64,000 bases of DNA from an uncultured Clostridia bacterium (GTDB lineage: Bacteria; Bacillota; Clostridia; TANB77; CAG-508), in the NCBI GenBank assembly GCA_934133005.1, contig CAKPAI010000001.1:64478-128477 (forward strand), given 5' to 3'. The notes beneath the pieces were generated by a model. It was given only the letters and a program-made list of their open reading frames with translations. It was not told the DNA's origin and searched no databases. Shown here one piece after another: positions 1 through 64,000 of the stretch. A program made the position numbers and the translations under genes. Numbering within the stretch: the first letter of the stretch is position 1; each line of letters opens with the position of its first letter.

Positions 1-456
1 TTTCATTATTTCCATTGCACCTTTATCAGATATTGCAAATTTTCTATCAGTATGAGCATCCTGTCCTCTTTTTTCAGTTGCACGCATTAAAGAATAATTT
101 GGATCTTCTTTATTTAGCCAGTAATATTCATCTAATACACTAACACCATCAGTTTCAATAGATGGAATTGAACGGAATAAATCCCACATACACTCAAAAT
201 GGTTATCCATTTCTCTTCCGCCACGCATTACATATCCTAAACCGTCATATAAATATCCATCACATGCGCCACCTGGAATTGGCTCTTTTTCTAAAATATG
301 AATATTTTTTCCTTGCATTTGTCCATCTCTAACTAAAAAGCAAGCTGCAGCTAAAGCAGCTAATCCAGAACCTACAATATATGCTGATTTTTTATCAACA
401 TCTGCTGGTTTCTTTGGTCTTGCAAAAGCTTCATAATTTCCACTACTATAATACAT
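1..456 (-). CDS. oleate hydratase (myosin-cross-reactive antigen family), N-terminal part; gene runs off window start
   Basis: Minus-strand translation from ATG at 454-456 (RBS GGAGGT 464-469) gives [45 protein letters not shown]..., a typical FAD-binding N-terminus of the MCRA/oleate hydratase family. The ORF is absent from the track because it is partial. Confidence 0.7.
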
Positions 457-573
457 AATTTTCTAACCTCCTATATTATTATGTCTGTAATATTATATAT
501 AATGCAAAATTGTTTCAATAAACAAAAATAAAAATGTGTAGAAAATTACTACACATCTTGAATTTTGTATAAA

Positions 574-1128
574 TTAGTTAGACATTTTTTTAACTGCCTC
601 CTCAAAATTTCCAGTTATCATTACATCTAATTTTTTTATTATATTTTCTGGTTTTTCTTTCATACCAGCCACTATCCAGCTTTCTATTATTCCAGCAAAT
701 CCATATTTATAAAAATTTGCAATAAATATTTTGTTTTCTTTGCTTATATTATAGTTTTTAGACACATCATCAATTATTCCTATAAAAAGTTTATTACAAT
801 GTTTAAATAAAAAATTTAGTAAATACTGTCTACTTAAAGAATTATATACATTTATTATAAAAATTTTATTATTAAGCATGTAATTAAAGACATATGCAAA
901 ATTTTCTTGCCAATTTTTTATAGTTGTCTCACTTTCTACTTTTTCAACTACTTCGTTTTCAAAAATCCACTCTAACAAATCATAAACATCTCTAAAATGA
1001 TAATAGAATGTTTGTCTATTTATTCCACAATCATTTGCAATATCTGTTACTGTTATTTTGTCAAGTTCCTTGGTTTGTAACATATTCTTTAAGGACTTTG
1101 CCATTGCTTTTTTTGTAATATTAGACAT
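574..1128 (-). CDS. TetR/AcrR family transcriptional regulator
   Basis: N-terminal HTH reads LDKITVTDIANDCGINRQTFYYHFRDVYDLLEWIF. Lies immediately upstream of the hydratase on the same strand. Confidence 0.8.
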   Translation of the reverse strand: MSNITKKAMAKSLKNMLQTKELDKITVTDIANDCGINRQTFYYHFRDVYDLLEWIFENEVVEKVESETTIKNWQENFAYVFNYMLNNKIFIINVYNSLSRQYLLNFLFKHCNKLFIGIIDDVSKNYNISKENKIFIANFYKYGFAGIIESWIVAGMKEKPENIIKKLDVMITGNFEEAVKKMSN

Positions 1129-1325
1129 TTAATTTCTCCTCTATATCCCCACTTTTATTTTTTCATATTATACTGTAACAATTTATTTTGTTCAATATTT
1201 TTCAATACTTTATTTAAATTTTATATACCGCATACGTATTTCTTTACTTATATGTATCTGTCTTTTTATACCATATAGTGCTATATTATTAACCATGGAA
1301 TATAATTTTATTAAGAGGTGAAATT

Positions 1326-1655
1326 ATGGCATTGGATTATTCAATAATTGGTTCAAGATTAAAACTTGCAAGACAAAAAGCAGGACTTACGCAGCAGGAC
1401 CTCGCGGAAGAAGCTAACCTTTCAGTTGCTTACATTAGCCGTGTCGAGCGTGGTAGTTCACATATAAACTTAAAAAGGCTTAGCGAATTTTGTAAAATTT
1501 TAGGTATTTCTGAAGGTTCAATTTTAAACGGAGTTTCAGACTCAGCCAGTGATTATTTATATGAAGAATTTAACACAATTTTGCAAAATTGTTCTCCAGA
1601 AAAACAAAAATTGATATATAATGTTGCAAAATTAATTGCAGAATCAGAAGATTAA
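1326..1655 (+). CDS. XRE-family HTH transcriptional regulator
   Basis: HTH motif LARQKAGLTQQDLAEEANLSVAYISRVERG. Confidence 0.7.
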   Translation: MALDYSIIGSRLKLARQKAGLTQQDLAEEANLSVAYISRVERGSSHINLKRLSEFCKILGISEGSILNGVSDSASDYLYEEFNTILQNCSPEKQKLIYNVAKLIAESED

Positions 1656-1796
1656 AAGTATTGTTCTTTTCTTTTTTGAAAAGGACAAATTTTTTGCAAT
1701 TTTTTCATTGATAATAATTTGTCATTATGCTAATATTATTAGTAGTTTATTTTTATAAAATTTAAATGAAAATATACTAATTTAAGGAGGTTATTT

Positions 1797-4028
1797 ATGG
1801 ATTTTAAACAATGGGAAGGCTTTGAAAAAGGCGAATGGACTAAAGAAATTGATGTAAGAAATTTTATTCAAAAAAATTACACACCTTACACAGGAAATGA
1901 AGATTTCTTAGCTCCTGCAACTGAAAAAACTTCAAAGTTATGGGATAAAGTACTAAATTTATATGAAAAAGAAAAGGAAAATGGTGTTTTAGATGTTGAT
2001 GTAAAAACTCCATCAGGAATAAATAGATATGAAGCTGGTTATATCGACAAAAACTTAGAAGATATCGTTGGACTTCAAACAGATGCTCCTTTAAAAAGAG
2101 CTATAATGCCAAATGGAGGTATTAGAATAGTTGAAAAATCATGCGAAGCTTATGGATACAAAGTTGATGATGAAGTTGAATATATTTATCACAATTTAAG
2201 AAAAACTCATAACGACGGTGTTTTTGATGCATATACTCCAGATATTAGAGCTGCACGTTCACATCACTTACTTACAGGTCTTCCAGATGGATATGGTCGT
2301 GGTCGTATAATTGGTGATTATAGAAGAGTTGCCCTATATGGTGTTGATGCTTTAATTGCTGAGAAAAAAGATGAACTTGACATTTTAGATGTTGATGAAT
2401 TTACAGAAGATGTAGTTCGTGACAGAGAAGAAATATCTGAACAAATTAGAGCTTTAGAAGATTTAAAGAAAATGGCTTCAAAATATGGATTTGATATTTC
2501 AGTTCCTGCTTCAAACTCAAAAGAAGCTGTTCAGTGGTTATATTTTGCTTACTTAGCAGCTACAAAAGATCAAAATGGTGCTGCAATGTCACTTGGTAGA
2601 ACATCTACTTTCTTAGATATATACTTTGAAAAAGACTTAAAATCAGGATTAATTACAGAATCAGAAGTTCAAGAAATTATGGATCACTTCATAATGAAAT
2701 TAAGAATGATAAGATTTTTAAGAACACCTGAATACAATGACTTATTCTCAGGAGATCCAGTTTGGGTTACTGAAAGTATTGGCGGTATGGGAATTGATGG
2801 AAGAACTTTAGTTACTAAAAACTCATTTAGAGTACTTCATACTCTAGAAACTTTAGGCGCTGCTCCAGAACCAAACTTAACAGTTCTTTGGTCAAAAAAT
2901 TTACCTACTGGATTTAAAAATTATTGTGCAAAAATTTCTATTAACACATCTTCTATTCAATATGAAAATGATGATTTAATGAGAATTACTTTAGGTGATG
3001 ATTATGGAATTGCTTGTTGCGTTTCAGCAATGAAAATTGGAAAACAAATGCAATTCTTTGGTGCAAGAGCTAACCTTGCCAAAGCACTTCTTTATGCTAT
3101 TAATGGTGGTAAAGATGAAAACACAGGAAAACAAGTTACTCCTATGTTTGCCCCTATCACTTCAGAATATCTAGACTATGATGAAGTTATGGCAAAATAT
3201 GACCAAATGCTTGATTATGTTGCAAAAATCTACATGAAATCATTAAATGCTATACACTACATGCATGATAAATATTCTTATGAAGCTTTAGAAATGGCTT
3301 TACATGACAGAAATATTTACAGAACAATGGCTTGTGGAATTGCTGGTCTTTCAGTTGTTGCAGACTCTTTATCAGCTATAAAATATGCAAAAGTTAAAGT
3401 TATTCGTGATGAAAATGGACTTGCTGTTGACTACAGTGTTGAAGGGGACTTTCCTAAATACGGAAATGACGATGACAGAGTTGATGAAATTGCTGTAAAC
3501 TTAGTAAAGAAATTTATGAAAAAATTAGAGGGCCATTATTCTTATCGTGGTTCTACTCCTACTCTTTCTATATTAACAATTACTTCAAATGTTGTTTATG
3601 GAAAAGCTACAGGAAACACACCTGACGGAAGAAGAGCTGGAGCTCCATTTGGACCTGGTGCAAACCCACTTCATGGAAGAGATACACAAGGCGCAATCGC
3701 AGTAATGAACACCATTGCCAAACTTCCTTATGAATATTCTGAAGATGGAATTTCATTCACATTCTCAATAACACCTGGAACACTTGGTCACGAATTAGAT
3801 ACAAGAGTTAGCAACTTAGTAGGAATGCTTGATGGATACTTTATGCAAACAGGACATCATATAAATGTCAATGTATTTGATAGAGCTTTATTACAAGATG
3901 CTATGGATCATCCTGAAAAATATCCTCAACTTACAATTAGAGTTTCTGGATATGCTGTAAACTTTGTAAAACTTACAAGAGAACAACAATTAGATGTTAT
4001 AAACAGAACAATTCATGAAAGAATATAA
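1797..4028 (+). CDS. pflB: pyruvate formate-lyase (formate C-acetyltransferase)
   Basis: 743 aa. C-terminal glycyl-radical motif RVSGYAVNF and an active-site CC region. RBS AAGGAGG. Confidence 0.95.
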
Positions 4029-4082
4029 ATTAATTTAAGGGGGCCTATTTCTAAGCCCCCTACTTTAAAAGGAGAACTTTAT

Positions 4083-4820
4083 ATGAGCACAGCAGAAAAT
4101 TCTACTTTAAAATGTCCCATCCACTCATTCGAATCGATGGGCGCAGTTGATGGTCCTGGTCTTAGATTTGTAGTGTTTACACAAGGTTGCAATCTTCAAT
4201 GCAAGTACTGTCAAAACAGAGATACTTGGACTCACTCTGGTGGAACTTTTTATACAGTAGATGAATTACTTGAAAAAATTTTAAGATATAAAAACTACTT
4301 TACCGCTTCTGGTGGAGGCGTCACAATAAGTGGTGGTGAACCTCTTATTCACATGCAATTTTTGATAGAATTATTTAAAAAGTTAAAAGAGCACAATATT
4401 CATACTGCAATAGACACTTCTGGGGTATTTTATTTGACACCTGGTATGATAGAACTTATCAATTTAACAGATCTATTTTTACTTGATATAAAATGTATAA
4501 ATGATGAAATTTGCAAAGATTTAACTTCTGTTTCAAACCAAAAAGAATTAGAATTTGCAAAATATTTAAGTTCTATTGGCAAGCCTATGTGGATTAGACA
4601 AGTCCTTGTTCCTGGCTATACAGATAAAGAAGAAGATTTGTTAAAATTAAAAGAATTTTTAGCAAGCCTATCATCTGTTCAAAAGGTAGAAATACTTCCA
4701 TACCATGACATGGGAAAACACAAGTGGCTCGAAATGGGCCTAACTTATCCTTTAGAAAGTGTTAGAGTTGCAAATTCAGATGATGTTGATAGAGCTAAAA
4801 AAATATTAGGCTTAAACTAG
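4083..4820 (+). CDS. pflA: pyruvate formate-lyase activating enzyme (radical SAM)
   Basis: CNLQCKYCQN CxxxCxxC motif, immediately downstream of pflB. A stem-loop (GGGGGCC..GCCCCC) lies between the two genes. Confidence 0.9.
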   Translation: MSTAENSTLKCPIHSFESMGAVDGPGLRFVVFTQGCNLQCKYCQNRDTWTHSGGTFYTVDELLEKILRYKNYFTASGGGVTISGGEPLIHMQFLIELFKKLKEHNIHTAIDTSGVFYLTPGMIELINLTDLFLLDIKCINDEICKDLTSVSNQKELEFAKYLSSIGKPMWIRQVLVPGYTDKEEDLLKLKEFLASLSSVQKVEILPYHDMGKHKWLEMGLTYPLESVRVANSDDVDRAKKILGLN

Positions 4821-4902
4821 ATTTGCTAATATTTTTGAAAAAATATCCAAAAAATAAAAGAACCAAAATTGAATTTTTTATCAATTTGAGTTCTTTTTAT
4901 TT

Positions 4903-5757
4903 TTATAAAATTAAATCTATCATTAGTCCAGAAATTACAGATACTACATAAAGAATTCCCAAGATTGTTAAATTTTCTTTTATGTGTTTGTTTGATTTAA
5001 ATAGTACTAACATTCCTACTCCTGAACCTATTAATAGTCCTGCAATCATCGAACCTAGTGAAATTATATTTTGTAAATATAGCTGTGTTAAAATTACAGA
5101 ACTTGCACAGTTTGGAATAATTCCAACCAAAGCTGAAAGCATTACTCCTAGCACTGGCATGTTTACAACAATACTTGCAATTTGTTCTTCACCAATAAAG
5201 TGTACTATTGTATTTATAACAAAGCTTATTACTAAAATAAATAAAAATATATGTATTGTATGTTTTATTGCTGATTTTACAATTCCATGTTCACAATCGC
5301 AATGCTCATGGTCACACATATTTCCTACTGTTTCTTCAACAGTTTCATTCTTTTTTTCTTTATTTTTTAATTTTGATATTCCATCAATTATAAAACCAAC
5401 AACAATTCCTATTACTAATTTTATTGCAAGAATTTTTAAAATTAAGCCTATTGGTGCTGCTTCTGATATTAAAATTGGAAGCATTTCATCTGATGTAGAT
5501 AAAAATACAGCAATTAGTGTTCCCATTGTTATTATTCTTCCACTATATAAATTGGCTGCTGTTGCACTAAATCCACATTGTGGAACAACTCCTAATATTC
5601 CACCAAATAGTGGTCCTAATTTTCCTGATTTTTCTACAATATTTCTTACTTTTCCACTTGTTTTATGCTCTAAATATTCCATTAGCAAATATGCCAAAAA
5701 TAAAAATGGTATTAGTTTAAGGCTATCTACAAGTGTATCCTCTATTACTTCTATCAT
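4903..5757 (-). CDS. polytopic membrane protein, putative metal permease (ArsP/DUF2899-like) with a His/Cys-rich loop
   Basis: Multiple TM segments and a CDHEHCDCEH loop. The antisense ORF 4982-5770 is rejected. Confidence 0.4.
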   Translation of the reverse strand: MIEVIEDTLVDSLKLIPFLFLAYLLMEYLEHKTSGKVRNIVEKSGKLGPLFGGILGVVPQCGFSATAANLYSGRIITMGTLIAVFLSTSDEMLPILISEAAPIGLILKILAIKLVIGIVVGFIIDGISKLKNKEKKNETVEETVGNMCDHEHCDCEHGIVKSAIKHTIHIFLFILVISFVINTIVHFIGEEQIASIVVNMPVLGVMLSALVGIIPNCASSVILTQLYLQNIISLGSMIAGLLIGSGVGMLVLFKSNKHIKENLTILGILYVVSVISGLMIDLIL

Positions 5758-5868
5758 TAATTTCTCCTAAAATATTTTATTATCTTTCTAACTTTATTAT
5801 AATATCACAATTATTTTATTTTTGCAATCTTTTTATGTAAATTATTTATATTCATTATATAAAAAAGA

Positions 5869-5891
5869 AGAGCTCTAAGCTCTCCTTTTTT
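5869..5891 (-). terminator. rho-independent terminator downstream of tRNA-Met
   Basis: AGAGC-TCTAA-GCTCT hairpin flanked by an A-run and a T-run. Confidence 0.5.
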
Positions 5892-5918
5892 CAATGCATA
5901 ATTTTACCACTTACGGTA

Positions 5919-5995
5919 TGGTAGCGAAGAATGGACTTGAACCATCGACCTGCCGGGTATGAACCGGATGCTCTAGCCAACTGAGCTACTTCGCC
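5919..5995 (-). tRNA. tRNA-Met (anticodon CAT)
   Basis: Reverse complement GGCGAAGTAGCTCAGTTGGCTAGAGCATCCGGTTCATACCCGGCAGGTCGATGGTTCAAGTCCATTCTTCGCTACCA folds as a cloverleaf with anticodon loop TTCATAC. Position 1-72 is a G·U pair. Confidence 0.85.
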
Positions 5996-6080
5996 ATGTC
6001 TGCAAGACAAATATTATTATAAACGTAAAAATTATTTTTGTCAAGAAAATTTTTAATATTTGTCTATTTTTTATAAAAAA

Positions 6081-6512
6081 TTATCTTTCTGGTTCGTTAT
6101 TACCTCTTTTTAAAATATCTGTAAATTTATTTAAATCACCATATTCACTGTCTGTTTTTTCTTTTGCTGATTTTTGTTTATCTTCATCATCTATTTTCGG
6201 TTTAATACTTCTACTTGTAGTAGTTTTAGTTTTTTTCTCTTCTTGTGCTTTTACTTTAGCTTTTGATGGTTTCTTCTCTTTTACATCTTCAGATTGAATA
6301 GGCTCGTCAAAAGAAATACCTCCTTTTTGACCTGGCTTATAATGAGATATAATATTTTCTATAAATTTTAAATGTTCCCTTAAATAGGTAGATAAACTAC
6401 TAACAGGAACTTCTTCTATATTGTCTGGTTTAAAAAAATCAGTAATTGAATGCCAAAATTTTGAAACAAAAGAACCAAATCTGGCCCAAATATTTTTTTT
6501 GCTAGATGTCAT
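6081..6512 (-). CDS. hypothetical protein with a Lys/Glu-rich C-terminus
   Basis: ORF only. Tightly packed with the two upstream minus-strand genes. Confidence 0.35.
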   Translation of the reverse strand: MTSSKKNIWARFGSFVSKFWHSITDFFKPDNIEEVPVSSLSTYLREHLKFIENIISHYKPGQKGGISFDEPIQSEDVKEKKPSKAKVKAQEEKKTKTTTSRSIKPKIDDEDKQKSAKEKTDSEYGDLNKFTDILKRGNNEPER

Positions 6513-6578
6513 AACTTTCCTCCTGTGCTAAACTTTATACATTATTAGTTTAGCACAATAAGGATGAAAAAGCAATAA

Positions 6579-6860
6579 TTATTCAATTTTTCTATTTCCA
6601 TCACGAGATGACACTTTTGCAGATAAATTTTCATACTCTTTGCATTTTATTTTGTATTCCATTTGCATAGCAAGATAACGATAGTACATATACGCTTGTT
6701 CATATTGTGCAAATGGGTTTAGCATTGGATTACATTCAAAATTATTATAATTAGAATTTATATTATTAGGATTTTGTGGTTGTTCAAAATTCATATCATA
6801 CATTGAATTTCCATTAAATTGCGGAACTCCATAAAAATTAAAGTCATTATTCTTATCCAT
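6579..6860 (-). CDS. hypothetical Asn/Tyr/Gln-rich small protein
   Basis: ORF only. Low-complexity N/Q/Y-rich composition. Confidence 0.3.
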   Translation of the reverse strand: MDKNNDFNFYGVPQFNGNSMYDMNFEQPQNPNNINSNYNNFECNPMLNPFAQYEQAYMYYRYLAMQMEYKIKCKEYENLSAKVSSRDGNRKIE

Positions 6861-6875
6861 AACAAGAGATTCCTT

Positions 6876-7931
6876 TCATAAATTAAAATTAAGTGTAGGA
6901 ATTAAATTTAAAAAAATATATGTATATCCTGAAGCAATTATGCCTTGTAATATTTTTCCATAAAAATACTTTTTTATACGCAAATCCGATTTCGATGTAA
7001 TACTTAAAACTTGCAATAATACTGAAATTCCTCCAAATCCGAGAAGAAAAGCACAAATAATAGTATTTAATCCAATATTTTTGCAGGCAATGTTACTTAT
7101 TATTGACACTCCGTTAGTAAGCTCTATAACTCCTGATATTAGTCCTAATGAAAATTCATTTGGAATTCCAAGAATATCAAAAATATAAGTAATTGGTATA
7201 GCAATTATATTTAATACATAACTTTTCTTTAAAATTGTTATTAATATTGAAAATATTATAACAAATCCACCTATCATTATAACATTTTTACTTGCATCCA
7301 AAATTGAAGTTGCTAGTATTTCTCCAAGATTAGAAAAAGTACATGTTTTATTGTTTCCGGAAAATATATTTGACTTATATGCAGAAATTTTTGATTTTTT
7401 CATTCTTGAAATTATTCCTAAAATTATTCCTACACTAATTGCTGACAATATATGAGTAATTAATAAAACTATTCCAATTGACGAATTACAAAATAAAGCA
7501 GATCCAACAGTTCCTAAAATGAACAGTGGGCCTGAATTGTTAGTAAAGCAAAGCATCCTTTCTCCTTCATCTTGTGTACATAAATTTGAATTTCTCAGGT
7601 CAGTAACTATCTTCGCGCCAATCGGATACCCCGAAATTAGTCCAATAATAAAAGCAAATGATGCTTCTCCCGGAACATTAAAAATTGGTCTCATAACACC
7701 ATTAAAAAATTTACTAAAATATTTCATTATTGGTGTATGATTTAATAAATTTGTTGCTACAAAAAACGGAAACAAACTTGGCACAACATTTAATGCCCAC
7801 AATTTTAATCCAGATTTTGCCGCAATTAAATTACTACTAGAAAACACCATCAAAAACATTGTAAATATCAAAAAAATTACAGACAATATATTTCTCTTTA
7901 ATGATAAAACATAAATCTTAAAACGTTTCAT
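6876..7931 (-). CDS. nucleoside-recognition (Gate) domain membrane protein, YlbJ-like sporulation integral membrane protein
   Basis: 351 aa polytopic protein. Pattern matches the YlbJ / nucleoside transporter gate family. Confidence 0.5.
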   Translation of the reverse strand: MKRFKIYVLSLKRNILSVIFLIFTMFLMVFSSSNLIAAKSGLKLWALNVVPSLFPFFVATNLLNHTPIMKYFSKFFNGVMRPIFNVPGEASFAFIIGLISGYPIGAKIVTDLRNSNLCTQDEGERMLCFTNNSGPLFILGTVGSALFCNSSIGIVLLITHILSAISVGIILGIISRMKKSKISAYKSNIFSGNNKTCTFSNLGEILATSILDASKNVIMIGGFVIIFSILITILKKSYVLNIIAIPITYIFDILGIPNEFSLGLISGVIELTNGVSIISNIACKNIGLNTIICAFLLGFGGISVLLQVLSITSKSDLRIKKYFYGKILQGIIASGYTYIFLNLIPTLNFNL

Positions 7932-8100
7932 AAAACATCCTTTCTTTATATCTAAAATATATTATTTATTGCATAAAATATGATAAATAGCCAAATAAAA
8001 CACTTGAAAAATATAAATATATAATGTTATAATAATGATTGTGACTGCATATTATACATATGTAGTTAATAATATATTAATAGTAAAGGAATGATTATTT

Positions 8101-8682
8101 ATGAATATTTGCGTATACGGCGCAGCAAGTAGTTTAATTGATCCAAACTACATAGAAGCTGGAAAAGAATTAGGAAGAAAAATGGTTGAGCGTGGCCATG
8201 GTTTAGTATTTGGTGGAGGTTCTCATGGAATGATGGGAGCTCTTGCAGATGGTGTAGCAGAAAAGTCTGGATATATTTTAGGAATAATTCCTGAATTTTT
8301 TAAAGAAGCTAATTCAGAAGTTTCTTTTAACAACTGTTCAGAGTACATCTATACTGATACAATGAGAGAACGTAAACGTCTCTTAGAAGAAAAATCTGAT
8401 GCTTTTATAGTATCTCCTGGTGGAATTGGAACAATGGATGAATTCTTTGAAATACTTACATTAAAGCAATTAGGTAGACACAATAAAGCCATTGTTTTAT
8501 ATAATGTTAACGGATTTTTTGATGAGTTAGAAAATATGATGACAAAATCAATCGAACAACATTTCATAACAGATGACTGTAAAGAACTTTACAAAGTATC
8601 TTCAGATATAAATGAAATACTTGATTATATTGAATCTTATGATCCAACAGATATTGATTTAAGTAAAGTAAAAATTAGATAA
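8101..8682 (+). CDS. LOG family (TIGR00730) cytokinin-riboside-5'-phosphate phosphoribohydrolase-like protein
   Basis: Motifs GGGSHGMMGA and PGGIGTMDEFFE. Confidence 0.8.
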   Translation: MNICVYGAASSLIDPNYIEAGKELGRKMVERGHGLVFGGGSHGMMGALADGVAEKSGYILGIIPEFFKEANSEVSFNNCSEYIYTDTMRERKRLLEEKSDAFIVSPGGIGTMDEFFEILTLKQLGRHNKAIVLYNVNGFFDELENMMTKSIEQHFITDDCKELYKVSSDINEILDYIESYDPTDIDLSKVKIR

Positions 8683-8727
8683 AAGAAAAAGCACATTAAC
8701 TATTTAATAGTTAGCGTGCTTTTTTTA

Positions 8728-9855
8728 TTAGCTCATATAATCTTTTAACTTTTTGCTTCTACTTGGATGACGCAATTTTCTTAATGCTTTTGCTTCTATT
8801 TGTCTTATTCTCTCCCTAGTAACTTGAAACTCTTTTCCAACTTCTTCTAGTGTTCTTGATTTTCCGTCTTCCAATCCAAATCTTAACTTTAAAACTTTTG
8901 CCTCTCTTGGAGTAAGTGTTTTCATAACCTCTTCCAATTGCTCTCTAAGTAAAGTATATGCTGCAGCATCTTGTGGTGCTGGGCTATCATCATCTTGTAT
9001 AAAATCTCCTAAATGACTGTCTTCTTCTTCTCCTATTGGAGTTTCCAAAGATACTGGATCTTGAGCAATTTTTTGTATTTCTGTTACTTTTTCAACACTA
9101 ATTTCCATTTCTTTTGCAATTTCTTCTGGGGTTGGTTCTCTACCTAGCTGTTGTAATAAGTGTCTTGATGTTCTAATTAATTTATTAATTGTTTCAACCA
9201 TATGAACTGGAATTCTTATTGTTCTTGCTTGATCAGCAATAGCTCTTGTAATAGCTTGTCTTATCCACCATGTTGCATAAGTACTAAATTTATATCCTTT
9301 AGTATAATCAAATTTTTCAACAGCTTTTATAAGTCCCATATTTCCTTCTTGAATTAGGTCTAAAAATAACATACCTCTTCCAACATATTTTTTTGCAATA
9401 CTTACTACAAGTCTTAAATTTGATTCGGCAAGTTTTTGTTTTGCTTCTTCATCTCCTGCTAAAACTCTCTTAGCAAGTTCTAGCTCTTCATCATAAGTTA
9501 AAAGTGGAATTCTTCCAATTTCTCTTAAATACATTCTAACAGGATCATCAATGTTTATTCCTTCCATATTAGATATATCTAAATCTTCTACTTTTACCTC
9601 ATCCATTGCTTCAAGGTCTTCAATATCAGGTTCATCTAAGTCAACATCATCATCTTTTAAAACGTCTACGCCTAAATTTTCAAAAGCATCAAAAACCTTA
9701 TCCATTTGATCTGTATTAGCATCATCTAATTCACTTGCAAGCTCAGCATAAGTTATTTTTCCTTTTTCTTTTGCCTTTTTAATTATGTCATGTACTTTAG
9801 CTTCTGCACTATTTTCTTCTTGAACTTCTACTTTTTTTTCTTCTTTATTATTCAT
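8728..9855 (-). CDS. rpoD: RNA polymerase primary sigma factor
   Basis: Sigma-70 regions 2-4 ([29 protein letters not shown]). Lies 16 bp downstream of dnaG. Confidence 0.95.
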
Positions 9856-9871
9856 TCAAACACATTCCTTC

Positions 9872-11689
9872 CTATTTCATCTTTGCAAGCTTAATTATTA
9901 TACTGTTAAGCTCTTCTTCTAAACTTGCCACTTCATTTTCTGCTAAATTTTGCTTCTGTGCTTCTGTAAGTTTATTTAAAATTTCTTTCCTCCTATTTAT
10001 AAGAAATTCTTTCCTATAGGATACAATTACATCTTCTATACATTTATCAACATCTGTTATTTCAAAATCTGATGACATTATTCCTGATAAATAATTTACC
10101 GTTTCATCATCTTCAAACATATCTATAAAGTTGTCAATACTAATATTTCCTTTTTCGGCTTCTTCATACAATTTATTTATTATTTTATTATTTATTTCAA
10201 GTTTTATTAATCCACTTTGCACAATATTTTTCATTTTTTCGAATGCTTTATCAGGATAATTTATGAGTAAATATATTATCAAGCTTTCAAGGCGTTTTGT
10301 TTTTTCATCAACATTTTCTTCTATATTATTTGCTAAATTCATACTAGTACTAGGCTTTATTTGAATAGACTTTTTCTCTAATCGTTGTTCAGCTCGATTA
10401 TTAGCATATAACAGTTTATTTATTTCAGCATATATTGCATCTTTTGAAATTTTGTACTCAAGAGATATTTTATCAACATATACTTCCCTTTCTATACTAT
10501 TTTCAACTTTTGAGAGTATCTTTGCAACTTCATTTAAAAATTTAATTTTATCATTTACTACATCTAAATTTAAATCTTTTTTTAGCATTTTTACTTTAAA
10601 TTCAACAAGAGAAATTGCTTGATCCATACACTTTTGAAATTTTTCTGGTCCATATTTTATGACATACTCATCAGGATCTTTTGCTCCCTGAATTTGAAGT
10701 ATTCTTATATCACATCCTAAATTATATAAAATTTCAAGTCCTCTTAATATTGCTGCTTGTCCTGCACCATCAGCATCATAGCCAATTATTACTTTTTCAC
10801 AACTTCTTCTTAAAAGTCTGCCTTGTGCTTCTGTTAATGCCGTTCCAAGAGAGGCAACCACATTATTTATTCCTCTTTGATGAAGAGAAATTGCATCCAT
10901 ATATCCTTCAACAATTAAAATTGTTTTAGGATTGTTCTTTTTAGCTACATTGTATGCAAATAAGTTTCTTCCCTTGCTATATACTATATTTTCTGGTGAA
11001 TTTATATATTTAGGTTTGCTATCATCTAAAACTCTTCCTCCAAATGCTATTACTCTATCCCTACTATCAAAAATTGGAAACATCAGTCTATTTCTGTATC
11101 TATCAATAAATTTTCCATCATCATTTCTATTTACTAAACCTGTTGCCAAAATTTCTTCATCTGAAAACCCTTGTTTTTTCAGCTCTAAATATAATTCGTT
11201 AAATTTTCCAGAATAGCCTATCTTAAAAGTTTTTAGAGTTCTATTATCTAACTTTCTCTTTTTTACATATTCTTGTCCCATTTTTGCCGTTGGTAAATAT
11301 AAATTTTGATGGTAAAATTCCGCTGCTACTTTATTTACTTCATAAACTCTTCTTTTTAATCTTTCTCTTCTATCATCAGCGTCACTAGTTGAATTAATAG
11401 GTAGTTCTACATTAACACGATTTGCTAATAGTTCTACAGCTTCTTTAAAATCAACATTTTCTATTTTTTGAACAAAACGAAAAACATTTCCACCAACTCC
11501 ACATCCGAAGCAATGGAATATTTGTTTATCTGGAGATACACAAAATGAACCCGATTTTTCCTTATGAAATGGACATAGCCCCATATAATTTCTACCAGAC
11601 CTTTTTAATACGACATACTCTGATACAATATCAATTATGTCGTTCTTACTTTTTATTTCGTCTAATAATTCGTCACTATATCTTATCAT
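9872..11689 (-). CDS. dnaG: DNA primase
   Basis: Zinc ribbon CPFHKEKSGSFCVSPDKQIFHCFGCG and a TOPRIM domain. Start chosen at MIRYSDELL (ATG 11689, RBS AAGGA) rather than the ORF-track start 11728. Confidence 0.9.
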   Translation of the reverse strand: MIRYSDELLDEIKSKNDIIDIVSEYVVLKRSGRNYMGLCPFHKEKSGSFCVSPDKQIFHCFGCGVGGNVFRFVQKIENVDFKEAVELLANRVNVELPINSTSDADDRRERLKRRVYEVNKVAAEFYHQNLYLPTAKMGQEYVKKRKLDNRTLKTFKIGYSGKFNELYLELKKQGFSDEEILATGLVNRNDDGKFIDRYRNRLMFPIFDSRDRVIAFGGRVLDDSKPKYINSPENIVYSKGRNLFAYNVAKKNNPKTILIVEGYMDAISLHQRGINNVVASLGTALTEAQGRLLRRSCEKVIIGYDADGAGQAAILRGLEILYNLGCDIRILQIQGAKDPDEYVIKYGPEKFQKCMDQAISLVEFKVKMLKKDLNLDVVNDKIKFLNEVAKILSKVENSIEREVYVDKISLEYKISKDAIYAEINKLLYANNRAEQRLEKKSIQIKPSTSMNLANNIEENVDEKTKRLESLIIYLLINYPDKAFEKMKNIVQSGLIKLEINNKIINKLYEEAEKGNISIDNFIDMFEDDETVNYLSGIMSSDFEITDVDKCIEDVIVSYRKEFLINRRKEILNKLTEAQKQNLAENEVASLEEELNSIIIKLAKMK

Positions 11690-11837
11690 TATCATTCCTT
11701 CTCTATTATTATATTCGACACAAATCAAAGTTTCCCTTCTTTATTCGCCACAATATGTAAACTATTTTGAACATATGTTAAAAGACTAACAATTTTATTA
11801 GTTAGTCTTTCTCGTTAGTGTTATATCATTTATTTTA

Positions 11838-12422
11838 TTATAAACTTTGATTTCCATCTGTATCATCATTAAACGGAATAAATTTGCTTACTATATTTGT
11901 TGCAGAAATTATACCACCCTCCGCTGAATTTTTATGTTCTTCATATGATAATGTTATCTTATTTTCTATTAAGTTTTCAACTTCATCTTCGCTTGCATGT
12001 TCTGCTAAGACAAGTTCACTCACTAGAATTTGCTTTGCATTATTAAGCATCTTTTTTTCACCTGTTGATAGTCCTTTTTCTTTTTGTTTATAACTCAAAT
12101 TTCTAACAACATCAGCTACTTCATATATATTTCCACTTTTCATCTTTTCCATATTTTCTTTATATCTTTTGTTCCAATTTTGAGACATTTCAGTTTCATC
12201 TGCTGAAAGTACTTGTAGAACTTTTCCTGCCTCTTCTTTATTTATAACATTTCTAACCCCTATCTCTTGTGCTTTAGAAGTTGGAACCATAACCTTTACT
12301 TCTCCTGGCATTTTGATTATATAATAATCTTGTTTCTCACCTAATATATCTTTTTGTTCTATTGCATCTATTGTACCTGCTCCATGCATTGGGTATACTA
12401 TTTTGTCTCCAATATTAAACAT
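11838..12422 (-). CDS. CarD/CdnL-family RNAP-binding transcriptional regulator
   Basis: N-terminus MFNIGDKIVYPMHGAGTIDAIEQKDILGEKQDYYII matches the CarD_CdnL_TRCF domain. Confidence 0.7.
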   Translation of the reverse strand: MFNIGDKIVYPMHGAGTIDAIEQKDILGEKQDYYIIKMPGEVKVMVPTSKAQEIGVRNVINKEEAGKVLQVLSADETEMSQNWNKRYKENMEKMKSGNIYEVADVVRNLSYKQKEKGLSTGEKKMLNNAKQILVSELVLAEHASEDEVENLIENKITLSYEEHKNSAEGGIISATNIVSKFIPFNDDTDGNQSL

Positions 12423-12542
12423 GTTTTACTCTCCTTCCATATTATATAATTTTTTCTATATTATTATAGAAAAATATGTATTTAAGAGGTTCATAAAGGT
12501 TTTATAATCTCTTCAAACTACGTTTCTATTATAACACAAAAA

Positions 12543-12573
12543 ATGGCAAAAGTCAAAGTTTTTGCCATTTTTT
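12543..12573. terminator. rho-independent terminator (bidirectional A/T flanks)
   Basis: ATGGCAAAAG-TCAA-AGTTTTTGCCAT followed by a T-run. Confidence 0.5.
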
Positions 12574-12641
12574 ATGTCGTTCATTTTGCCTGAAATTTGA
12601 GGCTTTTCATGTTTTTACTAAATATTTTTTATATTTTATGT

Positions 12642-13103
12642 CTATTTATTTGTTGAACCAAATCCACCTTTTCTAACTCCTGTTGCATTATCGTTATCAA
12701 CTGTTAGATATTTCATAAATAAGGCTTGCCCTATACAATCGCCTTTTTTTATTTCACTATCACTCTCAGAAAAATTATAAAATGCAAACATAACATGTCC
12801 ATCATTATTTTCATTCCCATAATAATCTGAATCTACAATTCCAACGCTGTTTGCCATTACTAATCCTTTTTTTCCAGGATTAGAGCTTCTATTACATAGC
12901 ATAATATACTCATCATTTTGGCAGTATACTTTTAGTCCAGTTTTTACAAGTGTTGGCTTTTGTCCTGGTTTAAATGCAGGTACTATTGTATCTTCAGCAG
13001 CTTCTATATCATAACCTGCTGAATTCTTTGTTTTTCTTATTGGAAGATTTATTTCTTTATCTTCCCAACCTTTTGCAATTTCAAATCCTCTTAATTTCTC
13101 CAT
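12642..13103 (-). CDS. dut: dUTP diphosphatase
   Basis: dUTPase motifs (AGYDI, GIVDSDYYG, GFGSTNK region). Confidence 0.8.
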   Translation of the reverse strand: MEKLRGFEIAKGWEDKEINLPIRKTKNSAGYDIEAAEDTIVPAFKPGQKPTLVKTGLKVYCQNDEYIMLCNRSSNPGKKGLVMANSVGIVDSDYYGNENNDGHVMFAFYNFSESDSEIKKGDCIGQALFMKYLTVDNDNATGVRKGGFGSTNK

Positions 13104-13156
13104 TTATTTTTCCTTCCTTCAAGTTTTAAAAAGCTTGCCTAAAATTTTATAATATT

Positions 13157-13690
13157 TTAGTAGTTTTCTGCTTTTACTTCAAAGAAAGATTGTGGGTGAT
13201 TACATACTGGGCAAACTTTTGGGGCTTCTGTACTAATTACTATATGACCACAGTTTCTACATTGCCAAATTGTTATACTTCCTTTTTTGAAAACTTCACC
13301 TTCTTCAACATTTTCTAAAAGTTTTCTAAATCTTTCTTCATGAATTTTTTCAATAGCTCCAATTCCTCTGAATTTTGCAGCTATCTCAGTGAATCCTTCT
13401 TCTTCTGCTTCCTTTGCCATTCTGTCATACATGTCTGTCCATTCATAGTTTTCACCAGCAGCTGCCGATGCAAGATTTGCTTTTGTATCACCTATTCCAT
13501 TTAAGTATTTGAAATGAATTTTAGCATGTTCTTTTTCATTTTCAGCTGTTTCTAAGAATAAAGCTGCTATTTGTTCATATCCTTCTTTTTTTGCAACACT
13601 TGCAAAATATGTATATTTATTTCTTGCTTGAGATTCCCCAGCAAAAGCTTCCATTAAATTTTTTTCTGTTTTTGAACCTTTTAATTCCAT
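13157..13690 (-). CDS. rbr: rubrerythrin
   Basis: Ferritin-like di-iron E..EH motifs plus a C-terminal rubredoxin CxxC...CPVC. Confidence 0.9.
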
Positions 13691-13901
13691 ATTATTAACC
13701 TCCTAAAATTTGCAAAATTTTTTGTTAAATTTTGCCCTCTGTTCCTATATTTATATTACATTCTAGTATTAAAGTCAAGCAATTTTTAGCATTCGACAAA
13801 ACTTCTAAAAAAATTTGGTTGTTAGCTTACAGACTTCGACAGACTTTTTAATTTTTGCGTTGTATAATTATGTCATCCTCTATAGAAAGGAGGTGAGCAA
13901 G

Positions 13902-14036
13902 TTGAATAATCAGAATCGAAAGAGAAAAAATACCAAAAAGAAACCTTTCAAATTTTTACATAGTATATTAATTATACTTAAGTATTTTTTGAGGATTTCT
14001 CAGGTATTGAAATCAATTATTGATTTATTTCATTAA
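13902..14036 (+). CDS. small basic/hydrophobic peptide (44 aa), candidate type I toxin
   Basis: TTG start 8 nt after AAAGGAGG, in frame with track ORF 13815-14036. Same promoter/SD/terminator/repeat architecture as the three 22-aa modules. Confidence 0.4.
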   Translation: MNNQNRKRKNTKKKPFKFLHSILIILKYFLRISQVLKSIIDLFH

Positions 14037-14040
14037 TTGA

Positions 14041-14075
14041 AAAAAGCAGGCATTAGCAACATGCCTGCTTTTTTA
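14041..14075. terminator. bidirectional rho-independent terminator
   Basis: GCAGGCATTAGCAACATGCCTGC followed by TTTTTT, with an A-run upstream. Confidence 0.6.
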
Positions 14076-14115
14076 TTTCCTCTAATAGAAATTTGGTTTG
14101 TTGAATAATCACTTC

Positions 14116-14150
14116 AATAATTATTATACTATATTCTAAAATTTTTGCAA
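14116..14150 (-). promoter_or_regulatory. convergent sigma-A-like promoter (TTGCAA-N16-TATAAT) reading antisense into the small-ORF terminator
   Basis: -35 at plus 14145-14150 and -10 at plus 14123-14128. A direct repeat GTTGAATAATCA at 14099-14110 copies the ORF start region 13901-13912. Confidence 0.4.
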
Positions 14151-14191
14151 CACATTTTTCAAAACTTTACTAAAAATCGTTCGACAAAAAT

Positions 14192-16582
14192 CTACTTGCT
14201 TCTTACTTCTCCAATTTTATTTAAGCTTGCAATTACTTTTTCTAGAACTTTATTAATTTCCTCATCTGTTAAAGTTCTGTCATTTGCGCCAAATGATAAT
14301 GAATATGTTAAACTCTTTTTGCCTTCCTCTATTCCCTTACCTTTATACTCATCAAATACTTTGCTTTCTATTAATAGTGAACCTGCAGCTTTCTTTATTT
14401 GTTTTGCAATTTCCATAGATTCTAAATTGTTATCAACAATAACGCTTAAATCTTTATTTACTGTAGGGTATTTTGAAATTTCTTTATATTTCATTTTTCC
14501 TGTTTTTTTGTCTAGTAATTTATCCAAGTTTATTTCCATTACAAAAATATCTTCTTTTGAAACCTTTGGATGTACTTTTCCAATTACTCCAACTATATCA
14601 TTATTTACTGATATTACTGCACTTTGACCCGGATGAAGCATATCTCCTGCTTTATCACTTGTAACAAAGCTATATCTTCCAGCATATCCTAGATAATCTA
14701 AGACTTCTTCTGCAATTCCTTTTATTATAAAGAAGTCTGCCTTTTTCTCTTCATGAATTCCTTGATAAAAATCACCTGTCATTAAGCAAGCAAGTTTATT
14801 TTCTTCATTGTATGTATCATTTTGCTTATAAAAAGTTTTTCCTATTTCAAATATTGAAACAGCCTTGTTGTAATGAGCAACATTGTATTCATAAATTTTA
14901 TATAAAGAAGTGATTATGCTTTGTCTTAAAGTGCTTCTTTCCTCTGTAAGTGGTGAAAGTAATTTTATGCTTTGTACTTCTTCTTTTCTATCATATCCTG
15001 CAAAATTTGAAGCTTCGTTTTCATTCACTAAAACATAAGATAAAGTTTCATTTAATCCTAAATTTACCATTTTGTTTCTTATTTCTCTTGTAACTTTATC
15101 ATAGCTTCCCATTTTAATTGGCATTACTGGAACTTTTGATTCAATATTGTCAACTCCATAAATACGGCCAACTTCTTCAACTAAGTCTTCTTTTATTGAA
15201 ATATCTAGTCTTCTTCTTGGCACGCTTACTGTAATGTTTTTGCCATCTTCTACATATTCAAATCCAAGCCTTGTAAATACATTTAAAACATCTTCATTAG
15301 GAATTACTGTTCCTAGAACTGCATTTATTTTTTCGTATGTTATGTCAATTTTTCTGTCTTGCATATCTTCTGTATTGTATTCTACTGTTCCTTCAAGAAC
15401 TGTTCCTAAAGCTATTTCTTCTAGTAATTTTGCAGCTCTTTCAACAGCCATGTAAGTTCTATTTGGATCTAATCCTTTTTCAAAACGATTGCTTGCTTCG
15501 CTTCTTACTATTTTTTGAGCAGTTTTTCTTACTTTTACAGAATCAAATATTGCAGATTCGATTATTACATTTTTAGTGTTTTCAGTAATTTCAGTGTCTA
15601 ATCCTCCCATAACACCAGCAAGACCAATAGCCTCTTTTCCGCCAGAAATTACTATATCATCAGTTGTTAATGTTCTTTCTATGTTGTCTAGTGTGGTTAA
15701 TTTTTCATTTTCGCTTGCCATTCTTACTTCAATTAAACCATTTAATTTGTCTGCATCATAGAAATGTAGTGGTTGGCCAAGCTCTAGCATTACATAGTTG
15801 CTTATATCTACAACATTATTTATTGGTCTTATTCCACAAGCCATTAATCTATTTTTTATGAAAGCTGGACTTTCTTTTATTTCCACATTTTCGACTTTTT
15901 TTGCTAAAAATACTTTGCAGTTTTCAGTATCAACTTTAACTTTGAAGCAATCTTTTACGCTTTTTTCTGACTCTTTATGAGATAAATCTACATCTTTTAC
16001 CTTTTTGTCATAAATTGCTCCAACTTCATAAGCCATTCCTAAAATGCTTAGTAAATCTCCTCTATTTGCTGTTAGTTCAAAATCAATTACACCATCATCC
16101 ATATTCATGTATTTAATTGGATTTTCTCCAACGGGTGCATCTTCTGGAAGTTCATGAATTCCTTCTTTATCTTCTGGCTTTAAAAACTTGCTATCTAGCC
16201 CTAGTTCTGCCATTGAGCAAAGCATTCCATCAGATTCTACTCCTCTTTTCATACTACTTGTTATAGTAATTCCACCTGGTAGTTTAGCTCCTGGAAGTGC
16301 AACTACAACTTTTAGTCCTTTTCTTACATTTGGTGCACCACATACAATTTGACGAACTTCGCTTCCTGTATCAACTTTGCAAACATGTAAATGGTCAGAA
16401 TCAGGATGCATTTCACACTCTAAAACTTTTCCTATAACTAGATTTGTAGCAGATATGAACTTTCCTTCTGAATCGTACTCGTTTCCTACTTTTGTCATGT
16501 TTTCAGCAAGTTCGTGAATTTTTTCTTCTGTATCAAAATCTATATCTAAATAATCTTTCAAAAAATTAGTACTTAATATCAT
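14192..16582 (-). CDS. pheT: phenylalanine--tRNA ligase beta subunit
   Basis: 796 aa with B3/4, FDX-ACB and tRNA-binding domains. Lies downstream of pheS. Confidence 0.95.
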   Translation of the reverse strand: MILSTNFLKDYLDIDFDTEEKIHELAENMTKVGNEYDSEGKFISATNLVIGKVLECEMHPDSDHLHVCKVDTGSEVRQIVCGAPNVRKGLKVVVALPGAKLPGGITITSSMKRGVESDGMLCSMAELGLDSKFLKPEDKEGIHELPEDAPVGENPIKYMNMDDGVIDFELTANRGDLLSILGMAYEVGAIYDKKVKDVDLSHKESEKSVKDCFKVKVDTENCKVFLAKKVENVEIKESPAFIKNRLMACGIRPINNVVDISNYVMLELGQPLHFYDADKLNGLIEVRMASENEKLTTLDNIERTLTTDDIVISGGKEAIGLAGVMGGLDTEITENTKNVIIESAIFDSVKVRKTAQKIVRSEASNRFEKGLDPNRTYMAVERAAKLLEEIALGTVLEGTVEYNTEDMQDRKIDITYEKINAVLGTVIPNEDVLNVFTRLGFEYVEDGKNITVSVPRRRLDISIKEDLVEEVGRIYGVDNIESKVPVMPIKMGSYDKVTREIRNKMVNLGLNETLSYVLVNENEASNFAGYDRKEEVQSIKLLSPLTEERSTLRQSIITSLYKIYEYNVAHYNKAVSIFEIGKTFYKQNDTYNEENKLACLMTGDFYQGIHEEKKADFFIIKGIAEEVLDYLGYAGRYSFVTSDKAGDMLHPGQSAVISVNNDIVGVIGKVHPKVSKEDIFVMEINLDKLLDKKTGKMKYKEISKYPTVNKDLSVIVDNNLESMEIAKQIKKAAGSLLIESKVFDEYKGKGIEEGKKSLTYSLSFGANDRTLTDEEINKVLEKVIASLNKIGEVRSK

Positions 16583-16593
16583 TATTCTTCCTC

Positions 16594-17631
16594 CTATTTA
16601 TCCATTCTGTCAAATTGTGACAAGAATTTTACATCATTTGCATAAAGAAGTCTCATATCTGTAATTCCATACTTGAACATTGCAAGTCTATCAAGACCTG
16701 TTCCAAATGCAAAACCACTATAAACTTCTGGGTCATATCCATTCATTTTTAAAACATTTGGATGAACCATTCCTGAACCTAAAAGTTCAATCCAACCTGT
16801 TTGTTTACATAGATTACAACCTTTTCCACCGCATTTGAAGCAACTTACATCAACCTCAAATGATGGTTCTGTAAATGGGAAATAACTTGGTCTAAATCTA
16901 AGTTTTGTATTTTCTCCAAGCATCTTTTTCATGAATATTTCAAGAGTTCCTTTTAAATCAGCAAAAGAAATATTTTTATCAATTACTAATCCTTCTACTT
17001 GATTAAATTGATGTGAATGTGTTGCATCATCCTCTTTTCTGTATGTCTTTCCTGGGCATATAACTCTTATTGGAGTTTTTTCTTCATTTGCCATCATAGT
17101 TCTTGCTTGAACTGCAGATGTTTGAGTTCTAAGTAGATATTCAGATGTTATGTAGAAGCTATCTTGCATATCTCTTGCAGGATGGCCCTTTGGAAGATTT
17201 AATCTTTCAAAACAGTATTCGTCTGTTTCAAGTTCTGGACCTGATACAACATCATATCCCATAGACACAAATAAATCTTCAACTTCTTCAATTACTCTAT
17301 TTAGTGGATGTTTGCTTCCTCTTTTTACTTTTGTACCTGGAAGACTTATGTCAATTTTTTCATCTTCTAACTTTTTAGCAAGCTCTTTTTCTTCAATTTC
17401 TTGCTCTTTTTTGTTTATTAAAGTTTCTATTTCAGCTCTAACACTATTTACCAAGCTTCCCATTTTAGGTCTTTCTTCTGGAGATAGACTTCCCATTCCT
17501 CTCAAAATTTCAGTAAGCTCACCTTTTTTTCCTAAAATTTTTACTTTTAAATCATTTAAATCTTGTCTTTCTTGAATTTTACTTACTTTTTCTTCTGCAA
17601 GTTTTTTTATTGATTCTAACTTTTCTTTCAT
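16594..17631 (-). CDS. pheS: phenylalanine--tRNA ligase alpha subunit
   Basis: Class II aaRS motifs ([24 protein letters not shown]). Confidence 0.95.
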
Positions 17632-17639
17632 TTAAAAAC

Positions 17640-17960
17640 TTCCTTTCTATATCAAAAATAGCCGTCACTATAAGCTTTTAGACTTATAGGACGACTATAT
17701 ATTAATCGTGGTACCACCTATATTCGTTATTTCTAACCTCATTATCTTTTAACGCAAGTTTACGGCCTTTTTTACTGCTATTTCAAAAAGACGCCTCCAA
17801 AGTGAAATTATATGCAACTAATATATAAATGAATTTCAGCCTAGTTCATTTTCTCTAAAATATATTTTGCAGTTGCTTTTTTGCTTTTTCTCAGGCTTTA
17901 ACTTTAAGTATTATATACTATTTTAGCAAGGTTTGCAATATGTTTTAGAGAAAATAAAAC
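17640..17960 (-). promoter_or_regulatory. T-box riboswitch leader of the pheST operon
   Basis: Minus strand carries AATATAGGTGGTACCACG (T-box consensus AAnnnGGGTGGnACCGCG) at plus 17703-17722, followed by a terminator hairpin CGTCCTATAAG...CTTATAGTGACG and a T-run. Confidence 0.65.
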
Positions 17961-18012
17961 GACTTTATTAGATGTTTATTTTTATTCATTTGAAATCTTA
18001 AAAGTGCCAAGA

Positions 18013-19884
18013 CTACACAAGCACCGCACGGAACCCGTAGATGCAAGCGGCAGTGCCATCAAGACGGTTGAAACAGAAGAGACCAGCACCGTAGCCAGTG
18101 CCCCACCCACCACCGCGAAGGAAGAACGGACCATCCAGTGAAAGAAAGTACGAGCAATCATTATACCAGCTCGAGTTACCATTTCCTTCTGTTGATGTTT
18201 CAAATATAGCACTACCGTATATTACTCTATTTACTTTGCTACCGTTAGTAGCACTCTGCAAGCCTTTTGCATAATTGTAGTTTAATATACTTGCTGCAGT
18301 GTAATCATCTCCACTATATGTTCCAGCTTTTTCATCTGGACTATATGCATACATAGTTGCATATTTACTACTTGCATTTAATAAATTTCCTTTTTCATCT
18401 GTTACAAATGCTTTTTTATTCTTCGTTGCACTTGTATATGCATTATAACTATTTCCATATGATGTATGGTTAGATGTTGTTTTATTTGTTATATAATCAG
18501 CTGTTCTTTCCCATTCTCCTCCTGACATATCAAATATTCCATACACATTTCCTGTTGTACTTGATTTTCCTCCACCAACTTCATTCCATACTTTTATATT
18601 AGCAGATTTTCTTTTATCTGCATCATTTACTTGATCTATACTTGATATTAATACAGAGCCGTCACTTGCATCTCTACTTGATTCTACTCCTGTTATAGCA
18701 TATACTCCTAAATATGGATTTACATATTTACCATTTCCATCTTTTGTGTCATCTGCAACTGTTCCACTTGCTGTTCCACTATTCATATTTACATTATTTA
18801 TATAAATATCATCTTTATTTAAACCATATTTACTTTTTCCTAAATATGCTGCAGCTCCCCATTCACTATTTTTCATTAAATGACTATCTGTATCACTACT
18901 TAATCCATATACATTATTATTTTCATTTAGAACACTACATAATGCAAATGCTTCTTTATGGTTTACATAGTTCATAGAATATGAAGTTCCTTGAAATGAT
19001 GGATAACTTATTTTTGTTTCTGTGTTTCCATACTCTCCATCAAGCCAGTTTCTTGCTTTTATACTACCATCAAATTTTCCAGTAGTTGTTACATCTTCTC
19101 CCTTATCGTTTTTACTTGTTTGCTCTGTAACTTTACTTTCTGCATATGCAGCCCATACACTACCTTGTGTATATTTTACTGTACTTTTTATATTTGGTGT
19201 AGAATTTCCATTTGATGTTGCAAATCCAGCCTCAAATTTTGCTACCCATATTCCAGTAAGTTCACTATCCCATCCTCCATTTGCAAATCCAATTGAGCTT
19301 TCATTTGTAAATGCTGGATGAACAGTATATTCATTACTTGTGTCTGGTGTATAATCTGTCGTTGCACGAGCTGCCTTTTTTATTTTTCCTTCTGATTCGT
19401 AATAATAATCAGTTTTTCCAATTAGAAATACCACATCAAATGTTTTTGTTTCACTATTTACTTTATATGCAAATCTTGGCACCCATACCCACATACTTCC
19501 ATCTTTAGTCTGCGCATTTGCCCAATGCTTTGCATCATAATCATACCATTTACTATCTCCAATAGTAGTTGTTTTTGCATTATACATTTTTGTAGTGCTA
19601 TTTTCTTCAAAATATATTGGTGTCATTCCTGTTTTTAAACTTGGTTTATTCACCCCATTATCATATTCAGATGATACTTGTGATATTTGAGCTTCAAGTT
19701 CTTCTATTGTGCTATACTCACCCTCTGTTGCATCTTTAGTTGCTTTTGCAGCTTCTTTTGCTCTTGCTATCAATCCATTTTGTCCTACTACCAAATTTAT
19801 TGATACACCTGCTAAAATTAAAAGTACTACTATTGTAACTACCAAAGCAACTAATGTTATTCCTAAATCCCTATTTCTTTTCAT
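18013..19884 (-). CDS. prepilin-like N-terminus / FGE-sulfatase (SUMF1-like) domain surface protein, copy 1
   Basis: N-terminus MKRNRDLG|ITLVALVVTIVVLLILAGV is a short basic leader followed by a hydrophobic helix, with Glu5 replaced by Ala. The C-terminal domain carries MWVWVPRF..., GIFDMSGGEWERT, RGGGW and GFRAVLV, all FGE-sulfatase hallmarks. A long S/T/N/G/Y-rich region sits in between. Confidence 0.6.
   Translation of the reverse strand: MKRNRDLGITLVALVVTIVVLLILAGVSINLVVGQNGLIARAKEAAKATKDATEGEYSTIEELEAQISQVSSEYDNGVNKPSLKTGMTPIYFEENSTTKMYNAKTTTIGDSKWYDYDAKHWANAQTKDGSMWVWVPRFAYKVNSETKTFDVVFLIGKTDYYYESEGKIKKAARATTDYTPDTSNEYTVHPAFTNESSIGFANGGWDSELTGIWVAKFEAGFATSNGNSTPNIKSTVKYTQGSVWAAYAESKVTEQTSKNDKGEDVTTTGKFDGSIKARNWLDGEYGNTETKISYPSFQGTSYSMNYVNHKEAFALCSVLNENNNVYGLSSDTDSHLMKNSEWGAAAYLGKSKYGLNKDDIYINNVNMNSGTASGTVADDTKDGNGKYVNPYLGVYAITGVESSRDASDGSVLISSIDQVNDADKRKSANIKVWNEVGGGKSSTTGNVYGIFDMSGGEWERTADYITNKTTSNHTSYGNSYNAYTSATKNKKAFVTDEKGNLLNASSKYATMYAYSPDEKAGTYSGDDYTAASILNYNYAKGLQSATNGSKVNRVIYGSAIFETSTEGNGNSSWYNDCSYFLSLDGPFFLRGGGWGTGYGAGLFCFNRLDGTAACIYGFRAVLV
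18150..19884. repeat. ~1.7-kb segmental duplication, copy A (pairs with 27010-28737)
   Basis: Positions 18160-19295 are identical to 27021-28155 base for base. About 95% identity extends to roughly 19690 and about 80% further 5'. Confidence 0.9.
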
Positions 19885-20107
19885 AAAAAAATCCTTTCTT
19901 TTGTTTTTTATTATTTTTTTCTATAATTAAATTTTTATACACTTAAATTAATTATTATCTATTATATTTATATCATTTCAAATATTCCAGTGAGTATTAC
20001 TCATGCTCAGGCAGTTATTTTTATTTTTCTTAATTTAATACTTTTCCTTTACTTTTTTTATGCCTTATAGTACAATGAGTAAGAAATTTTTTAGGAGGAA
20101 TTTATTT

Positions 20108-20671
20108 ATGGCAGGATTACCAATCGTTGTAAAATATATAATCGTATTTTTTGTTAGTATGGTTCCAATCGTTGAACTAAGAGGAGCAATACCAATTGCA
20201 GAAGGTCTTGGGTTAAATATATTTTTATATTATCCAATTGCAATAATAGGAAACATGCTTCCTGTACCAATCATATTCTGGTTTGCTAGAAAAGTACTTG
20301 AATGGGGTAAAGATAAAAAAATCATTGGTAAATTTTTCACTTGGTGCTTAGAAAAAGGATCTAAAGGTGGAGAAAAATTAAAGAAAACAGCTGGAAATAC
20401 AGGAACTTTCTGGGCTCTACTTCTATTTGTAGGAATTCCGCTTCCTGGAACAGGAGCTTGGACAGGAACACTTGCAGCATCATTTTTAAATTTAGATTTC
20501 AAGACAAGTATAACAGCTATTTCACTAGGTGTTATTCTAGCAGGAATTATAATGTCACTTGGTAGCAAAATCGTATCTATATTTGGCTGGCCAGGCGTTA
20601 TTGCAATTATAGCTGTACTTGCAGTAATTATTGCACTTTCAATTTTCTTAAAAAAGAGAAAACAAAAATAG
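20108..20671 (+). CDS. small multidrug export-like membrane protein (COG2426)
   Basis: VELRGAIP motif. Start set at ATG 20108 after AGGAGG. Confidence 0.55.
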   Translation: MAGLPIVVKYIIVFFVSMVPIVELRGAIPIAEGLGLNIFLYYPIAIIGNMLPVPIIFWFARKVLEWGKDKKIIGKFFTWCLEKGSKGGEKLKKTAGNTGTFWALLLFVGIPLPGTGAWTGTLAASFLNLDFKTSITAISLGVILAGIIMSLGSKIVSIFGWPGVIAIIAVLAVIIALSIFLKKRKQK

Positions 20672-20714
20672 AAATTTACTAAGTAACTTTTTCTAACTAA
20701 TTACAAATATAAAA

Positions 20715-20755
20715 AGGATATTAAAAGTTTTATACTTCTAATATCCTCTTTTTTA
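20715..20755. terminator. bidirectional terminator
   Basis: AGGATATT...AATATCCT stem followed by a T-run. Confidence 0.45.
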
Positions 20756-20810
20756 TTCGTAAATTTCAGTGCTACTTTTCTTCTTTAATTATTTTCTACT
20801 GAAATTTGTA

Positions 20811-22910
20811 TTATTGTTCTTCAGTTGAATTTTCTTTATTTTCTACAATTTCAAAATCAATATTTCTCAATTGCTTGTCTGCTCCAATTACTCTAATTTT
20901 TACTTTATCTCCGACGCCATAAGTTTTTTTAGTTCTATCTCCGATTAACTTCTTTCTTACATCGTCATAAACAAAGTATTCATCGCCTAAATTATCAAAT
21001 TTTACTAAGCCTTCAACTGTGTTTTCTAGTTCAACAAACATTCCAAATGAAGTTACGCTAGATACAATTCCATCATATTCTTCGCCAATTTTAGACTTCA
21101 TAAACTCAGCCTTTTTGATGTCTTCTGCATCTCGTTCAACTTTTTTTGCAACTTTTTCACATTCAGATGAACTTTCAGCATATTTTACAGCTTCTGTTTC
21201 ATACTTCTTTCTAAGTTCTTCATTTATATTGTAATTATGTTTCAAATAAGAAGATATTACTCTATGAATGAATAAGTCTGGATATCTTCTTATTGGTGAT
21301 GTAAAATGACAATAGTTTTTGCTTGCAATTCCAAAGTGACCATTATTTTCACTCTCATATTTTGCAACTTTTAAAGTTCTTAAAATCAAGTTTGAAATTA
21401 CTTTTTCTTCTGGCTTTCCTTTCACTTCATCAAGAACTTGTGCAAATGCCTTTGGATGTATACTTTCTTTGTCATCCTTTTTCACACCTCTAATTTTGTA
21501 ACCTAAATTAAATAAAAATTTGTTTAATTCTTCTACTTTTTCAGGCTCTGGAATGTCATGAACTCTGTATATGAATGGTGCTTGCAAATAGTAAAAATGC
21601 TTTGCAACTGTTTCGTTTGCAGTTAGCATAAATTGCTCAATTACTTCGTTTGATTCCAAATAATCATATTTTTTTACATCTATTGCAACTCCATTTTCGT
21701 CTAAGATTATTTTGCTTTCTGGTATATCTAGATTTAAGCTTCCATTTTTATCTCTTCTTGCCTTCAAAATATCTTTTAATTTTCTCATTCTTAAAAAGTG
21801 TGGAATATATTCTTTGCAGATTTCTACTGTTTTTTGTATTTCTTTGTTTTCCTCTCCATCTGCATATTTAAAGATATTTTCAACTTCGTGATAGTTCATT
21901 CTTCTAGTAGTCTTAATCACAGATTTAAAAATATTGTAATCTACAACTTTTCCATTTTGATTAATTTTCATCATGCAAGAAATTGTAAATCTATCTTGTG
22001 CTTCGTTTAAACTACAAATTCCATTTGATAATTCTTTTGGAAGCATTGGAATTACTCTGTCCATCATATAGATGCTTGTTCCTCTTTTTATTGCTTCTTT
22101 GTCAAGTTTAGAACCAGATTTTACATAGTAGCTAACATCTGCAATATGCACACCTAAAGTATAAGTTCCGTCCTCATTTTCCTTTACATTTACTGCGTCA
22201 TCTAAGTCTTTTGCATCTTCTCCATCTATTGTAAAAATTTGCTCGCCTCTAAGGTCTACTCTTTGAGCGATATTATTTTCATCAATAGTTTGTGATATTG
22301 CTTGTGCCTCTTTTACTACATTTTCAGGAAACTCATTTGGAAGCTTGTACTCTTTTATTAAAGAAAGCATGTCAACTCCAGCTTCGTCTTTGTAACCTAA
22401 AACTTCAACAATTTCACCTTCAGATTTATTTTCTCCATTAGAATATCTAGTTATTTTAACTACTACTTTTTGATTATTTTTAGCATCCTTTGATTTCTTT
22501 TTTGGAATATAAATATCCTCAGTTTTTCCTCTATTTTCTGGAATTACAAATCCGAAATCTTTGCTTTTTTTGAAAATTCCGACTACTGTATCTAGATTAT
22601 GTTTTGTAATTTTTAAGATTTTTCCTTCTTGCTTTTTATTTGCTAATTTTATATTATCTAATATTTTTATCAAAACTTCATCACCATCTGCTGCATTTAA
22701 AGTAAATTTCGGTGCAATAAATATTTCGTTTTCGTCATCTCCAATATTTACAAATCCAAAACCTCTTTCATTTCTTCTGAAAGTTCCTATTTTGTAGCTT
22801 TCATTTTCAAGTAAGCTATTTAAATCTTCTAAATCTTCCTTTTGCGCTTTTTTAGATTTTTTATAACTCTTTTTATAAAATTCACTATGCTTTTTTTGCT
22901 TTTTCTTCAT
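20811..22910 (-). CDS. rnr: ribonuclease R
   Basis: RNB catalytic domain plus a C-terminal S1 domain. Conserved secG-rnr arrangement. Confidence 0.9.
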   Translation of the reverse strand: MKKKQKKHSEFYKKSYKKSKKAQKEDLEDLNSLLENESYKIGTFRRNERGFGFVNIGDDENEIFIAPKFTLNAADGDEVLIKILDNIKLANKKQEGKILKITKHNLDTVVGIFKKSKDFGFVIPENRGKTEDIYIPKKKSKDAKNNQKVVVKITRYSNGENKSEGEIVEVLGYKDEAGVDMLSLIKEYKLPNEFPENVVKEAQAISQTIDENNIAQRVDLRGEQIFTIDGEDAKDLDDAVNVKENEDGTYTLGVHIADVSYYVKSGSKLDKEAIKRGTSIYMMDRVIPMLPKELSNGICSLNEAQDRFTISCMMKINQNGKVVDYNIFKSVIKTTRRMNYHEVENIFKYADGEENKEIQKTVEICKEYIPHFLRMRKLKDILKARRDKNGSLNLDIPESKIILDENGVAIDVKKYDYLESNEVIEQFMLTANETVAKHFYYLQAPFIYRVHDIPEPEKVEELNKFLFNLGYKIRGVKKDDKESIHPKAFAQVLDEVKGKPEEKVISNLILRTLKVAKYESENNGHFGIASKNYCHFTSPIRRYPDLFIHRVISSYLKHNYNINEELRKKYETEAVKYAESSSECEKVAKKVERDAEDIKKAEFMKSKIGEEYDGIVSSVTSFGMFVELENTVEGLVKFDNLGDEYFVYDDVRKKLIGDRTKKTYGVGDKVKIRVIGADKQLRNIDFEIVENKENSTEEQ

Positions 22911-22978
22911 TTTATCTCACCTCTTTCTTGCAAAAAAACGACAGACTATTCAAAATCTGTCGCCTTATTTTGATTTAT

Positions 22979-23230
22979 CTATGCTGCAACATATACTATT
23001 CCTAAAGCTATTGCTAGTACTACAAATGCAACACCTAATATAATAGTCCATTTCTTCATTTTTCCTTCATGAGTTCTAGTTTTGTTCTTCTCATAGAAAT
23101 TGTTTGTTGATGAACCTACTATTGTTCCAGAAGCTCCATTTGAATCTTTATTTTGCATCATTGTTATTACAATTAAAGCTAAACAGTCAATTACATATAA
23201 AACCATTAAAACATACTTTAATATTTGCAT
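22979..23230 (-). CDS. secG: preprotein translocase subunit SecG
   Basis: Two TM segments with an LQ..K..G loop. Confidence 0.75.
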   Translation of the reverse strand: MQILKYVLMVLYVIDCLALIVITMMQNKDSNGASGTIVGSSTNNFYEKNKTRTHEGKMKKWTIILGVAFVVLAIALGIVYVAA

Positions 23231-23359
23231 TTTATTATCTCCTTTTGTAACATTTATTTAACAAATCATATTGTATCATAAAATTATTGGAATTGCAATT
23301 ATTTTTATGATATATAATATACTTTCCTTTTTCTTAAAGGAGAAAGGGGGTGTTCTCAG

Positions 23360-23428
23360 TTGAGAAAATTTATTAAGATATTAGTTCTTATTATCGTTCT
23401 CATTATTGTAGACGATGATAAAGACTAA
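23360..23428 (+). CDS. 22-aa hydrophobic peptide LRKFIKILVLIIVLIIVDDDKD, Fst/Ibs-like candidate type I toxin
   Basis: AAAGGAGAAAGGGGGTG followed by a TTG start. Paralogous to 24702-24770 and 46149-46217. Missing from the ORF track because it is under 60 aa and TTG-initiated. Confidence 0.45.
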   Translation: MRKFIKILVLIIVLIIVDDDKD

Positions 23429-23468
23429 AAAAAACAAACAGCATAATTGCTACACTGCTTGTTTTATT

Positions 23469-24311
23469 TTAGCTAAATAACTTTGTGAAAGTTTCTTTCC
23501 CTACAATTCCATCTACATTTAAACCATTTTTCTTTTGTAAATCTTTTACTGCATTTAGGGTACTGCTTCCAAAGATTCCATCTGTTTCAATATCATAGCC
23601 TTTGCAAACTAGCATTGCTTGAATTAAATAGGTTATATTTCCAGTTGCTCCTTTTTGTACTGTTGCACAAGCATTTTTTGTTTCATTTCCAAACATCCCG
23701 TCAACGACAATGTTACTTCCAAATTGACTATTTAACTCTACTTGTAATCCTTTTATTAAAGCTTTCCTTGTCTCATTTCCATAAATATTATCTACTTTTA
23801 TGTTAGTATTATACTTTTTATTTACACTTTGTTGGATCTCAGCAATTTTTTTATTATCTATTTCATTTTTAGCTGTTATATTTTGCATTATTTCATCAAA
23901 CGGAAAATTTTTACCTGGACAATTAGTATTATTTACATCTCTATGACATTGCACTACATTTATATTATATTTTGCCATCAAATATTTTATTAATTCCGTA
24001 AAAGCTTTCCTTTGTACCACGGGCATATTTTCTTCCATATATTTGCCCTCTGCGCAAATTCCAATGGAATCATAGTTTGATCCATATGCGTGTGCTCCGA
24101 CAGCATTTTCTTCTCTTCCCCTAAAAATATTCCCTTTTTTATCTATAAAAAAATGGTATCCTATTTTACACCATCCATTTTCCTTATGCCACTTATCTAT
24201 ATCTTCAACACTGCATTTACTGGCATCGGCATGATGCAAAATTATTCTTGTAGTTTTTGTTCTATAATCCATGTTTCCTTTTGTTTCAAAAGTTTTCTCT
24301 ATAATTCTCAT
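23469..24311 (-). CDS. N-acetylmuramoyl-L-alanine amidase (Amidase_2/PGRP) with two C-terminal PG_binding_1 repeats
   Basis: Amidase_2 motifs (IILHHADA, HAYGSN), with duplicated GIFGSSTLNAVKDLQKKNGL / GMFGNETKNA repeats. Confidence 0.8.
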   Translation of the reverse strand: MRIIEKTFETKGNMDYRTKTTRIILHHADASKCSVEDIDKWHKENGWCKIGYHFFIDKKGNIFRGREENAVGAHAYGSNYDSIGICAEGKYMEENMPVVQRKAFTELIKYLMAKYNINVVQCHRDVNNTNCPGKNFPFDEIMQNITAKNEIDNKKIAEIQQSVNKKYNTNIKVDNIYGNETRKALIKGLQVELNSQFGSNIVVDGMFGNETKNACATVQKGATGNITYLIQAMLVCKGYDIETDGIFGSSTLNAVKDLQKKNGLNVDGIVGKETFTKLFS

Positions 24312-24332
24312 ATTTTTTTACTTTACAGGATA

Positions 24333-24548
24333 TTACTTTTTATTTAATCTATCTTCCGAATTTTTATCTGCTTTTCCTTTAGAAAAATAATATGCAAATA
24401 CAGACGAAGTAATAGAACTAAATAAAGTAAAAACTATTTGGAACATTTCCCAGTTTTCTTTAATAGCTACAATAATTAAAAGAGTTATAATTGTTATTGT
24501 AAATGCTATTGTTACAAAACTTTTTAAATCTTTCCATGCCTGTTTCAT
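24333..24548 (-). CDS. holin-like small membrane protein (2 TM, charged C-terminus)
   Basis: 71 aa, lying 21 bp upstream of the amidase on the same strand. Confidence 0.4.
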   Translation of the reverse strand: MKQAWKDLKSFVTIAFTITIITLLIIVAIKENWEMFQIVFTLFSSITSSVFAYYFSKGKADKNSEDRLNKK

Positions 24549-24701
24549 ACTAACCTCCTGCTATATTTTATGCAGACGGCTAATAAATGTTAAAATACCT
24601 AAATTTTTTTTATTTAGACTACACGTTTTGACAAACTTTGCAACATTTTTGTTATATAATATAGTTCCTTTATCCCTAAAGGAGAAAGGGGGTGTTCTCA
24701 A

Positions 24702-24770
24702 TTGAGAAGACTAATAGAGATATTAGCTCTTATTATTGTTTATATTATAATAAACAATGATAAAGACTAA
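24702..24770 (+). CDS. 22-aa hydrophobic peptide (M/L)RRLIEILALIIVYIIINNDKD, Fst/Ibs-like candidate type I toxin
   Basis: Promoter TTGACA 24628-24633 with an extended -10. SD AAAGGAGAAAGGGGGTG and a TTG start. Terminator immediately downstream. Confidence 0.5.
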   Translation: MRRLIEILALIIVYIIINNDKD

Positions 24771-24776
24771 AAAGGT

Positions 24777-24808
24777 AAAACCTAGGAACCGCATTCCTAG
24801 GTTTTTTG
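24777..24808. terminator. bidirectional rho-independent terminator
   Basis: AAAACCTAGGAACCGCATTCCTAGGTTTTTT. Confidence 0.65.
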
Positions 24809-24842
24809 TTCTCATTGAGAAAAACTAATTTTTAGCTTTCGC

Positions 24843-24880
24843 TATAATTATTATATAGCTATTTATATTATATGTCAATT
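24843..24880 (-). promoter_or_regulatory. convergent consensus sigma-A promoter (TTGACA-N17-TATAAT) for a putative ~65-nt antisense RNA
   Basis: -35 at plus 24873-24878 and -10 at plus 24850-24855. The transcript would cover repeat 24803-24836 (a copy of the toxin SD/start region) and end at the shared terminator. Confidence 0.45.
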
Positions 24881-24930
24881 ATTTTTTAATTATTCCTCTT
24901 ATAATGATATACATTTTTTCGACAATTTCC

Positions 24931-24949
24931 GGTACCACCGGTGGGACTC
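24931..24949. repeat. 19-bp direct repeat of the tRNA-Leu 3' end (att-like scar)
   Basis: GGTACCACCGGTGGGACTC is identical to 25029-25047 inside tRNA-Leu. No complete second tRNA folds here. Confidence 0.6.
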
Positions 24950-25027
24950 TACCCGCGGGCTATAAAATGTCCACAGGACATTTTAATTAACGCCCTATTC
25001 TCGTCCCTTTATAGTTTTTCTAATTGT

Positions 25028-25110
25028 TGGTACCACCGGTGGGACTCGAACCCACATGGTTTCCCGCCGGATTTTGAATCCGGTGCGTCTGCCAGTTCCG
25101 CCACGGTGGC
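25028..25110 (-). tRNA. tRNA-Leu (anticodon CAA), type II with long variable arm
   Basis: Reverse complement GCCACCGTGGCGGAACTGGCAGACGCACCGGATTCAAAATCCGG...GGGTTCGAGTCCCACCGGTGGTACCA, with anticodon loop TTCAAAA. Confidence 0.85.
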
Positions 25111-25207
25111 ATATATTATTATAGTATGAAAACTACTTTCATACTATAACATATTTTTAGATTATTGTCTAGAATTTTTTAAATTTTAAATTAAAATATA
25201 TAAACTT

Positions 25208-26149
25208 TTATTCCTTAACTTTGCATTCATTCCCATCACATATAACTACTATCGTTCCTTGCAAATCAGTCCTATAAACTTTGGTATTAAGTTTGTTCAA
25301 TTTGTCTAACGTAGTTTGTTTAGGATGTCCATATGAATTATCTTTTCCAACAGAAATCACAGCAATTTTAGGATGTACTTGCTCTAAAAAATTTTCTGAT
25401 GAACTAGTATCTGAACCATGATGTGCTACTTTTAACACTGTCGTTTCCGGCCAGTTTCGTGCTTGTTCGTTCTCAACTTCCATGTCTCCTGTAAATAAAA
25501 AGCTTTGTGTTCCATATACCATTCTTATTACAATTGAAGATAAATTCAAATTCTTCTTTTCTTTGGTACTTCCTGTACCACAAGCCATTATTTCACATTT
25601 TGCATTTCCAAGTTCAAATACTTCTCCAACATTTGGTGAAGTAATTTTTAAATTTTTCTTAGCCACTGAATCTAAAACAGATTCAAATGTTTTAGTATTT
25701 GTCTGTACTTTTGGCATATAAATCGTTCCAATTTCAAAATTGTCTATCACATCATCTAATCCACCAATATGGTCTTCATGTGGATGCGTTCCAACTAAAT
25801 AGTCAATTTTCAAAATACCTAAATCATTTAAATATTTCACTACAGTTTTACCAGTCTCATTTGTTCCTGCATCAATTAACATATTCTTTCCATCACTCTG
25901 CACTAAAATAGAGTCAGCCTGTCCAACATCTATAAAGTGAACTATTACATTTTCACCTTTTATAACTTCTGTTTGTAAAGTTTGATTTGTATTTTGAACT
26001 TCTCCACTTATATAGTTCTTAGCATCTTCATATAAGTTTTTACTCTGATTCTTTATATCCTCAAAATCTATTCCTAGCAATGCAATTATTACAATAGCTA
26101 CTGCAATTATTATTTTGTAGATGATTTTATTTTTCTTTCTTCTCCCCAT
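25208..26149 (-). CDS. membrane-anchored MBL-fold metallo-hydrolase (ComEC C-terminal-like)
   Basis: HPHEDHIGG motif, an N-terminal TM segment and an AHHGSD region. Confidence 0.75.
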   Translation of the reverse strand: MGRRKKNKIIYKIIIAVAIVIIALLGIDFEDIKNQSKNLYEDAKNYISGEVQNTNQTLQTEVIKGENVIVHFIDVGQADSILVQSDGKNMLIDAGTNETGKTVVKYLNDLGILKIDYLVGTHPHEDHIGGLDDVIDNFEIGTIYMPKVQTNTKTFESVLDSVAKKNLKITSPNVGEVFELGNAKCEIMACGTGSTKEKKNLNLSSIVIRMVYGTQSFLFTGDMEVENEQARNWPETTVLKVAHHGSDTSSSENFLEQVHPKIAVISVGKDNSYGHPKQTTLDKLNKLNTKVYRTDLQGTIVVICDGNECKVKE

Positions 26150-26171
26150 TTTTCTCTATTCCTCATACGTT

Positions 26172-26549
26172 TTAATTCCATAAATCATTCATTTTTTTAG
26201 CAATTCTGTCTTCTATTTCTTCTTGCTTTTCTTTATCTTTTATATACTTTCCATTAACTTCTTTTATTAGATCTCCATCTTGTATATCTTCAGGCAAATT
26301 TTCTTTTTTTAGATTTACAATTTGACCATTTTCTCTATTTTCGCAAACAACAAAATCGCCTTCAATTCTATCAACTGTATATTCTTCATTCATATTTTTT
26401 AATTTATTCTCCAATTCTTTTATAAAACTATTCACAAACTTTTTAAAATCTTGTTGAACTATGTCAAGATTAAATCCTTCTAATTTTATAATATTCTCCT
26501 TCCTCACACATTCCTTAATTATTATATCTTTACAGGTTGTTTTTTGCAA
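26172..26549 (-). CDS. DUF3006-like small protein
   Basis: DRIEGDFVVCE motif, upstream of the MBL hydrolase on the same strand. Confidence 0.4.
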   Translation of the reverse strand: MQKTTCKDIIIKECVRKENIIKLEGFNLDIVQQDFKKFVNSFIKELENKLKNMNEEYTVDRIEGDFVVCENRENGQIVNLKKENLPEDIQDGDLIKEVNGKYIKDKEKQEEIEDRIAKKMNDLWN

Positions 26550-26862
26550 GTAAAAATATAAAACTCCTTCTATTAATAAGAAAGAGTTTATATATTTTCA
26601 TAGCCTCGGACGCTCGCCCTTTTGCTACTAGAACAAGACTACTGTTTATGTGTTTATGATATAAGAACTTAGCCTATACCAAAGGAATTGGGCTTCTTTG
26701 ATACAAATCTAGATGTAATTTTCTTCTTGACTTCTAGGACACTTTTTTCATTTTGTAGAGCCTAGACAGTTCAGCATGTATAAACTCACGGTGTCGTCCG
26801 TAAACGAACACCCTCCTGAGATAGAAGTCTTCTAATCTTCTTTGTGTATCGAAGTGCAGAGA

Positions 26863-28737
26863 CTACACAAGCACCGCACGGAACCCGTTGTTGTAATTGG
26901 CATTGCCATTATTACGGTTGAAATAGAACAGACCAGCACCATTGCCATTATCCCATCTACCACCGCGAATGAAGAACGGATTATTCAGCGAAGGAAAGTA
27001 CGAGCAGTCATTATACCAGCTCGAGTTACCATTTCCTTCTGTTGATGTTTCAAATATAGCACTACCGTATATTACTCTATTTACTTTGCTACCGTTAGTA
27101 GCACTCTGCAAGCCTTTTGCATAATTGTAGTTTAATATACTTGCTGCAGTGTAATCATCTCCACTATATGTTCCAGCTTTTTCATCTGGACTATATGCAT
27201 ACATAGTTGCATATTTACTACTTGCATTTAATAAATTTCCTTTTTCATCTGTTACAAATGCTTTTTTATTCTTCGTTGCACTTGTATATGCATTATAACT
27301 ATTTCCATATGATGTATGGTTAGATGTTGTTTTATTTGTTATATAATCAGCTGTTCTTTCCCATTCTCCTCCTGACATATCAAATATTCCATACACATTT
27401 CCTGTTGTACTTGATTTTCCTCCACCAACTTCATTCCATACTTTTATATTAGCAGATTTTCTTTTATCTGCATCATTTACTTGATCTATACTTGATATTA
27501 ATACAGAGCCGTCACTTGCATCTCTACTTGATTCTACTCCTGTTATAGCATATACTCCTAAATATGGATTTACATATTTACCATTTCCATCTTTTGTGTC
27601 ATCTGCAACTGTTCCACTTGCTGTTCCACTATTCATATTTACATTATTTATATAAATATCATCTTTATTTAAACCATATTTACTTTTTCCTAAATATGCT
27701 GCAGCTCCCCATTCACTATTTTTCATTAAATGACTATCTGTATCACTACTTAATCCATATACATTATTATTTTCATTTAGAACACTACATAATGCAAATG
27801 CTTCTTTATGGTTTACATAGTTCATAGAATATGAAGTTCCTTGAAATGATGGATAACTTATTTTTGTTTCTGTGTTTCCATACTCTCCATCAAGCCAGTT
27901 TCTTGCTTTTATACTACCATCAAATTTTCCAGTAGTTGTTACATCTTCTCCCTTATCGTTTTTACTTGTTTGCTCTGTAACTTTACTTTCTGCATATGCA
28001 GCCCATACACTACCTTGTGTATATTTTACTGTACTTTTTATATTTGGTGTAGAATTTCCATTTGATGTTGCAAATCCAGCCTCAAATTTTGCTACCCATA
28101 TTCCAGTAAGTTCACTATCCCATCCTCCATTTGCAAATCCAATTGAACTTTCATTTGTAAATGCTGGATGAACTGTATATTCATTGCTTGTGTCTGGTGT
28201 ATAATCTGTTGTTGCACGAACTGCCTTTTTTATTTTTCCTTCTGATTCGTAATAATAATCAGTTTTTCCAATTAGAAATACTACATCAAATGTTTTTGTT
28301 GCACTATTTACTTTATATGCAAATCTTGGCACCCACACCCACATACTTCCATCTTTAGTCTGTGCATTTGCCCAATGTTTTGCATCATAATCATACCATT
28401 TACTATCTCCAACAGTAGTTGTTTTTGCATCATACATTTTTGTAGTACTATTTTCCTCAAAATATATTGGTGTCATTCCTGTTTTTAAACTTGGTTTATT
28501 CACTTTATCATACTCTGATGATACTTGTGATATTTGAGCCTCAAGTTCTTCTATTGTACTATACTCACCTGCTGCCGCGTCTTTAGTTGCCTTTGCAGAC
28601 TCCTTTGCTCTTGCAATAATTCCATTATCACCAACAAGTGTGTTAATTGTTACTCCTGCTAAAATTAGCAATACAATTATTGTTACAACTAATGCTACTA
28701 ACGTAATACCTGCATTACTTCTAATTTTCTTTTTCAT
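26863..28737 (-). CDS. prepilin-like N-terminus / FGE-sulfatase domain surface protein, copy 2
   Basis: MKKKIRSNAG|ITLVALVVTIIVLLILAGV. The central ~1.1 kb is identical to copy 1. The C-terminal cassette differs and reads RGGRWDNGNGAGLFYFNRNNGNANYNNGFRAVLV. Confidence 0.6.
   Translation of the reverse strand: MKKKIRSNAGITLVALVVTIIVLLILAGVTINTLVGDNGIIARAKESAKATKDAAAGEYSTIEELEAQISQVSSEYDKVNKPSLKTGMTPIYFEENSTTKMYDAKTTTVGDSKWYDYDAKHWANAQTKDGSMWVWVPRFAYKVNSATKTFDVVFLIGKTDYYYESEGKIKKAVRATTDYTPDTSNEYTVHPAFTNESSIGFANGGWDSELTGIWVAKFEAGFATSNGNSTPNIKSTVKYTQGSVWAAYAESKVTEQTSKNDKGEDVTTTGKFDGSIKARNWLDGEYGNTETKISYPSFQGTSYSMNYVNHKEAFALCSVLNENNNVYGLSSDTDSHLMKNSEWGAAAYLGKSKYGLNKDDIYINNVNMNSGTASGTVADDTKDGNGKYVNPYLGVYAITGVESSRDASDGSVLISSIDQVNDADKRKSANIKVWNEVGGGKSSTTGNVYGIFDMSGGEWERTADYITNKTTSNHTSYGNSYNAYTSATKNKKAFVTDEKGNLLNASSKYATMYAYSPDEKAGTYSGDDYTAASILNYNYAKGLQSATNGSKVNRVIYGSAIFETSTEGNGNSSWYNDCSYFPSLNNPFFIRGGRWDNGNGAGLFYFNRNNGNANYNNGFRAVLV
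27010..28737. repeat. ~1.7-kb segmental duplication, copy B (pairs with 18150-19884)
   Basis: See copy A. The flanks outside the CDS are unrelated. Confidence 0.9.
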
Positions 28738-29046
28738 AAGTGTTCTCCTTTTATAGTTATTGTTTTTTACTTTATCATTGTATATTAACTTTTTGTTTTT
28801 TTCAACAATTTTCCAAAAGTTTTTTCGTTTTTTATGTATTTAAAATACATATATTTATCTTTAGTTCATCATTCTACGTATTTACGCACATTATTACATT
28901 TTTGTTACATTTTATTATTTGCATGCTTAATGCTATTTTTATGTAAATTGTTGACCATTTTAAATAAAAGTGGTATAATAAAAATGGTTGATACATTAAA
29001 TGTATCTTTTAAATTGTTGATAAAATCGTTAAAAGGAGAATTTAAT

Positions 29047-29970
29047 ATGGAAAATAATTTATATGTTTTTGGACATCAAAAACCAGATACAGATACTATC
29101 TGTTCTTCAATTGTCCTAGCTAACTTAGAACAAGCTTTAGGTCATGAAGCAACAGCTTATAAATTAGGAAATGTAAATAAAGAAACAGCTTATGCTTTAA
29201 ATTATTTTGATGTAAAGGAGCCAGAAACATTATCTTCAGTTGATGAAAACTGTGATGTAGCTCTTGTAGACCATAATGAATTTGCACAAAGTGTAAGTGG
29301 AATTGAAAAAGCTAGTATAAAAATGGTAGTTGACCATCATAAAATAAAATTTGAAACAAAGGAACCTTTATACTATATAGCAGAACCTGCTGGTTGTACA
29401 TCATCTATTCTATATAAACTATATAAACAAAATGATGTAGAGATTACAAAAAAATTAGCTGGTTTAATGTTATCTGCTATTATATCTGATACTCTTTTAT
29501 TCAAATCACCAACATGTACAGCTCAAGATAAAGAAATTGCTTTAAAACTTGCCAAAATTGCTGACGTAGATGTTGAAGTTTATGGAAAAGATATGTTAAA
29601 AGCAGGAACAGATATCAGCGAATTTACACCATTTCAAGTTATCAATATAGATTCAAAAGAATTTAGTGACAAAAATGCTAAATTTGAAATTTCACAAGTA
29701 AATGCTGTTGACTTAGATTCTGTATTTAGTAGACAATCAGAATTAGAAGATGCTATTCAAAAAGAAATTAAAGAAAAGAATCTAGATTTCTATATGTTTG
29801 CAGCAACAGATATTTTAAATGCAAACTCAAAAATTATAGCTATTGGAAATAAAGCCAATACAGTTGAAAAAGCTTTTGGCGTTACATTAAATAATAATAC
29901 AGCAATGCTTGATAATGTAGTTTCACGTAAAAAACAAATGTTACCAAACATTTTAAATAACTTAGATTAA
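29047..29970 (+). CDS. ppaC: manganese-dependent inorganic pyrophosphatase (DHH family)
   Basis: MENNLYVFGHQKPDTDTICS and a DHH motif. Start set at ATG 29047 after AAAAGGAGAA. The track ORF starts too early. Confidence 0.9.
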   Translation: MENNLYVFGHQKPDTDTICSSIVLANLEQALGHEATAYKLGNVNKETAYALNYFDVKEPETLSSVDENCDVALVDHNEFAQSVSGIEKASIKMVVDHHKIKFETKEPLYYIAEPAGCTSSILYKLYKQNDVEITKKLAGLMLSAIISDTLLFKSPTCTAQDKEIALKLAKIADVDVEVYGKDMLKAGTDISEFTPFQVINIDSKEFSDKNAKFEISQVNAVDLDSVFSRQSELEDAIQKEIKEKNLDFYMFAATDILNANSKIIAIGNKANTVEKAFGVTLNNNTAMLDNVVSRKKQMLPNILNNLD

Positions 29971-30009
29971 TATGCAAAAACATGGAAAAAAGATTCCATG
30001 TTTTTATTT

Positions 30010-30633
30010 TTATTCTTCTCTATTTTCACATCTACAGTTATTCCAAGTTGCTTGGTTCATGTAAAATCTTTTTTCAGCCATTTTATCTTGAACATTTCTT
30101 AGTGCCTCTCCAAATCTTTGAAAATGCACTATTTCTCTTTGTCTTAAATATTTTAAAACATCAACTACATCTTTATCGTCAGCACAAAGGTCAATTAATT
30201 TTTCGTATGTTGCTCTTGCCTTTTGCTCTGCAGCCAAGTCTTCTTGAAGGTTAGCTATAGCATCCCCTTTGCATGCTAAACAATTTGCAGAAAAAGCCAT
30301 TCCACCAGCAGATTGTGGGTATACATCTATACCATGATCTGTGTAGTATGCTCCAAGTCCTGCTCGTTCTAATTCAGCTGGACATACACCTTGTGTTAAT
30401 TGTCTCACAATTGTTCCTACCATCTCAAGGTGTGAAAGTTCCTCTGTTCCTATATCATTTAAAGTTGCTTTAGCAATCTCATCAGGCATTGCAAATCTTT
30501 GAGATAAATATCTAAGTGAAGCTGCAAGCTCTCCATCAGGTCCTCCATATTGAGATATAATATTTTTTGCCATTCTTGGATTTCTATTTTTTATATTTAT
30601 TGGGTATTGTAAAAGTTTGTTATATGTCCACAT
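30010..30633 (-). CDS. cotJC: spore coat protein CotJC (manganese catalase family)
   Basis: MWTYNKLLQYP...QYGGPDGELAASLRYLSQR is a strong CotJC match. Confidence 0.85.
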   Translation of the reverse strand: MWTYNKLLQYPINIKNRNPRMAKNIISQYGGPDGELAASLRYLSQRFAMPDEIAKATLNDIGTEELSHLEMVGTIVRQLTQGVCPAELERAGLGAYYTDHGIDVYPQSAGGMAFSANCLACKGDAIANLQEDLAAEQKARATYEKLIDLCADDKDVVDVLKYLRQREIVHFQRFGEALRNVQDKMAEKRFYMNQATWNNCRCENREE

Positions 30634-30974
30634 TAGTCTTCATCTCCTTCCCAAGGCCATGGTTCTTCAAGCCATCTCCAACTATTGCATGGGCAATAGA
30701 TTGAAAGTGGACCATAAACTCTTTGATATTTTTCTTTTAGATTTTTAAGCTGGTTACAATATTCTCTATGCAAACACAAAGCTTTTTCATCATCTCTATG
30801 AGTATTCAAATACTCTGCTATGTCTGTTATTGCAAACATAAGACATTGAATTTTTTCTAGCATTTTTTCTCCTGCTTCATCTTTTTTCTTACAATTACAA
30901 GAGTTATCAGCATTGTTTATTGGATTTATTCCAAACGCTGCATTTACTCCTGTTGGTTCATAATTACATTCCAC
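30633..30974 (-). CDS. cotJB: spore coat protein CotJB
   Basis: YLNTHRDDEKALCLHREY...RVYGPLS...WRWLEEPWPWE. The true start may be the internal Met at 30863. Confidence 0.7.
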   Translation of the reverse strand: MECNYEPTGVNAAFGINPINNADNSCNCKKKDEAGEKMLEKIQCLMFAITDIAEYLNTHRDDEKALCLHREYCNQLKNLKEKYQRVYGPLSIYCPCNSWRWLEEPWPWEGDED

Positions 30975-31314
30975 AACTATTGCACCCCTTTCCTATTACA
31001 TTTCTTCTCATTAAATAGTCTATGTCTTCTACGCTTTGACATGGATAATATGGACTTACAAGCTCTGGAAAAATAGTTCCATTTTTTAGTCCACAACAAG
31101 GTGTAAAAGTTTTATCCATATGTTGTATTGGCACATAGCTCTGTCCAAGCATTGGATTTACTGGAAATAAACTTTCTTCTTGCTTAAATCCACAACTGCA
31201 TGAATTCATATTATAGTTTTCATATTCATTACTTACATTATCGCAAATAGACTCTATTGGGCTTTCTTGCTCTTTACAACATGAATTACAATTCTCATTC
31301 ATATTTGTTAACAT
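30964..31314 (-). CDS. cotJA: spore coat-associated protein CotJA
   Basis: SYVPIQHMDKTF...LKNGTIFPELVSPY matches the CotJA signature. Confidence 0.65.
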   Translation of the reverse strand: MLTNMNENCNSCCKEQESPIESICDNVSNEYENYNMNSCSCGFKQEESLFPVNPMLGQSYVPIQHMDKTFTPCCGLKNGTIFPELVSPYYPCQSVEDIDYLMRRNVIGKGCNSCGM

Positions 31315-31401
31315 TCCTTTCTTTAAATAAATATTAGCATGAAAGTATTTTGCCTTCTTGCTTATATTACATCTTATGAGAAAATTCTACTTTTAGTTAC
31401 A

Positions 31402-32094
31402 TTATTTTCTTTCAATATTGTAATATGTATTTGGAATATTCCCAATAATTACAGACTCTGCAATTAGTACTTGATTTTCAATTTTTTGTGTTATTGTATT
31501 ATATGGAGTAAGAATTGTTGCTTCACATTCTATATTAAGATATATTCTATGCATAGTTTGATTTATTCCCTCTGATATAAACTCTGATTCTAATTTTGTT
31601 ACAACATTTCCTACATTTTCTATTTTTATATGAATTTCTGGGCCAAGCGCTGAAAATACTGTATTTCCTAGAACGCTTCCTAAATGAATTGATATATAGC
31701 TTTCACTTTGTTTTTCCATTTCTTCTACTATTTTATTCGGAATATCCGATATAACTTCATTTATATTTTTAGTATTGGTTTGAATTAAAGTTATATCTCC
31801 ATTACTATCTCTTACCACATTTACAAAATCTTCATATTTATACTCATTCATAATTTGAGTCGCTTGTTTATTAGATATAACCGTTGCTAAATTCTTGGCT
31901 TTGTCTATGCAAAGTGCATCAATAATTGGATTAATAGCTCTCAAAATTGCAAATACCGTAATTACTGAAATTATCACTATCAAAAATATGCTATTTCTTA
32001 TTTTTCTATTTTGTGGGCTATTCTTTTTATTAAAGAAAAGAGGAAGATTTATTCTCCCTCCTCTTGTATATATTTTTTCCACTTTTCTATCCAT
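31402..32094 (-). CDS. yunB: sporulation protein YunB
   Basis: N-terminal TM segment. Size and C-terminus IAESVIIGNIPNTY are YunB-like. Confidence 0.5.
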   Translation of the reverse strand: MDRKVEKIYTRGGRINLPLFFNKKNSPQNRKIRNSIFLIVIISVITVFAILRAINPIIDALCIDKAKNLATVISNKQATQIMNEYKYEDFVNVVRDSNGDITLIQTNTKNINEVISDIPNKIVEEMEKQSESYISIHLGSVLGNTVFSALGPEIHIKIENVGNVVTKLESEFISEGINQTMHRIYLNIECEATILTPYNTITQKIENQVLIAESVIIGNIPNTYYNIERK

Positions 32095-32112
32095 AACTAA
32101 AATACTCCTCTA

Positions 32113-33636
32113 CTATCTTGGAATAAATAGTTGATTTCCTTGCATTATTCTACTATTTTCTTCAATATTATTTATCTTTGCAATCTCTTCAACTGTACTG
32201 CCAAACTTCTTAGCTATATTCCATAATGTATCTCCTGCTTTTGTATAATATATTACTATGCTAAATCTTTCTACATTACTATTTTCTTCCTCATTTATAT
32301 TTTCTATTATTTTAACAGTATCTTCTACACATATATTCAAATTAAATTCCATTTCAAGTTTTATATCTACTGTATCATTTGCAGTTATTATTATATCCTT
32401 TTGCAGAATTGCTATTGTGGTTTGAATACTAGCTTTACTTTTTATTTGCTCTGAATTTACAGCAAATTCAAATGGTTCTATTATTTCTTTTACACCAATA
32501 CTACTTGATTCGTTTTGTGCATAAATACAAGTAAGTACCATGTTCCCTTGATAATTTATTTTTCCATTTTCTATATTTGAGCTTAAAATCATTGGCTTTA
32601 CTTCAACATCATACATTTTATTATTTGCAAGGCCATCTATTTTTTCTTGTTTTTTCATAATGTATTTATCTTTCACAAGTTCTTTTGTAGCCATAACACT
32701 AACTGATTTTTGTGTATAATTAAAAGTTTTTGTTCTTCCGTATAAATCTTCAATTATGCTTATTGATTGTTTCTTGTAAACAAACCCTAAAAGCTCATAT
32801 TCAGCTTCAATATATATTGAATGTTCTTGAACATTATTAGGCTTAACCACCAAATTCTTTAACTCATAACTTATATCACAGGTATCATCATCTGACACAT
32901 CTTGCATATCAATAAATCCTATTAACGGAATTATACTTTTAGACATTTCTATTCTTCCATCATCCGTTAAATACATTATTTTAAACACACCATCTGCCTT
33001 TGATAAAATTTTATTATAGCTTACTTTATTTTCGATATTTTCTATACTTATCTCCGCTTTCATTATATCAGCTAAGTTATCTGTACTCTCTATTTGAAGA
33101 GTATCTTTTGCATATACTCTTGTTGTTCCTGTTCCAACTAATGAATTTAGCTCTAATTCCTTTGATAAAGTTTCTATATCACATGCATCTTCTAAATTTT
33201 TGATATACTCAACATTTTCTTTTAAATAAGCTACTGTAGATATGTCTATTACAGCTTTTAAGCTTATCTTTCTTCCATTTAGTATTTTACAGTCCAGACT
33301 TTGTAAAATACTTTTTTCATCAACTATCATTTCAGATGTTAACTCTTTCATTTCAATATTTTTACTAAATGAAAGTGTTGTACTTATCGCCCTAATATTA
33401 GATTTTTCGTCATCTGCAACATATACCACATAGGCATTTATTGCTCCTTCTATTTTTACTTTTCCATCAGATACCTCTTTTTTATATATACATACATTTC
33501 CATTTGTTGATACAACACTTAATATATCAGGCTTTATATCAGGTACTATCTCATCTCCTTCAATTATAAACTTTTCTGTCTTTTGTGCTACAATTCTATT
33601 AACACATAAATTATTCTTTTCAAACTTTATATCCAT
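32113..33636 (-). CDS. SPOCS (DUF3794)/C-terminal LysM sporulation protein, SipL/SpoVID-like
   Basis: C-terminal LysM reads YTKAGDTLWNIAKKFGSTVEEIAKINNI. The N-terminal repeats are SPOCS-like. Confidence 0.5.
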   Translation of the reverse strand: MDIKFEKNNLCVNRIVAQKTEKFIIEGDEIVPDIKPDILSVVSTNGNVCIYKKEVSDGKVKIEGAINAYVVYVADDEKSNIRAISTTLSFSKNIEMKELTSEMIVDEKSILQSLDCKILNGRKISLKAVIDISTVAYLKENVEYIKNLEDACDIETLSKELELNSLVGTGTTRVYAKDTLQIESTDNLADIMKAEISIENIENKVSYNKILSKADGVFKIMYLTDDGRIEMSKSIIPLIGFIDMQDVSDDDTCDISYELKNLVVKPNNVQEHSIYIEAEYELLGFVYKKQSISIIEDLYGRTKTFNYTQKSVSVMATKELVKDKYIMKKQEKIDGLANNKMYDVEVKPMILSSNIENGKINYQGNMVLTCIYAQNESSSIGVKEIIEPFEFAVNSEQIKSKASIQTTIAILQKDIIITANDTVDIKLEMEFNLNICVEDTVKIIENINEEENSNVERFSIVIYYTKAGDTLWNIAKKFGSTVEEIAKINNIEENSRIMQGNQLFIPR

Positions 33637-33757
33637 GTATTCGTCCTTCCTTTAAAAATCAAATTTATTTTGTTAATATATATGCAAGTACTTTTCTAAC
33701 TATTCTAAAATTAACGAAAATAGTATATTTGTCATATTATAATATAAGGTGGTAAAT

Positions 33758-34576
33758 ATGAAATTTAATAGTCTAAAAAAAGGAGATATTGTCGCAAGAA
33801 AGTCCTACGGAATGGATATTGCTTTTTTTATAAACGATATAATCGACCAAGACCATACCCCAATTGCCATTCTTAAAGGAGTTACTGTTAGAATTATTGC
33901 AGATAGTCCATTAGATGACTTAGTAATATTATCTGATACTACTATAAAAAATGTACTTTTAAATTTTGATTCAGAATTGCAAACTTCTAAAATAAATAAA
34001 ATCAAATCAAAAATTCCTATCTTAAAGCGAACCTATGTACAATATGGACGTATTTTACATCTTGATGGGGATAAAAAATATAGTGAAAAATCACAGAAAT
34101 TTTATAAAAATATAGGATTAAATGTTATCGTAAAAAATGTTGCAGAAAAAAAGCAACCTCAAATGATAACTGGCTTACTGAATAGATATACCCCTGATAT
34201 ATTAGTAGTTACAGGGCATGATGGAATGATAAAAAAAGAGCATAACTTTAATGATATATATAACTACAGAAACTCTAGATTTTTCGTTGAAACAGTTATA
34301 AGAGCTCGAATGTGGGAAAATAGAAAAAATAAACTTTCCATATTTGCTGGTGCTTGTCAGAGCTATTACGAAGCTTTAATTAGTGCTGGTGCAAACTTTG
34401 CTTCATCCCCAGCTCGTATTCTGATAGATTTTAAAGATCCTCTAGTTGTAGCTCAAAAAATTGCTATGACTGAAGAAAGTGATTTCATTTCAATAAAAGA
34501 TATTGAATATGATTTACGTGATGGAAAAGACGGTGTTAATGGCATTGGTTCATATGGTAAGAAAATTATTTATTAA
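33758..34576 (+). CDS. yabG: sporulation-specific protease YabG
   Basis: ILHLDGD...LVVTGHD...AGACQS motifs. Start set at ATG 33758 after AAGGTGG. Confidence 0.8.
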   Translation: MKFNSLKKGDIVARKSYGMDIAFFINDIIDQDHTPIAILKGVTVRIIADSPLDDLVILSDTTIKNVLLNFDSELQTSKINKIKSKIPILKRTYVQYGRILHLDGDKKYSEKSQKFYKNIGLNVIVKNVAEKKQPQMITGLLNRYTPDILVVTGHDGMIKKEHNFNDIYNYRNSRFFVETVIRARMWENRKNKLSIFAGACQSYYEALISAGANFASSPARILIDFKDPLVVAQKIAMTEESDFISIKDIEYDLRDGKDGVNGIGSYGKKIIY

Positions 34577-34724
34577 AAATGTAATCAAAATGTAATAAAC
34601 GGTATTTTTTCTATTTTTGCTTACAGTACCATGGTGTTTCAGTTTTCTTCAGTATTTGTAAGCTTTTGACAGATTATGCAGAAAATGGTATAATTAGCTC
34701 ATCTTAAAGGAGTGGTGAAACACT

Positions 34725-35030
34725 ATGATTTATCAAAATGATATTGCAAATCTAAAGATGGATATTGGAGAAAAAATTGGACAAAAGATAATTGTAAAAG
34801 GTTCTTTAGGAAGAAATAGACCATTTGAAAAAGAAGCAACAATCGAAAAAGCCTATCCAAGTATTTTCATAGTAAAATACGATGAAAACCAAAGAAATGT
34901 AACTTACAGTTATACTGATATATTAACAAGAACAGTAGAACTTCAAGTTTTTGATGGTCAAAATTATAGTCCATTAATCCCACCAGAAGTTGAAGGAAAG
35001 AAAAAAAGAAAAGAATACAATATTGGTTAA
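34725..35030 (+). CDS. veg: Veg protein (DUF1021)
   Basis: KAYPSIFIVKYDENQRNVTYSYTDILTRTVELQ matches the Veg family. Confidence 0.75.
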   Translation: MIYQNDIANLKMDIGEKIGQKIIVKGSLGRNRPFEKEATIEKAYPSIFIVKYDENQRNVTYSYTDILTRTVELQVFDGQNYSPLIPPEVEGKKKRKEYNIG

Positions 35031-35103
35031 TTATTAGCCAATATTTTTTTGTTTTTATAACGATATAAGCGGATACTTCCAAATAATATCCGCTTCTTTA
35101 TTA

Positions 35104-36855
35104 TTATTTTTTTATATCCAATTTAATATGAACATCTCTTAATTGATCCTTGGTTACATTGCCAGGTGCTCCCATCATTAAATCTTCTGCTTTACTATTT
35201 AAAGGGAAGGCTATTACTTCTCTTATGGTTTCAGCACCTGTAAGTAACATTAACATTCTATCTATTCCAGGTGCAATACCAGCATGTGGTGGTGCTCCAA
35301 ATTGAAATGCATTAAATAAGGCACCAAATTTTTCTTCAACTTGTTCTTTCGTATATCCTGCTATTTCAAATGCTTTAAGCATTATACCAATATCATGGTT
35401 TCTCACAGCACCAGAAGAAAGTTCTATTCCGTTGCAAACAATATCATACTGATATGCAAGTATATCTAATGGTTCTTTATTCTCTAACGCTTCCATTCCA
35501 CCTTGTGGCATTGAAAATGGATTGTGACTAAAAGCAATTTTTCCTCTTTCATCTAATTCAAACATAGGAAAATCAACTATCCAACAAAAGCTAAATTTCT
35601 TATCATCTATTAAATCTAGTCTTTTTCCTAGTTCTTCTCTTATTTGACCAGCGAGTTCTGTCGCTCTCTTTTTACTATCTGCTATAAAGAAAATAGTATC
35701 ATCTTTTTTTAAATCTGCAATTTCCATAAGCTCTTTTTTCATCTCATCTGGTATAAATTTATCAATTGGTCCTTTATATGATAAATCATCTTGAACTTCT
35801 AAGTAGCCTAGTCCTCCCATTCCAATAGACATTGCAAATTCAAGCATTTTTTCATGAAAGCCTTTCGACATTTTTTGGCTTACCTTTATTGCTCTTACTG
35901 TTCTATTTATGAATGGTTTAAATGTACACTTTTGAAAGAAATCTGTAACATCAATTATAAATAATGGATTTCTTAAATCTGGTTTATCCGAGCCATATTT
36001 TAACATTGCATCTTTATAAGTAATCCTTGGAAATGGATATTCTGAAATTTCCTTGTCAGAAAATTCTTTAAAAGTGTTATATATAATTGGCTCCATTTCC
36101 GCAAATACATCTTCTTGAGAAGCATAAGCCATTTCCATATCTAGTTGATAAAATTCTCCTGGTGCTCTATCAGCTCTTGCATCTTCATCTCTGAAACATG
36201 GTGCAATTTGAAAATATTTATCTATTCCAGAAACCATCAACAATTGCTTGAATTGTTGTGGAGCCTGTGGAAGTGCATAAAACTTTCCCGGATGCAATCT
36301 GCTTGGTACTAAATAGTCTCTTGCTCCTTCTGGTGAAGAGCTAGTAAGTATCGGTGTTTGTACTTCTAAAAATCCACGTTCAACCATTTGATTTCTTAAA
36401 TATTGTAATACTTTTGCTCTTAATATTAGATTTTCTTTTAATTTATCACTTCTTAAATCTAAAAATCTATATTGAAGTCGTAAATCTTCTCTTACTACTT
36501 GGTTTGAATTTACTTCAAATGGTAAATTTTTTGTTCTTCTACCTAAAACTTTAATTTCTTTAATAAATACTTCTACTTCACCAGTTTTAATTTTTAAATT
36601 TACTGTATCTTCACTCCTTTTTCTAACAGTTCCTAATACAGTTACCGAAGATTCAACTGGTATATGTGAAGCAAATTCCACATCATCTTCTCTTCCAGAT
36701 GTTACAGCCTGAGTGATTCCAAACATATCTCTTATGTCTAAAAATACAACTCCTCCATGATTACGAATTGTCTGCACAAATCCCGCAATCCTTACTTCTT
36801 TTCCTATGTCTGCTAAACTTATTTCATCGCAGTCATGTGTCTTGTACTTTCTCAT
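35104..36855 (-). CDS. aspS: aspartate--tRNA ligase
   Basis: Class II aaRS with PGEFYQLDMEM and an OB fold. Start set at ATG 36855 (MRKYKTHDCDE) after AGGAGGT. Confidence 0.9.
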   Translation of the reverse strand: MRKYKTHDCDEISLADIGKEVRIAGFVQTIRNHGGVVFLDIRDMFGITQAVTSGREDDVEFASHIPVESSVTVLGTVRKRSEDTVNLKIKTGEVEVFIKEIKVLGRRTKNLPFEVNSNQVVREDLRLQYRFLDLRSDKLKENLILRAKVLQYLRNQMVERGFLEVQTPILTSSSPEGARDYLVPSRLHPGKFYALPQAPQQFKQLLMVSGIDKYFQIAPCFRDEDARADRAPGEFYQLDMEMAYASQEDVFAEMEPIIYNTFKEFSDKEISEYPFPRITYKDAMLKYGSDKPDLRNPLFIIDVTDFFQKCTFKPFINRTVRAIKVSQKMSKGFHEKMLEFAMSIGMGGLGYLEVQDDLSYKGPIDKFIPDEMKKELMEIADLKKDDTIFFIADSKKRATELAGQIREELGKRLDLIDDKKFSFCWIVDFPMFELDERGKIAFSHNPFSMPQGGMEALENKEPLDILAYQYDIVCNGIELSSGAVRNHDIGIMLKAFEIAGYTKEQVEEKFGALFNAFQFGAPPHAGIAPGIDRMLMLLTGAETIREVIAFPLNSKAEDLMMGAPGNVTKDQLRDVHIKLDIKK

Positions 36856-36889
36856 AAAATACCTCCTATTTTCAGATTTTAAGCAGAAA

Positions 36890-37078
36890 CTTTCATAAGA
36901 CACAAAAAAACCCCTGCAAAATGCAGGGACGAAATATTTCCGCGGTGCCACCCAGCTTGAAAGAAAATACTTTTCTTTCCTCTTTATTTATATATGCTCC
37001 AAAGTGTTTCATATTTTAGTTTAACTAAAAGGGCTTTCAGCCGGTGACCCTCATTCTCTTTCTAGCAGTGCCTAAATA
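36890..37078 (-). promoter_or_regulatory. T-box riboswitch leader of aspS
   Basis: Minus strand carries AGCTGGGTGGCACCGCGG followed by terminator GTCCCTGCATTTTGCAGGGGTTTTTTT. Confidence 0.7.
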
Positions 37079-37165
37079 CTTTGCTTTGTACAAACGCTTC
37101 ATTATTAACTATATATAATTTTATAAACTTTTTACCAATTTGTCAAGTTTTATTAACTGATTTCC

Positions 37166-37399
37166 TCAAATTCCTTCATTTTTTCTTGTACTATTACAAA
37201 TTTCATAATCTAAAATATCTCCTGGTTTACAATTTAAAACTTTGCAAATTTTTTCTAAAGTTGAAAATCTTATTGCTTTTGCCTTATTTGTTTTTAATAT
37301 AGAAAGATTTGCTGGAGTTATTCCTACTTTTTCTGCAAGTTCTTGTGATGACATTTTCCTTTTAGCTAGCATAACATCTACATTTACTATTATTGGCAT
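37166..37399 (-). CDS. XRE/Cro-type HTH transcriptional regulator (YozG-like)
   Basis: MSSQELAEKVGITPANLSILK motif. Confidence 0.75.
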   Translation of the reverse strand: MPIIVNVDVMLAKRKMSSQELAEKVGITPANLSILKTNKAKAIRFSTLEKICKVLNCKPGDILDYEICNSTRKNEGI

Positions 37400-37417
37400 A
37401 TATATTTTTCCTCCATT

Positions 37418-37957
37418 TTATACAGTTAACTCATTCTCTTCTTTATATTTTATTGCTTTTTTATAAATTTCATTTAATATCTTTATTCCTATTCCAAAAA
37501 TTAAGAATACACCTGAAAGAATTAATATTACCATTTTTATTAAAGTATTGCTTAAAAAACCAAATTCCGAAAAGTTATTTAGTACAATAGATACTCCCAC
37601 TAAAATTATGAAATACAATGTTCCAATTATCATTGATAACTTCGATATTTTCTCTAAATATGTTAAATTTTCCTTTTCAAACACTTTATTCTCTTTTAAA
37701 TTCTTAAATATTTTTATAAACTGATATATTATGAATAAAGCAACTATTCCGGTAATTATTACAACCGCACTTATTATAGTAAGTAGTATAAGTCTAGTAA
37801 GATATTGTGATCTAACATCAGAACTTGAAAAATCTAAAAATAGTACTGCTGAGCAAAATAGAAATCCACCAATTGTTACAAGCGCTATTACTAAAAATAA
37901 TATTTCTAATCCCAATTCAACTTTTGACGATAAACTTTTTTCTCCTAAAATCTTCAT
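37418..37957 (-). CDS. DUF2975-like membrane protein partnered with the HTH regulator
   Basis: 4-TM protein immediately upstream of the Cro-like gene, a typical pairing. Confidence 0.45.
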   Translation of the reverse strand: MKILGEKSLSSKVELGLEILFLVIALVTIGGFLFCSAVLFLDFSSSDVRSQYLTRLILLTIISAVVIITGIVALFIIYQFIKIFKNLKENKVFEKENLTYLEKISKLSMIIGTLYFIILVGVSIVLNNFSEFGFLSNTLIKMVILILSGVFLIFGIGIKILNEIYKKAIKYKEENELTV

Positions 37958-38093
37958 ATTCTCAATATCCTTTCTTGTTTGTATTATATAGTATATCCTT
38001 TTGTTTTTTGTATGTCAATATTTTATTATCGTTTTTCGATAATTATGCAGTGTAAAAAGAGTGGTCACTTTTAAAAGTAACCACTTTTATATT

Positions 38094-38654
38094 CTATTTC
38101 AAATATTTCTTAAGGTCAATTTTCATATACTTATTTGAATTTGTTTTTAAACTTTCAATTAACTTGCTTTTTACAGTTTGTGCTAAGTTAAATTCTTTAG
38201 TAGTAATTACTTTTTCTTCTAAAGCTTCTTTTAATTCATTTTCGTCTAACACACTTATCATATTATTTTTTAGAATAACATCTATAAATAAATCCTCATA
38301 ATATGGTGAATTTACTTTAAAATCAAAACCATTTCTTAACGTAACATCAAAATAGTATAATATCACATTTTTTTCATTATCTACAAAAGCTCTAATACAA
38401 TAATTTTCATTTACTGGGACTATTTCTACTATAGTATAATTATTATCAATTAAACATCCACTGCTTGGTGTACAAAATGGTTCCTTAATAGTTATTATTT
38501 TTTTAATTGAAATATAGCAATTATTCTCTTTGTCTTCATAAAAATTGTACTCATATTCATCTACATTTTTTAAATATGTTGATGAAATATATTTTTTCTT
38601 AACGGTCATAATCGCTTCTTTTGTCATTTTCTCTTTCTTCTCTATATCTATCAT
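38094..38654 (-). CDS. DUF402 (Ntdp-like nucleoside tri/diphosphatase) family protein
   Basis: YYEDLFIDVIL motif. Start uncertain (ATG 38654 or 38627). Overlaps the NUDIX 3' end. Confidence 0.45.
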   Translation of the reverse strand: MIDIEKKEKMTKEAIMTVKKKYISSTYLKNVDEYEYNFYEDKENNCYISIKKIITIKEPFCTPSSGCLIDNNYTIVEIVPVNENYCIRAFVDNEKNVILYYFDVTLRNGFDFKVNSPYYEDLFIDVILKNNMISVLDENELKEALEEKVITTKEFNLAQTVKSKLIESLKTNSNKYMKIDLKKYLK

Positions 38655-39159
38655 ATTTATCAAGAACTCCTAGCATTTCATTAATTATGAATTCTCTTTT
38701 TTCAGCTTTAGCAACATCTCTATTGTTTTCTAAGGCTTCTCTTAATTCTTGATATGGAACATATTCAAGAGTAAAAACTTGTTTTGATTCATTTTCGTCT
38801 AATTGACGCTTATCTAAATCAATTGGTGCATCTGTCTTTCCATCAAGAAATTGTATTGTTGTAAAATAATTTAATCCTAAATTATAATAATTCTTTTCAA
38901 AACATTGTAATTTATAAAATGGAGCATTAAAGTTTCCTAATCTAACCGTTATTCCAGTTTCTTCTCTAACTTCTCTTTGTGCACAATCTAAAGCTCCTTC
39001 TCCTTCTTCAATATGTCCTCCTATAAAATTATAGACACCGTTTCTTTTGCATAATAAGACTTCATCTTTAGAATTCAATAAAATAACCTTTACTCTGTGT
39101 TGTTGTTTTTGAATATCAGCCATGGTTAAATTATGTAAGTTCACTGTTTCTACTTTCAT
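38599..39159 (-). CDS. NUDIX hydrolase
   Basis: Nudix box GGHIEEGEGALDCAQREVREETGI. Confidence 0.8.
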   Translation of the reverse strand: MKVETVNLHNLTMADIQKQQHRVKVILLNSKDEVLLCKRNGVYNFIGGHIEEGEGALDCAQREVREETGITVRLGNFNAPFYKLQCFEKNYYNLGLNYFTTIQFLDGKTDAPIDLDKRQLDENESKQVFTLEYVPYQELREALENNRDVAKAEKREFIINEMLGVLDKYDRYREERENDKRSDYDR

Positions 39160-39310
39160 TTCTGTCTCCTTTTTTCTAAAATTACATATTTTAGTATATC
39201 ACGCAAAAAGTTTTATGTCAATATGCTATAATTTATTGATTTATTCATAAAAGAGTGTTATAATATAGTCTCCGTACGTAACACACACATTTAGTAAAAG
39301 GAGATTGCAT

Positions 39311-40129
39311 ATGATCAAAATTCCTACTCATTCTCGGGAAAGGCATGATTTGCAAGAGTTCTTCTGTTTGCTTACAAAACGTTGCAACTCGAACTGCACA
39401 TTTTGCATCGAAAAGGAGGTTCATTCTGGCGGATTCATTACTTGGAGCAACTTTAAAAAGTCTGTTTCCTTCGCAAAAGAAAATGGTTTGAACAACTTCT
39501 TTCTTCACGGCGGAGAGCCCACGTTGCATCCGGATATCGTAAAATTTGCAGAATATGCAAAAGAACAAGGTCTCTGTGTAAAAATGTTTACTAACGGTCT
39601 TCGTTATGACGTTTTGAAGTCCCTCGACGGCATTGTCGATGAAATCAAAGTATCTTATCGGAGTGAAGCCGTTTCTTTCCGTTTTAAGCAGAGCGAATGG
39701 AAAACTAAGCTTTATCTTGGCATTCTTGCCACGGAAGATGAGTTTCCTACAGAACAGTGCTTGTTGAACTTTGTTCACTACGCACATGACAAAACCGGCA
39801 TGGAGGTTTACGTAAATACCATGAATCCTGTAAATCAGGGGTCCTACGCAAACCAGTATGTTTCCTATCTTGAGGATAAGTTCCTCTCTCTTCCCCTTGA
39901 TGAGATTTTCTCTTCCTATCACAAGGCAGGTTTCTACCTTAGTGATGGAACAAGGGTTCGGATGGGCAACAAATCCATGAATCCCGGTCATCCCAAGTAC
40001 AGCATGGACCCTGATGGTCAAATTCACGACCACTTTGATCACGCTACCGCGTCTATCAAGCACGACGAGAAGCTTGATCTGCTCTTGGCCCCCGGTAAGG
40101 CACGCTTAGAGATTTTGAGATCTCTGTAA
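39311..40129 (+). CDS. radical SAM protein (single CxxxCxxC cluster, GGEP motif), GC-anomalous
   Basis: RCNSNCTFC and FLHGGEPTLHPD motifs. Start set at ATG 39311 after AAGGAG. Local GC is clearly higher than the surroundings. The antisense ORF 39245-40063 is rejected. Confidence 0.7.
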   Translation: MIKIPTHSRERHDLQEFFCLLTKRCNSNCTFCIEKEVHSGGFITWSNFKKSVSFAKENGLNNFFLHGGEPTLHPDIVKFAEYAKEQGLCVKMFTNGLRYDVLKSLDGIVDEIKVSYRSEAVSFRFKQSEWKTKLYLGILATEDEFPTEQCLLNFVHYAHDKTGMEVYVNTMNPVNQGSYANQYVSYLEDKFLSLPLDEIFSSYHKAGFYLSDGTRVRMGNKSMNPGHPKYSMDPDGQIHDHFDHATASIKHDEKLDLLLAPGKARLEILRSL

Positions 40130-40137
40130 TATCTTTT

Positions 40138-40171
40138 GCAGGTTGGTGAGCACTTCACCAACCTGCTTTTT
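40138..40171 (+). terminator. rho-independent terminator of the radical SAM gene
   Basis: GCAGGTTGGTGAGCACTTCACCAACCTGC followed by TTTTT. Confidence 0.7.
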
Positions 40172-40175
40172 ATTT

Positions 40176-40670
40176 TTATATTAATACAGAAGTGACATGT
40201 ATTGGAATTATATTATTTTTTCCAAGTTTCTGAACTTTTAGCAAATTTCTAACATCATCATCAATAAAAATAATTATATTTGAATTTACACTTACATTTG
40301 ACAAATATTCTGCCTTTACAATATCGCTATTTTCATTGCAATACTCACCATTTTCTTTTGAAAAAATAATTCTATCTTCATTACATATATATGGAATATA
40401 TTTATCAATCCATTCATTTTTTTCTTTTTTCATCTGATTTGTACCAGCACAACTTAATATCTTAAATTTAATTAGTGGATACTTTCCCTTTATTTTTTTC
40501 ATAATGTCAAGTATTGGTCTAATAGGCTTTTTCTTTAAGTATTCTCCGTCTTTCAAAAAATTATTGTCATTATCTAATAAAAATTCAACAATAGTTCCAT
40601 CCATATCTAAATAAATTTCAATATTCTTGTTTTTTTGATATATGCTATTTATTTTACTGCAAAAATCCAT
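40176..40670 (-). CDS. HAD-family 5'(3')-deoxyribonucleotidase-like protein (NT5C)
   Basis: DMDGTIV (DxDGT) motif and FIDDD. Confidence 0.55.
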   Translation of the reverse strand: MDFCSKINSIYQKNKNIEIYLDMDGTIVEFLLDNDNNFLKDGEYLKKKPIRPILDIMKKIKGKYPLIKFKILSCAGTNQMKKEKNEWIDKYIPYICNEDRIIFSKENGEYCNENSDIVKAEYLSNVSVNSNIIIFIDDDVRNLLKVQKLGKNNIIPIHVTSVLI

Positions 40671-40831
40671 GTTTATTTCTCCTAGTCAAAAATTATATAT
40701 TTCTATAATATCAAATAATTTCCTATGATTCAATGCTTCTATTTAATTGGTGTATAAAAAAATGTTCTATAATTATATTTTACTGAATACTATTAAACAA
40801 CAAATCAATTCAAATGGGGGCTTAATTACAT

Positions 40832-41068
40832 ATGTATGGAATTTCAATAGAAGAAAGAGCTATTTTACTTGCTCATTATATTATAGATTCAAAAGACACC
40901 GTGCGAGGCACGGCAAAAAAATACGGTATTTCAAAATCAACAGTACATAAAGATGTAAGTGAACGATTATCAAAAATAAATCCTTCGCTTGCTCATGCTG
41001 TAAGATTAGTTCTAGATGAAAATAAAGCAGAACGACATATTAGACGGCGGTCTAGCTACAAAACTTAA
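40832..41068 (+). CDS. spoIIID: sporulation transcriptional regulator SpoIIID
   Basis: GISKSTVHKDVSERLSKINPSLAHAV matches the SpoIIID HTH. Confidence 0.85.
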   Translation: MYGISIEERAILLAHYIIDSKDTVRGTAKKYGISKSTVHKDVSERLSKINPSLAHAVRLVLDENKAERHIRRRSSYKT

Positions 41069-41147
41069 ATATGATAAAAAAAGAGGAGCATAAATTTTAA
41101 GGTAACTTTGTTTACCTTAAAATTTAATGCTTCTTTCTGTAATTTTA

Positions 41148-42305
41148 TTAACCAAACAATCCCTTTTTCTTGACTGGTGGTTGTTCGTTCATTGTTTTTG
41201 CAAGTTGTGTAAGTAAATCTCTTTGTTCTTTACTTAACCTTTTTGGTACTTGTACTTGAACTGTAAATATTAAATTTCCTCTATATCCAGAATTTATATG
41301 TACAAATCCCTTATCTTTTATTGTAAATTTGGTACCTGTTTGAGTTCCTTCTGGAATTCTATATGTAACTTTTCCTCCATCTACTAATGGAATCTCAAGG
41401 TCTGCACCTAAAGTTGCTTGTGTAAATGTTATTGGAATATCACAATAAACATTATCATCTTTTCTTGTAAATATTGAATTTCTCTTCAAATTTACTGTTA
41501 TGTATATGTCACCATTTGGTCCACCATTTTTACCTGGTTCGCCTTCACCTCTCAATACTACAGTTTGGCCATCATCAATTCCTGCAGGTATCTTTACATT
41601 TATTTTGTTTTGTTTTCTAACAGTTCCTTTGCCTCCACATGTAGTACAAGGTTCTTTTATTACTTTACCAGTTCCATGGCAACGAGAACATGTTGTTTGA
41701 ACTCTCATTTGGCCAAGTAAAGTTGTTTGCATTTGTGTAACTGTTCCTGTTCCGCCACATACACTACATGTTTCTGGCTTAGTTCCTGGTTTTGCACCAG
41801 TTCCAGAACAAGTCTCACATTTTTCATTTCTTGTTATGTTTATTTCTTTGCTAACTCCTGTATATGACTCTTCATAAGTTAAATCAATATTATACTTTAA
41901 ATTAGCACCTTTAGATGGAGCATTAGGATTAGAATTGCTTTTTCTTCCACCACCAAAACCAAATAAATCTCCTAAGTCTCCAAATATATCTCCAAATCCA
42001 CCAAAGTCAGAAGTTGTATATGTATATGTTCCACCATTAAAACCTCCAGCTCCTCCACCAAAGCCATTAAAGCCTTGTGGGCCATCTGGTCCAAACTGGT
42101 CATACATTTTTCTTTTTTGACTATCTGATAGTGTCTCATAAGCTTCATTTACTTCTTTAAATTTAGCTTCTGCTTCTTCTTTATTATCAGGGTTTGCATC
42201 TGGGTGATATTTTTTAGCAAGTTTTCTATATGCTTTTTTTAATTCGTCATCAGTAGCATTTTTGCTTACTCCTAAAACCTCATAATAATCTCTTTTTGTA
42301 GCCAT
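41148..42305 (-). CDS. dnaJ: molecular chaperone DnaJ
   Basis: J-domain HPD, a G/F region and four CxxCxGxG repeats. Confidence 0.95.
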
Positions 42306-42382
42306 CTTTTAACTACCTTTCTTAATAGCATTTTCGCCCAATAGGGACCGTCCCTTGTTGGGCGAATATATTTTATTATAAA

Positions 42383-44257
<1,875 letters not shown>

Positions 44258-44334
44258 TTAATTCCTGTCATTGGATATTTTACCCAATTTTTTCTTATCT
44301 TATGAATTATAATTTATTTTTATATTAGTTTTAT

Positions 44335-44877
44335 TTAATTTGCAACCACAACCATCGAATGGCGAATTACTTTATTTCCTATCATATAACCTTTTCTATA
44401 TTCTGAAGCTACTATTTTTTCTCCAAGATTTTCGTCTTGAATAGAACTTACAGCCTCATGAATACTTGGGTCAAATGGCTTTCCAACTGCCTCTATTTCT
44501 TTTACATTTTGTGAAGCAAGTATGTCTTTAAATTGTTTTAACACAAGCTCAATTCCTTTTTTATATTCTTCATCTGTTGTGCTTTGTGCTACTGCATGTT
44601 CTAAGTTGTCAACTACTGGTAAAAGAGGAGTAACTATATCACATATTATTGAATTGTATAAGTTTTCTCTTTCTTTTGCACTTCGTTTTTTTAGGTTATC
44701 AAACTCTGCAATTAGTCTTGTATGTCTGTCTTTTATATCATCTAGCTCACTTGTTAATTTAGATATTTTTTCATTAAGTATTTTTTCTTTGTTTACTTCT
44801 TCTTTTTTTGTATCTTCTTTAACTTCTTCAATAGTAGCATTTTCTTTTTGCTCTATATCTTCTTTTTCTTTACTCAT
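44335..44877 (-). CDS. grpE: nucleotide exchange factor GrpE
   Basis: GrpE C-terminal domain, sitting between hrcA and dnaK. Confidence 0.9.
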   Translation of the reverse strand: MSKEKEDIEQKENATIEEVKEDTKKEEVNKEKILNEKISKLTSELDDIKDRHTRLIAEFDNLKKRSAKERENLYNSIICDIVTPLLPVVDNLEHAVAQSTTDEEYKKGIELVLKQFKDILASQNVKEIEAVGKPFDPSIHEAVSSIQDENLGEKIVASEYRKGYMIGNKVIRHSMVVVAN

Positions 44878-45925
44878 CTTCTGTCTCCTTTCCCTTATCT
44901 AATATATTTTTACTTTTTTCATTAAGCTTTTTGCTAATAAATTTCATTGCTGATATTACTTTTGAATAGTCCATTCTAGTTGGTCCTATTATTGCAATAG
45001 TTCCTAAATCTTGACCATTTTCTTTATGTTTAAATGTAATTACACTAAAGTCTTTTAAGGCTTCATTTATGTTTTCATCACCAATGTAAACTTTTATTTC
45101 ATCTTCGTCATTATCATTATTTAATATACCTATTAATTTTTTTGTTTTTTCTGTATCTAATATATTTACAAAATTTCTTGCAACCTCTAGGTCCTTAAAT
45201 TCTGGAAATTCAAATGATTTATTAGCGCCTTCTGTGTATACTTGAATATCTTCATCAATAGATTTTTTAATTTGTTCCAAAACTGGCTTTACAACCTTTA
45301 GCATGTTATTCATTTCTTCATGCATAAAATCTTCAAATGGTCCTTCAATATCAGTTAATGGCCTTCCTCTTAATCTATTGTTGAATAAATATGTTAATGT
45401 TTCAACTTGTTCGTTTGTAATATCTTCATCAAACTTTATGATAGTTTCCTTTATCATTCCATTTTGTGTTAGTATTACTGCCATAAGCAACCTTGAACCT
45501 AATAAAACAAATTTGATTTCTTGAATTTCTTTTTCATTTACACTAGGACTTACACCAACCGATGTATAATGAGTTACTTCTGAAAGTGTTGATGTAGTAA
45601 TCTTTGTCAAATCTTCTATTTGATTTATCTTTGATTCTAATTGCTCTTGAATATATTTTACTTCTTGCCTATTTATATTATTGTAATTCATTAGTTCGTC
45701 TACATAGTATCTATAACCTTTGCTTGAAGGAATTCTTCCACTTGATGTGTGTGTTTTATCAAGTAATCCAATTTTTTCAAGCTCTGCCATATCATTCCTT
45801 ATAGTAGCTGAACTAAAGTCAATTTCGCCTTTTTCAACTATATCTTTAGAGCTTACAGGTTCTGCTGTTTCTATATATTCTTCTACAATTGCTTGTAATA
45901 TTTTTTTCTTTCTATCATCTAACAT
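44870..45925 (-). CDS. hrcA: heat-inducible transcription repressor HrcA
   Basis: N-terminal winged HTH, first gene of the dnaK operon. Confidence 0.9.
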   Translation of the reverse strand: MLDDRKKKILQAIVEEYIETAEPVSSKDIVEKGEIDFSSATIRNDMAELEKIGLLDKTHTSSGRIPSSKGYRYYVDELMNYNNINRQEVKYIQEQLESKINQIEDLTKITTSTLSEVTHYTSVGVSPSVNEKEIQEIKFVLLGSRLLMAVILTQNGMIKETIIKFDEDITNEQVETLTYLFNNRLRGRPLTDIEGPFEDFMHEEMNNMLKVVKPVLEQIKKSIDEDIQVYTEGANKSFEFPEFKDLEVARNFVNILDTEKTKKLIGILNNDNDEDEIKVYIGDENINEALKDFSVITFKHKENGQDLGTIAIIGPTRMDYSKVISAMKFISKKLNEKSKNILDKGKETEDE

Positions 45926-45936
45926 ATTCCACCTCT

Positions 45937-45963
45937 ATTAGCACTCTAGATATATTCTTGCTA
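45937..45963. promoter_or_regulatory. CIRCE-like operator (degenerate) upstream of hrcA
   Basis: TTAGCACTC-N9-TCTTGCTAA versus consensus TTAGCACTC-N9-GAGTGCTAA. A TTGACA-N17-TATTAT promoter lies on the minus strand at about 45970-46000. Confidence 0.45.
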
Positions 45964-46148
45964 ATCTTTGTATATAATATAACTAAAATTAGCAATTGTC
46001 AAGTACAATTGCTAATTTTTTTATAGTTTTTTATTCATCTAATATTTTTAATTTTTTCACTTCTCCTACACGCTTCGACAGACTTTGCAATTTTTATGTT
46101 ATATAATTATATTTCCTTTATCCTAAAGGAGAAAGGAGGTGCTTTTCG

Positions 46149-46217
46149 TTTGAAAAAGCTTATAAAAGTTCTAGTACTTATCATCCTTTATATGATTATA
46201 AACGATGACAAAGACTA
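46149..46217 (+). CDS. 22-aa hydrophobic peptide (M/L)KKLIKVLVLIILYMIINDDKD, Fst/Ibs-like candidate type I toxin
   Basis: AAAGGAGAAAGGAGGTG followed by a TTG start. Third paralog of this module. Confidence 0.5.
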
Positions 46218-46219
46218 AA

Positions 46220-46254
46220 GTAAAATACTAGGGATGGCAGTCCCTAGTATTTTT
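46220..46254. terminator. bidirectional rho-independent terminator
   Basis: ACTAGGGATGGCAGTCCCTAGT followed by TTTTTT, with an A-run upstream. Confidence 0.65.
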
Positions 46255-46291
46255 TGTGCATTTTCGTTGAAAAAGCTTTTAACTATATTTA

Positions 46292-46320
46292 GTATATAGC
46301 TATTTATAGTATATGTCAAT
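46292..46320 (-). promoter_or_regulatory. convergent sigma-A promoter (TTGACA-N17-TATACT) for a putative antisense RNA
   Basis: -35 at plus 46315-46320 and -10 at plus 46292-46297. The transcript would cover repeat 46255-46283 (a copy of the toxin SD/TTG region) and end at the shared terminator. Confidence 0.45.
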
Positions 46321-46374
46321 AAGAATTTCTTATTCATTTAAAAATCTTTCGACAAAATTATGCAAAAACTATTT

Positions 46375-46614
46375 TTACTTGATTGAATATGAACTTCCAT
46401 CTTCACTTAATTTTAGTTCAACATTCGATTTTAAACATATTACTGGGCGAATTCCTCCATAATAGAAATCAATGTCAGCAAAGCTTATATTTGAACTATT
46501 ACTATTCACACAACTTACTCTTGTAGTTAAATTTGCATTAGGACTTGCCAACCAATACATGTATCCATGATTAAATATGGCAGTATTGAAAATTATCCAA
46601 AGACAAATACACAT
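46375..46614 (-). pseudogene. C-terminal fragment of a pilin-like protein (…GIRPVICL…SEDGSSYSIK), lacking the N-terminal signal
   Basis: C-terminus is homologous to 50930-51238. No prepilin-like N-terminus upstream. Confidence 0.35.
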
Positions 46615-46995
46615 ATACTGAACGATATGCAGTTTATTTGCTAAAAATAATAGAAAAATTGCATATATATTATAAAAATGACTTTGTTATAGTTATTCAA
46701 ATAAATATTAAGAATTTTATAACAAAAATGAATATTACATACTAAAATCTTTACATACTAAAAATATGTTTCTTTCAATGAGTGATACTCCTAAAAGTAA
46801 CGATTTATCAAGTATTTGTTATGCTATACTTAATGAACTTTCTAATGATTTTGAAATTTTGAAAAAACAGGCTAAAAAAAATTAATCTTATAAAAAAAGC
46901 AAACTTACTGAAGATGAATTTTATGAGTGGATTTTGAAAAATAAATAAACAAATAAAAAATCACTAAAATTAGTGATTTTTTATTTGCTGGAAGA

Positions 46996-48979
46996 TTACC
47001 ACGAACCTCCTCCACCTCCTCCAGAGCCACCTCCAGATGAACCACCTCCAGAACTGCTTCCGCTATCACTTGATGGACTAGATGACATAGCACTTTGTGC
47101 TGATCTCATTGTATCATTCATAAAATGATTAAATTCATGAATACTAAATGCACTATAGCCTACATACCAATCTGGAGCTTGTATTGCTATTGTTTCAAAT
47201 TGACTCATCCAAACCTCAGATACTCCTAAAGCATAAGTATAAGGAAGAATATTGTAAAAATACTCTGGATTTTCATTCACTAGCGCCTCTAGTTGAAGTT
47301 TTTCTGCTGTTTCTAAAAACCTTTTAAATCCACTTAGTTTTCCCAACATTTCATTTCCAAATGGTGTCCTTTTAGGCATTATCTTAACAAATAATATCAA
47401 TACTGCAATACTAATTATACCAATAATATAAGTTATTAAATACATTACATCTTGAGTTAATGTTGGTAATACCATAAAAGCCCAAGGCATTCCTCCAAAC
47501 ATTCCACCCCATATTATTGCAAATAATTTAGGCATTTTTATTGCACCTATAAGGCTTCCTATCAATATGGTAAATCCTATTCCGTGGAAATAATAATGCA
47601 AATAGCAATGTTCCAACTTCTCCATATTCAATAACAGGTTTTACTGTTATTAAAATAAATACCGCAATAATCATTAGTATTAAATATTTTCCTTTACCGC
47701 TTGCTGATGATTCAAATATTTCATTCTTATTCTCTTTTGAATTCATTTTTGTTTTTATTCTATTTAATGTTGTATAGAAATTATCATATAAATCAGATGA
47801 AGTAACAGATATTTTAGCATTAGAATTATCCATTGACATTTCCATAGCATCTTGGAAACTAATTTTTTCTCCTCGTATTTTAGATTCTTTAATAATTTTT
47901 TGTGCTTTTACCATATTTACAGAACCAGTTATTCTACCTTTAAAAAGTCCATTAAAAAATAACCTTTCACATTCATTATTTCCATCATATTCTTTTATTT
48001 TTGTAATTCTAAAACCTTTAGATTTCTTGAATATTCCTCGTTCTTCTGTTTCTTCAATTTTCAAGTAACCTTGATTAGCTAAATAAATAAGTAATGATAT
48101 AATTCCTTTTGTATCTGCTGATCCATTATATAAAAATCCTACTTCTGCTGAGTTATATCCCTCTGGCGGATAAAATTCTACTGTTTCAACTACTTGTTCA
48201 TCTTTTCCATATTTTGCCCATAATCTATCTGCAATTAAAACAAATATCGCACACAAAATTATAACAAATATAGAAAATATATCAATATTACTACTTGCTC
48301 CAACGAAATACCCTTCTGGTAGAGTAAGTCTCACAGTTAATGCTTGTCCAGCATTTAGTGTATTTATAATATTTCCTGTAATAATATTTCCATTTACACT
48401 ATATATTACATTAGAACTATTAGTAGAACCTACATTTCCACTTGAAAAACCTAAAAGTGATTTATCAAAAGATTTAGGCATTGTTATAGAAAAAGATACA
48501 TTACTTATACTTGTATCCCATTGTTCGCCAATTAAGTTAAAATATAATTCATCTGCATTTTTCAAAGGATCTTTTCCTATATTATACTTATATTTAATTG
48601 TATAACTATGTTTTCCTGTGAATGTTTGATTGGTATTTCCAATTTTTATCACTTTATACCCATTTTCATTAGTAGTAGTATAATCTTCGCTTACATTAAT
48701 ATCTATTATTTGGGCTCTATTATTTGATTTAGTTCCATCAGTTCTAGTGATTGAATTTTTTAAAGGAATTTTTCTATAGATTCCGTGCTTTGCCATATTA
48801 AAATATGCGGTGATATTTTCTGTTATGTCAAAAGTGTTATCTTCATTTACAATCATATTTATGTTATATGATTGTATGGTATATTCGCTTGTTGATATTA
48901 CTCCTAATGATTGATTCGGTATTAGCAATATAAAACACATAATTATAACGAATATTCCACTCAAACTCTTTTGTTTCAT
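46996..48979 (-). pseudogene. DUF2207 family membrane protein split by a frameshift (ORFs 47528-48979 and 46996-47631)
   Basis: Two overlapping ORFs in different frames together cover the DUF2207 architecture: signal, extracellular domain, TM, cytoplasmic region, TMs and a Gly-rich tail. The frameshift maps to about 47600-47631. Confidence 0.5.
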
Positions 48980-48980
48980 A

Positions 48981-49523
48981 TTATAAATCCACCTTTACAT
49001 TATTTTTTTCATTTGTGTTTACCTTAAACATATTGGCAGAATGAAATCCAAACAGATTAGCTACAATATTACTAGGAAACATTTGAATTTTATCATTAAA
49101 ATTTCTTACAGTTCCATTGTAATATTTTCTACTATTTGCTATTTCATCTTCTATTTTAGTTAAATCATGACTTAATTCAATAAAGTTTTGATTAGCTTTT
49201 AAATCTGGATAATTTTCAGAAATAGCCATAATTCTTGATAAGCCTTGAGTTAACTGTTCATTCATATTAATTTTCTTGTCCATTGACATAGTTTCATAAG
49301 CATTCGTTCTTAAAGCTGTAATTTTTTCAATCGTTTCTTTTTCATGTTTTGCATATCCTTTTACAACCTCAACTAGATTAGGGATTAAGTCCCATCTTTT
49401 TTTCAGATATACATCCATTGTTGAAAATGCTTCTTTTACAAGATTGTTCGACTTTATTAATCCATTATATGTTACAAGAACATATAATAATATTATTAAT
49501 CCAATAATTATATATAATGTCAT
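48981..49523 (-). CDS. lemA: LemA family protein
   Basis: N-terminal TM segment plus a LemA domain. The LemA/DUF2207 pairing is conserved. Confidence 0.85.
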   Translation of the reverse strand: MTLYIIIGLIILLYVLVTYNGLIKSNNLVKEAFSTMDVYLKKRWDLIPNLVEVVKGYAKHEKETIEKITALRTNAYETMSMDKKINMNEQLTQGLSRIMAISENYPDLKANQNFIELSHDLTKIEDEIANSRKYYNGTVRNFNDKIQMFPSNIVANLFGFHSANMFKVNTNEKNNVKVDL

Positions 49524-49534
49524 TGTAAATTCTC

Positions 49535-50797
49535 CTATTTAATATCTTTATATTTTTTCATCTTTATTCCAAATATTACCAATAAGATAAAATTAAATGT
49601 CATTATTATATAGATAGCATTACTTACACCTGTTTTAGGTAAAGTACTTTTTGAAATTGTGTTATCTTTAGATGTGCTACTAGTTTGTTGTGCTGTCTGT
49701 GGTTTTTGTGTTTGTTCTTGCTGTTGCCCAGCTGAATCATTTTCACTAGGCTTATTATTTGTAGTTGTAGTATTTATTTTTAATGTTATTGTATCTAAAG
49801 TCTTATTTTCTGTATTTTCTTCTACAGTAATATAAAACGATTTTTTTGTTTCTCCCACATAAATATATCCATTAGCTTTTCCAACTCTTGTTCCAGTAAT
49901 TTCCACACAATTTTCATTTACCTCTTTATAATCATAGCCAGAACCAGAAATTTCGTGACCTGTAATTTTCTCTGTTGCTTCAAATCTACATTTTTGCCCA
50001 ACTTTTAATTCAATTGAATAATCAGCATTATCCTTTGTAATATCCTTATTTAAAAAAGATTCACCTATTTGGTTAGCATATCCTTTTATTTTTGAAAAGT
50101 CTGCATCAACATTTACAGTTAATGATGATACTAATTTGCAAGAAGTCTCAGTTACATCTTTTCTTTCAGTAACCAATTCATAAGAATTAATACCACTTGT
50201 CGTATCTGCTATTGTTTGTTTATCTTTGTATGTAGCATTTACATATTCCATTACTTTTTCGCCAAACTCAGAAGCATATATAGTTTTTGTATCACTTTCA
50301 TCTCTATCTATTGTAACACCATCTGACATATTAGTATCATCAATAATTACATATGAATTTTCACTTGACCAAGAGCCATTAAAAGCATTTCCTAAATATG
50401 ACATAAAAAAATATGCATTTGCATCTTCAAACTCTACACCTTGAATTTTTGCCACCGCAATATAACCAATCATAGGTAAAATTAAATTATCTGTTTGAGC
50501 TTTAAAATCTTTATAGCTCATACCTTTCTCAATAGGAATTTCTAAAGTAAATTTTGGTTTTTCTGCTAAGTTATAATTTAGAGTATAACTTTTTCCATCA
50601 ACTGCTATTGTGATGATATTATCAGATACAGTAATTTTATAATTATTTTCATTTGCACCTGACGAAACAAATTCTTGTAAAGACGCATTAAGATTTTCTT
50701 TTGTTACAGTTATAGCCGTAGCATAACAATTAATAAACAAACTATTCAATAATAAAATATTTAATATTAATAGTGTTATTTTTCTTATTTTTTGCAT
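49535..50797 (-). CDS. LPXTG-anchored cell-wall surface protein
   Basis: Signal peptide. C-terminus reads LPKTG, then a hydrophobic stretch, then KKYKDIK. A Q/T-rich stalk is present. Confidence 0.75.
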   Translation of the reverse strand: MQKIRKITLLILNILLLNSLFINCYATAITVTKENLNASLQEFVSSGANENNYKITVSDNIITIAVDGKSYTLNYNLAEKPKFTLEIPIEKGMSYKDFKAQTDNLILPMIGYIAVAKIQGVEFEDANAYFFMSYLGNAFNGSWSSENSYVIIDDTNMSDGVTIDRDESDTKTIYASEFGEKVMEYVNATYKDKQTIADTTSGINSYELVTERKDVTETSCKLVSSLTVNVDADFSKIKGYANQIGESFLNKDITKDNADYSIELKVGQKCRFEATEKITGHEISGSGYDYKEVNENCVEITGTRVGKANGYIYVGETKKSFYITVEENTENKTLDTITLKINTTTTNNKPSENDSAGQQQEQTQKPQTAQQTSSTSKDNTISKSTLPKTGVSNAIYIIMTFNFILLVIFGIKMKKYKDIK

Positions 50798-50929
50798 CTT
50801 TACACCCCCTCTCTTTTGTTTGAATAATTATTATATTTTTTATAATAACATATTTCGATTTTTTTATCAATAATTTTTAAAATTATTTAGATCAAACTTA
50901 ATAAGACAAAATTATGCAAAAACTACTTT

Positions 50930-51420
50930 TTACTTGATTGAATATGAACTTCCATCTTCACTTAAAATTAATGTTACTGATGAGTTTAAACAAACAACCG
51001 GTCGAATACCAACGCTATTATATATTCCACTCGTATATAAATCTTCTCTTTCTCCTGATACATATTTGTTAAAATTTTTACTATCACTCGGAGCTGCAAC
51101 CCAATAACTTACTCCATTATTATATATAGAATTCTTAACCAGTTTCATTTCATTATACATTTTATAACCAGTATCACTTTGTGATATTTCAATATTTTTA
51201 TCGTAATATTTATTATATGATTTTATAATCATTTCCAATGTAGGTGCCCCAATTACCCAAGCAGCTCTTTTGCCCTATTTATTCCATTTTGTCCTACTAC
51301 TAAGTTTATTGATGCTCTTGCTAAAATTAAAAGTACTACTAAGTCAACTAATGTTATACCGTGATTTTCTTTAATATGTCAGTGTGTACAGCCTCAAGGC
51401 TTTCATAGTATTTCATTATT
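50930..51420 (-). pseudogene. decayed pilin-like gene: degenerate leader MKALRLYTLTY*, out-of-frame G|ITLVDLVVLLILA… segment, plus the 102-aa ORF 50930-51238
   Basis: Leader is homologous to the upstream region of 51447-52770. The (GT)n tract is collapsed to about (GT)3. Internal stops are present. Confidence 0.4.
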
Positions 51421-51446
51421 ATTTTTCTTCTTTGCTTTTTTATCAT

Positions 51447-52770
51447 TTATTTTAAAAATAATGTTGCTCGAAAACCAGTATCATTATTTATTATTTGAAT
51501 ATATGTTGCATCCCATCTATTTCCTGCTGCTCCCAAAAATAAGCCAGAACTTCCTCCTCTAAATATTACATTATCATCAACTCCAATATTTAGTTCAGTT
51601 GTATATTCTACTACATTTCCTCCCATATCAAATATATTACTTTTAGCTCCTGTTTGCCCTGTGAGTAATTTCTTTCCTACTCCAGCTTCCTTTATTACAT
51701 ATCCATTACTATCCACCACTTGTTGATTAATCCAATTTTCATTGAATCCATTTATTGACGTTGCATAATTTGTCGCCCCATTGTTCATTATAAAATTTAT
51801 TGCTGTATCCCATGCATAACTTGAGCAAAGATATGTTGTTGCACTAGTTCCGTCTCCGATTTCTTTTGACAAGGAATATGCAGAAGACCATGTTTGCTTG
51901 CTACATACTTCTTTATTACTCTTAATAACTACTTTTTCATCTTCAACACCAACTTCATATCTTCCTATATAGTAACCTCCATATTTCTTTACACTTGCAA
52001 ACTCGCTGTTTATTTGTTTTACTATCTCTTTTGATACTTCTTCATTTATTCCATTATCTGTATCTGTTTTTAAATATGTTACATTACTATCTGTTAGTGT
52101 TAATTCGTCCTTCCACGCTTCTGTTTCATTATCGTTTTCAACATTCCATCTTGTTCTTTGATACTGTAATTTATCACTTCCATCCATTGCACATGGTATC
52201 CATACATATTCATTTCCAGTCGAATCTTCTTTTATTACTAGTCCCTTATCTACTAAGTTTTCTCCTTCTACTGTTGATACTGTAAAGCCTGTTGGTATTG
52301 GTGCTTTTTTACCATTTACATCTGTATAAACTGTACAATCTGTTGTTTCATTTTCACTAAAATCTTGACTACATATTTCTGATAATTTTATTTCATAATT
52401 TCCATACTCGGCTTTTGTTTTCAAAACTGTATCTGATTTCAAGTAATAACTTTCTGGCACATTTTCAAAATATCTATCTAATACATCCTTTAAGTTTGTA
52501 TTTAGGAATTCCATAGTTTTTACTTTCGTTTGCTCTGCTACAATTTCTGTTTGTACTTCATCTATTAAACTTGCTAACGTTGTATTCTTCGCTGCCTCTT
52601 TCGCTCTATTTATTAGTCCATTTTGTCCTACTACCAAATTTATTGTTACTCCTGCTAAAATTAAAAGCACTACTATCGTTACCACTAAAGCAACTAACGT
52701 TATACCGTGATTTTCTTTAAGATATCGGTGTGTGTGTGTGTGTGTGTGTGTACAGCCTCAAGGCTTTCAT
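51447..52770 (-). CDS. prepilin-like/FGE-domain paralog, currently out of frame with both upstream ATGs (track ORF 51447-52685 begins with GTG inside the hydrophobic helix)
   Basis: Body frame reads ...(TH)4 RYLKENHG|ITLVALVVTIVVLLILAGV... with FGE motifs NIFDMGGNVVEYT, RGGSSG and GFRATLFLK. ATG 52768-52770 (MKALRLY-) is at +1 relative to the body and ATG 52778-52780 (MKNYESLEAV-) at -1. The two are separated from the body by (GT)12. Confidence 0.5.
52728..52751. repeat. (GT)12 / (AC)12 dinucleotide microsatellite in the 5' region of the pilin-like gene
   Basis: Read directly from the sequence. It is the only long dinucleotide SSR in the window. Confidence 0.95.
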
Positions 52771-52894
52771 AATTTTTCATTTTATTTTTCTCCTTTGCTT
52801 TTTATCATTTATTTTAGAAATAATGTTACTCGGAAGCCATAACGAGTACCATTATCACTAGTACCACCATCGCAACGATATCCGGGCAGGACCT

Positions 52895-54142
52895 TTATTT
52901 CCATAGTATCCTCCGACGTAATACAATTGGATCTAATATCCCTGGATTTATCTCTGTTGTAAATTCTATTATATTTCCACCCATATCAAAAATATTGCTT
53001 TTAGCTGTCGTTTTTCCTGTTAGTAACCTTTCATTGTCTTCTTCTGATTTAATTATAATTCCATTATTGTTCGTTATACTCTTATTGCTCCAATTTTCAT
53101 TAAATCCATCTATTGACTTTGCGTAATTCTTTGTTCCATTATTCATTATAAAGTTTACTGCTGTATCCCACGCATAGCTTGAACATAAATACGTTGTTGC
53201 ACCGGTTCCTGCTCCTATTCCTTTTGCTAAATTATAAGCTTCTGTCCACCTTGTTGTATTTCCATTTACTGTTCCTGCATATGGTTCTTTATTTGCTTGC
53301 ACTACTGCCTTGTAATTTTCTCCTATACCTGTTTCATATCTTCCTATATAGTAACCTCCATATTTCTTTACACTTGTAAACTCGCTGTTTATTTGATTTA
53401 CTATCTCTTTTGATACTTCTTCATTTATTCCATTATCTGTTTCTGTTTTTAAATATGTTACATTGCTATCTGTTAGTGTTAATTCATCTTTCCATGATTC
53501 TGTTCCATTATCCGTTTCAACACCCCATCTTGTTCTTTGATACTGTAATTTATCGCTTCCATCCATTGAGCATGGTATCCATACATATTCATTTCCAGTC
53601 GAATCTTCTCTTATTACTAGACCTTTATCAACTAAGTTCTCTCCTTCTACTGTTGACACGGTAAAGCCTGTTGGCACTGGTGCTTTATTTCCATTTCTAT
53701 CTGTATATGTTGTACAATCTGTTGTTTCATTTTCACTAAAATCTTGACTACATATTTCTGATAATTTTATTTCATAATTTCCATACTCGGCTTTTGTTTT
53801 CAAAACTGTATCTGATTTCAAGTAATAACTTTCTGGCACATTTTCAAAATATCTATCTAATACATCCTTTAAGTTTGTATTTAGGAATTCCATAGTTTTT
53901 ACTTTCGTTTGCTCTGCTACAATTTCTGTTTGTACTTCATCTATTAAACTTGCTAACGTTGTATTCTTCGCTGCTTCTTTCGCTCTATTTATTAGTCCAT
54001 TTTGTCCTACCACTAAATTTATTGATACTCCTGCTAAAATTAAAAGTACAACAATTGTTACAACAAGCGCAACTAACGTTATACCTGAATTTTTCTTATT
54101 CATCTCACTATATATAGTTTTTATTCTATTTGCTTCTCTCAT
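52895..54142 (-). CDS. prepilin-like/FGE-domain paralog with a frameshifted, GC-rich C-terminal end
   Basis: MREANRIKTIYSEMNKKNSG|ITLVALVV… About 85% identical to 51447-52685. The ORF ends at …ILDPIVLRRRILWK*, but the other two frames over 52815-52900 encode …VGGYYGNKGPAR… and …RYGFRVTLFLK*, the expected FGE C-terminus. Confidence 0.55.
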   Translation of the reverse strand: MREANRIKTIYSEMNKKNSGITLVALVVTIVVLLILAGVSINLVVGQNGLINRAKEAAKNTTLASLIDEVQTEIVAEQTKVKTMEFLNTNLKDVLDRYFENVPESYYLKSDTVLKTKAEYGNYEIKLSEICSQDFSENETTDCTTYTDRNGNKAPVPTGFTVSTVEGENLVDKGLVIREDSTGNEYVWIPCSMDGSDKLQYQRTRWGVETDNGTESWKDELTLTDSNVTYLKTETDNGINEEVSKEIVNQINSEFTSVKKYGGYYIGRYETGIGENYKAVVQANKEPYAGTVNGNTTRWTEAYNLAKGIGAGTGATTYLCSSYAWDTAVNFIMNNGTKNYAKSIDGFNENWSNKSITNNNGIIIKSEEDNERLLTGKTTAKSNIFDMGGNIIEFTTEINPGILDPIVLRRRILWK

Positions 54143-54334
54143 TTTTTTCTCCTTTTCTTTTGCTATTTATTATTTATCGCTACGTATCTTTTTATAACTA
54201 TTTTTACAAAAATATTTTATCATAACAAATTTATTTTTGCAATACATTTTATCTTGCATTTTTATAATATATTATTTTTAATAATACTACTGTATAATTT
54301 TACCAAAAGAACAAAAAAGAAGGAGGAGACCATT

Positions 54335-54532
54335 ATGGGATTCCATGTAAAGCCACAATCAAGTAAATCAGAACCAAGTCTAAATAAAACACTTCGTTTA
54401 AAAGAATCTATGATAAATGAATTGCAAGATTTAGCCAATAAAAAAGATGTTTCATTTAATTATTTAGTAAGTCAAATGCTACAATACTGCTTAGATAATC
54501 TAGATGATGACTCTACAGGAAATGCTTCATAA
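54335..54532 (+). CDS. ribbon-helix-helix (Arc/CopG-like) small DNA-binding protein
   Basis: Start set at ATG 54335 after AGGAGG. KTLRLKESMINELQDLANKKDVSFNYLV is RHH-like. Confidence 0.4.
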   Translation: MGFHVKPQSSKSEPSLNKTLRLKESMINELQDLANKKDVSFNYLVSQMLQYCLDNLDDDSTGNAS

Positions 54533-54541
54533 GAGGCATTT

Positions 54542-54832
54542 TTATTTTCTTGTATTTACTATTTCTAATATATCCGCAATATATTTACTAATTACAGGAA
54601 TATTTAACGTTATTATTCTTTGTGCTGTATATATTAAAATTGCAGTAATTATTGAAATTCCTATGCCAATTCCAATACCTTTTATTAAACCAGATGCAAA
54701 ATTTCTCACTAATAATTTTTTAGGATTTCCTAAAAGTTCCATAGCTTCTATCAATTGATTATTTTCTAATTTCTTATTTAAGTTTCTTACCTCTTTAAAA
54801 ATTTTCTTTTCTATTTCTAATTTTTTATGCAC
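54542..54832 (-). CDS. small membrane protein, hypothetical
   Basis: ORF only. GIGIGIG plus a TM segment. Confidence 0.3.
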   Translation of the reverse strand: MHKKLEIEKKIFKEVRNLNKKLENNQLIEAMELLGNPKKLLVRNFASGLIKGIGIGIGISIITAILIYTAQRIITLNIPVISKYIADILEIVNTRK

Positions 54833-54891
54833 AAAAAAACGACCTCACTATTTTTAATTAGTTTAGCCGTTTTTTATTTATTTTATTCTAT

Positions 54892-57762
54892 TTACAATGT
54901 TTCATTTGCAATTTCATTTTTTTCCAAATTTTGAACTACTTCATTATTTCCAATTTTGTTCTCTTCAGCTTTTTGGTCCTTCTCCTTTTTTAGTTCTTCT
55001 AATCTTCTGATTAGATTTTGTAACTTCGTAATGTCTTTTCCTGTTTGCTCCCAATCTCCAGTTTTCATTGAAGCATCCAAATTTCCATTTGCTTTTATTA
55101 CTTGGTCCATAAGCTCATTTAAGTCATCTGTATTTTCAACTTCAATATTTACAGCATACTGTGATACTAAATTGCTCAAGGCTTCACTATAAGTATTTCC
55201 TATTGCTACTTTTGAACCAGAAGCAACAACCACTTTTTTAAGGACTGGCAAAGAATCTTTCTCATTAACATATTGCTGATATATTGGCTCCACATATAAT
55301 AAAGTATTATCTATTGGAACTATTATTATACCCTTAGTAATCTTTGTTCCAGTAACATTTAAACTCTCTAATTCTTTTGAAATAGTTTCATCTTGTTCTA
55401 ACTGTGTATCTAATTGCATTGGTCCTAAAACATTACTATTTTCCGCATAGTTATATAATTTTAGCACATTTTCGCCATTATCACTAACAGTTCCAACTAA
55501 ATAACTCTTAATGTTCTGTTTACCATATGGTGTATATGGTAATACTAGACTGAACTTACTCTCATCTGAGTCAACAGTTTTTGTCATTGTATAGTATGGC
55601 TCTATTGTAGTTCCTTTACTTGATGTTATTTTTCTACTTGAGCTATGTGTTGCAACAGCCCATACATCATCATTTCTGTATAGTACATCTGGTTGAACAT
55701 TATGGTATCTTTCTAATACTTCTGCTTGAATTTTATATAAATACTTAGGATAAGTAAAATGACTAGATATATCTTCTGGTATCTCCTCATCTGTAAATAA
55801 ATCTGGATAAATCTTTTTATATACCATAGCAATTGGATCTGCTTTATCTGTTATATAGAATTTGATTTCTCCGCTATAAGCATTTACAGTAACTTTTACA
55901 GAATTTCTTATATAGTTGATTTCATCTTTGCTTATTCCATTATCTTTTAATGTTGTTTTTTGTGAATATGGATAATTATTGCTTGTAGTATATGCATCAA
56001 GTACCCATATAAGCTCTCCTTCTGAATCAATTACCATATAAGGTTCTGTGTCATAAGTTAAATATGGCATTAAAGTTTTAGCTCTTTGAACTACATTTCT
56101 ATTGATTAATATCTTACTTTCATTTGTAACATTTCCTGAAAATACTAATTTTATATCCTTTTCTTTTATAGCAAGAACTAATCTATCTATAAAATTAGCT
56201 GTAATTCCGGCTTCTCCATCATAAGAGTTTTCTGTATTTTGTGTAGCATCTTGAGTTGGATAGTCAAATTCCTTCTTTCCATTACTATTTGTTACTATTG
56301 TATTATTAGTAGTTAACCCAAAATAAATTCTTGGTTCAGATATATTTATAATTTCATCACTTTTCTCAAAATCTTTTTGACTATGTATTACATTTCCATT
56401 TTCAGATACCTTTGTTGCTTGAGATATTATTGCTCCAAAGCCATGTGTATACTCATAAGTTTTTGTATTGTATGCAGATTGCTTACTTGTTATCTCTCTT
56501 GGAGAAACATAAACTAATTTTTCCTTGCCATCAATATTATATACTGCAAGTGATGTTGTTCCAAATTCATAATATCCCTTGCTTGTATTTGAACTTGATA
56601 AATCTTTCAAAAGCATATCACTTGTTACTATTGGTACATTTTCAATTGTATCTTGATTATTATTTATTGCCTCTTGTGTAATTGTACCTTCATCACTTAC
56701 TTCTATTTCATCAATATCTATTCCATATGCTTCTTTTGTATTTTTTATATTATATCCAATATATACTTTTTCTTTATCTAGCTCATTTGAATTTACATAT
56801 ATTAAGTTATATCCTACCATAACTAATAGAAGTGTAACTAGATAGCCCGGTATTACTAATATTGAAGTTATAACATTTTTAGTATTCTTCTTTTTAAAGC
56901 TTGAAATAGCTTTGAATGCTGCAATTAACATTACAGGGACAAAAATGATATATCCTATAAACTTAACTTTTACTTCTGTTATACCTGCACCATATAGCGA
57001 ATAATTTATTGTTTCTTCATTATTTAATACTAAAAACTTTTGTAATCCTATATTTTGAGTCTCCAATAGCAATAGTACTGCAATTATTACTACAAAAATC
57101 TTTAAATTAGTTAATGCTTGATTTACAAGTCCGCTTCTTTTTACACTCTCTCTTGTAATTCCATCAAAACATATATTGAAAACTAAAATGTAATATATTG
57201 CTGCATATATAGTTGAGGCAATTATTGCATACATTGCATACATTACAACTAGCTCTAGGAATGGCCATACAAATACAAAATAGCCTACATCAAGCCCTAG
57301 TATTGGATCGTTTTCTACAAATTGAGTATTATAAAAACACAACTGTGCTTTTTCTAATATAAAGCTTGATGTCGCAATTGTCACTATTGTTGCAATTATA
57401 AAAGCCATTGATTTATGTGGGAGTTTCGGCATTGGCTTTTTTTCATCTTCAAAAAAGATTTTTAATCCACTTTTTACTCTCTTTGTTGTTATATACACAA
57501 CAGAAAATACTATTGCAAAATTTATTATTGCTGTTATGCTTATATTTTTCATATTCTGATGAAATATTGAGCTATAATTTTCTCCAATTTCTTTTATTTC
57601 TAAGAATTCACCTCTAGCATAAACAAATATTGCAAGCATAGCAATTATTGCAACAATTACTACCAAAATTTTTCTAACTTTCTTTTGTTTTACTATTTCC
57701 TTCTCGTTTTGTTCTACTTTATTATTTTCTACTACTTCAGTGTTTTTTTCATTATCTTCCAC
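54892..57762 (-). CDS. UPF0182 family polytopic membrane protein
   Basis: 956 aa with multiple N-terminal TM segments and a large extracytoplasmic region (COG1615 pattern). Confidence 0.75.
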   Translation of the reverse strand: MEDNEKNTEVVENNKVEQNEKEIVKQKKVRKILVVIVAIIAMLAIFVYARGEFLEIKEIGENYSSIFHQNMKNISITAIINFAIVFSVVYITTKRVKSGLKIFFEDEKKPMPKLPHKSMAFIIATIVTIATSSFILEKAQLCFYNTQFVENDPILGLDVGYFVFVWPFLELVVMYAMYAIIASTIYAAIYYILVFNICFDGITRESVKRSGLVNQALTNLKIFVVIIAVLLLLETQNIGLQKFLVLNNEETINYSLYGAGITEVKVKFIGYIIFVPVMLIAAFKAISSFKKKNTKNVITSILVIPGYLVTLLLVMVGYNLIYVNSNELDKEKVYIGYNIKNTKEAYGIDIDEIEVSDEGTITQEAINNNQDTIENVPIVTSDMLLKDLSSSNTSKGYYEFGTTSLAVYNIDGKEKLVYVSPREITSKQSAYNTKTYEYTHGFGAIISQATKVSENGNVIHSQKDFEKSDEIINISEPRIYFGLTTNNTIVTNSNGKKEFDYPTQDATQNTENSYDGEAGITANFIDRLVLAIKEKDIKLVFSGNVTNESKILINRNVVQRAKTLMPYLTYDTEPYMVIDSEGELIWVLDAYTTSNNYPYSQKTTLKDNGISKDEINYIRNSVKVTVNAYSGEIKFYITDKADPIAMVYKKIYPDLFTDEEIPEDISSHFTYPKYLYKIQAEVLERYHNVQPDVLYRNDDVWAVATHSSSRKITSSKGTTIEPYYTMTKTVDSDESKFSLVLPYTPYGKQNIKSYLVGTVSDNGENVLKLYNYAENSNVLGPMQLDTQLEQDETISKELESLNVTGTKITKGIIIVPIDNTLLYVEPIYQQYVNEKDSLPVLKKVVVASGSKVAIGNTYSEALSNLVSQYAVNIEVENTDDLNELMDQVIKANGNLDASMKTGDWEQTGKDITKLQNLIRRLEELKKEKDQKAEENKIGNNEVVQNLEKNEIANETL

Positions 57763-57777
57763 TTATTTTAGTCCTCC

Positions 57778-58683
57778 TTATATTAAAGCCTTTACAAAAT
57801 CCCCACTATTAAATATTTCCATATCGTCAATTTGTTCTCCAACACCTATAAATTTAATAGGTACTTTATTTTCGTTTACTATACCAATTACTGCTCCACC
57901 TTTTGCACTACCATCAAGTTTTGTTAAAACTATTCCTGTTATGTTTACTGCTTCTTTAAAAGCTTGTACTTGGGAAATTGCATTTTGACCAGTTGTAGCA
58001 TCTAATACCATTAATACTTCTTGAGATGCCTCTGGAAGTTCTTTATCTATTACCCTCTTTATTTTTACAAGTTCGTCCATCAAGTATTTTTTATTATGTA
58101 ATCTTCCTGCAGTATCACATATTAGCACATCTGCTTGTTTTTCTTTGCAAACTTTAATTGCATCATATACAACAGATGCAGGGTCAATCCCTTCTTCTCT
58201 TTTTACAATTTCACATCCACTTCTTTGTGCCCATATTTCGAGTTGTTCAACTGCAGCAGCTCTAAAAGTATCTGCAGCAGCTACTACTACTTTTTTGCCA
58301 TCTTTTCTTAAATTATTTGCAATTTTCCCAATAGATGTAGTTTTTCCAACTCCATTTACTCCAACTACAAGTATAACAGATGGTTTTGTTTCTAATTTTA
58401 AAGAACTATCAGTTTCATCTAAAATTTCTTTTATTTCTTCTCTTAAAGCTCCTCTTACACCATCTTCATCTTGTATATTTTGCTTTTTTACTTTTTCTCT
58501 TAAATTTTTTATGATTATACTTGCAGTTTCTGCTCCTACATCAGATAGAATCAAAGCTTCTTCTAATTCTTCTAAAAGCTCTTCATCAACTTTTCTAAAA
58601 TTACTAAAAACATTATTCATTTTTTCATCAAATGATGTTTTAGTTTTATTTAATCCATTTTTTAATTTTTCAAAAAATCCCAT
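57778..58683 (-). CDS. ftsY: signal recognition particle receptor FtsY
   Basis: SRP GTPase motifs GVNGVGKTTS, DTAGR and TKLDG. Start set at ATG 58683 (MGFFEKLK) after GGAAAGGA. Confidence 0.9.
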   Translation of the reverse strand: MGFFEKLKNGLNKTKTSFDEKMNNVFSNFRKVDEELLEELEEALILSDVGAETASIIIKNLREKVKKQNIQDEDGVRGALREEIKEILDETDSSLKLETKPSVILVVGVNGVGKTTSIGKIANNLRKDGKKVVVAAADTFRAAAVEQLEIWAQRSGCEIVKREEGIDPASVVYDAIKVCKEKQADVLICDTAGRLHNKKYLMDELVKIKRVIDKELPEASQEVLMVLDATTGQNAISQVQAFKEAVNITGIVLTKLDGSAKGGAVIGIVNENKVPIKFIGVGEQIDDMEIFNSGDFVKALI

Positions 58684-58801
58684 AATAATCCTTTCCATCA
58701 AATAATTACCATAATTATTATAACATGCTTTTTTCAATAGTAAAAGCTTTTTAGTAAAAAATATAGTGAATGCCCAATCTTTATAGGCATTCACCAAAAG
58801 T

Positions 58802-59629
58802 TTATTTACATTCTTCTTTTATTAAATTTCCTAATTTATCATAATCTGCATCTATTTGAATTACGCCAGAAGCACCTGCTGATACAGAATACTTTGGTAA
58901 TACAATTTGTAGTTTATCAGTAAGTAATCCATAATTTCCACACTCTGTAATTATGTCTTTTAGTTTATCTTTCCAGTTATCGACAGTTCCTAATTTTTCA
59001 GTTTCAAGATAATTTTCGGCTATATTATATAATTTGTCTACCAATTGTTCATAGTCTGATGTTATATCTTTTAGTTCTACCATTTCTCCACTTTTTAGGT
59101 CATACATATAATACTTTATATCATTCCAAGAAACGCCACCAAATCCACCTGATTGTGTAAATTTAAATGTTATATAATTATCAGTTCTATTCTCCATAGT
59201 TGTAAGATATATAACGCCTAAAGTTTCACTTGATTCCACATTTTTATATTCGTCTGATGCTTTTTTTACTTCTTCCCAATTTTCGTCTGATAACTTTATT
59301 AAAGACTCTTGTATTTTGGCAGCAGCCTCTTTGTTTGATGCATTTTCAATTGTTGGTACATTTCTTACATTCTTTGATACAAGCTTTTCTCCATTATATG
59401 TATTGTACTCTTCATTTGAAAAAAAAATATTCCATTCGTCTACACCTTTTGCACTTCCTTTTACAAAAATCTCTTCACCATTTTGACTTTCTAAAACTGC
59501 TTCATTATTGTTAGTATTTTCCACTTTATTTGAATTATTTTTATAAAAAAGCATTGCTGCTATTCCTGCAAGTATTACTACAATTATTACTATCCATACT
59601 ATTATTTTTCCTGATTTATTTTTTAACAT
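58802..59629 (-). CDS. membrane-anchored DUF4163/DUF3298-like (RsiV-like) protein
   Basis: N-terminal TM segment. Composition and size are RsiV C-terminal-like. Confidence 0.35.
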   Translation of the reverse strand: MLKNKSGKIIVWIVIIVVILAGIAAMLFYKNNSNKVENTNNNEAVLESQNGEEIFVKGSAKGVDEWNIFFSNEEYNTYNGEKLVSKNVRNVPTIENASNKEAAAKIQESLIKLSDENWEEVKKASDEYKNVESSETLGVIYLTTMENRTDNYITFKFTQSGGFGGVSWNDIKYYMYDLKSGEMVELKDITSDYEQLVDKLYNIAENYLETEKLGTVDNWKDKLKDIITECGNYGLLTDKLQIVLPKYSVSAGASGVIQIDADYDKLGNLIKEECK

Positions 59630-59654
59630 ATTTTCCTCCTCATATGTAAGTTAT

Positions 59655-59730
59655 TGGAGCCACCGGCAAGAATTGAACTTGTGACCTCCGGGTTACGAAT
59701 CCGGTGCTCTACCTACTAAGCTACGGTGGC
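59655..59730 (-). tRNA. tRNA-Thr (anticodon CGT)
   Basis: Reverse complement GCCACCGTAGCTTAGTAGGTAGAGCACCGGATTCGTAACCCGGAGGTCACAAGTTCAATTCTTGCCGGTGGCTCCA, with a perfect acceptor stem and anticodon loop TTCGTAA. Confidence 0.8.
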
Positions 59731-59828
59731 ATTACATTGATATTATAATATAAGCACTTGTAAAAAGCAATAAAAAATTAAGAATATAGCAAAACACTTG
59801 CGCTATATTCTTCAATGTATTTATTTAA

Positions 59829-60011
59829 TTAGAATCCAAAGCCTCCACAGCATCCGTTGTTATTAAATAATAGTAAAAATATTATTAAGAAAAATAATAT
59901 TCCACTATTTCCATTGCAACCACAACCGCAGTTTCTTTCCATTGGTCCACATCCAGGTCCTTCTCCACAACCTCCGCAGTTTCCTCTATTTTCGTCTTGC
60001 ATATTTTTCAC
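59829..60011 (-). CDS. 60-aa Cys/Gly-rich membrane-anchored peptide
   Basis: MKNMQDENRGNCGGCGEGPGCGPMERNCGCGCNGNSG-TM-GCCGGFGF carries 11 Cys. Local GC is above background. The antisense ORF 59857-60054 is rejected. Confidence 0.35.
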   Translation of the reverse strand: MKNMQDENRGNCGGCGEGPGCGPMERNCGCGCNGNSGILFFLIIFLLLFNNNGCCGGFGF

Positions 60012-60109
60012 TTTCCTTTCCTATAGATTTATGTTATATAGTATGAATTTTTGAAAAAATGTGTTACAATGAGTATAGTTTATTGAAAGGAGTACTTTTA
60101 TAAAAACAT

Positions 60110-62557
60110 ATGGAAACTAATATACTAAAACCAGAACTTTTAGTTCCAGCTGGTGACTTTGATTGTGTCAGAGCTGGCGTTCAAAATGGTGCAGATTGTA
60201 TTTACTTTGGTGCAAATCTTTTTAGTGCTAGAGCTAGTGCTAAAAATTTTGACGATACTGAACTAAAAGAAGCTATCAAATATTGTAAAATTAGAAACGT
60301 AAAAACCAATCTTACATTAAATACACTTTTAACTGATGATGAATTTTCTGAAGCAATAGAGCTTGCAAGAAAAGCTTATGAATTTGGAATTGATGCCATA
60401 ATTGTTCAAGACTTAGGCCTTGCCAAATTTTTAATTAAAAATTTTCCAAACTTAGAAATTCATGCAAGTACTCAAATGTCAGTTCATAATTTAGAGGGAG
60501 TTCTTGAACTTGAAAAACTTGGATTTTCAAGAGTAGTTCTTTCTCGCGAGGTTTCTTTAAGTGAAATCGAATATATAAGAAATAATTGCAAAGTAGATTT
60601 AGAAATTTTTATCCATGGGGCACTTTGCATTTCATATTCTGGTCAATGTCTATTCTCTAGCTTAGTTGGTGGACGTTCTGGAAATCGTGGAAAATGTGCT
60701 CAGCCTTGTAGACTTCCTTATGAGCTAATCGAAAAAAATGGAACTTCTGAAAACAAACTTGACAATGGATATATTCTAAGTCCTAGGGATTTATCTTCAT
60801 TAGAGCTTTTACCACAACTTGTAAGACTCGGAATAAATTCATTTAAAATTGAAGGTAGAATGAAAACCCCTGACTATGTTGCTACAGTAACTAAAATATA
60901 TAGAAAATATATTGATTTAGCTTTATCAGACAAGCCTTATATTATTGACGAACAAGATAAAAAAGACTTAATGCAAGTATTTAATAGAGGAGCCTTTTCT
61001 TCAGGCCATTTAAAAACTGAACCTAATAAAGATTTAATCTTTTCAAAAAAATCAAATAATATGGGATTATATTTAGGAAATATTTCAAATTACAACGCTT
61101 CAAAAGGTCATATTACCTTAAAATTAAATGAAAAATTAGCAATCGGAGATACCATTTCTATTGAAGGTGAAACCGGAAGTTATACAATTTCAGAACTTAT
61201 GATTGGAAATTCTAATTTCAAAGAATGTCCTTGTGGAAAAATTGTTAAAATCGGTAGAATGAAAGGCAATATAAAAGTTGGTAAAAAAATTTATAAAATG
61301 TCAAGTAAATCTCTTACTGATTCATGTAAAATAACTTATAAAGAAAAATCTGAAAATAAAAAGATTCCACTTGAAGGTACTATTACAGTTAAAGAAAATG
61401 AACCAATTACATTAAATTTAAAATGTAATGTTCCACCTTTCTACAATAATATTGATTTGACAGTATGCTCAGATATTATTCCCGAGCAAGCCACAAACTC
61501 ACCTATTACCTCTGATAGAATATCTGCTCAAATTGCAAAACTTGGTTCCACACCTTATATATTATCAAAACTTAATATTAAATTAGATGAAAATTTACAC
61601 ATTTTCTCTATTTCAGAATTAAATAATCTTAGAAGAACAGCAATACAAAACTTAGAGGAAACTGTATTACAACAATTTTTAAGTACTAGACAATCTGTAA
61701 ATATCGGAACTGTGACTTTACCAAAAAACTCTCACATAGATATTAGAGATAGAACGATTAGCGTTTTACTAGAATTAATAGACTTAAATTTTGATTATTC
61801 AAAACTTGAAGGAATAGATAGAATTTATGTGCCACTAAGATATATGATAAATAAAAAATATGAAAGTATTTTAGATTTACTTTCAAAAAAATTTAATTTA
61901 TATGTATATATGCCGACTATTTTAAAACCTAATTTTAAAAACTTATTATTAAATAATTTAGATAATATTATTTCTAAATTTGACATTAAAGGTTTTGTAA
62001 TTAGTAATATTTCAAACTTTATCTTGCTGAAAAATTATCTTGGAGAAAACTTTGAGTTTGTTTCAAATTACACCATGAATATTTTTAATACCCATACAAT
62101 AAATGAGCTTGCAAATCTCGGCATAAGTACAATAACACCTTCGGTAGAATTAAATAAAGAAGTTCTTACAAATTTATGTAATAATTCATCTTTAAAATGT
62201 GAACTAATCGCTTATGGAAAAAATGTTTTAATGAATACTTCTTACTGTCTACTTGGAAAAAGTAATAAATGTTATCCAGAGTGTATGACAAAATGTAAAA
62301 GTAATTCTAAATTTTATCTAAAAGATCGTTTAGGCTTATACTTTAGAATAATACCAGATAATCTTCAAACAGTAACCTCAATTTATAATAGTAAAATTAC
62401 ATCTTTTGATACTACTGATTTTAATGCCTACTCTATTAGAATTAATATTTTGGATGAAAGCATTGATGAAATAAATAATATAGTAAAAACATTAAAAACT
62501 GGCAAAAAACTTGAAGGTAAAGATTTTACTAATGGAAACTTAAATAGAAACATATAA
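60110..62557 (+). CDS. peptidase U32 family protein (collagenase-like, long form with C-terminal extension)
   Basis: U32 signature E..HGALCISYSGQCLFSS and a downstream Cys-rich region. Confidence 0.85.
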   Translation: METNILKPELLVPAGDFDCVRAGVQNGADCIYFGANLFSARASAKNFDDTELKEAIKYCKIRNVKTNLTLNTLLTDDEFSEAIELARKAYEFGIDAIIVQDLGLAKFLIKNFPNLEIHASTQMSVHNLEGVLELEKLGFSRVVLSREVSLSEIEYIRNNCKVDLEIFIHGALCISYSGQCLFSSLVGGRSGNRGKCAQPCRLPYELIEKNGTSENKLDNGYILSPRDLSSLELLPQLVRLGINSFKIEGRMKTPDYVATVTKIYRKYIDLALSDKPYIIDEQDKKDLMQVFNRGAFSSGHLKTEPNKDLIFSKKSNNMGLYLGNISNYNASKGHITLKLNEKLAIGDTISIEGETGSYTISELMIGNSNFKECPCGKIVKIGRMKGNIKVGKKIYKMSSKSLTDSCKITYKEKSENKKIPLEGTITVKENEPITLNLKCNVPPFYNNIDLTVCSDIIPEQATNSPITSDRISAQIAKLGSTPYILSKLNIKLDENLHIFSISELNNLRRTAIQNLEETVLQQFLSTRQSVNIGTVTLPKNSHIDIRDRTISVLLELIDLNFDYSKLEGIDRIYVPLRYMINKKYESILDLLSKKFNLYVYMPTILKPNFKNLLLNNLDNIISKFDIKGFVISNISNFILLKNYLGENFEFVSNYTMNIFNTHTINELANLGISTITPSVELNKEVLTNLCNNSSLKCELIAYGKNVLMNTSYCLLGKSNKCYPECMTKCKSNSKFYLKDRLGLYFRIIPDNLQTVTSIYNSKITSFDTTDFNAYSIRINILDESIDEINNIVKTLKTGKKLEGKDFTNGNLNRNI

Positions 62558-62597
62558 AAAATAAACCTAGAAAGAATAAAAAATCTCTTTCTAGGTT

Positions 62598-62912
62598 TTA
62601 GTAATTATGCTCTGCTGAAAGTTTTATGATAAGGTCCATGTTATCGTCTTTTGCAGCTTTATTTTTTCTTATTTTTCCACATTTTTCACATTTAAAAATA
62701 ATCACATACCCTTTTTTACTATCAATCTCTACACCAACTGGCCTTAGCTTACCATGACATTCTTCTTGCCTGTCTCCCGGCATGTTATCTACATGCTTAG
62801 AATACAAACAATATGGACAATGATTTCTGCATGAATATCCTAATTTTTTTACTTTTCGTCCACAGTTTTCACACGTAAAATCTTCATCTATTTTAGTAAA
62901 ATTTCCTGCCAT
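62598..62912 (-). CDS. RNHCP domain protein
   Basis: Literal RNHCP motif plus multiple CxxC zinc ribbons. Confidence 0.7.
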   Translation of the reverse strand: MAGNFTKIDEDFTCENCGRKVKKLGYSCRNHCPYCLYSKHVDNMPGDRQEECHGKLRPVGVEIDSKKGYVIIFKCEKCGKIRKNKAAKDDNMDLIIKLSAEHNY

Positions 62913-62993
62913 TTTCTCTCCTTCTTCAAGTATAATTTTTTCCAGTCTTGGATATAATTATATAAAAATATTTTAGATTGGAAGTGTTTTAAT

Positions 62994-63167
62994 ATGACTA
63001 ATACCCGTATTTCTGAAATTCTGCGTAACAAACAATTAAATGAAATCTATTACAATGAGCAACCTGTTTGGGTTCAAGAAATTCATGGTGATAAAGCTAC
63101 CGTAGGCTTTATAGACTCTAATTCTTCACAAGATGTTTTCATTAAAGATTTATATGAAGATTCTTAG
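62994..63167 (+). CDS. sspH: small acid-soluble spore protein, H-type
   Basis: 57 aa MTNTRISEILRNKQLNEIYYNEQPVWVQEIHGDKATVGF… matches the SspH pattern (RAKEI..S…VTYNG.PV.I..V). Below the track cutoff. Confidence 0.55.
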   Translation: MTNTRISEILRNKQLNEIYYNEQPVWVQEIHGDKATVGFIDSNSSQDVFIKDLYEDS

Positions 63168-63190
63168 AAATAGTCTATCTATATGATAGA

Positions 63191-63568
63191 CTATTTACTT
63201 AAATATTCGTTTACTCTATCTATTATAAATTTTTTAGTTTGCTTTTCTAATTCCTTTTCACTTATGCTTGCATTTTCTTCTTTTGATAACAAGTACTTCG
63301 CTACTGTTCTAACATTACTAGTCATTCTATTTTCTAGTAACAATAAATCTTTATCTTTAAATTTCTTTTTATGAAATATTCTTGAAAATATTCCTAATTT
63401 TTTATATTCTGTTCTTTCAAGTTCTTCACTGCAAATATCGCTTATTCTTTCGCCTCTTTTACAAAATTTTCTACCATTTGCCAAGGCTTTAAACTCTTCT
63501 GCATCGTTTTTTGAAATTATAATTAATATATCTTTTTCATTTATTTCTTCTGTTTCTTTCATTATCAT
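63191..63568 (-). CDS. hypothetical protein
   Basis: ORF only. Confidence 0.3.
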   Translation of the reverse strand: MIMKETEEINEKDILIIISKNDAEEFKALANGRKFCKRGERISDICSEELERTEYKKLGIFSRIFHKKKFKDKDLLLLENRMTSNVRTVAKYLLSKEENASISEKELEKQTKKFIIDRVNEYLSK

Positions 63569-63625
63569 TCCACCTTTAGTTTTTATCTAATAGTAGTTTA
63601 CTAAAAAAAACTAAAATTATCAATA

Positions 63626-64000
63626 TTATTTTAACATATTTTTCTTATTTAACCATACTGTTACAATTATTGTCGTTATAATGGCAAATCCAATCATGAT
63701 TGGAAATCCATATGCACTGTTCTGAAATGGCAAATTAACATTCATTCCCCAGAAACTTGATATCATAGTTGGTACAGCTAATATTATTGTTATTGATGTT
63801 AGTGTTTTCATAACACCATTTAGATTATTTGATATAATTGATGCATACGCCTCCATTGTACCATTTAAAATATTATTATATATTTGTGCCATTTCTATTG
63901 CTTGTTTATTTTCTGTTATTGCATCTTCTAGTATATCTTCATCTTCATCATATAATTTTATTATTTTTCCTCTTAAAGTTTTCTCCATTACAATTTCATT
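63626..64000 (-). CDS. corA: magnesium/cobalt transporter CorA, C-terminal part (gene continues beyond window end)
   Basis: C-terminal two TM segments with FWGMN (GMN motif). Confidence 0.8.
   Translation of the reverse strand, partial: NEIVMEKTLRGKIIKLYDEDEDILEDAITENKQAIEMAQIYNNILNGTMEAYASIISNNLNGVMKTLTSITIILAVPTMISSFWGMNVNLPFQNSAYGFPIMIGFAIITTIIVTVWLNKKNMLK

What the first reader, a model, noticed from the sequence alone, without database searches (positions are those of the whole stretch)
52728..52751. (GT)12 microsatellite uncouples a pilin-like/FGE gene from its start codons, a candidate slipped-strand phase switch
On the coding (minus) strand the tract is (AC)12. It lies between two ATG codons (52778-52780, MKNYESLEAV-, and 52768-52770, MKALRLY-) and the conserved leader …RYLKENHG|ITLVALVV. 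Relative to the body, ATG-2 is at +1 and ATG-1 at -1. Losing one AC unit would fuse ATG-1 in frame, and gaining one unit or losing two would fuse ATG-2 in frame. In the current state an in-frame TGA (52758-52760) precedes the tract and the only in-frame start is a GTG inside the hydrophobic helix with no SD, so the gene looks OFF. The neighbouring decayed copy (51340-51420) keeps the same MKALRLYT leader but with the tract collapsed to about (GT)3 followed by a stop. This suggests the repeat is an evolved, unstable feature of this sub-family.
Basis: seen in the sequence. Interest (0 to 1): 0.8.

Follow-up and report, generated by a model that had tools for sequence, protein, structure and literature searches.

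The report
Repeat-length on/off switch, surface gene
A run of twelve AC pairs at the start of a surface-protein gene in an uncultured gut Clostridia bacterium changes length between otherwise identical strains, turning the gene on or off; this is a classic phase-variation switch in a group where such switches were not known.

Summary
(GT)12 at 52728-52751 is the only dinucleotide run of 5 or more units in the window, and no shuffle produced one.

On the coding (minus) strand, (AC)12 separates SD-ATG1 (52780) and ATG2 (52770) from the body. With n=12 the gene is out of frame.

Six independent human-gut metagenome contigs match the window with 0-4 mismatches over 5.7-13.3 kb. The only indel in each lies inside this tract. 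Lengths seen are 11, 11, 12, 13, 14 and 16.

Called proteins start at ATG1 (n=11, 14, 17) or ATG2 (n=16), or are truncated (n=12). The decayed neighbour keeps (CA)3 everywhere.

The protein has a pilin-like membrane anchor. Its C-terminal domain has the FGE/C-type-lectin fold of diversity-generating retroelement (DGR) variable proteins. Close paralogues elsewhere sit beside an active DGR.

The tract with its 16-nt flank AAGCCTTGNGGCTGTA is a cassette. It recurs in at least 150 gut metagenome and phage contigs, either fused to genes or as an upstream ORF ahead of an RBS hairpin or a terminator.

The mechanism is of a known kind (licA, oipA, S. gallolyticus pil1). Expression and switching rate are untested.

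The parts
52728..52751 (-). (AC)12 hypermutable tract in the 5' coding region. It encodes (His-Thr)n when in frame.
   Evidence: Length is 11-16 at this site in L001-L007, and it is the only indel against the window.
52751..52766 (-). Conserved 16-nt flank AAGCCTTGAGGCTGTA. Its last A is the first base of the tract. It contains the body-frame TGA at 52758-52760.
   Evidence: two exact copies in the window against 0.06 expected. The motif precedes every (CA)>=6 tract found in the fetched loci. In isolation it can form a 4-bp RNA hairpin of -4.8 kcal/mol. Its function is unexplained.
52778..52793 (-). Shine-Dalgarno GGAG (52790-52793), a 9-nt spacer, and ATG1 (52778-52780). ATG1 is in frame with the body when n mod 3 = 2.
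   Evidence: ATG1 products appear in public gene calls as P0121, P0125, P0126 and P0133.
52768..52770 (-). ATG2, 10 nt downstream of ATG1 and in another frame. It is in frame with the body when n mod 3 = 1. It lies 19 nt from the SD, so it is probably a weak start.
   Evidence: The ATG2 product P0001 comes from (AC)16 in L001. A second start occurs in only 15 of 128 cassette loci.
52644..52706 (-). Pilin-like N-terminal segment G|ITLVALVVTIVVLLILAGV (hydrophobic anchor). It contains the GTG at 52683-52685, which is the only in-frame start in the present OFF state.
   Evidence: Pfam N_methyl is sub-threshold (18.2 bits on the paralogue against a cutoff of 21.2; 23 of 24 homologues give weak hits).
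51447..52727 (-). Body of the phase-variable gene (426 codons plus stop).
   Evidence: It is 100% identical to the body of P0001 and P0121.
51450..52310 (-). C-terminal domain with the FGE / C-type-lectin fold of DGR variable proteins. The last ~40 codons correspond to a DGR variable region, but here they do not vary.
   Evidence: AF2 pLDDT 92.3. Foldseek best hits are TaqVP 5vf4, Mtd 1yu0 and FGE 2q17. hhalign to a PF03781-annotated family gives E 4e-40. There are no mismatches here among L001-L007.
52895..54142 (-). Upstream paralogue (415 aa) with a repeat-free leader MREANRIKTIYSEMNKKNSG|ITLVAL. Its C-terminal end is cut short by frameshifts.
   Evidence: The identical truncated product is on many contigs (P0010 on 17, P0012 on 41).
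52809..52894 (-). Out-of-frame remainder of the upstream paralogue's variable-region-like end (...GFRVTLFLK*), followed directly by the SD of the switch gene.
   Evidence: Read. The alignment to the DGR template repeat shows a 2-nt gap and a 1-nt insertion.
51381..51416 (-). Leader of a decayed third copy. ATG1', ATG2' and the motif are kept, and the tract is reduced to (CA)3.
   Evidence: (CA)3 is present in all five related loci that reach it, which makes it a stable internal control.
50930..51380 (-). Remnant body of the decayed copy. It has a truncated anchor, and the 102-aa ORF at 50930-51238 has a DUF6273-like end (...GIRPVVCL).
   Evidence: DUF6273 E 0.008, sub-threshold.

Best explanation
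The (AC)n tract is a hypermutable simple-sequence repeat in the 5' coding region of a surface-protein gene. It works as a translational phase-variation (contingency) switch.

Slipped-strand mispairing during replication adds or removes AC units. Each unit shifts the frame by 2 nt.

- When n mod 3 = 2, the body is read from ATG1, which has a well-spaced SD. This is probably full expression.
- When n mod 3 = 1, the body is read from ATG2, 19 nt from the SD. This is probably weak expression.
- When n mod 3 = 0, as in this window, both starts give short peptides and the gene is OFF.

The repeat encodes (His-Thr)n. That stretch lies in the N-terminal tail before the pilin-like hydrophobic segment G|ITLVAL, so its length does not affect the exposed part of the protein.

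The protein is a membrane-anchored member of the family that diversity-generating retroelements (DGRs) diversify, with an FGE / C-type-lectin ligand-binding fold. This copy has no matching template, so its binding end is fixed and only its presence varies.

Shown here: the anatomy, the frame arithmetic, the tract-length polymorphism in near-identical backgrounds, the use of all three frames in nature, and the fold.

Inferred: the switching rate within a clone, actual expression from ATG1 and ATG2, cleavage of the leader, and the selective agent (phage, host immunity or adhesion).
For: - **Tract and frames:**
- **Only indel is in the tract.** Window against L001 shows 3 mismatches in 13,332 bp, and the single gap is the tract, 12 against 16 units. 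L002 has 0 mismatches in 9,250 bp with n=11. L005 has 0 mismatches with n=13. L007 has n=14. L004 is identical with n=12.
- **Rough rate.** At least 4 length changes accompany only a handful of substitutions in about 9 kb. I infer that the tract mutates thousands of times faster than an average base.
- **Internal control.** The (CA)3 of the decayed copy is invariant.
- **All three frames occur.** Over four 90% clusters of this gene and its close paralogues, gene calls give about 71 contigs from ATG1, about 25 from ATG2 and about 62 truncated. The truncated call was verified to be n=12 in L004.
- **Wider conservation.** Distant relatives (32-45% identity) keep the leader with (AC)11, (AC)16 twice, (TA)5(CA)5, (TA)8 and (TA)11. 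Among unrelated metagenome contigs where the cassette is fused to a gene, 14 are in frame and 15 are out of frame.
- **No RNA-structure effect.** Predicted RNA folding does not change with n, and the SD and starts stay accessible. The effect is therefore on reading frame.
- **Fold and family:**. An active DGR lies next to paralogues.
Against: - No read-level data were available, so heterogeneity within one population is not shown.
- No expression data exist.
- ATG2 has no SD at a usable distance and is rare among cassette loci (15 of 128). The n mod 3 = 1 state may therefore be effectively OFF.
- Contig counts may count the same strain several times.
- Metagenome consensus hides minority alleles.
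- No promoter or terminator was predicted above chance near the gene.
- The upstream and downstream paralogues are damaged, so the whole array could be decaying.
Confidence: 0.85

Rival explanations
1. The locus is a decaying pseudogene. The microsatellite is unstable, but the gene is no longer used, so the length changes are neutral noise and not a switch.
For: Both neighbouring paralogues are damaged. The upstream copy has a frameshifted end and the downstream copy is a remnant. About 40% of contigs carry out-of-frame alleles. The variable-region-like end is no longer matched by a DGR template.
Against: The 1.28-kb body is intact. It has no stop or indel in any of seven copies, with 0-4 substitutions. 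Full-length in-frame alleles are the commonest class. The same leader and repeat are kept in front of intact genes in many species and phages. In the real pseudogene next door the tract has collapsed to (CA)3.
Confidence: 0.07
2. The (His-Thr)n stretch is a functional peptide, for example a metal-binding or spacer segment. Its length polymorphism would then tune the protein without switching it.
For: In-frame alleles differ by whole multiples of three units (n=11, 14, 17). His-rich repeats can bind metals (general knowledge).
Against: Out-of-frame lengths are common. Relatives replace (CA)n by (TA)n, which encodes Tyr-Ile. In many loci the repeat sits in a separate short upstream ORF. The stretch lies N-terminal to the membrane anchor.
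Confidence: 0.03
3. The 12-unit length is an assembly or sequencing artefact, and the true gene is simply in frame.
For: Dinucleotide runs are prone to polymerase stutter. Contigs tend to end near these tracts: 13 of 51 complete contigs have the tract within 120 nt of an end, against 4.0 expected.
Against: An independent assembly (L004) has exactly 12 units with 100% identity over 7,396 bp. The 396-aa truncated gene calls that n=12 gives in L004 lie on 19 contigs, some also held by NCBI. Tracts of 24-32 bp are spanned by single short reads.
Confidence: 0.02
4. The tract acts mainly on transcription or mRNA structure, for example through spacing or Z-DNA, and not on reading frame.
For: Alternating purine-pyrimidine tracts can adopt Z-DNA (general knowledge). 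A small hairpin precedes the tract.
Against: The tract lies downstream of the SD and both start codons. Predicted folding and start-site accessibility are the same for n=3 to 16. The frame logic is conserved in three different cassette architectures.
Confidence: 0.03

Closest known systems
Haemophilus influenzae licA (lic1) CAAT-repeat translational switch
   Same: The repeat lies just inside the 5' end of the ORF. Slipped-strand changes realign upstream start codons with the body. Start codons are present in two of the three frames, so two length classes are ON and one is OFF (PMC2212159).
   Different: licA uses a tetranucleotide unit in a Gram-negative pathogen and controls a cytoplasmic enzyme. 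Here the unit is a dinucleotide, the host is an uncultured gut Clostridia lineage, and the product is a membrane-anchored surface protein. Expression levels have not been measured here.
Helicobacter pylori oipA (also babB and sabA) CT-dinucleotide switch
   Same: A dinucleotide repeat in the part of the gene that encodes the N-terminal signal region. ON/OFF is set by frame, and many repeat patterns occur among strains (PMC10564699).
   Different: oipA has a single start codon, the unit is CT not AC, and it encodes an outer-membrane protein of a Gram-negative. No conserved flanking cassette shared by many genes and phages is described for it.
Streptococcus gallolyticus pil1 leader-peptide GCAGA-repeat attenuator
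   Same: A repeat in a short upstream leader ORF sets how far the ribosome reads into a terminator hairpin (PMC3894217). This matches the upstream-ORF-plus-terminator form of the cassette seen in related loci.
   Different: The window copy is the direct-fusion form, not the attenuator form. The S. gallolyticus unit is a pentanucleotide at a single locus in one species. The attenuator form here is only predicted.
DGR variable proteins (Thermus TaqVP, Bordetella phage Mtd) and FGE-sulfatase domain proteins
   Same: The C-terminal domain has the same fold (Foldseek 5vf4 E 7e-5, also 1yu0 and 2q17). Paralogues are true DGR targets with adenine-specific variation.
   Different: The window gene has no matching template repeat, reverse transcriptase or Avd nearby. 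Its variable-region-like end is invariant. Variation comes from an SSR switch instead.
Neisseria opa (CTCTT) and pilC (poly-G) switches in signal-peptide coding regions (from my own knowledge, not checked here)
   Same: The repeat is placed in the cleaved or non-functional leader part, so in-frame length changes are harmless.
   Different: The unit type, the organism and the absence of a shared flanking motif all differ.

Membership tests
SSR-mediated translational phase variation (contingency locus) | Simple sequence repeat inside the 5' coding region, between the start codon and the body | tested here: met
SSR-mediated translational phase variation (contingency locus) | Repeat number differs among otherwise near-identical strains | tested here: met
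   n = 11, 11, 12, 12, 13, 14, 16 with 0-4 mismatches per 5.7-13.3 kb. The tract holds the only indel.
SSR-mediated translational phase variation (contingency locus) | Length changes move the body in and out of frame with a start codon, and all states occur in nature | tested here: met
   Simulation. ATG1, ATG2 and truncated products appear in public gene calls.
SSR-mediated translational phase variation (contingency locus) | High-frequency, reversible switching within a clonal population, with a matching change in protein level | not testable with these tools
   No reads, cultures or expression data were available.
Type IV pilin / prepilin | N-terminal methylation motif (G at -1, F/M at +1, E at +5) that passes the Pfam or NCBIfam model | tested here: not met
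   PF07963 scores 18.2 bits on the paralogue and 14.3 on P0121, against a cutoff of 21.2. There is no TIGR02532 hit. The sequence is G|ITLVA, with Ile at +1 and Ala at +5.
Type IV pilin / prepilin | Prepilin peptidase and pilus assembly genes in the neighbourhood | tested here: inconclusive
   None were found among the 28 window ORFs scanned. About half of the ORFs of at least 120 aa were not scanned, and the rest of the genome is unknown. Relatives in order TANB77 are reported to have a pilus gene cluster (PMC11680825).
FGE-sulfatase / C-type-lectin fold domain | Match to Pfam PF03781 | tested here: inconclusive
   The window protein gives no hit. Seven of 24 homologues give sub-threshold hits. 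A family member from L046 passes (27.2 bits against 23.3). hhalign of the window family against a family mostly annotated PF03781 gives probability 100% and E 4e-40.
FGE-sulfatase / C-type-lectin fold domain | Three-dimensional fold | tested here: met
   AF2 model with pLDDT 92.3 and pTM 0.92. Best PDB matches are TaqVP 5vf4 (E 7e-5), PorK (9mzu), CarF, Mtd and S. coelicolor FGE.
DGR variable protein (active target) | C-terminal variable region matched by a template repeat, with differences only at template adenines, plus a reverse transcriptase and Avd | tested here: not met
   The window has no RT or Avd (tblastn). Its variable-region-like end differs from the L023 template at all four bases and is invariant among strains. 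The feature is met for the 435-aa paralogue in L023-L030.

The most novel reading that the evidence does not exclude
The tract may be one copy of a portable phase-variation cassette. Its layout is SD, ATG, a 3-20-codon leader, AAGCCTTGNGGCTGTA, then (CA)n or (TA)n. Uncultured low-GC gut Clostridia and their phages place it in front of many surface-protein genes and tail-fibre-tip genes.

Three read-outs are seen or predicted:

- In-frame fusion, as in this window.
- A short upstream ORF that reaches a hairpin hiding the next gene's RBS in only one frame of three.
- A short upstream ORF that reads into a terminator hairpin in only one frame of three.

On this reading the conserved 16-nt flank has a dedicated role, for example promoting slippage or acting through the nascent peptide. 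Paralogues of one DGR-target family would then divide the work between DGR sequence diversification and SSR on/off switching.
Probability: 0.5. Interest if true: 0.8.

Novelty: new variant of a known kind. Interest (0 to 1): 0.62.

Why it matters
Repeat-driven phase variation is textbook biology for a few pathogens such as Haemophilus, Neisseria, Helicobacter and Campylobacter. For gut commensals, the phase-variation work I know of centres on DNA inversions and DGRs.

This locus has unusually direct natural evidence for repeat-driven switching. An uncultured gut Clostridia lineage switches a surface protein of the DGR-target family by dinucleotide slippage.

Its named relatives belong to CAG-245, a genus of order TANB77. 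The pilin-like proteins of TANB77 have been linked to immunotherapy response (PMC11680825).

The same cassette recurs widely, including next to phage tail-fibre genes. If the cassette reading holds, it gives a simple sequence signature for finding phase-variable genes in gut metagenomes. It also gives a testable link between phage-host conflict and surface variation in organisms that cannot yet be grown.

Tried and rejected
- **Direct Pfam and NCBIfam scans** of the window protein gave nothing significant.
- **A profile search of PDB sequences** gave only chance-level hits.
- **The first AF2 run** on the full-length protein with 24 close homologues failed (pLDDT 48) and was not used. A second run on the C-terminal 287 residues with a broader alignment succeeded.
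- **Promoter and terminator scans** around the gene were at or below chance.
- **Rfam** found nothing near the locus, only a T-box and tRNAs elsewhere.
- **tblastn for the DGR reverse transcriptase and Avd** in the window was negative.
- **RNA folding of the leader** with n=3 to 16 showed no length-dependent structure. I therefore dropped an mRNA-structure mechanism for the fusion form.
- **Hairpin or peptide constraint on the 16-nt flank.** I tried to decide which applies. The large set was fetched with the motif itself, so it is circular. The six variants found without using the motif break the stem and keep a peptide-like pattern, yet third codon positions hardly change. The question is left unexplained.
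- **Literature searches** found no description of this cassette.
Full report
**1. The observation**

The window has (GT)12 at 52728-52751. It is the only dinucleotide run of five or more units in 64 kb of 29.4% GC DNA. A 16-nt GT run never appeared in 100 dinucleotide-preserving shuffles.

On the minus strand the order is as follows:

- GGAG at 52793-52790, then a 9-nt spacer.
- ATG1 at 52780-52778 (MKNYESLEAV).
- ATG2 at 52770-52768 (MKALRLY, a different frame).
- The motif AAGCCTTGAGGCTGTA at 52766-52751. It contains a TGA in the body frame at 52760-52758.
- (AC)12.
- The body: RYLKENHG-ITLVALVVTIVVLLILAGV... for 426 codons, to the stop at 51447-51449.

Rebuilding the sequence with 8 to 16 units gives a clear rule:

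| n mod 3 | Result | Examples |
|---|---|---|
| 2 | ATG1 fused to the body | n=11 gives 443 aa |
| 1 | ATG2 fused to the body | n=13 gives 441 aa; n=16 gives 443 aa |
| 0 (present state) | No start in frame | 26-aa and 17-aa peptides only |

In the present state the first in-frame start codon is a GTG inside the hydrophobic segment (52685). No SD motif is visible upstream of it.

**2. Is the tract really unstable?**

The body protein has an exact match, P0001, in public metagenomes. P0001 begins MKALRLY(TH)5RYLK, which is ATG2 with 16 units.

Its contig (L001, Hadza gut metagenome) has the same gene order as the window. It differs by 3 substitutions in 13,332 bp. The single gap is the tract, 16 units against 12.

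Five further independent contigs of the same locus were found through the neighbouring paralogue:

| Contig | Mismatches to window | Tract length n |
|---|---|---|
| L002 | 0 in 9,250 bp | 11 |
| L006 | 4 | 11 |
| L004 | 0 (100% identical over 7,396 bp) | 12 |
| L005 | 0 in 5,764 bp | 13 |
| L007 | 4 | 14 |

In every comparison the only indel lies at 52750-52751, inside the tract.

At least four length changes accompany only a handful of substitutions in about 9 kb. I infer that the tract changes thousands of times faster than an average base.

The decayed copy next door offers an internal control. Its (CA)3 is the same in all five loci that reach it.

**3. Are all three frames used in nature?**

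The 90% cluster of this protein and three clusters of 72-77% identical paralogues or orthologues were examined. They contain three kinds of product:

- Products starting MKNYESLEAV or MKCYESLEAV, with 1-6 His-Thr pairs.
- Products starting MKALRLY, with several lengths.
- Truncated products that begin at internal ATGs.

By contig count this is about 71 from ATG1, about 25 from ATG2 and about 62 truncated. One truncated call (396 aa) was checked and corresponds to n=12 (L004).

For this locus itself, ATG1 products exist with n=11 (27 contigs), n=14 and n=17. An ATG2 product exists with n=16.

Leaders are also exchanged between paralogues. The repeat-free leader MREANRIK... is found on this body (P0127 and others). 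The AC leader is found on the upstream paralogue's body (P0005).

**4. What the gene encodes**

*Sequence and fold.* Pfam and NCBIfam give no significant hit to the window protein. N_methyl is sub-threshold, and the motif G|ITLVA lacks the Phe/Met at +1 and the Glu at +5 of true prepilins. 'Pilin-like' is therefore a resemblance only: a short charged tail plus a hydrophobic anchor.

The C-terminal half is homologous to a family whose members are mostly annotated PF03781 (FGE-sulfatase). hhalign gives probability 100%, E 4e-40, over 254 columns to the last residue.

An AlphaFold model of residues 140-426 is confident (pLDDT 92.3, pTM 0.92). Its best solved-structure matches are the DGR variable protein TaqVP (5vf4, E 7e-5), PorK (9mzu) and CarF. 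Bordetella phage Mtd and S. coelicolor FGE follow.

*The DGR link.* The 77%-identical relatives (L023-L030) sit directly upstream of a second paralogue (431-437 aa), bAvd, a reverse transcriptase and a template repeat.

The template encodes ...RGGNYNNNNNPAGNRFDNNAGNSNSNYGFRATL. It is identical in the seven of these loci that reach it. The variable region of the adjacent paralogue differs between samples only at template adenines. That is an active DGR.

The AC-tract genes are different. Their corresponding ends differ from the template at all four bases. In the window locus that end is invariant between strains, and the window has no RT or Avd.

Within this family, one paralogue is therefore diversified in sequence by a DGR. 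Another is switched on and off by a repeat.

**5. Organism and context**

The window is chromosomal. It carries rpoD, dnaG, pheST behind a T-box, RNase R and sporulation genes yunB, sipL and yabG. This fits spore-forming Clostridia.

Relatives of the protein in species-representative genomes are MAGs titled 'uncultured Clostridia bacterium' and 'Clostridium sp. CAG:245'. CAG-245 is a genus of the uncultured order TANB77 according to PMC11680825.

The locus is a tandem array of three copies:

- A 415-aa copy with a repeat-free leader and a frameshifted end (52895-54142).
- The switch gene.
- A remnant (50930-51416).

**6. The tract belongs to a widespread cassette**

*Distribution.* Distant relatives (32-45% identity) have the same 16-nt flank followed by (AC)11, (AC)16 twice, (TA)5(CA)5, (TA)8 or (TA)11.

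It found 30 IMG/VR viral contigs. Tracts there range from 5 to 25 units.

Groups of contigs with identical flanks differ in n: 15/13/11/6, 18/16/15/14, 8/16/14/11 and 24/22/18.

The cassette always lies 3-20 codons after an ATG, and in most loci an SD motif lies 6-11 nt upstream of that ATG.

*Three architectures.*

(a) Fusion to a gene with a pilin-like or other membrane anchor, as in the window. Of these, 14 are in frame and 15 out of frame. Two of the 15 are in frame with a second ATG.

(b) A short upstream ORF followed within about 35 nt by a new SD and ATG locked in a hairpin of -10 to -17 kcal/mol. The pairing changes in a compensatory way between families. Two frames stop before the hairpin. 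The third reads into it and stops at or over the ATG.

(c) A short upstream ORF followed by a strong terminator hairpin. In 35 of 40 such loci, two frames stop upstream of the hairpin and the third frame's stop lies inside it. Across the 66 upstream-ORF loci of forms (b) and (c), 24 are currently in the long frame, close to one in three.

*Precedents and targets.* Architecture (c) is the mechanism shown experimentally for S. gallolyticus pil1 (PMC3894217).

Downstream genes include more pilin-like-leader proteins and a signal-peptidase-like gene.

In phage contigs they include small proteins that match the C-terminal tips of tail fibres (phrog_2712, E 8e-19). These lie between the tail-fibre genes and the lysis genes.

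Phage contingency loci were reported only recently, for T-even and other phages (bioRxiv 10.1101/2025.10.21.683753).

Contigs end near these tracts more often than expected. Of 51 complete contigs, 13 end within 120 nt, against 4.0 expected. This fits mixed lengths within samples, but it could equally reflect repeated sequence.

**7. What remains unexplained**

The 16-nt flank can form a small hairpin, AGCC-UUGN-GGCU. Variants found without using the motif break that stem. They keep a peptide-like pattern [S/T/N][L/F/V]x[A/T/R][V/L], yet synonymous third-position changes are almost absent.

I cannot tell whether DNA, RNA or peptide is under constraint, or whether the cassette has simply spread recently.

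The second start codon is a minority feature (15 of 128 loci). It lies 19 nt from the SD, so its output is probably low.

**8. Comparison with known systems and verdict**

The mechanism is the classical translational contingency switch. The closest known cases are:

- H. influenzae licA: a repeat just inside the ORF, with start codons in two of three frames (PMC2212159).
- H. pylori oipA: a CT dinucleotide repeat in the signal-peptide region (PMC10564699).

The new elements are:

- The host, an uncultured gut Clostridia lineage.
- The unit, AC.
- The link with the DGR-target family.
- The conserved flank shared by many genes and phages, with three read-outs.

I found no paper describing this cassette.

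Switching rate and expression still need experiments.

Noticed in passing
window 52809-54142 (-): The upstream paralogue ends early (…LRRRILWK*). Relative to the family and to the DGR template, its variable-region-like end has a 2-nt gap and a 1-nt insertion. The normal end GFRVTLFLK* is still readable out of frame. The same truncated product is on at least 58 contigs (P0010 on 17, P0012 on 41), so this is a fixed state and not a sequencing error.
   Followed up: partly
window 50930-51416 (-): A decayed third copy keeps both ATGs and the exact 16-nt motif, but only (CA)3. Its anchor is truncated. A 102-aa ORF follows with a DUF6273-like end (…GIRPVVCL), which is a different C-terminal domain from the two upstream copies.
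   Followed up: partly
L023-L030 (e.g. L023 4802-9533): An active diversity-generating retroelement lies next to the 77%-identical AC-tract gene. The order is AC-tract gene, 435-aa paralogue, bAvd, RT, template repeat. The template is identical in the seven of these loci that reach it. The paralogue's variable region differs only at template adenines. The L030 assembly breaks with an N run inside that region.
   Followed up: yes
It occurs fused to genes, or as a short upstream ORF ahead of an RBS-sequestering hairpin or a terminator hairpin. In the upstream-ORF forms only one frame of three reads into the hairpin.
   Followed up: partly
L154 5150-6950 (-) and similar viral contigs: In phage contigs the cassette sits after the tail-fibre genes and before the holin and amidase. 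It lies upstream of a 143-aa protein resembling a tail-fibre tip. Tract lengths of 10, 13, 14, 15, 16 and 17 occur among near-identical phages. This may be a phase-variable receptor-binding tip.
   Followed up: partly
window 53885, 53895 and 52506, 52516: Compared with L006 and L007, the substitutions occur as two pairs at equivalent positions of the two paralogues (offset 1,379 bp). This suggests gene conversion between the copies, or cross-mapping during assembly.
   Followed up: no
proteins P0005, P0127, P0129, P0132, P0134, P0164: Leaders are mosaic. The repeat-free leaders MREANRIK… and MKRNRDLG appear on AC-type bodies, and the AC leader appears on the truncated paralogue's body. Recombination in the conserved anchor-coding segment seems to swap leaders between paralogues.
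   Followed up: no
window 26863-28737 (-) and 18013-19884 (-): Two further genes (624 and 623 aa) have the same G|ITLVALVVTI anchor but no repeat tract and no Pfam domain. They are more members of the pilin-like-leader surface-protein set.
   Followed up: no
complete contigs among L031-L110: Contigs end near the tract more often than expected. Thirteen of 51 have the tract within 120 nt of an end, against 4.0 expected (Poisson p about 3e-4). This fits mixed tract lengths within samples, or repeated copies.
   Followed up: partly
window 17684-17901 (-): A T-box leader lies upstream of pheS and pheT. This is an ordinary feature of Bacillota.
   Followed up: no
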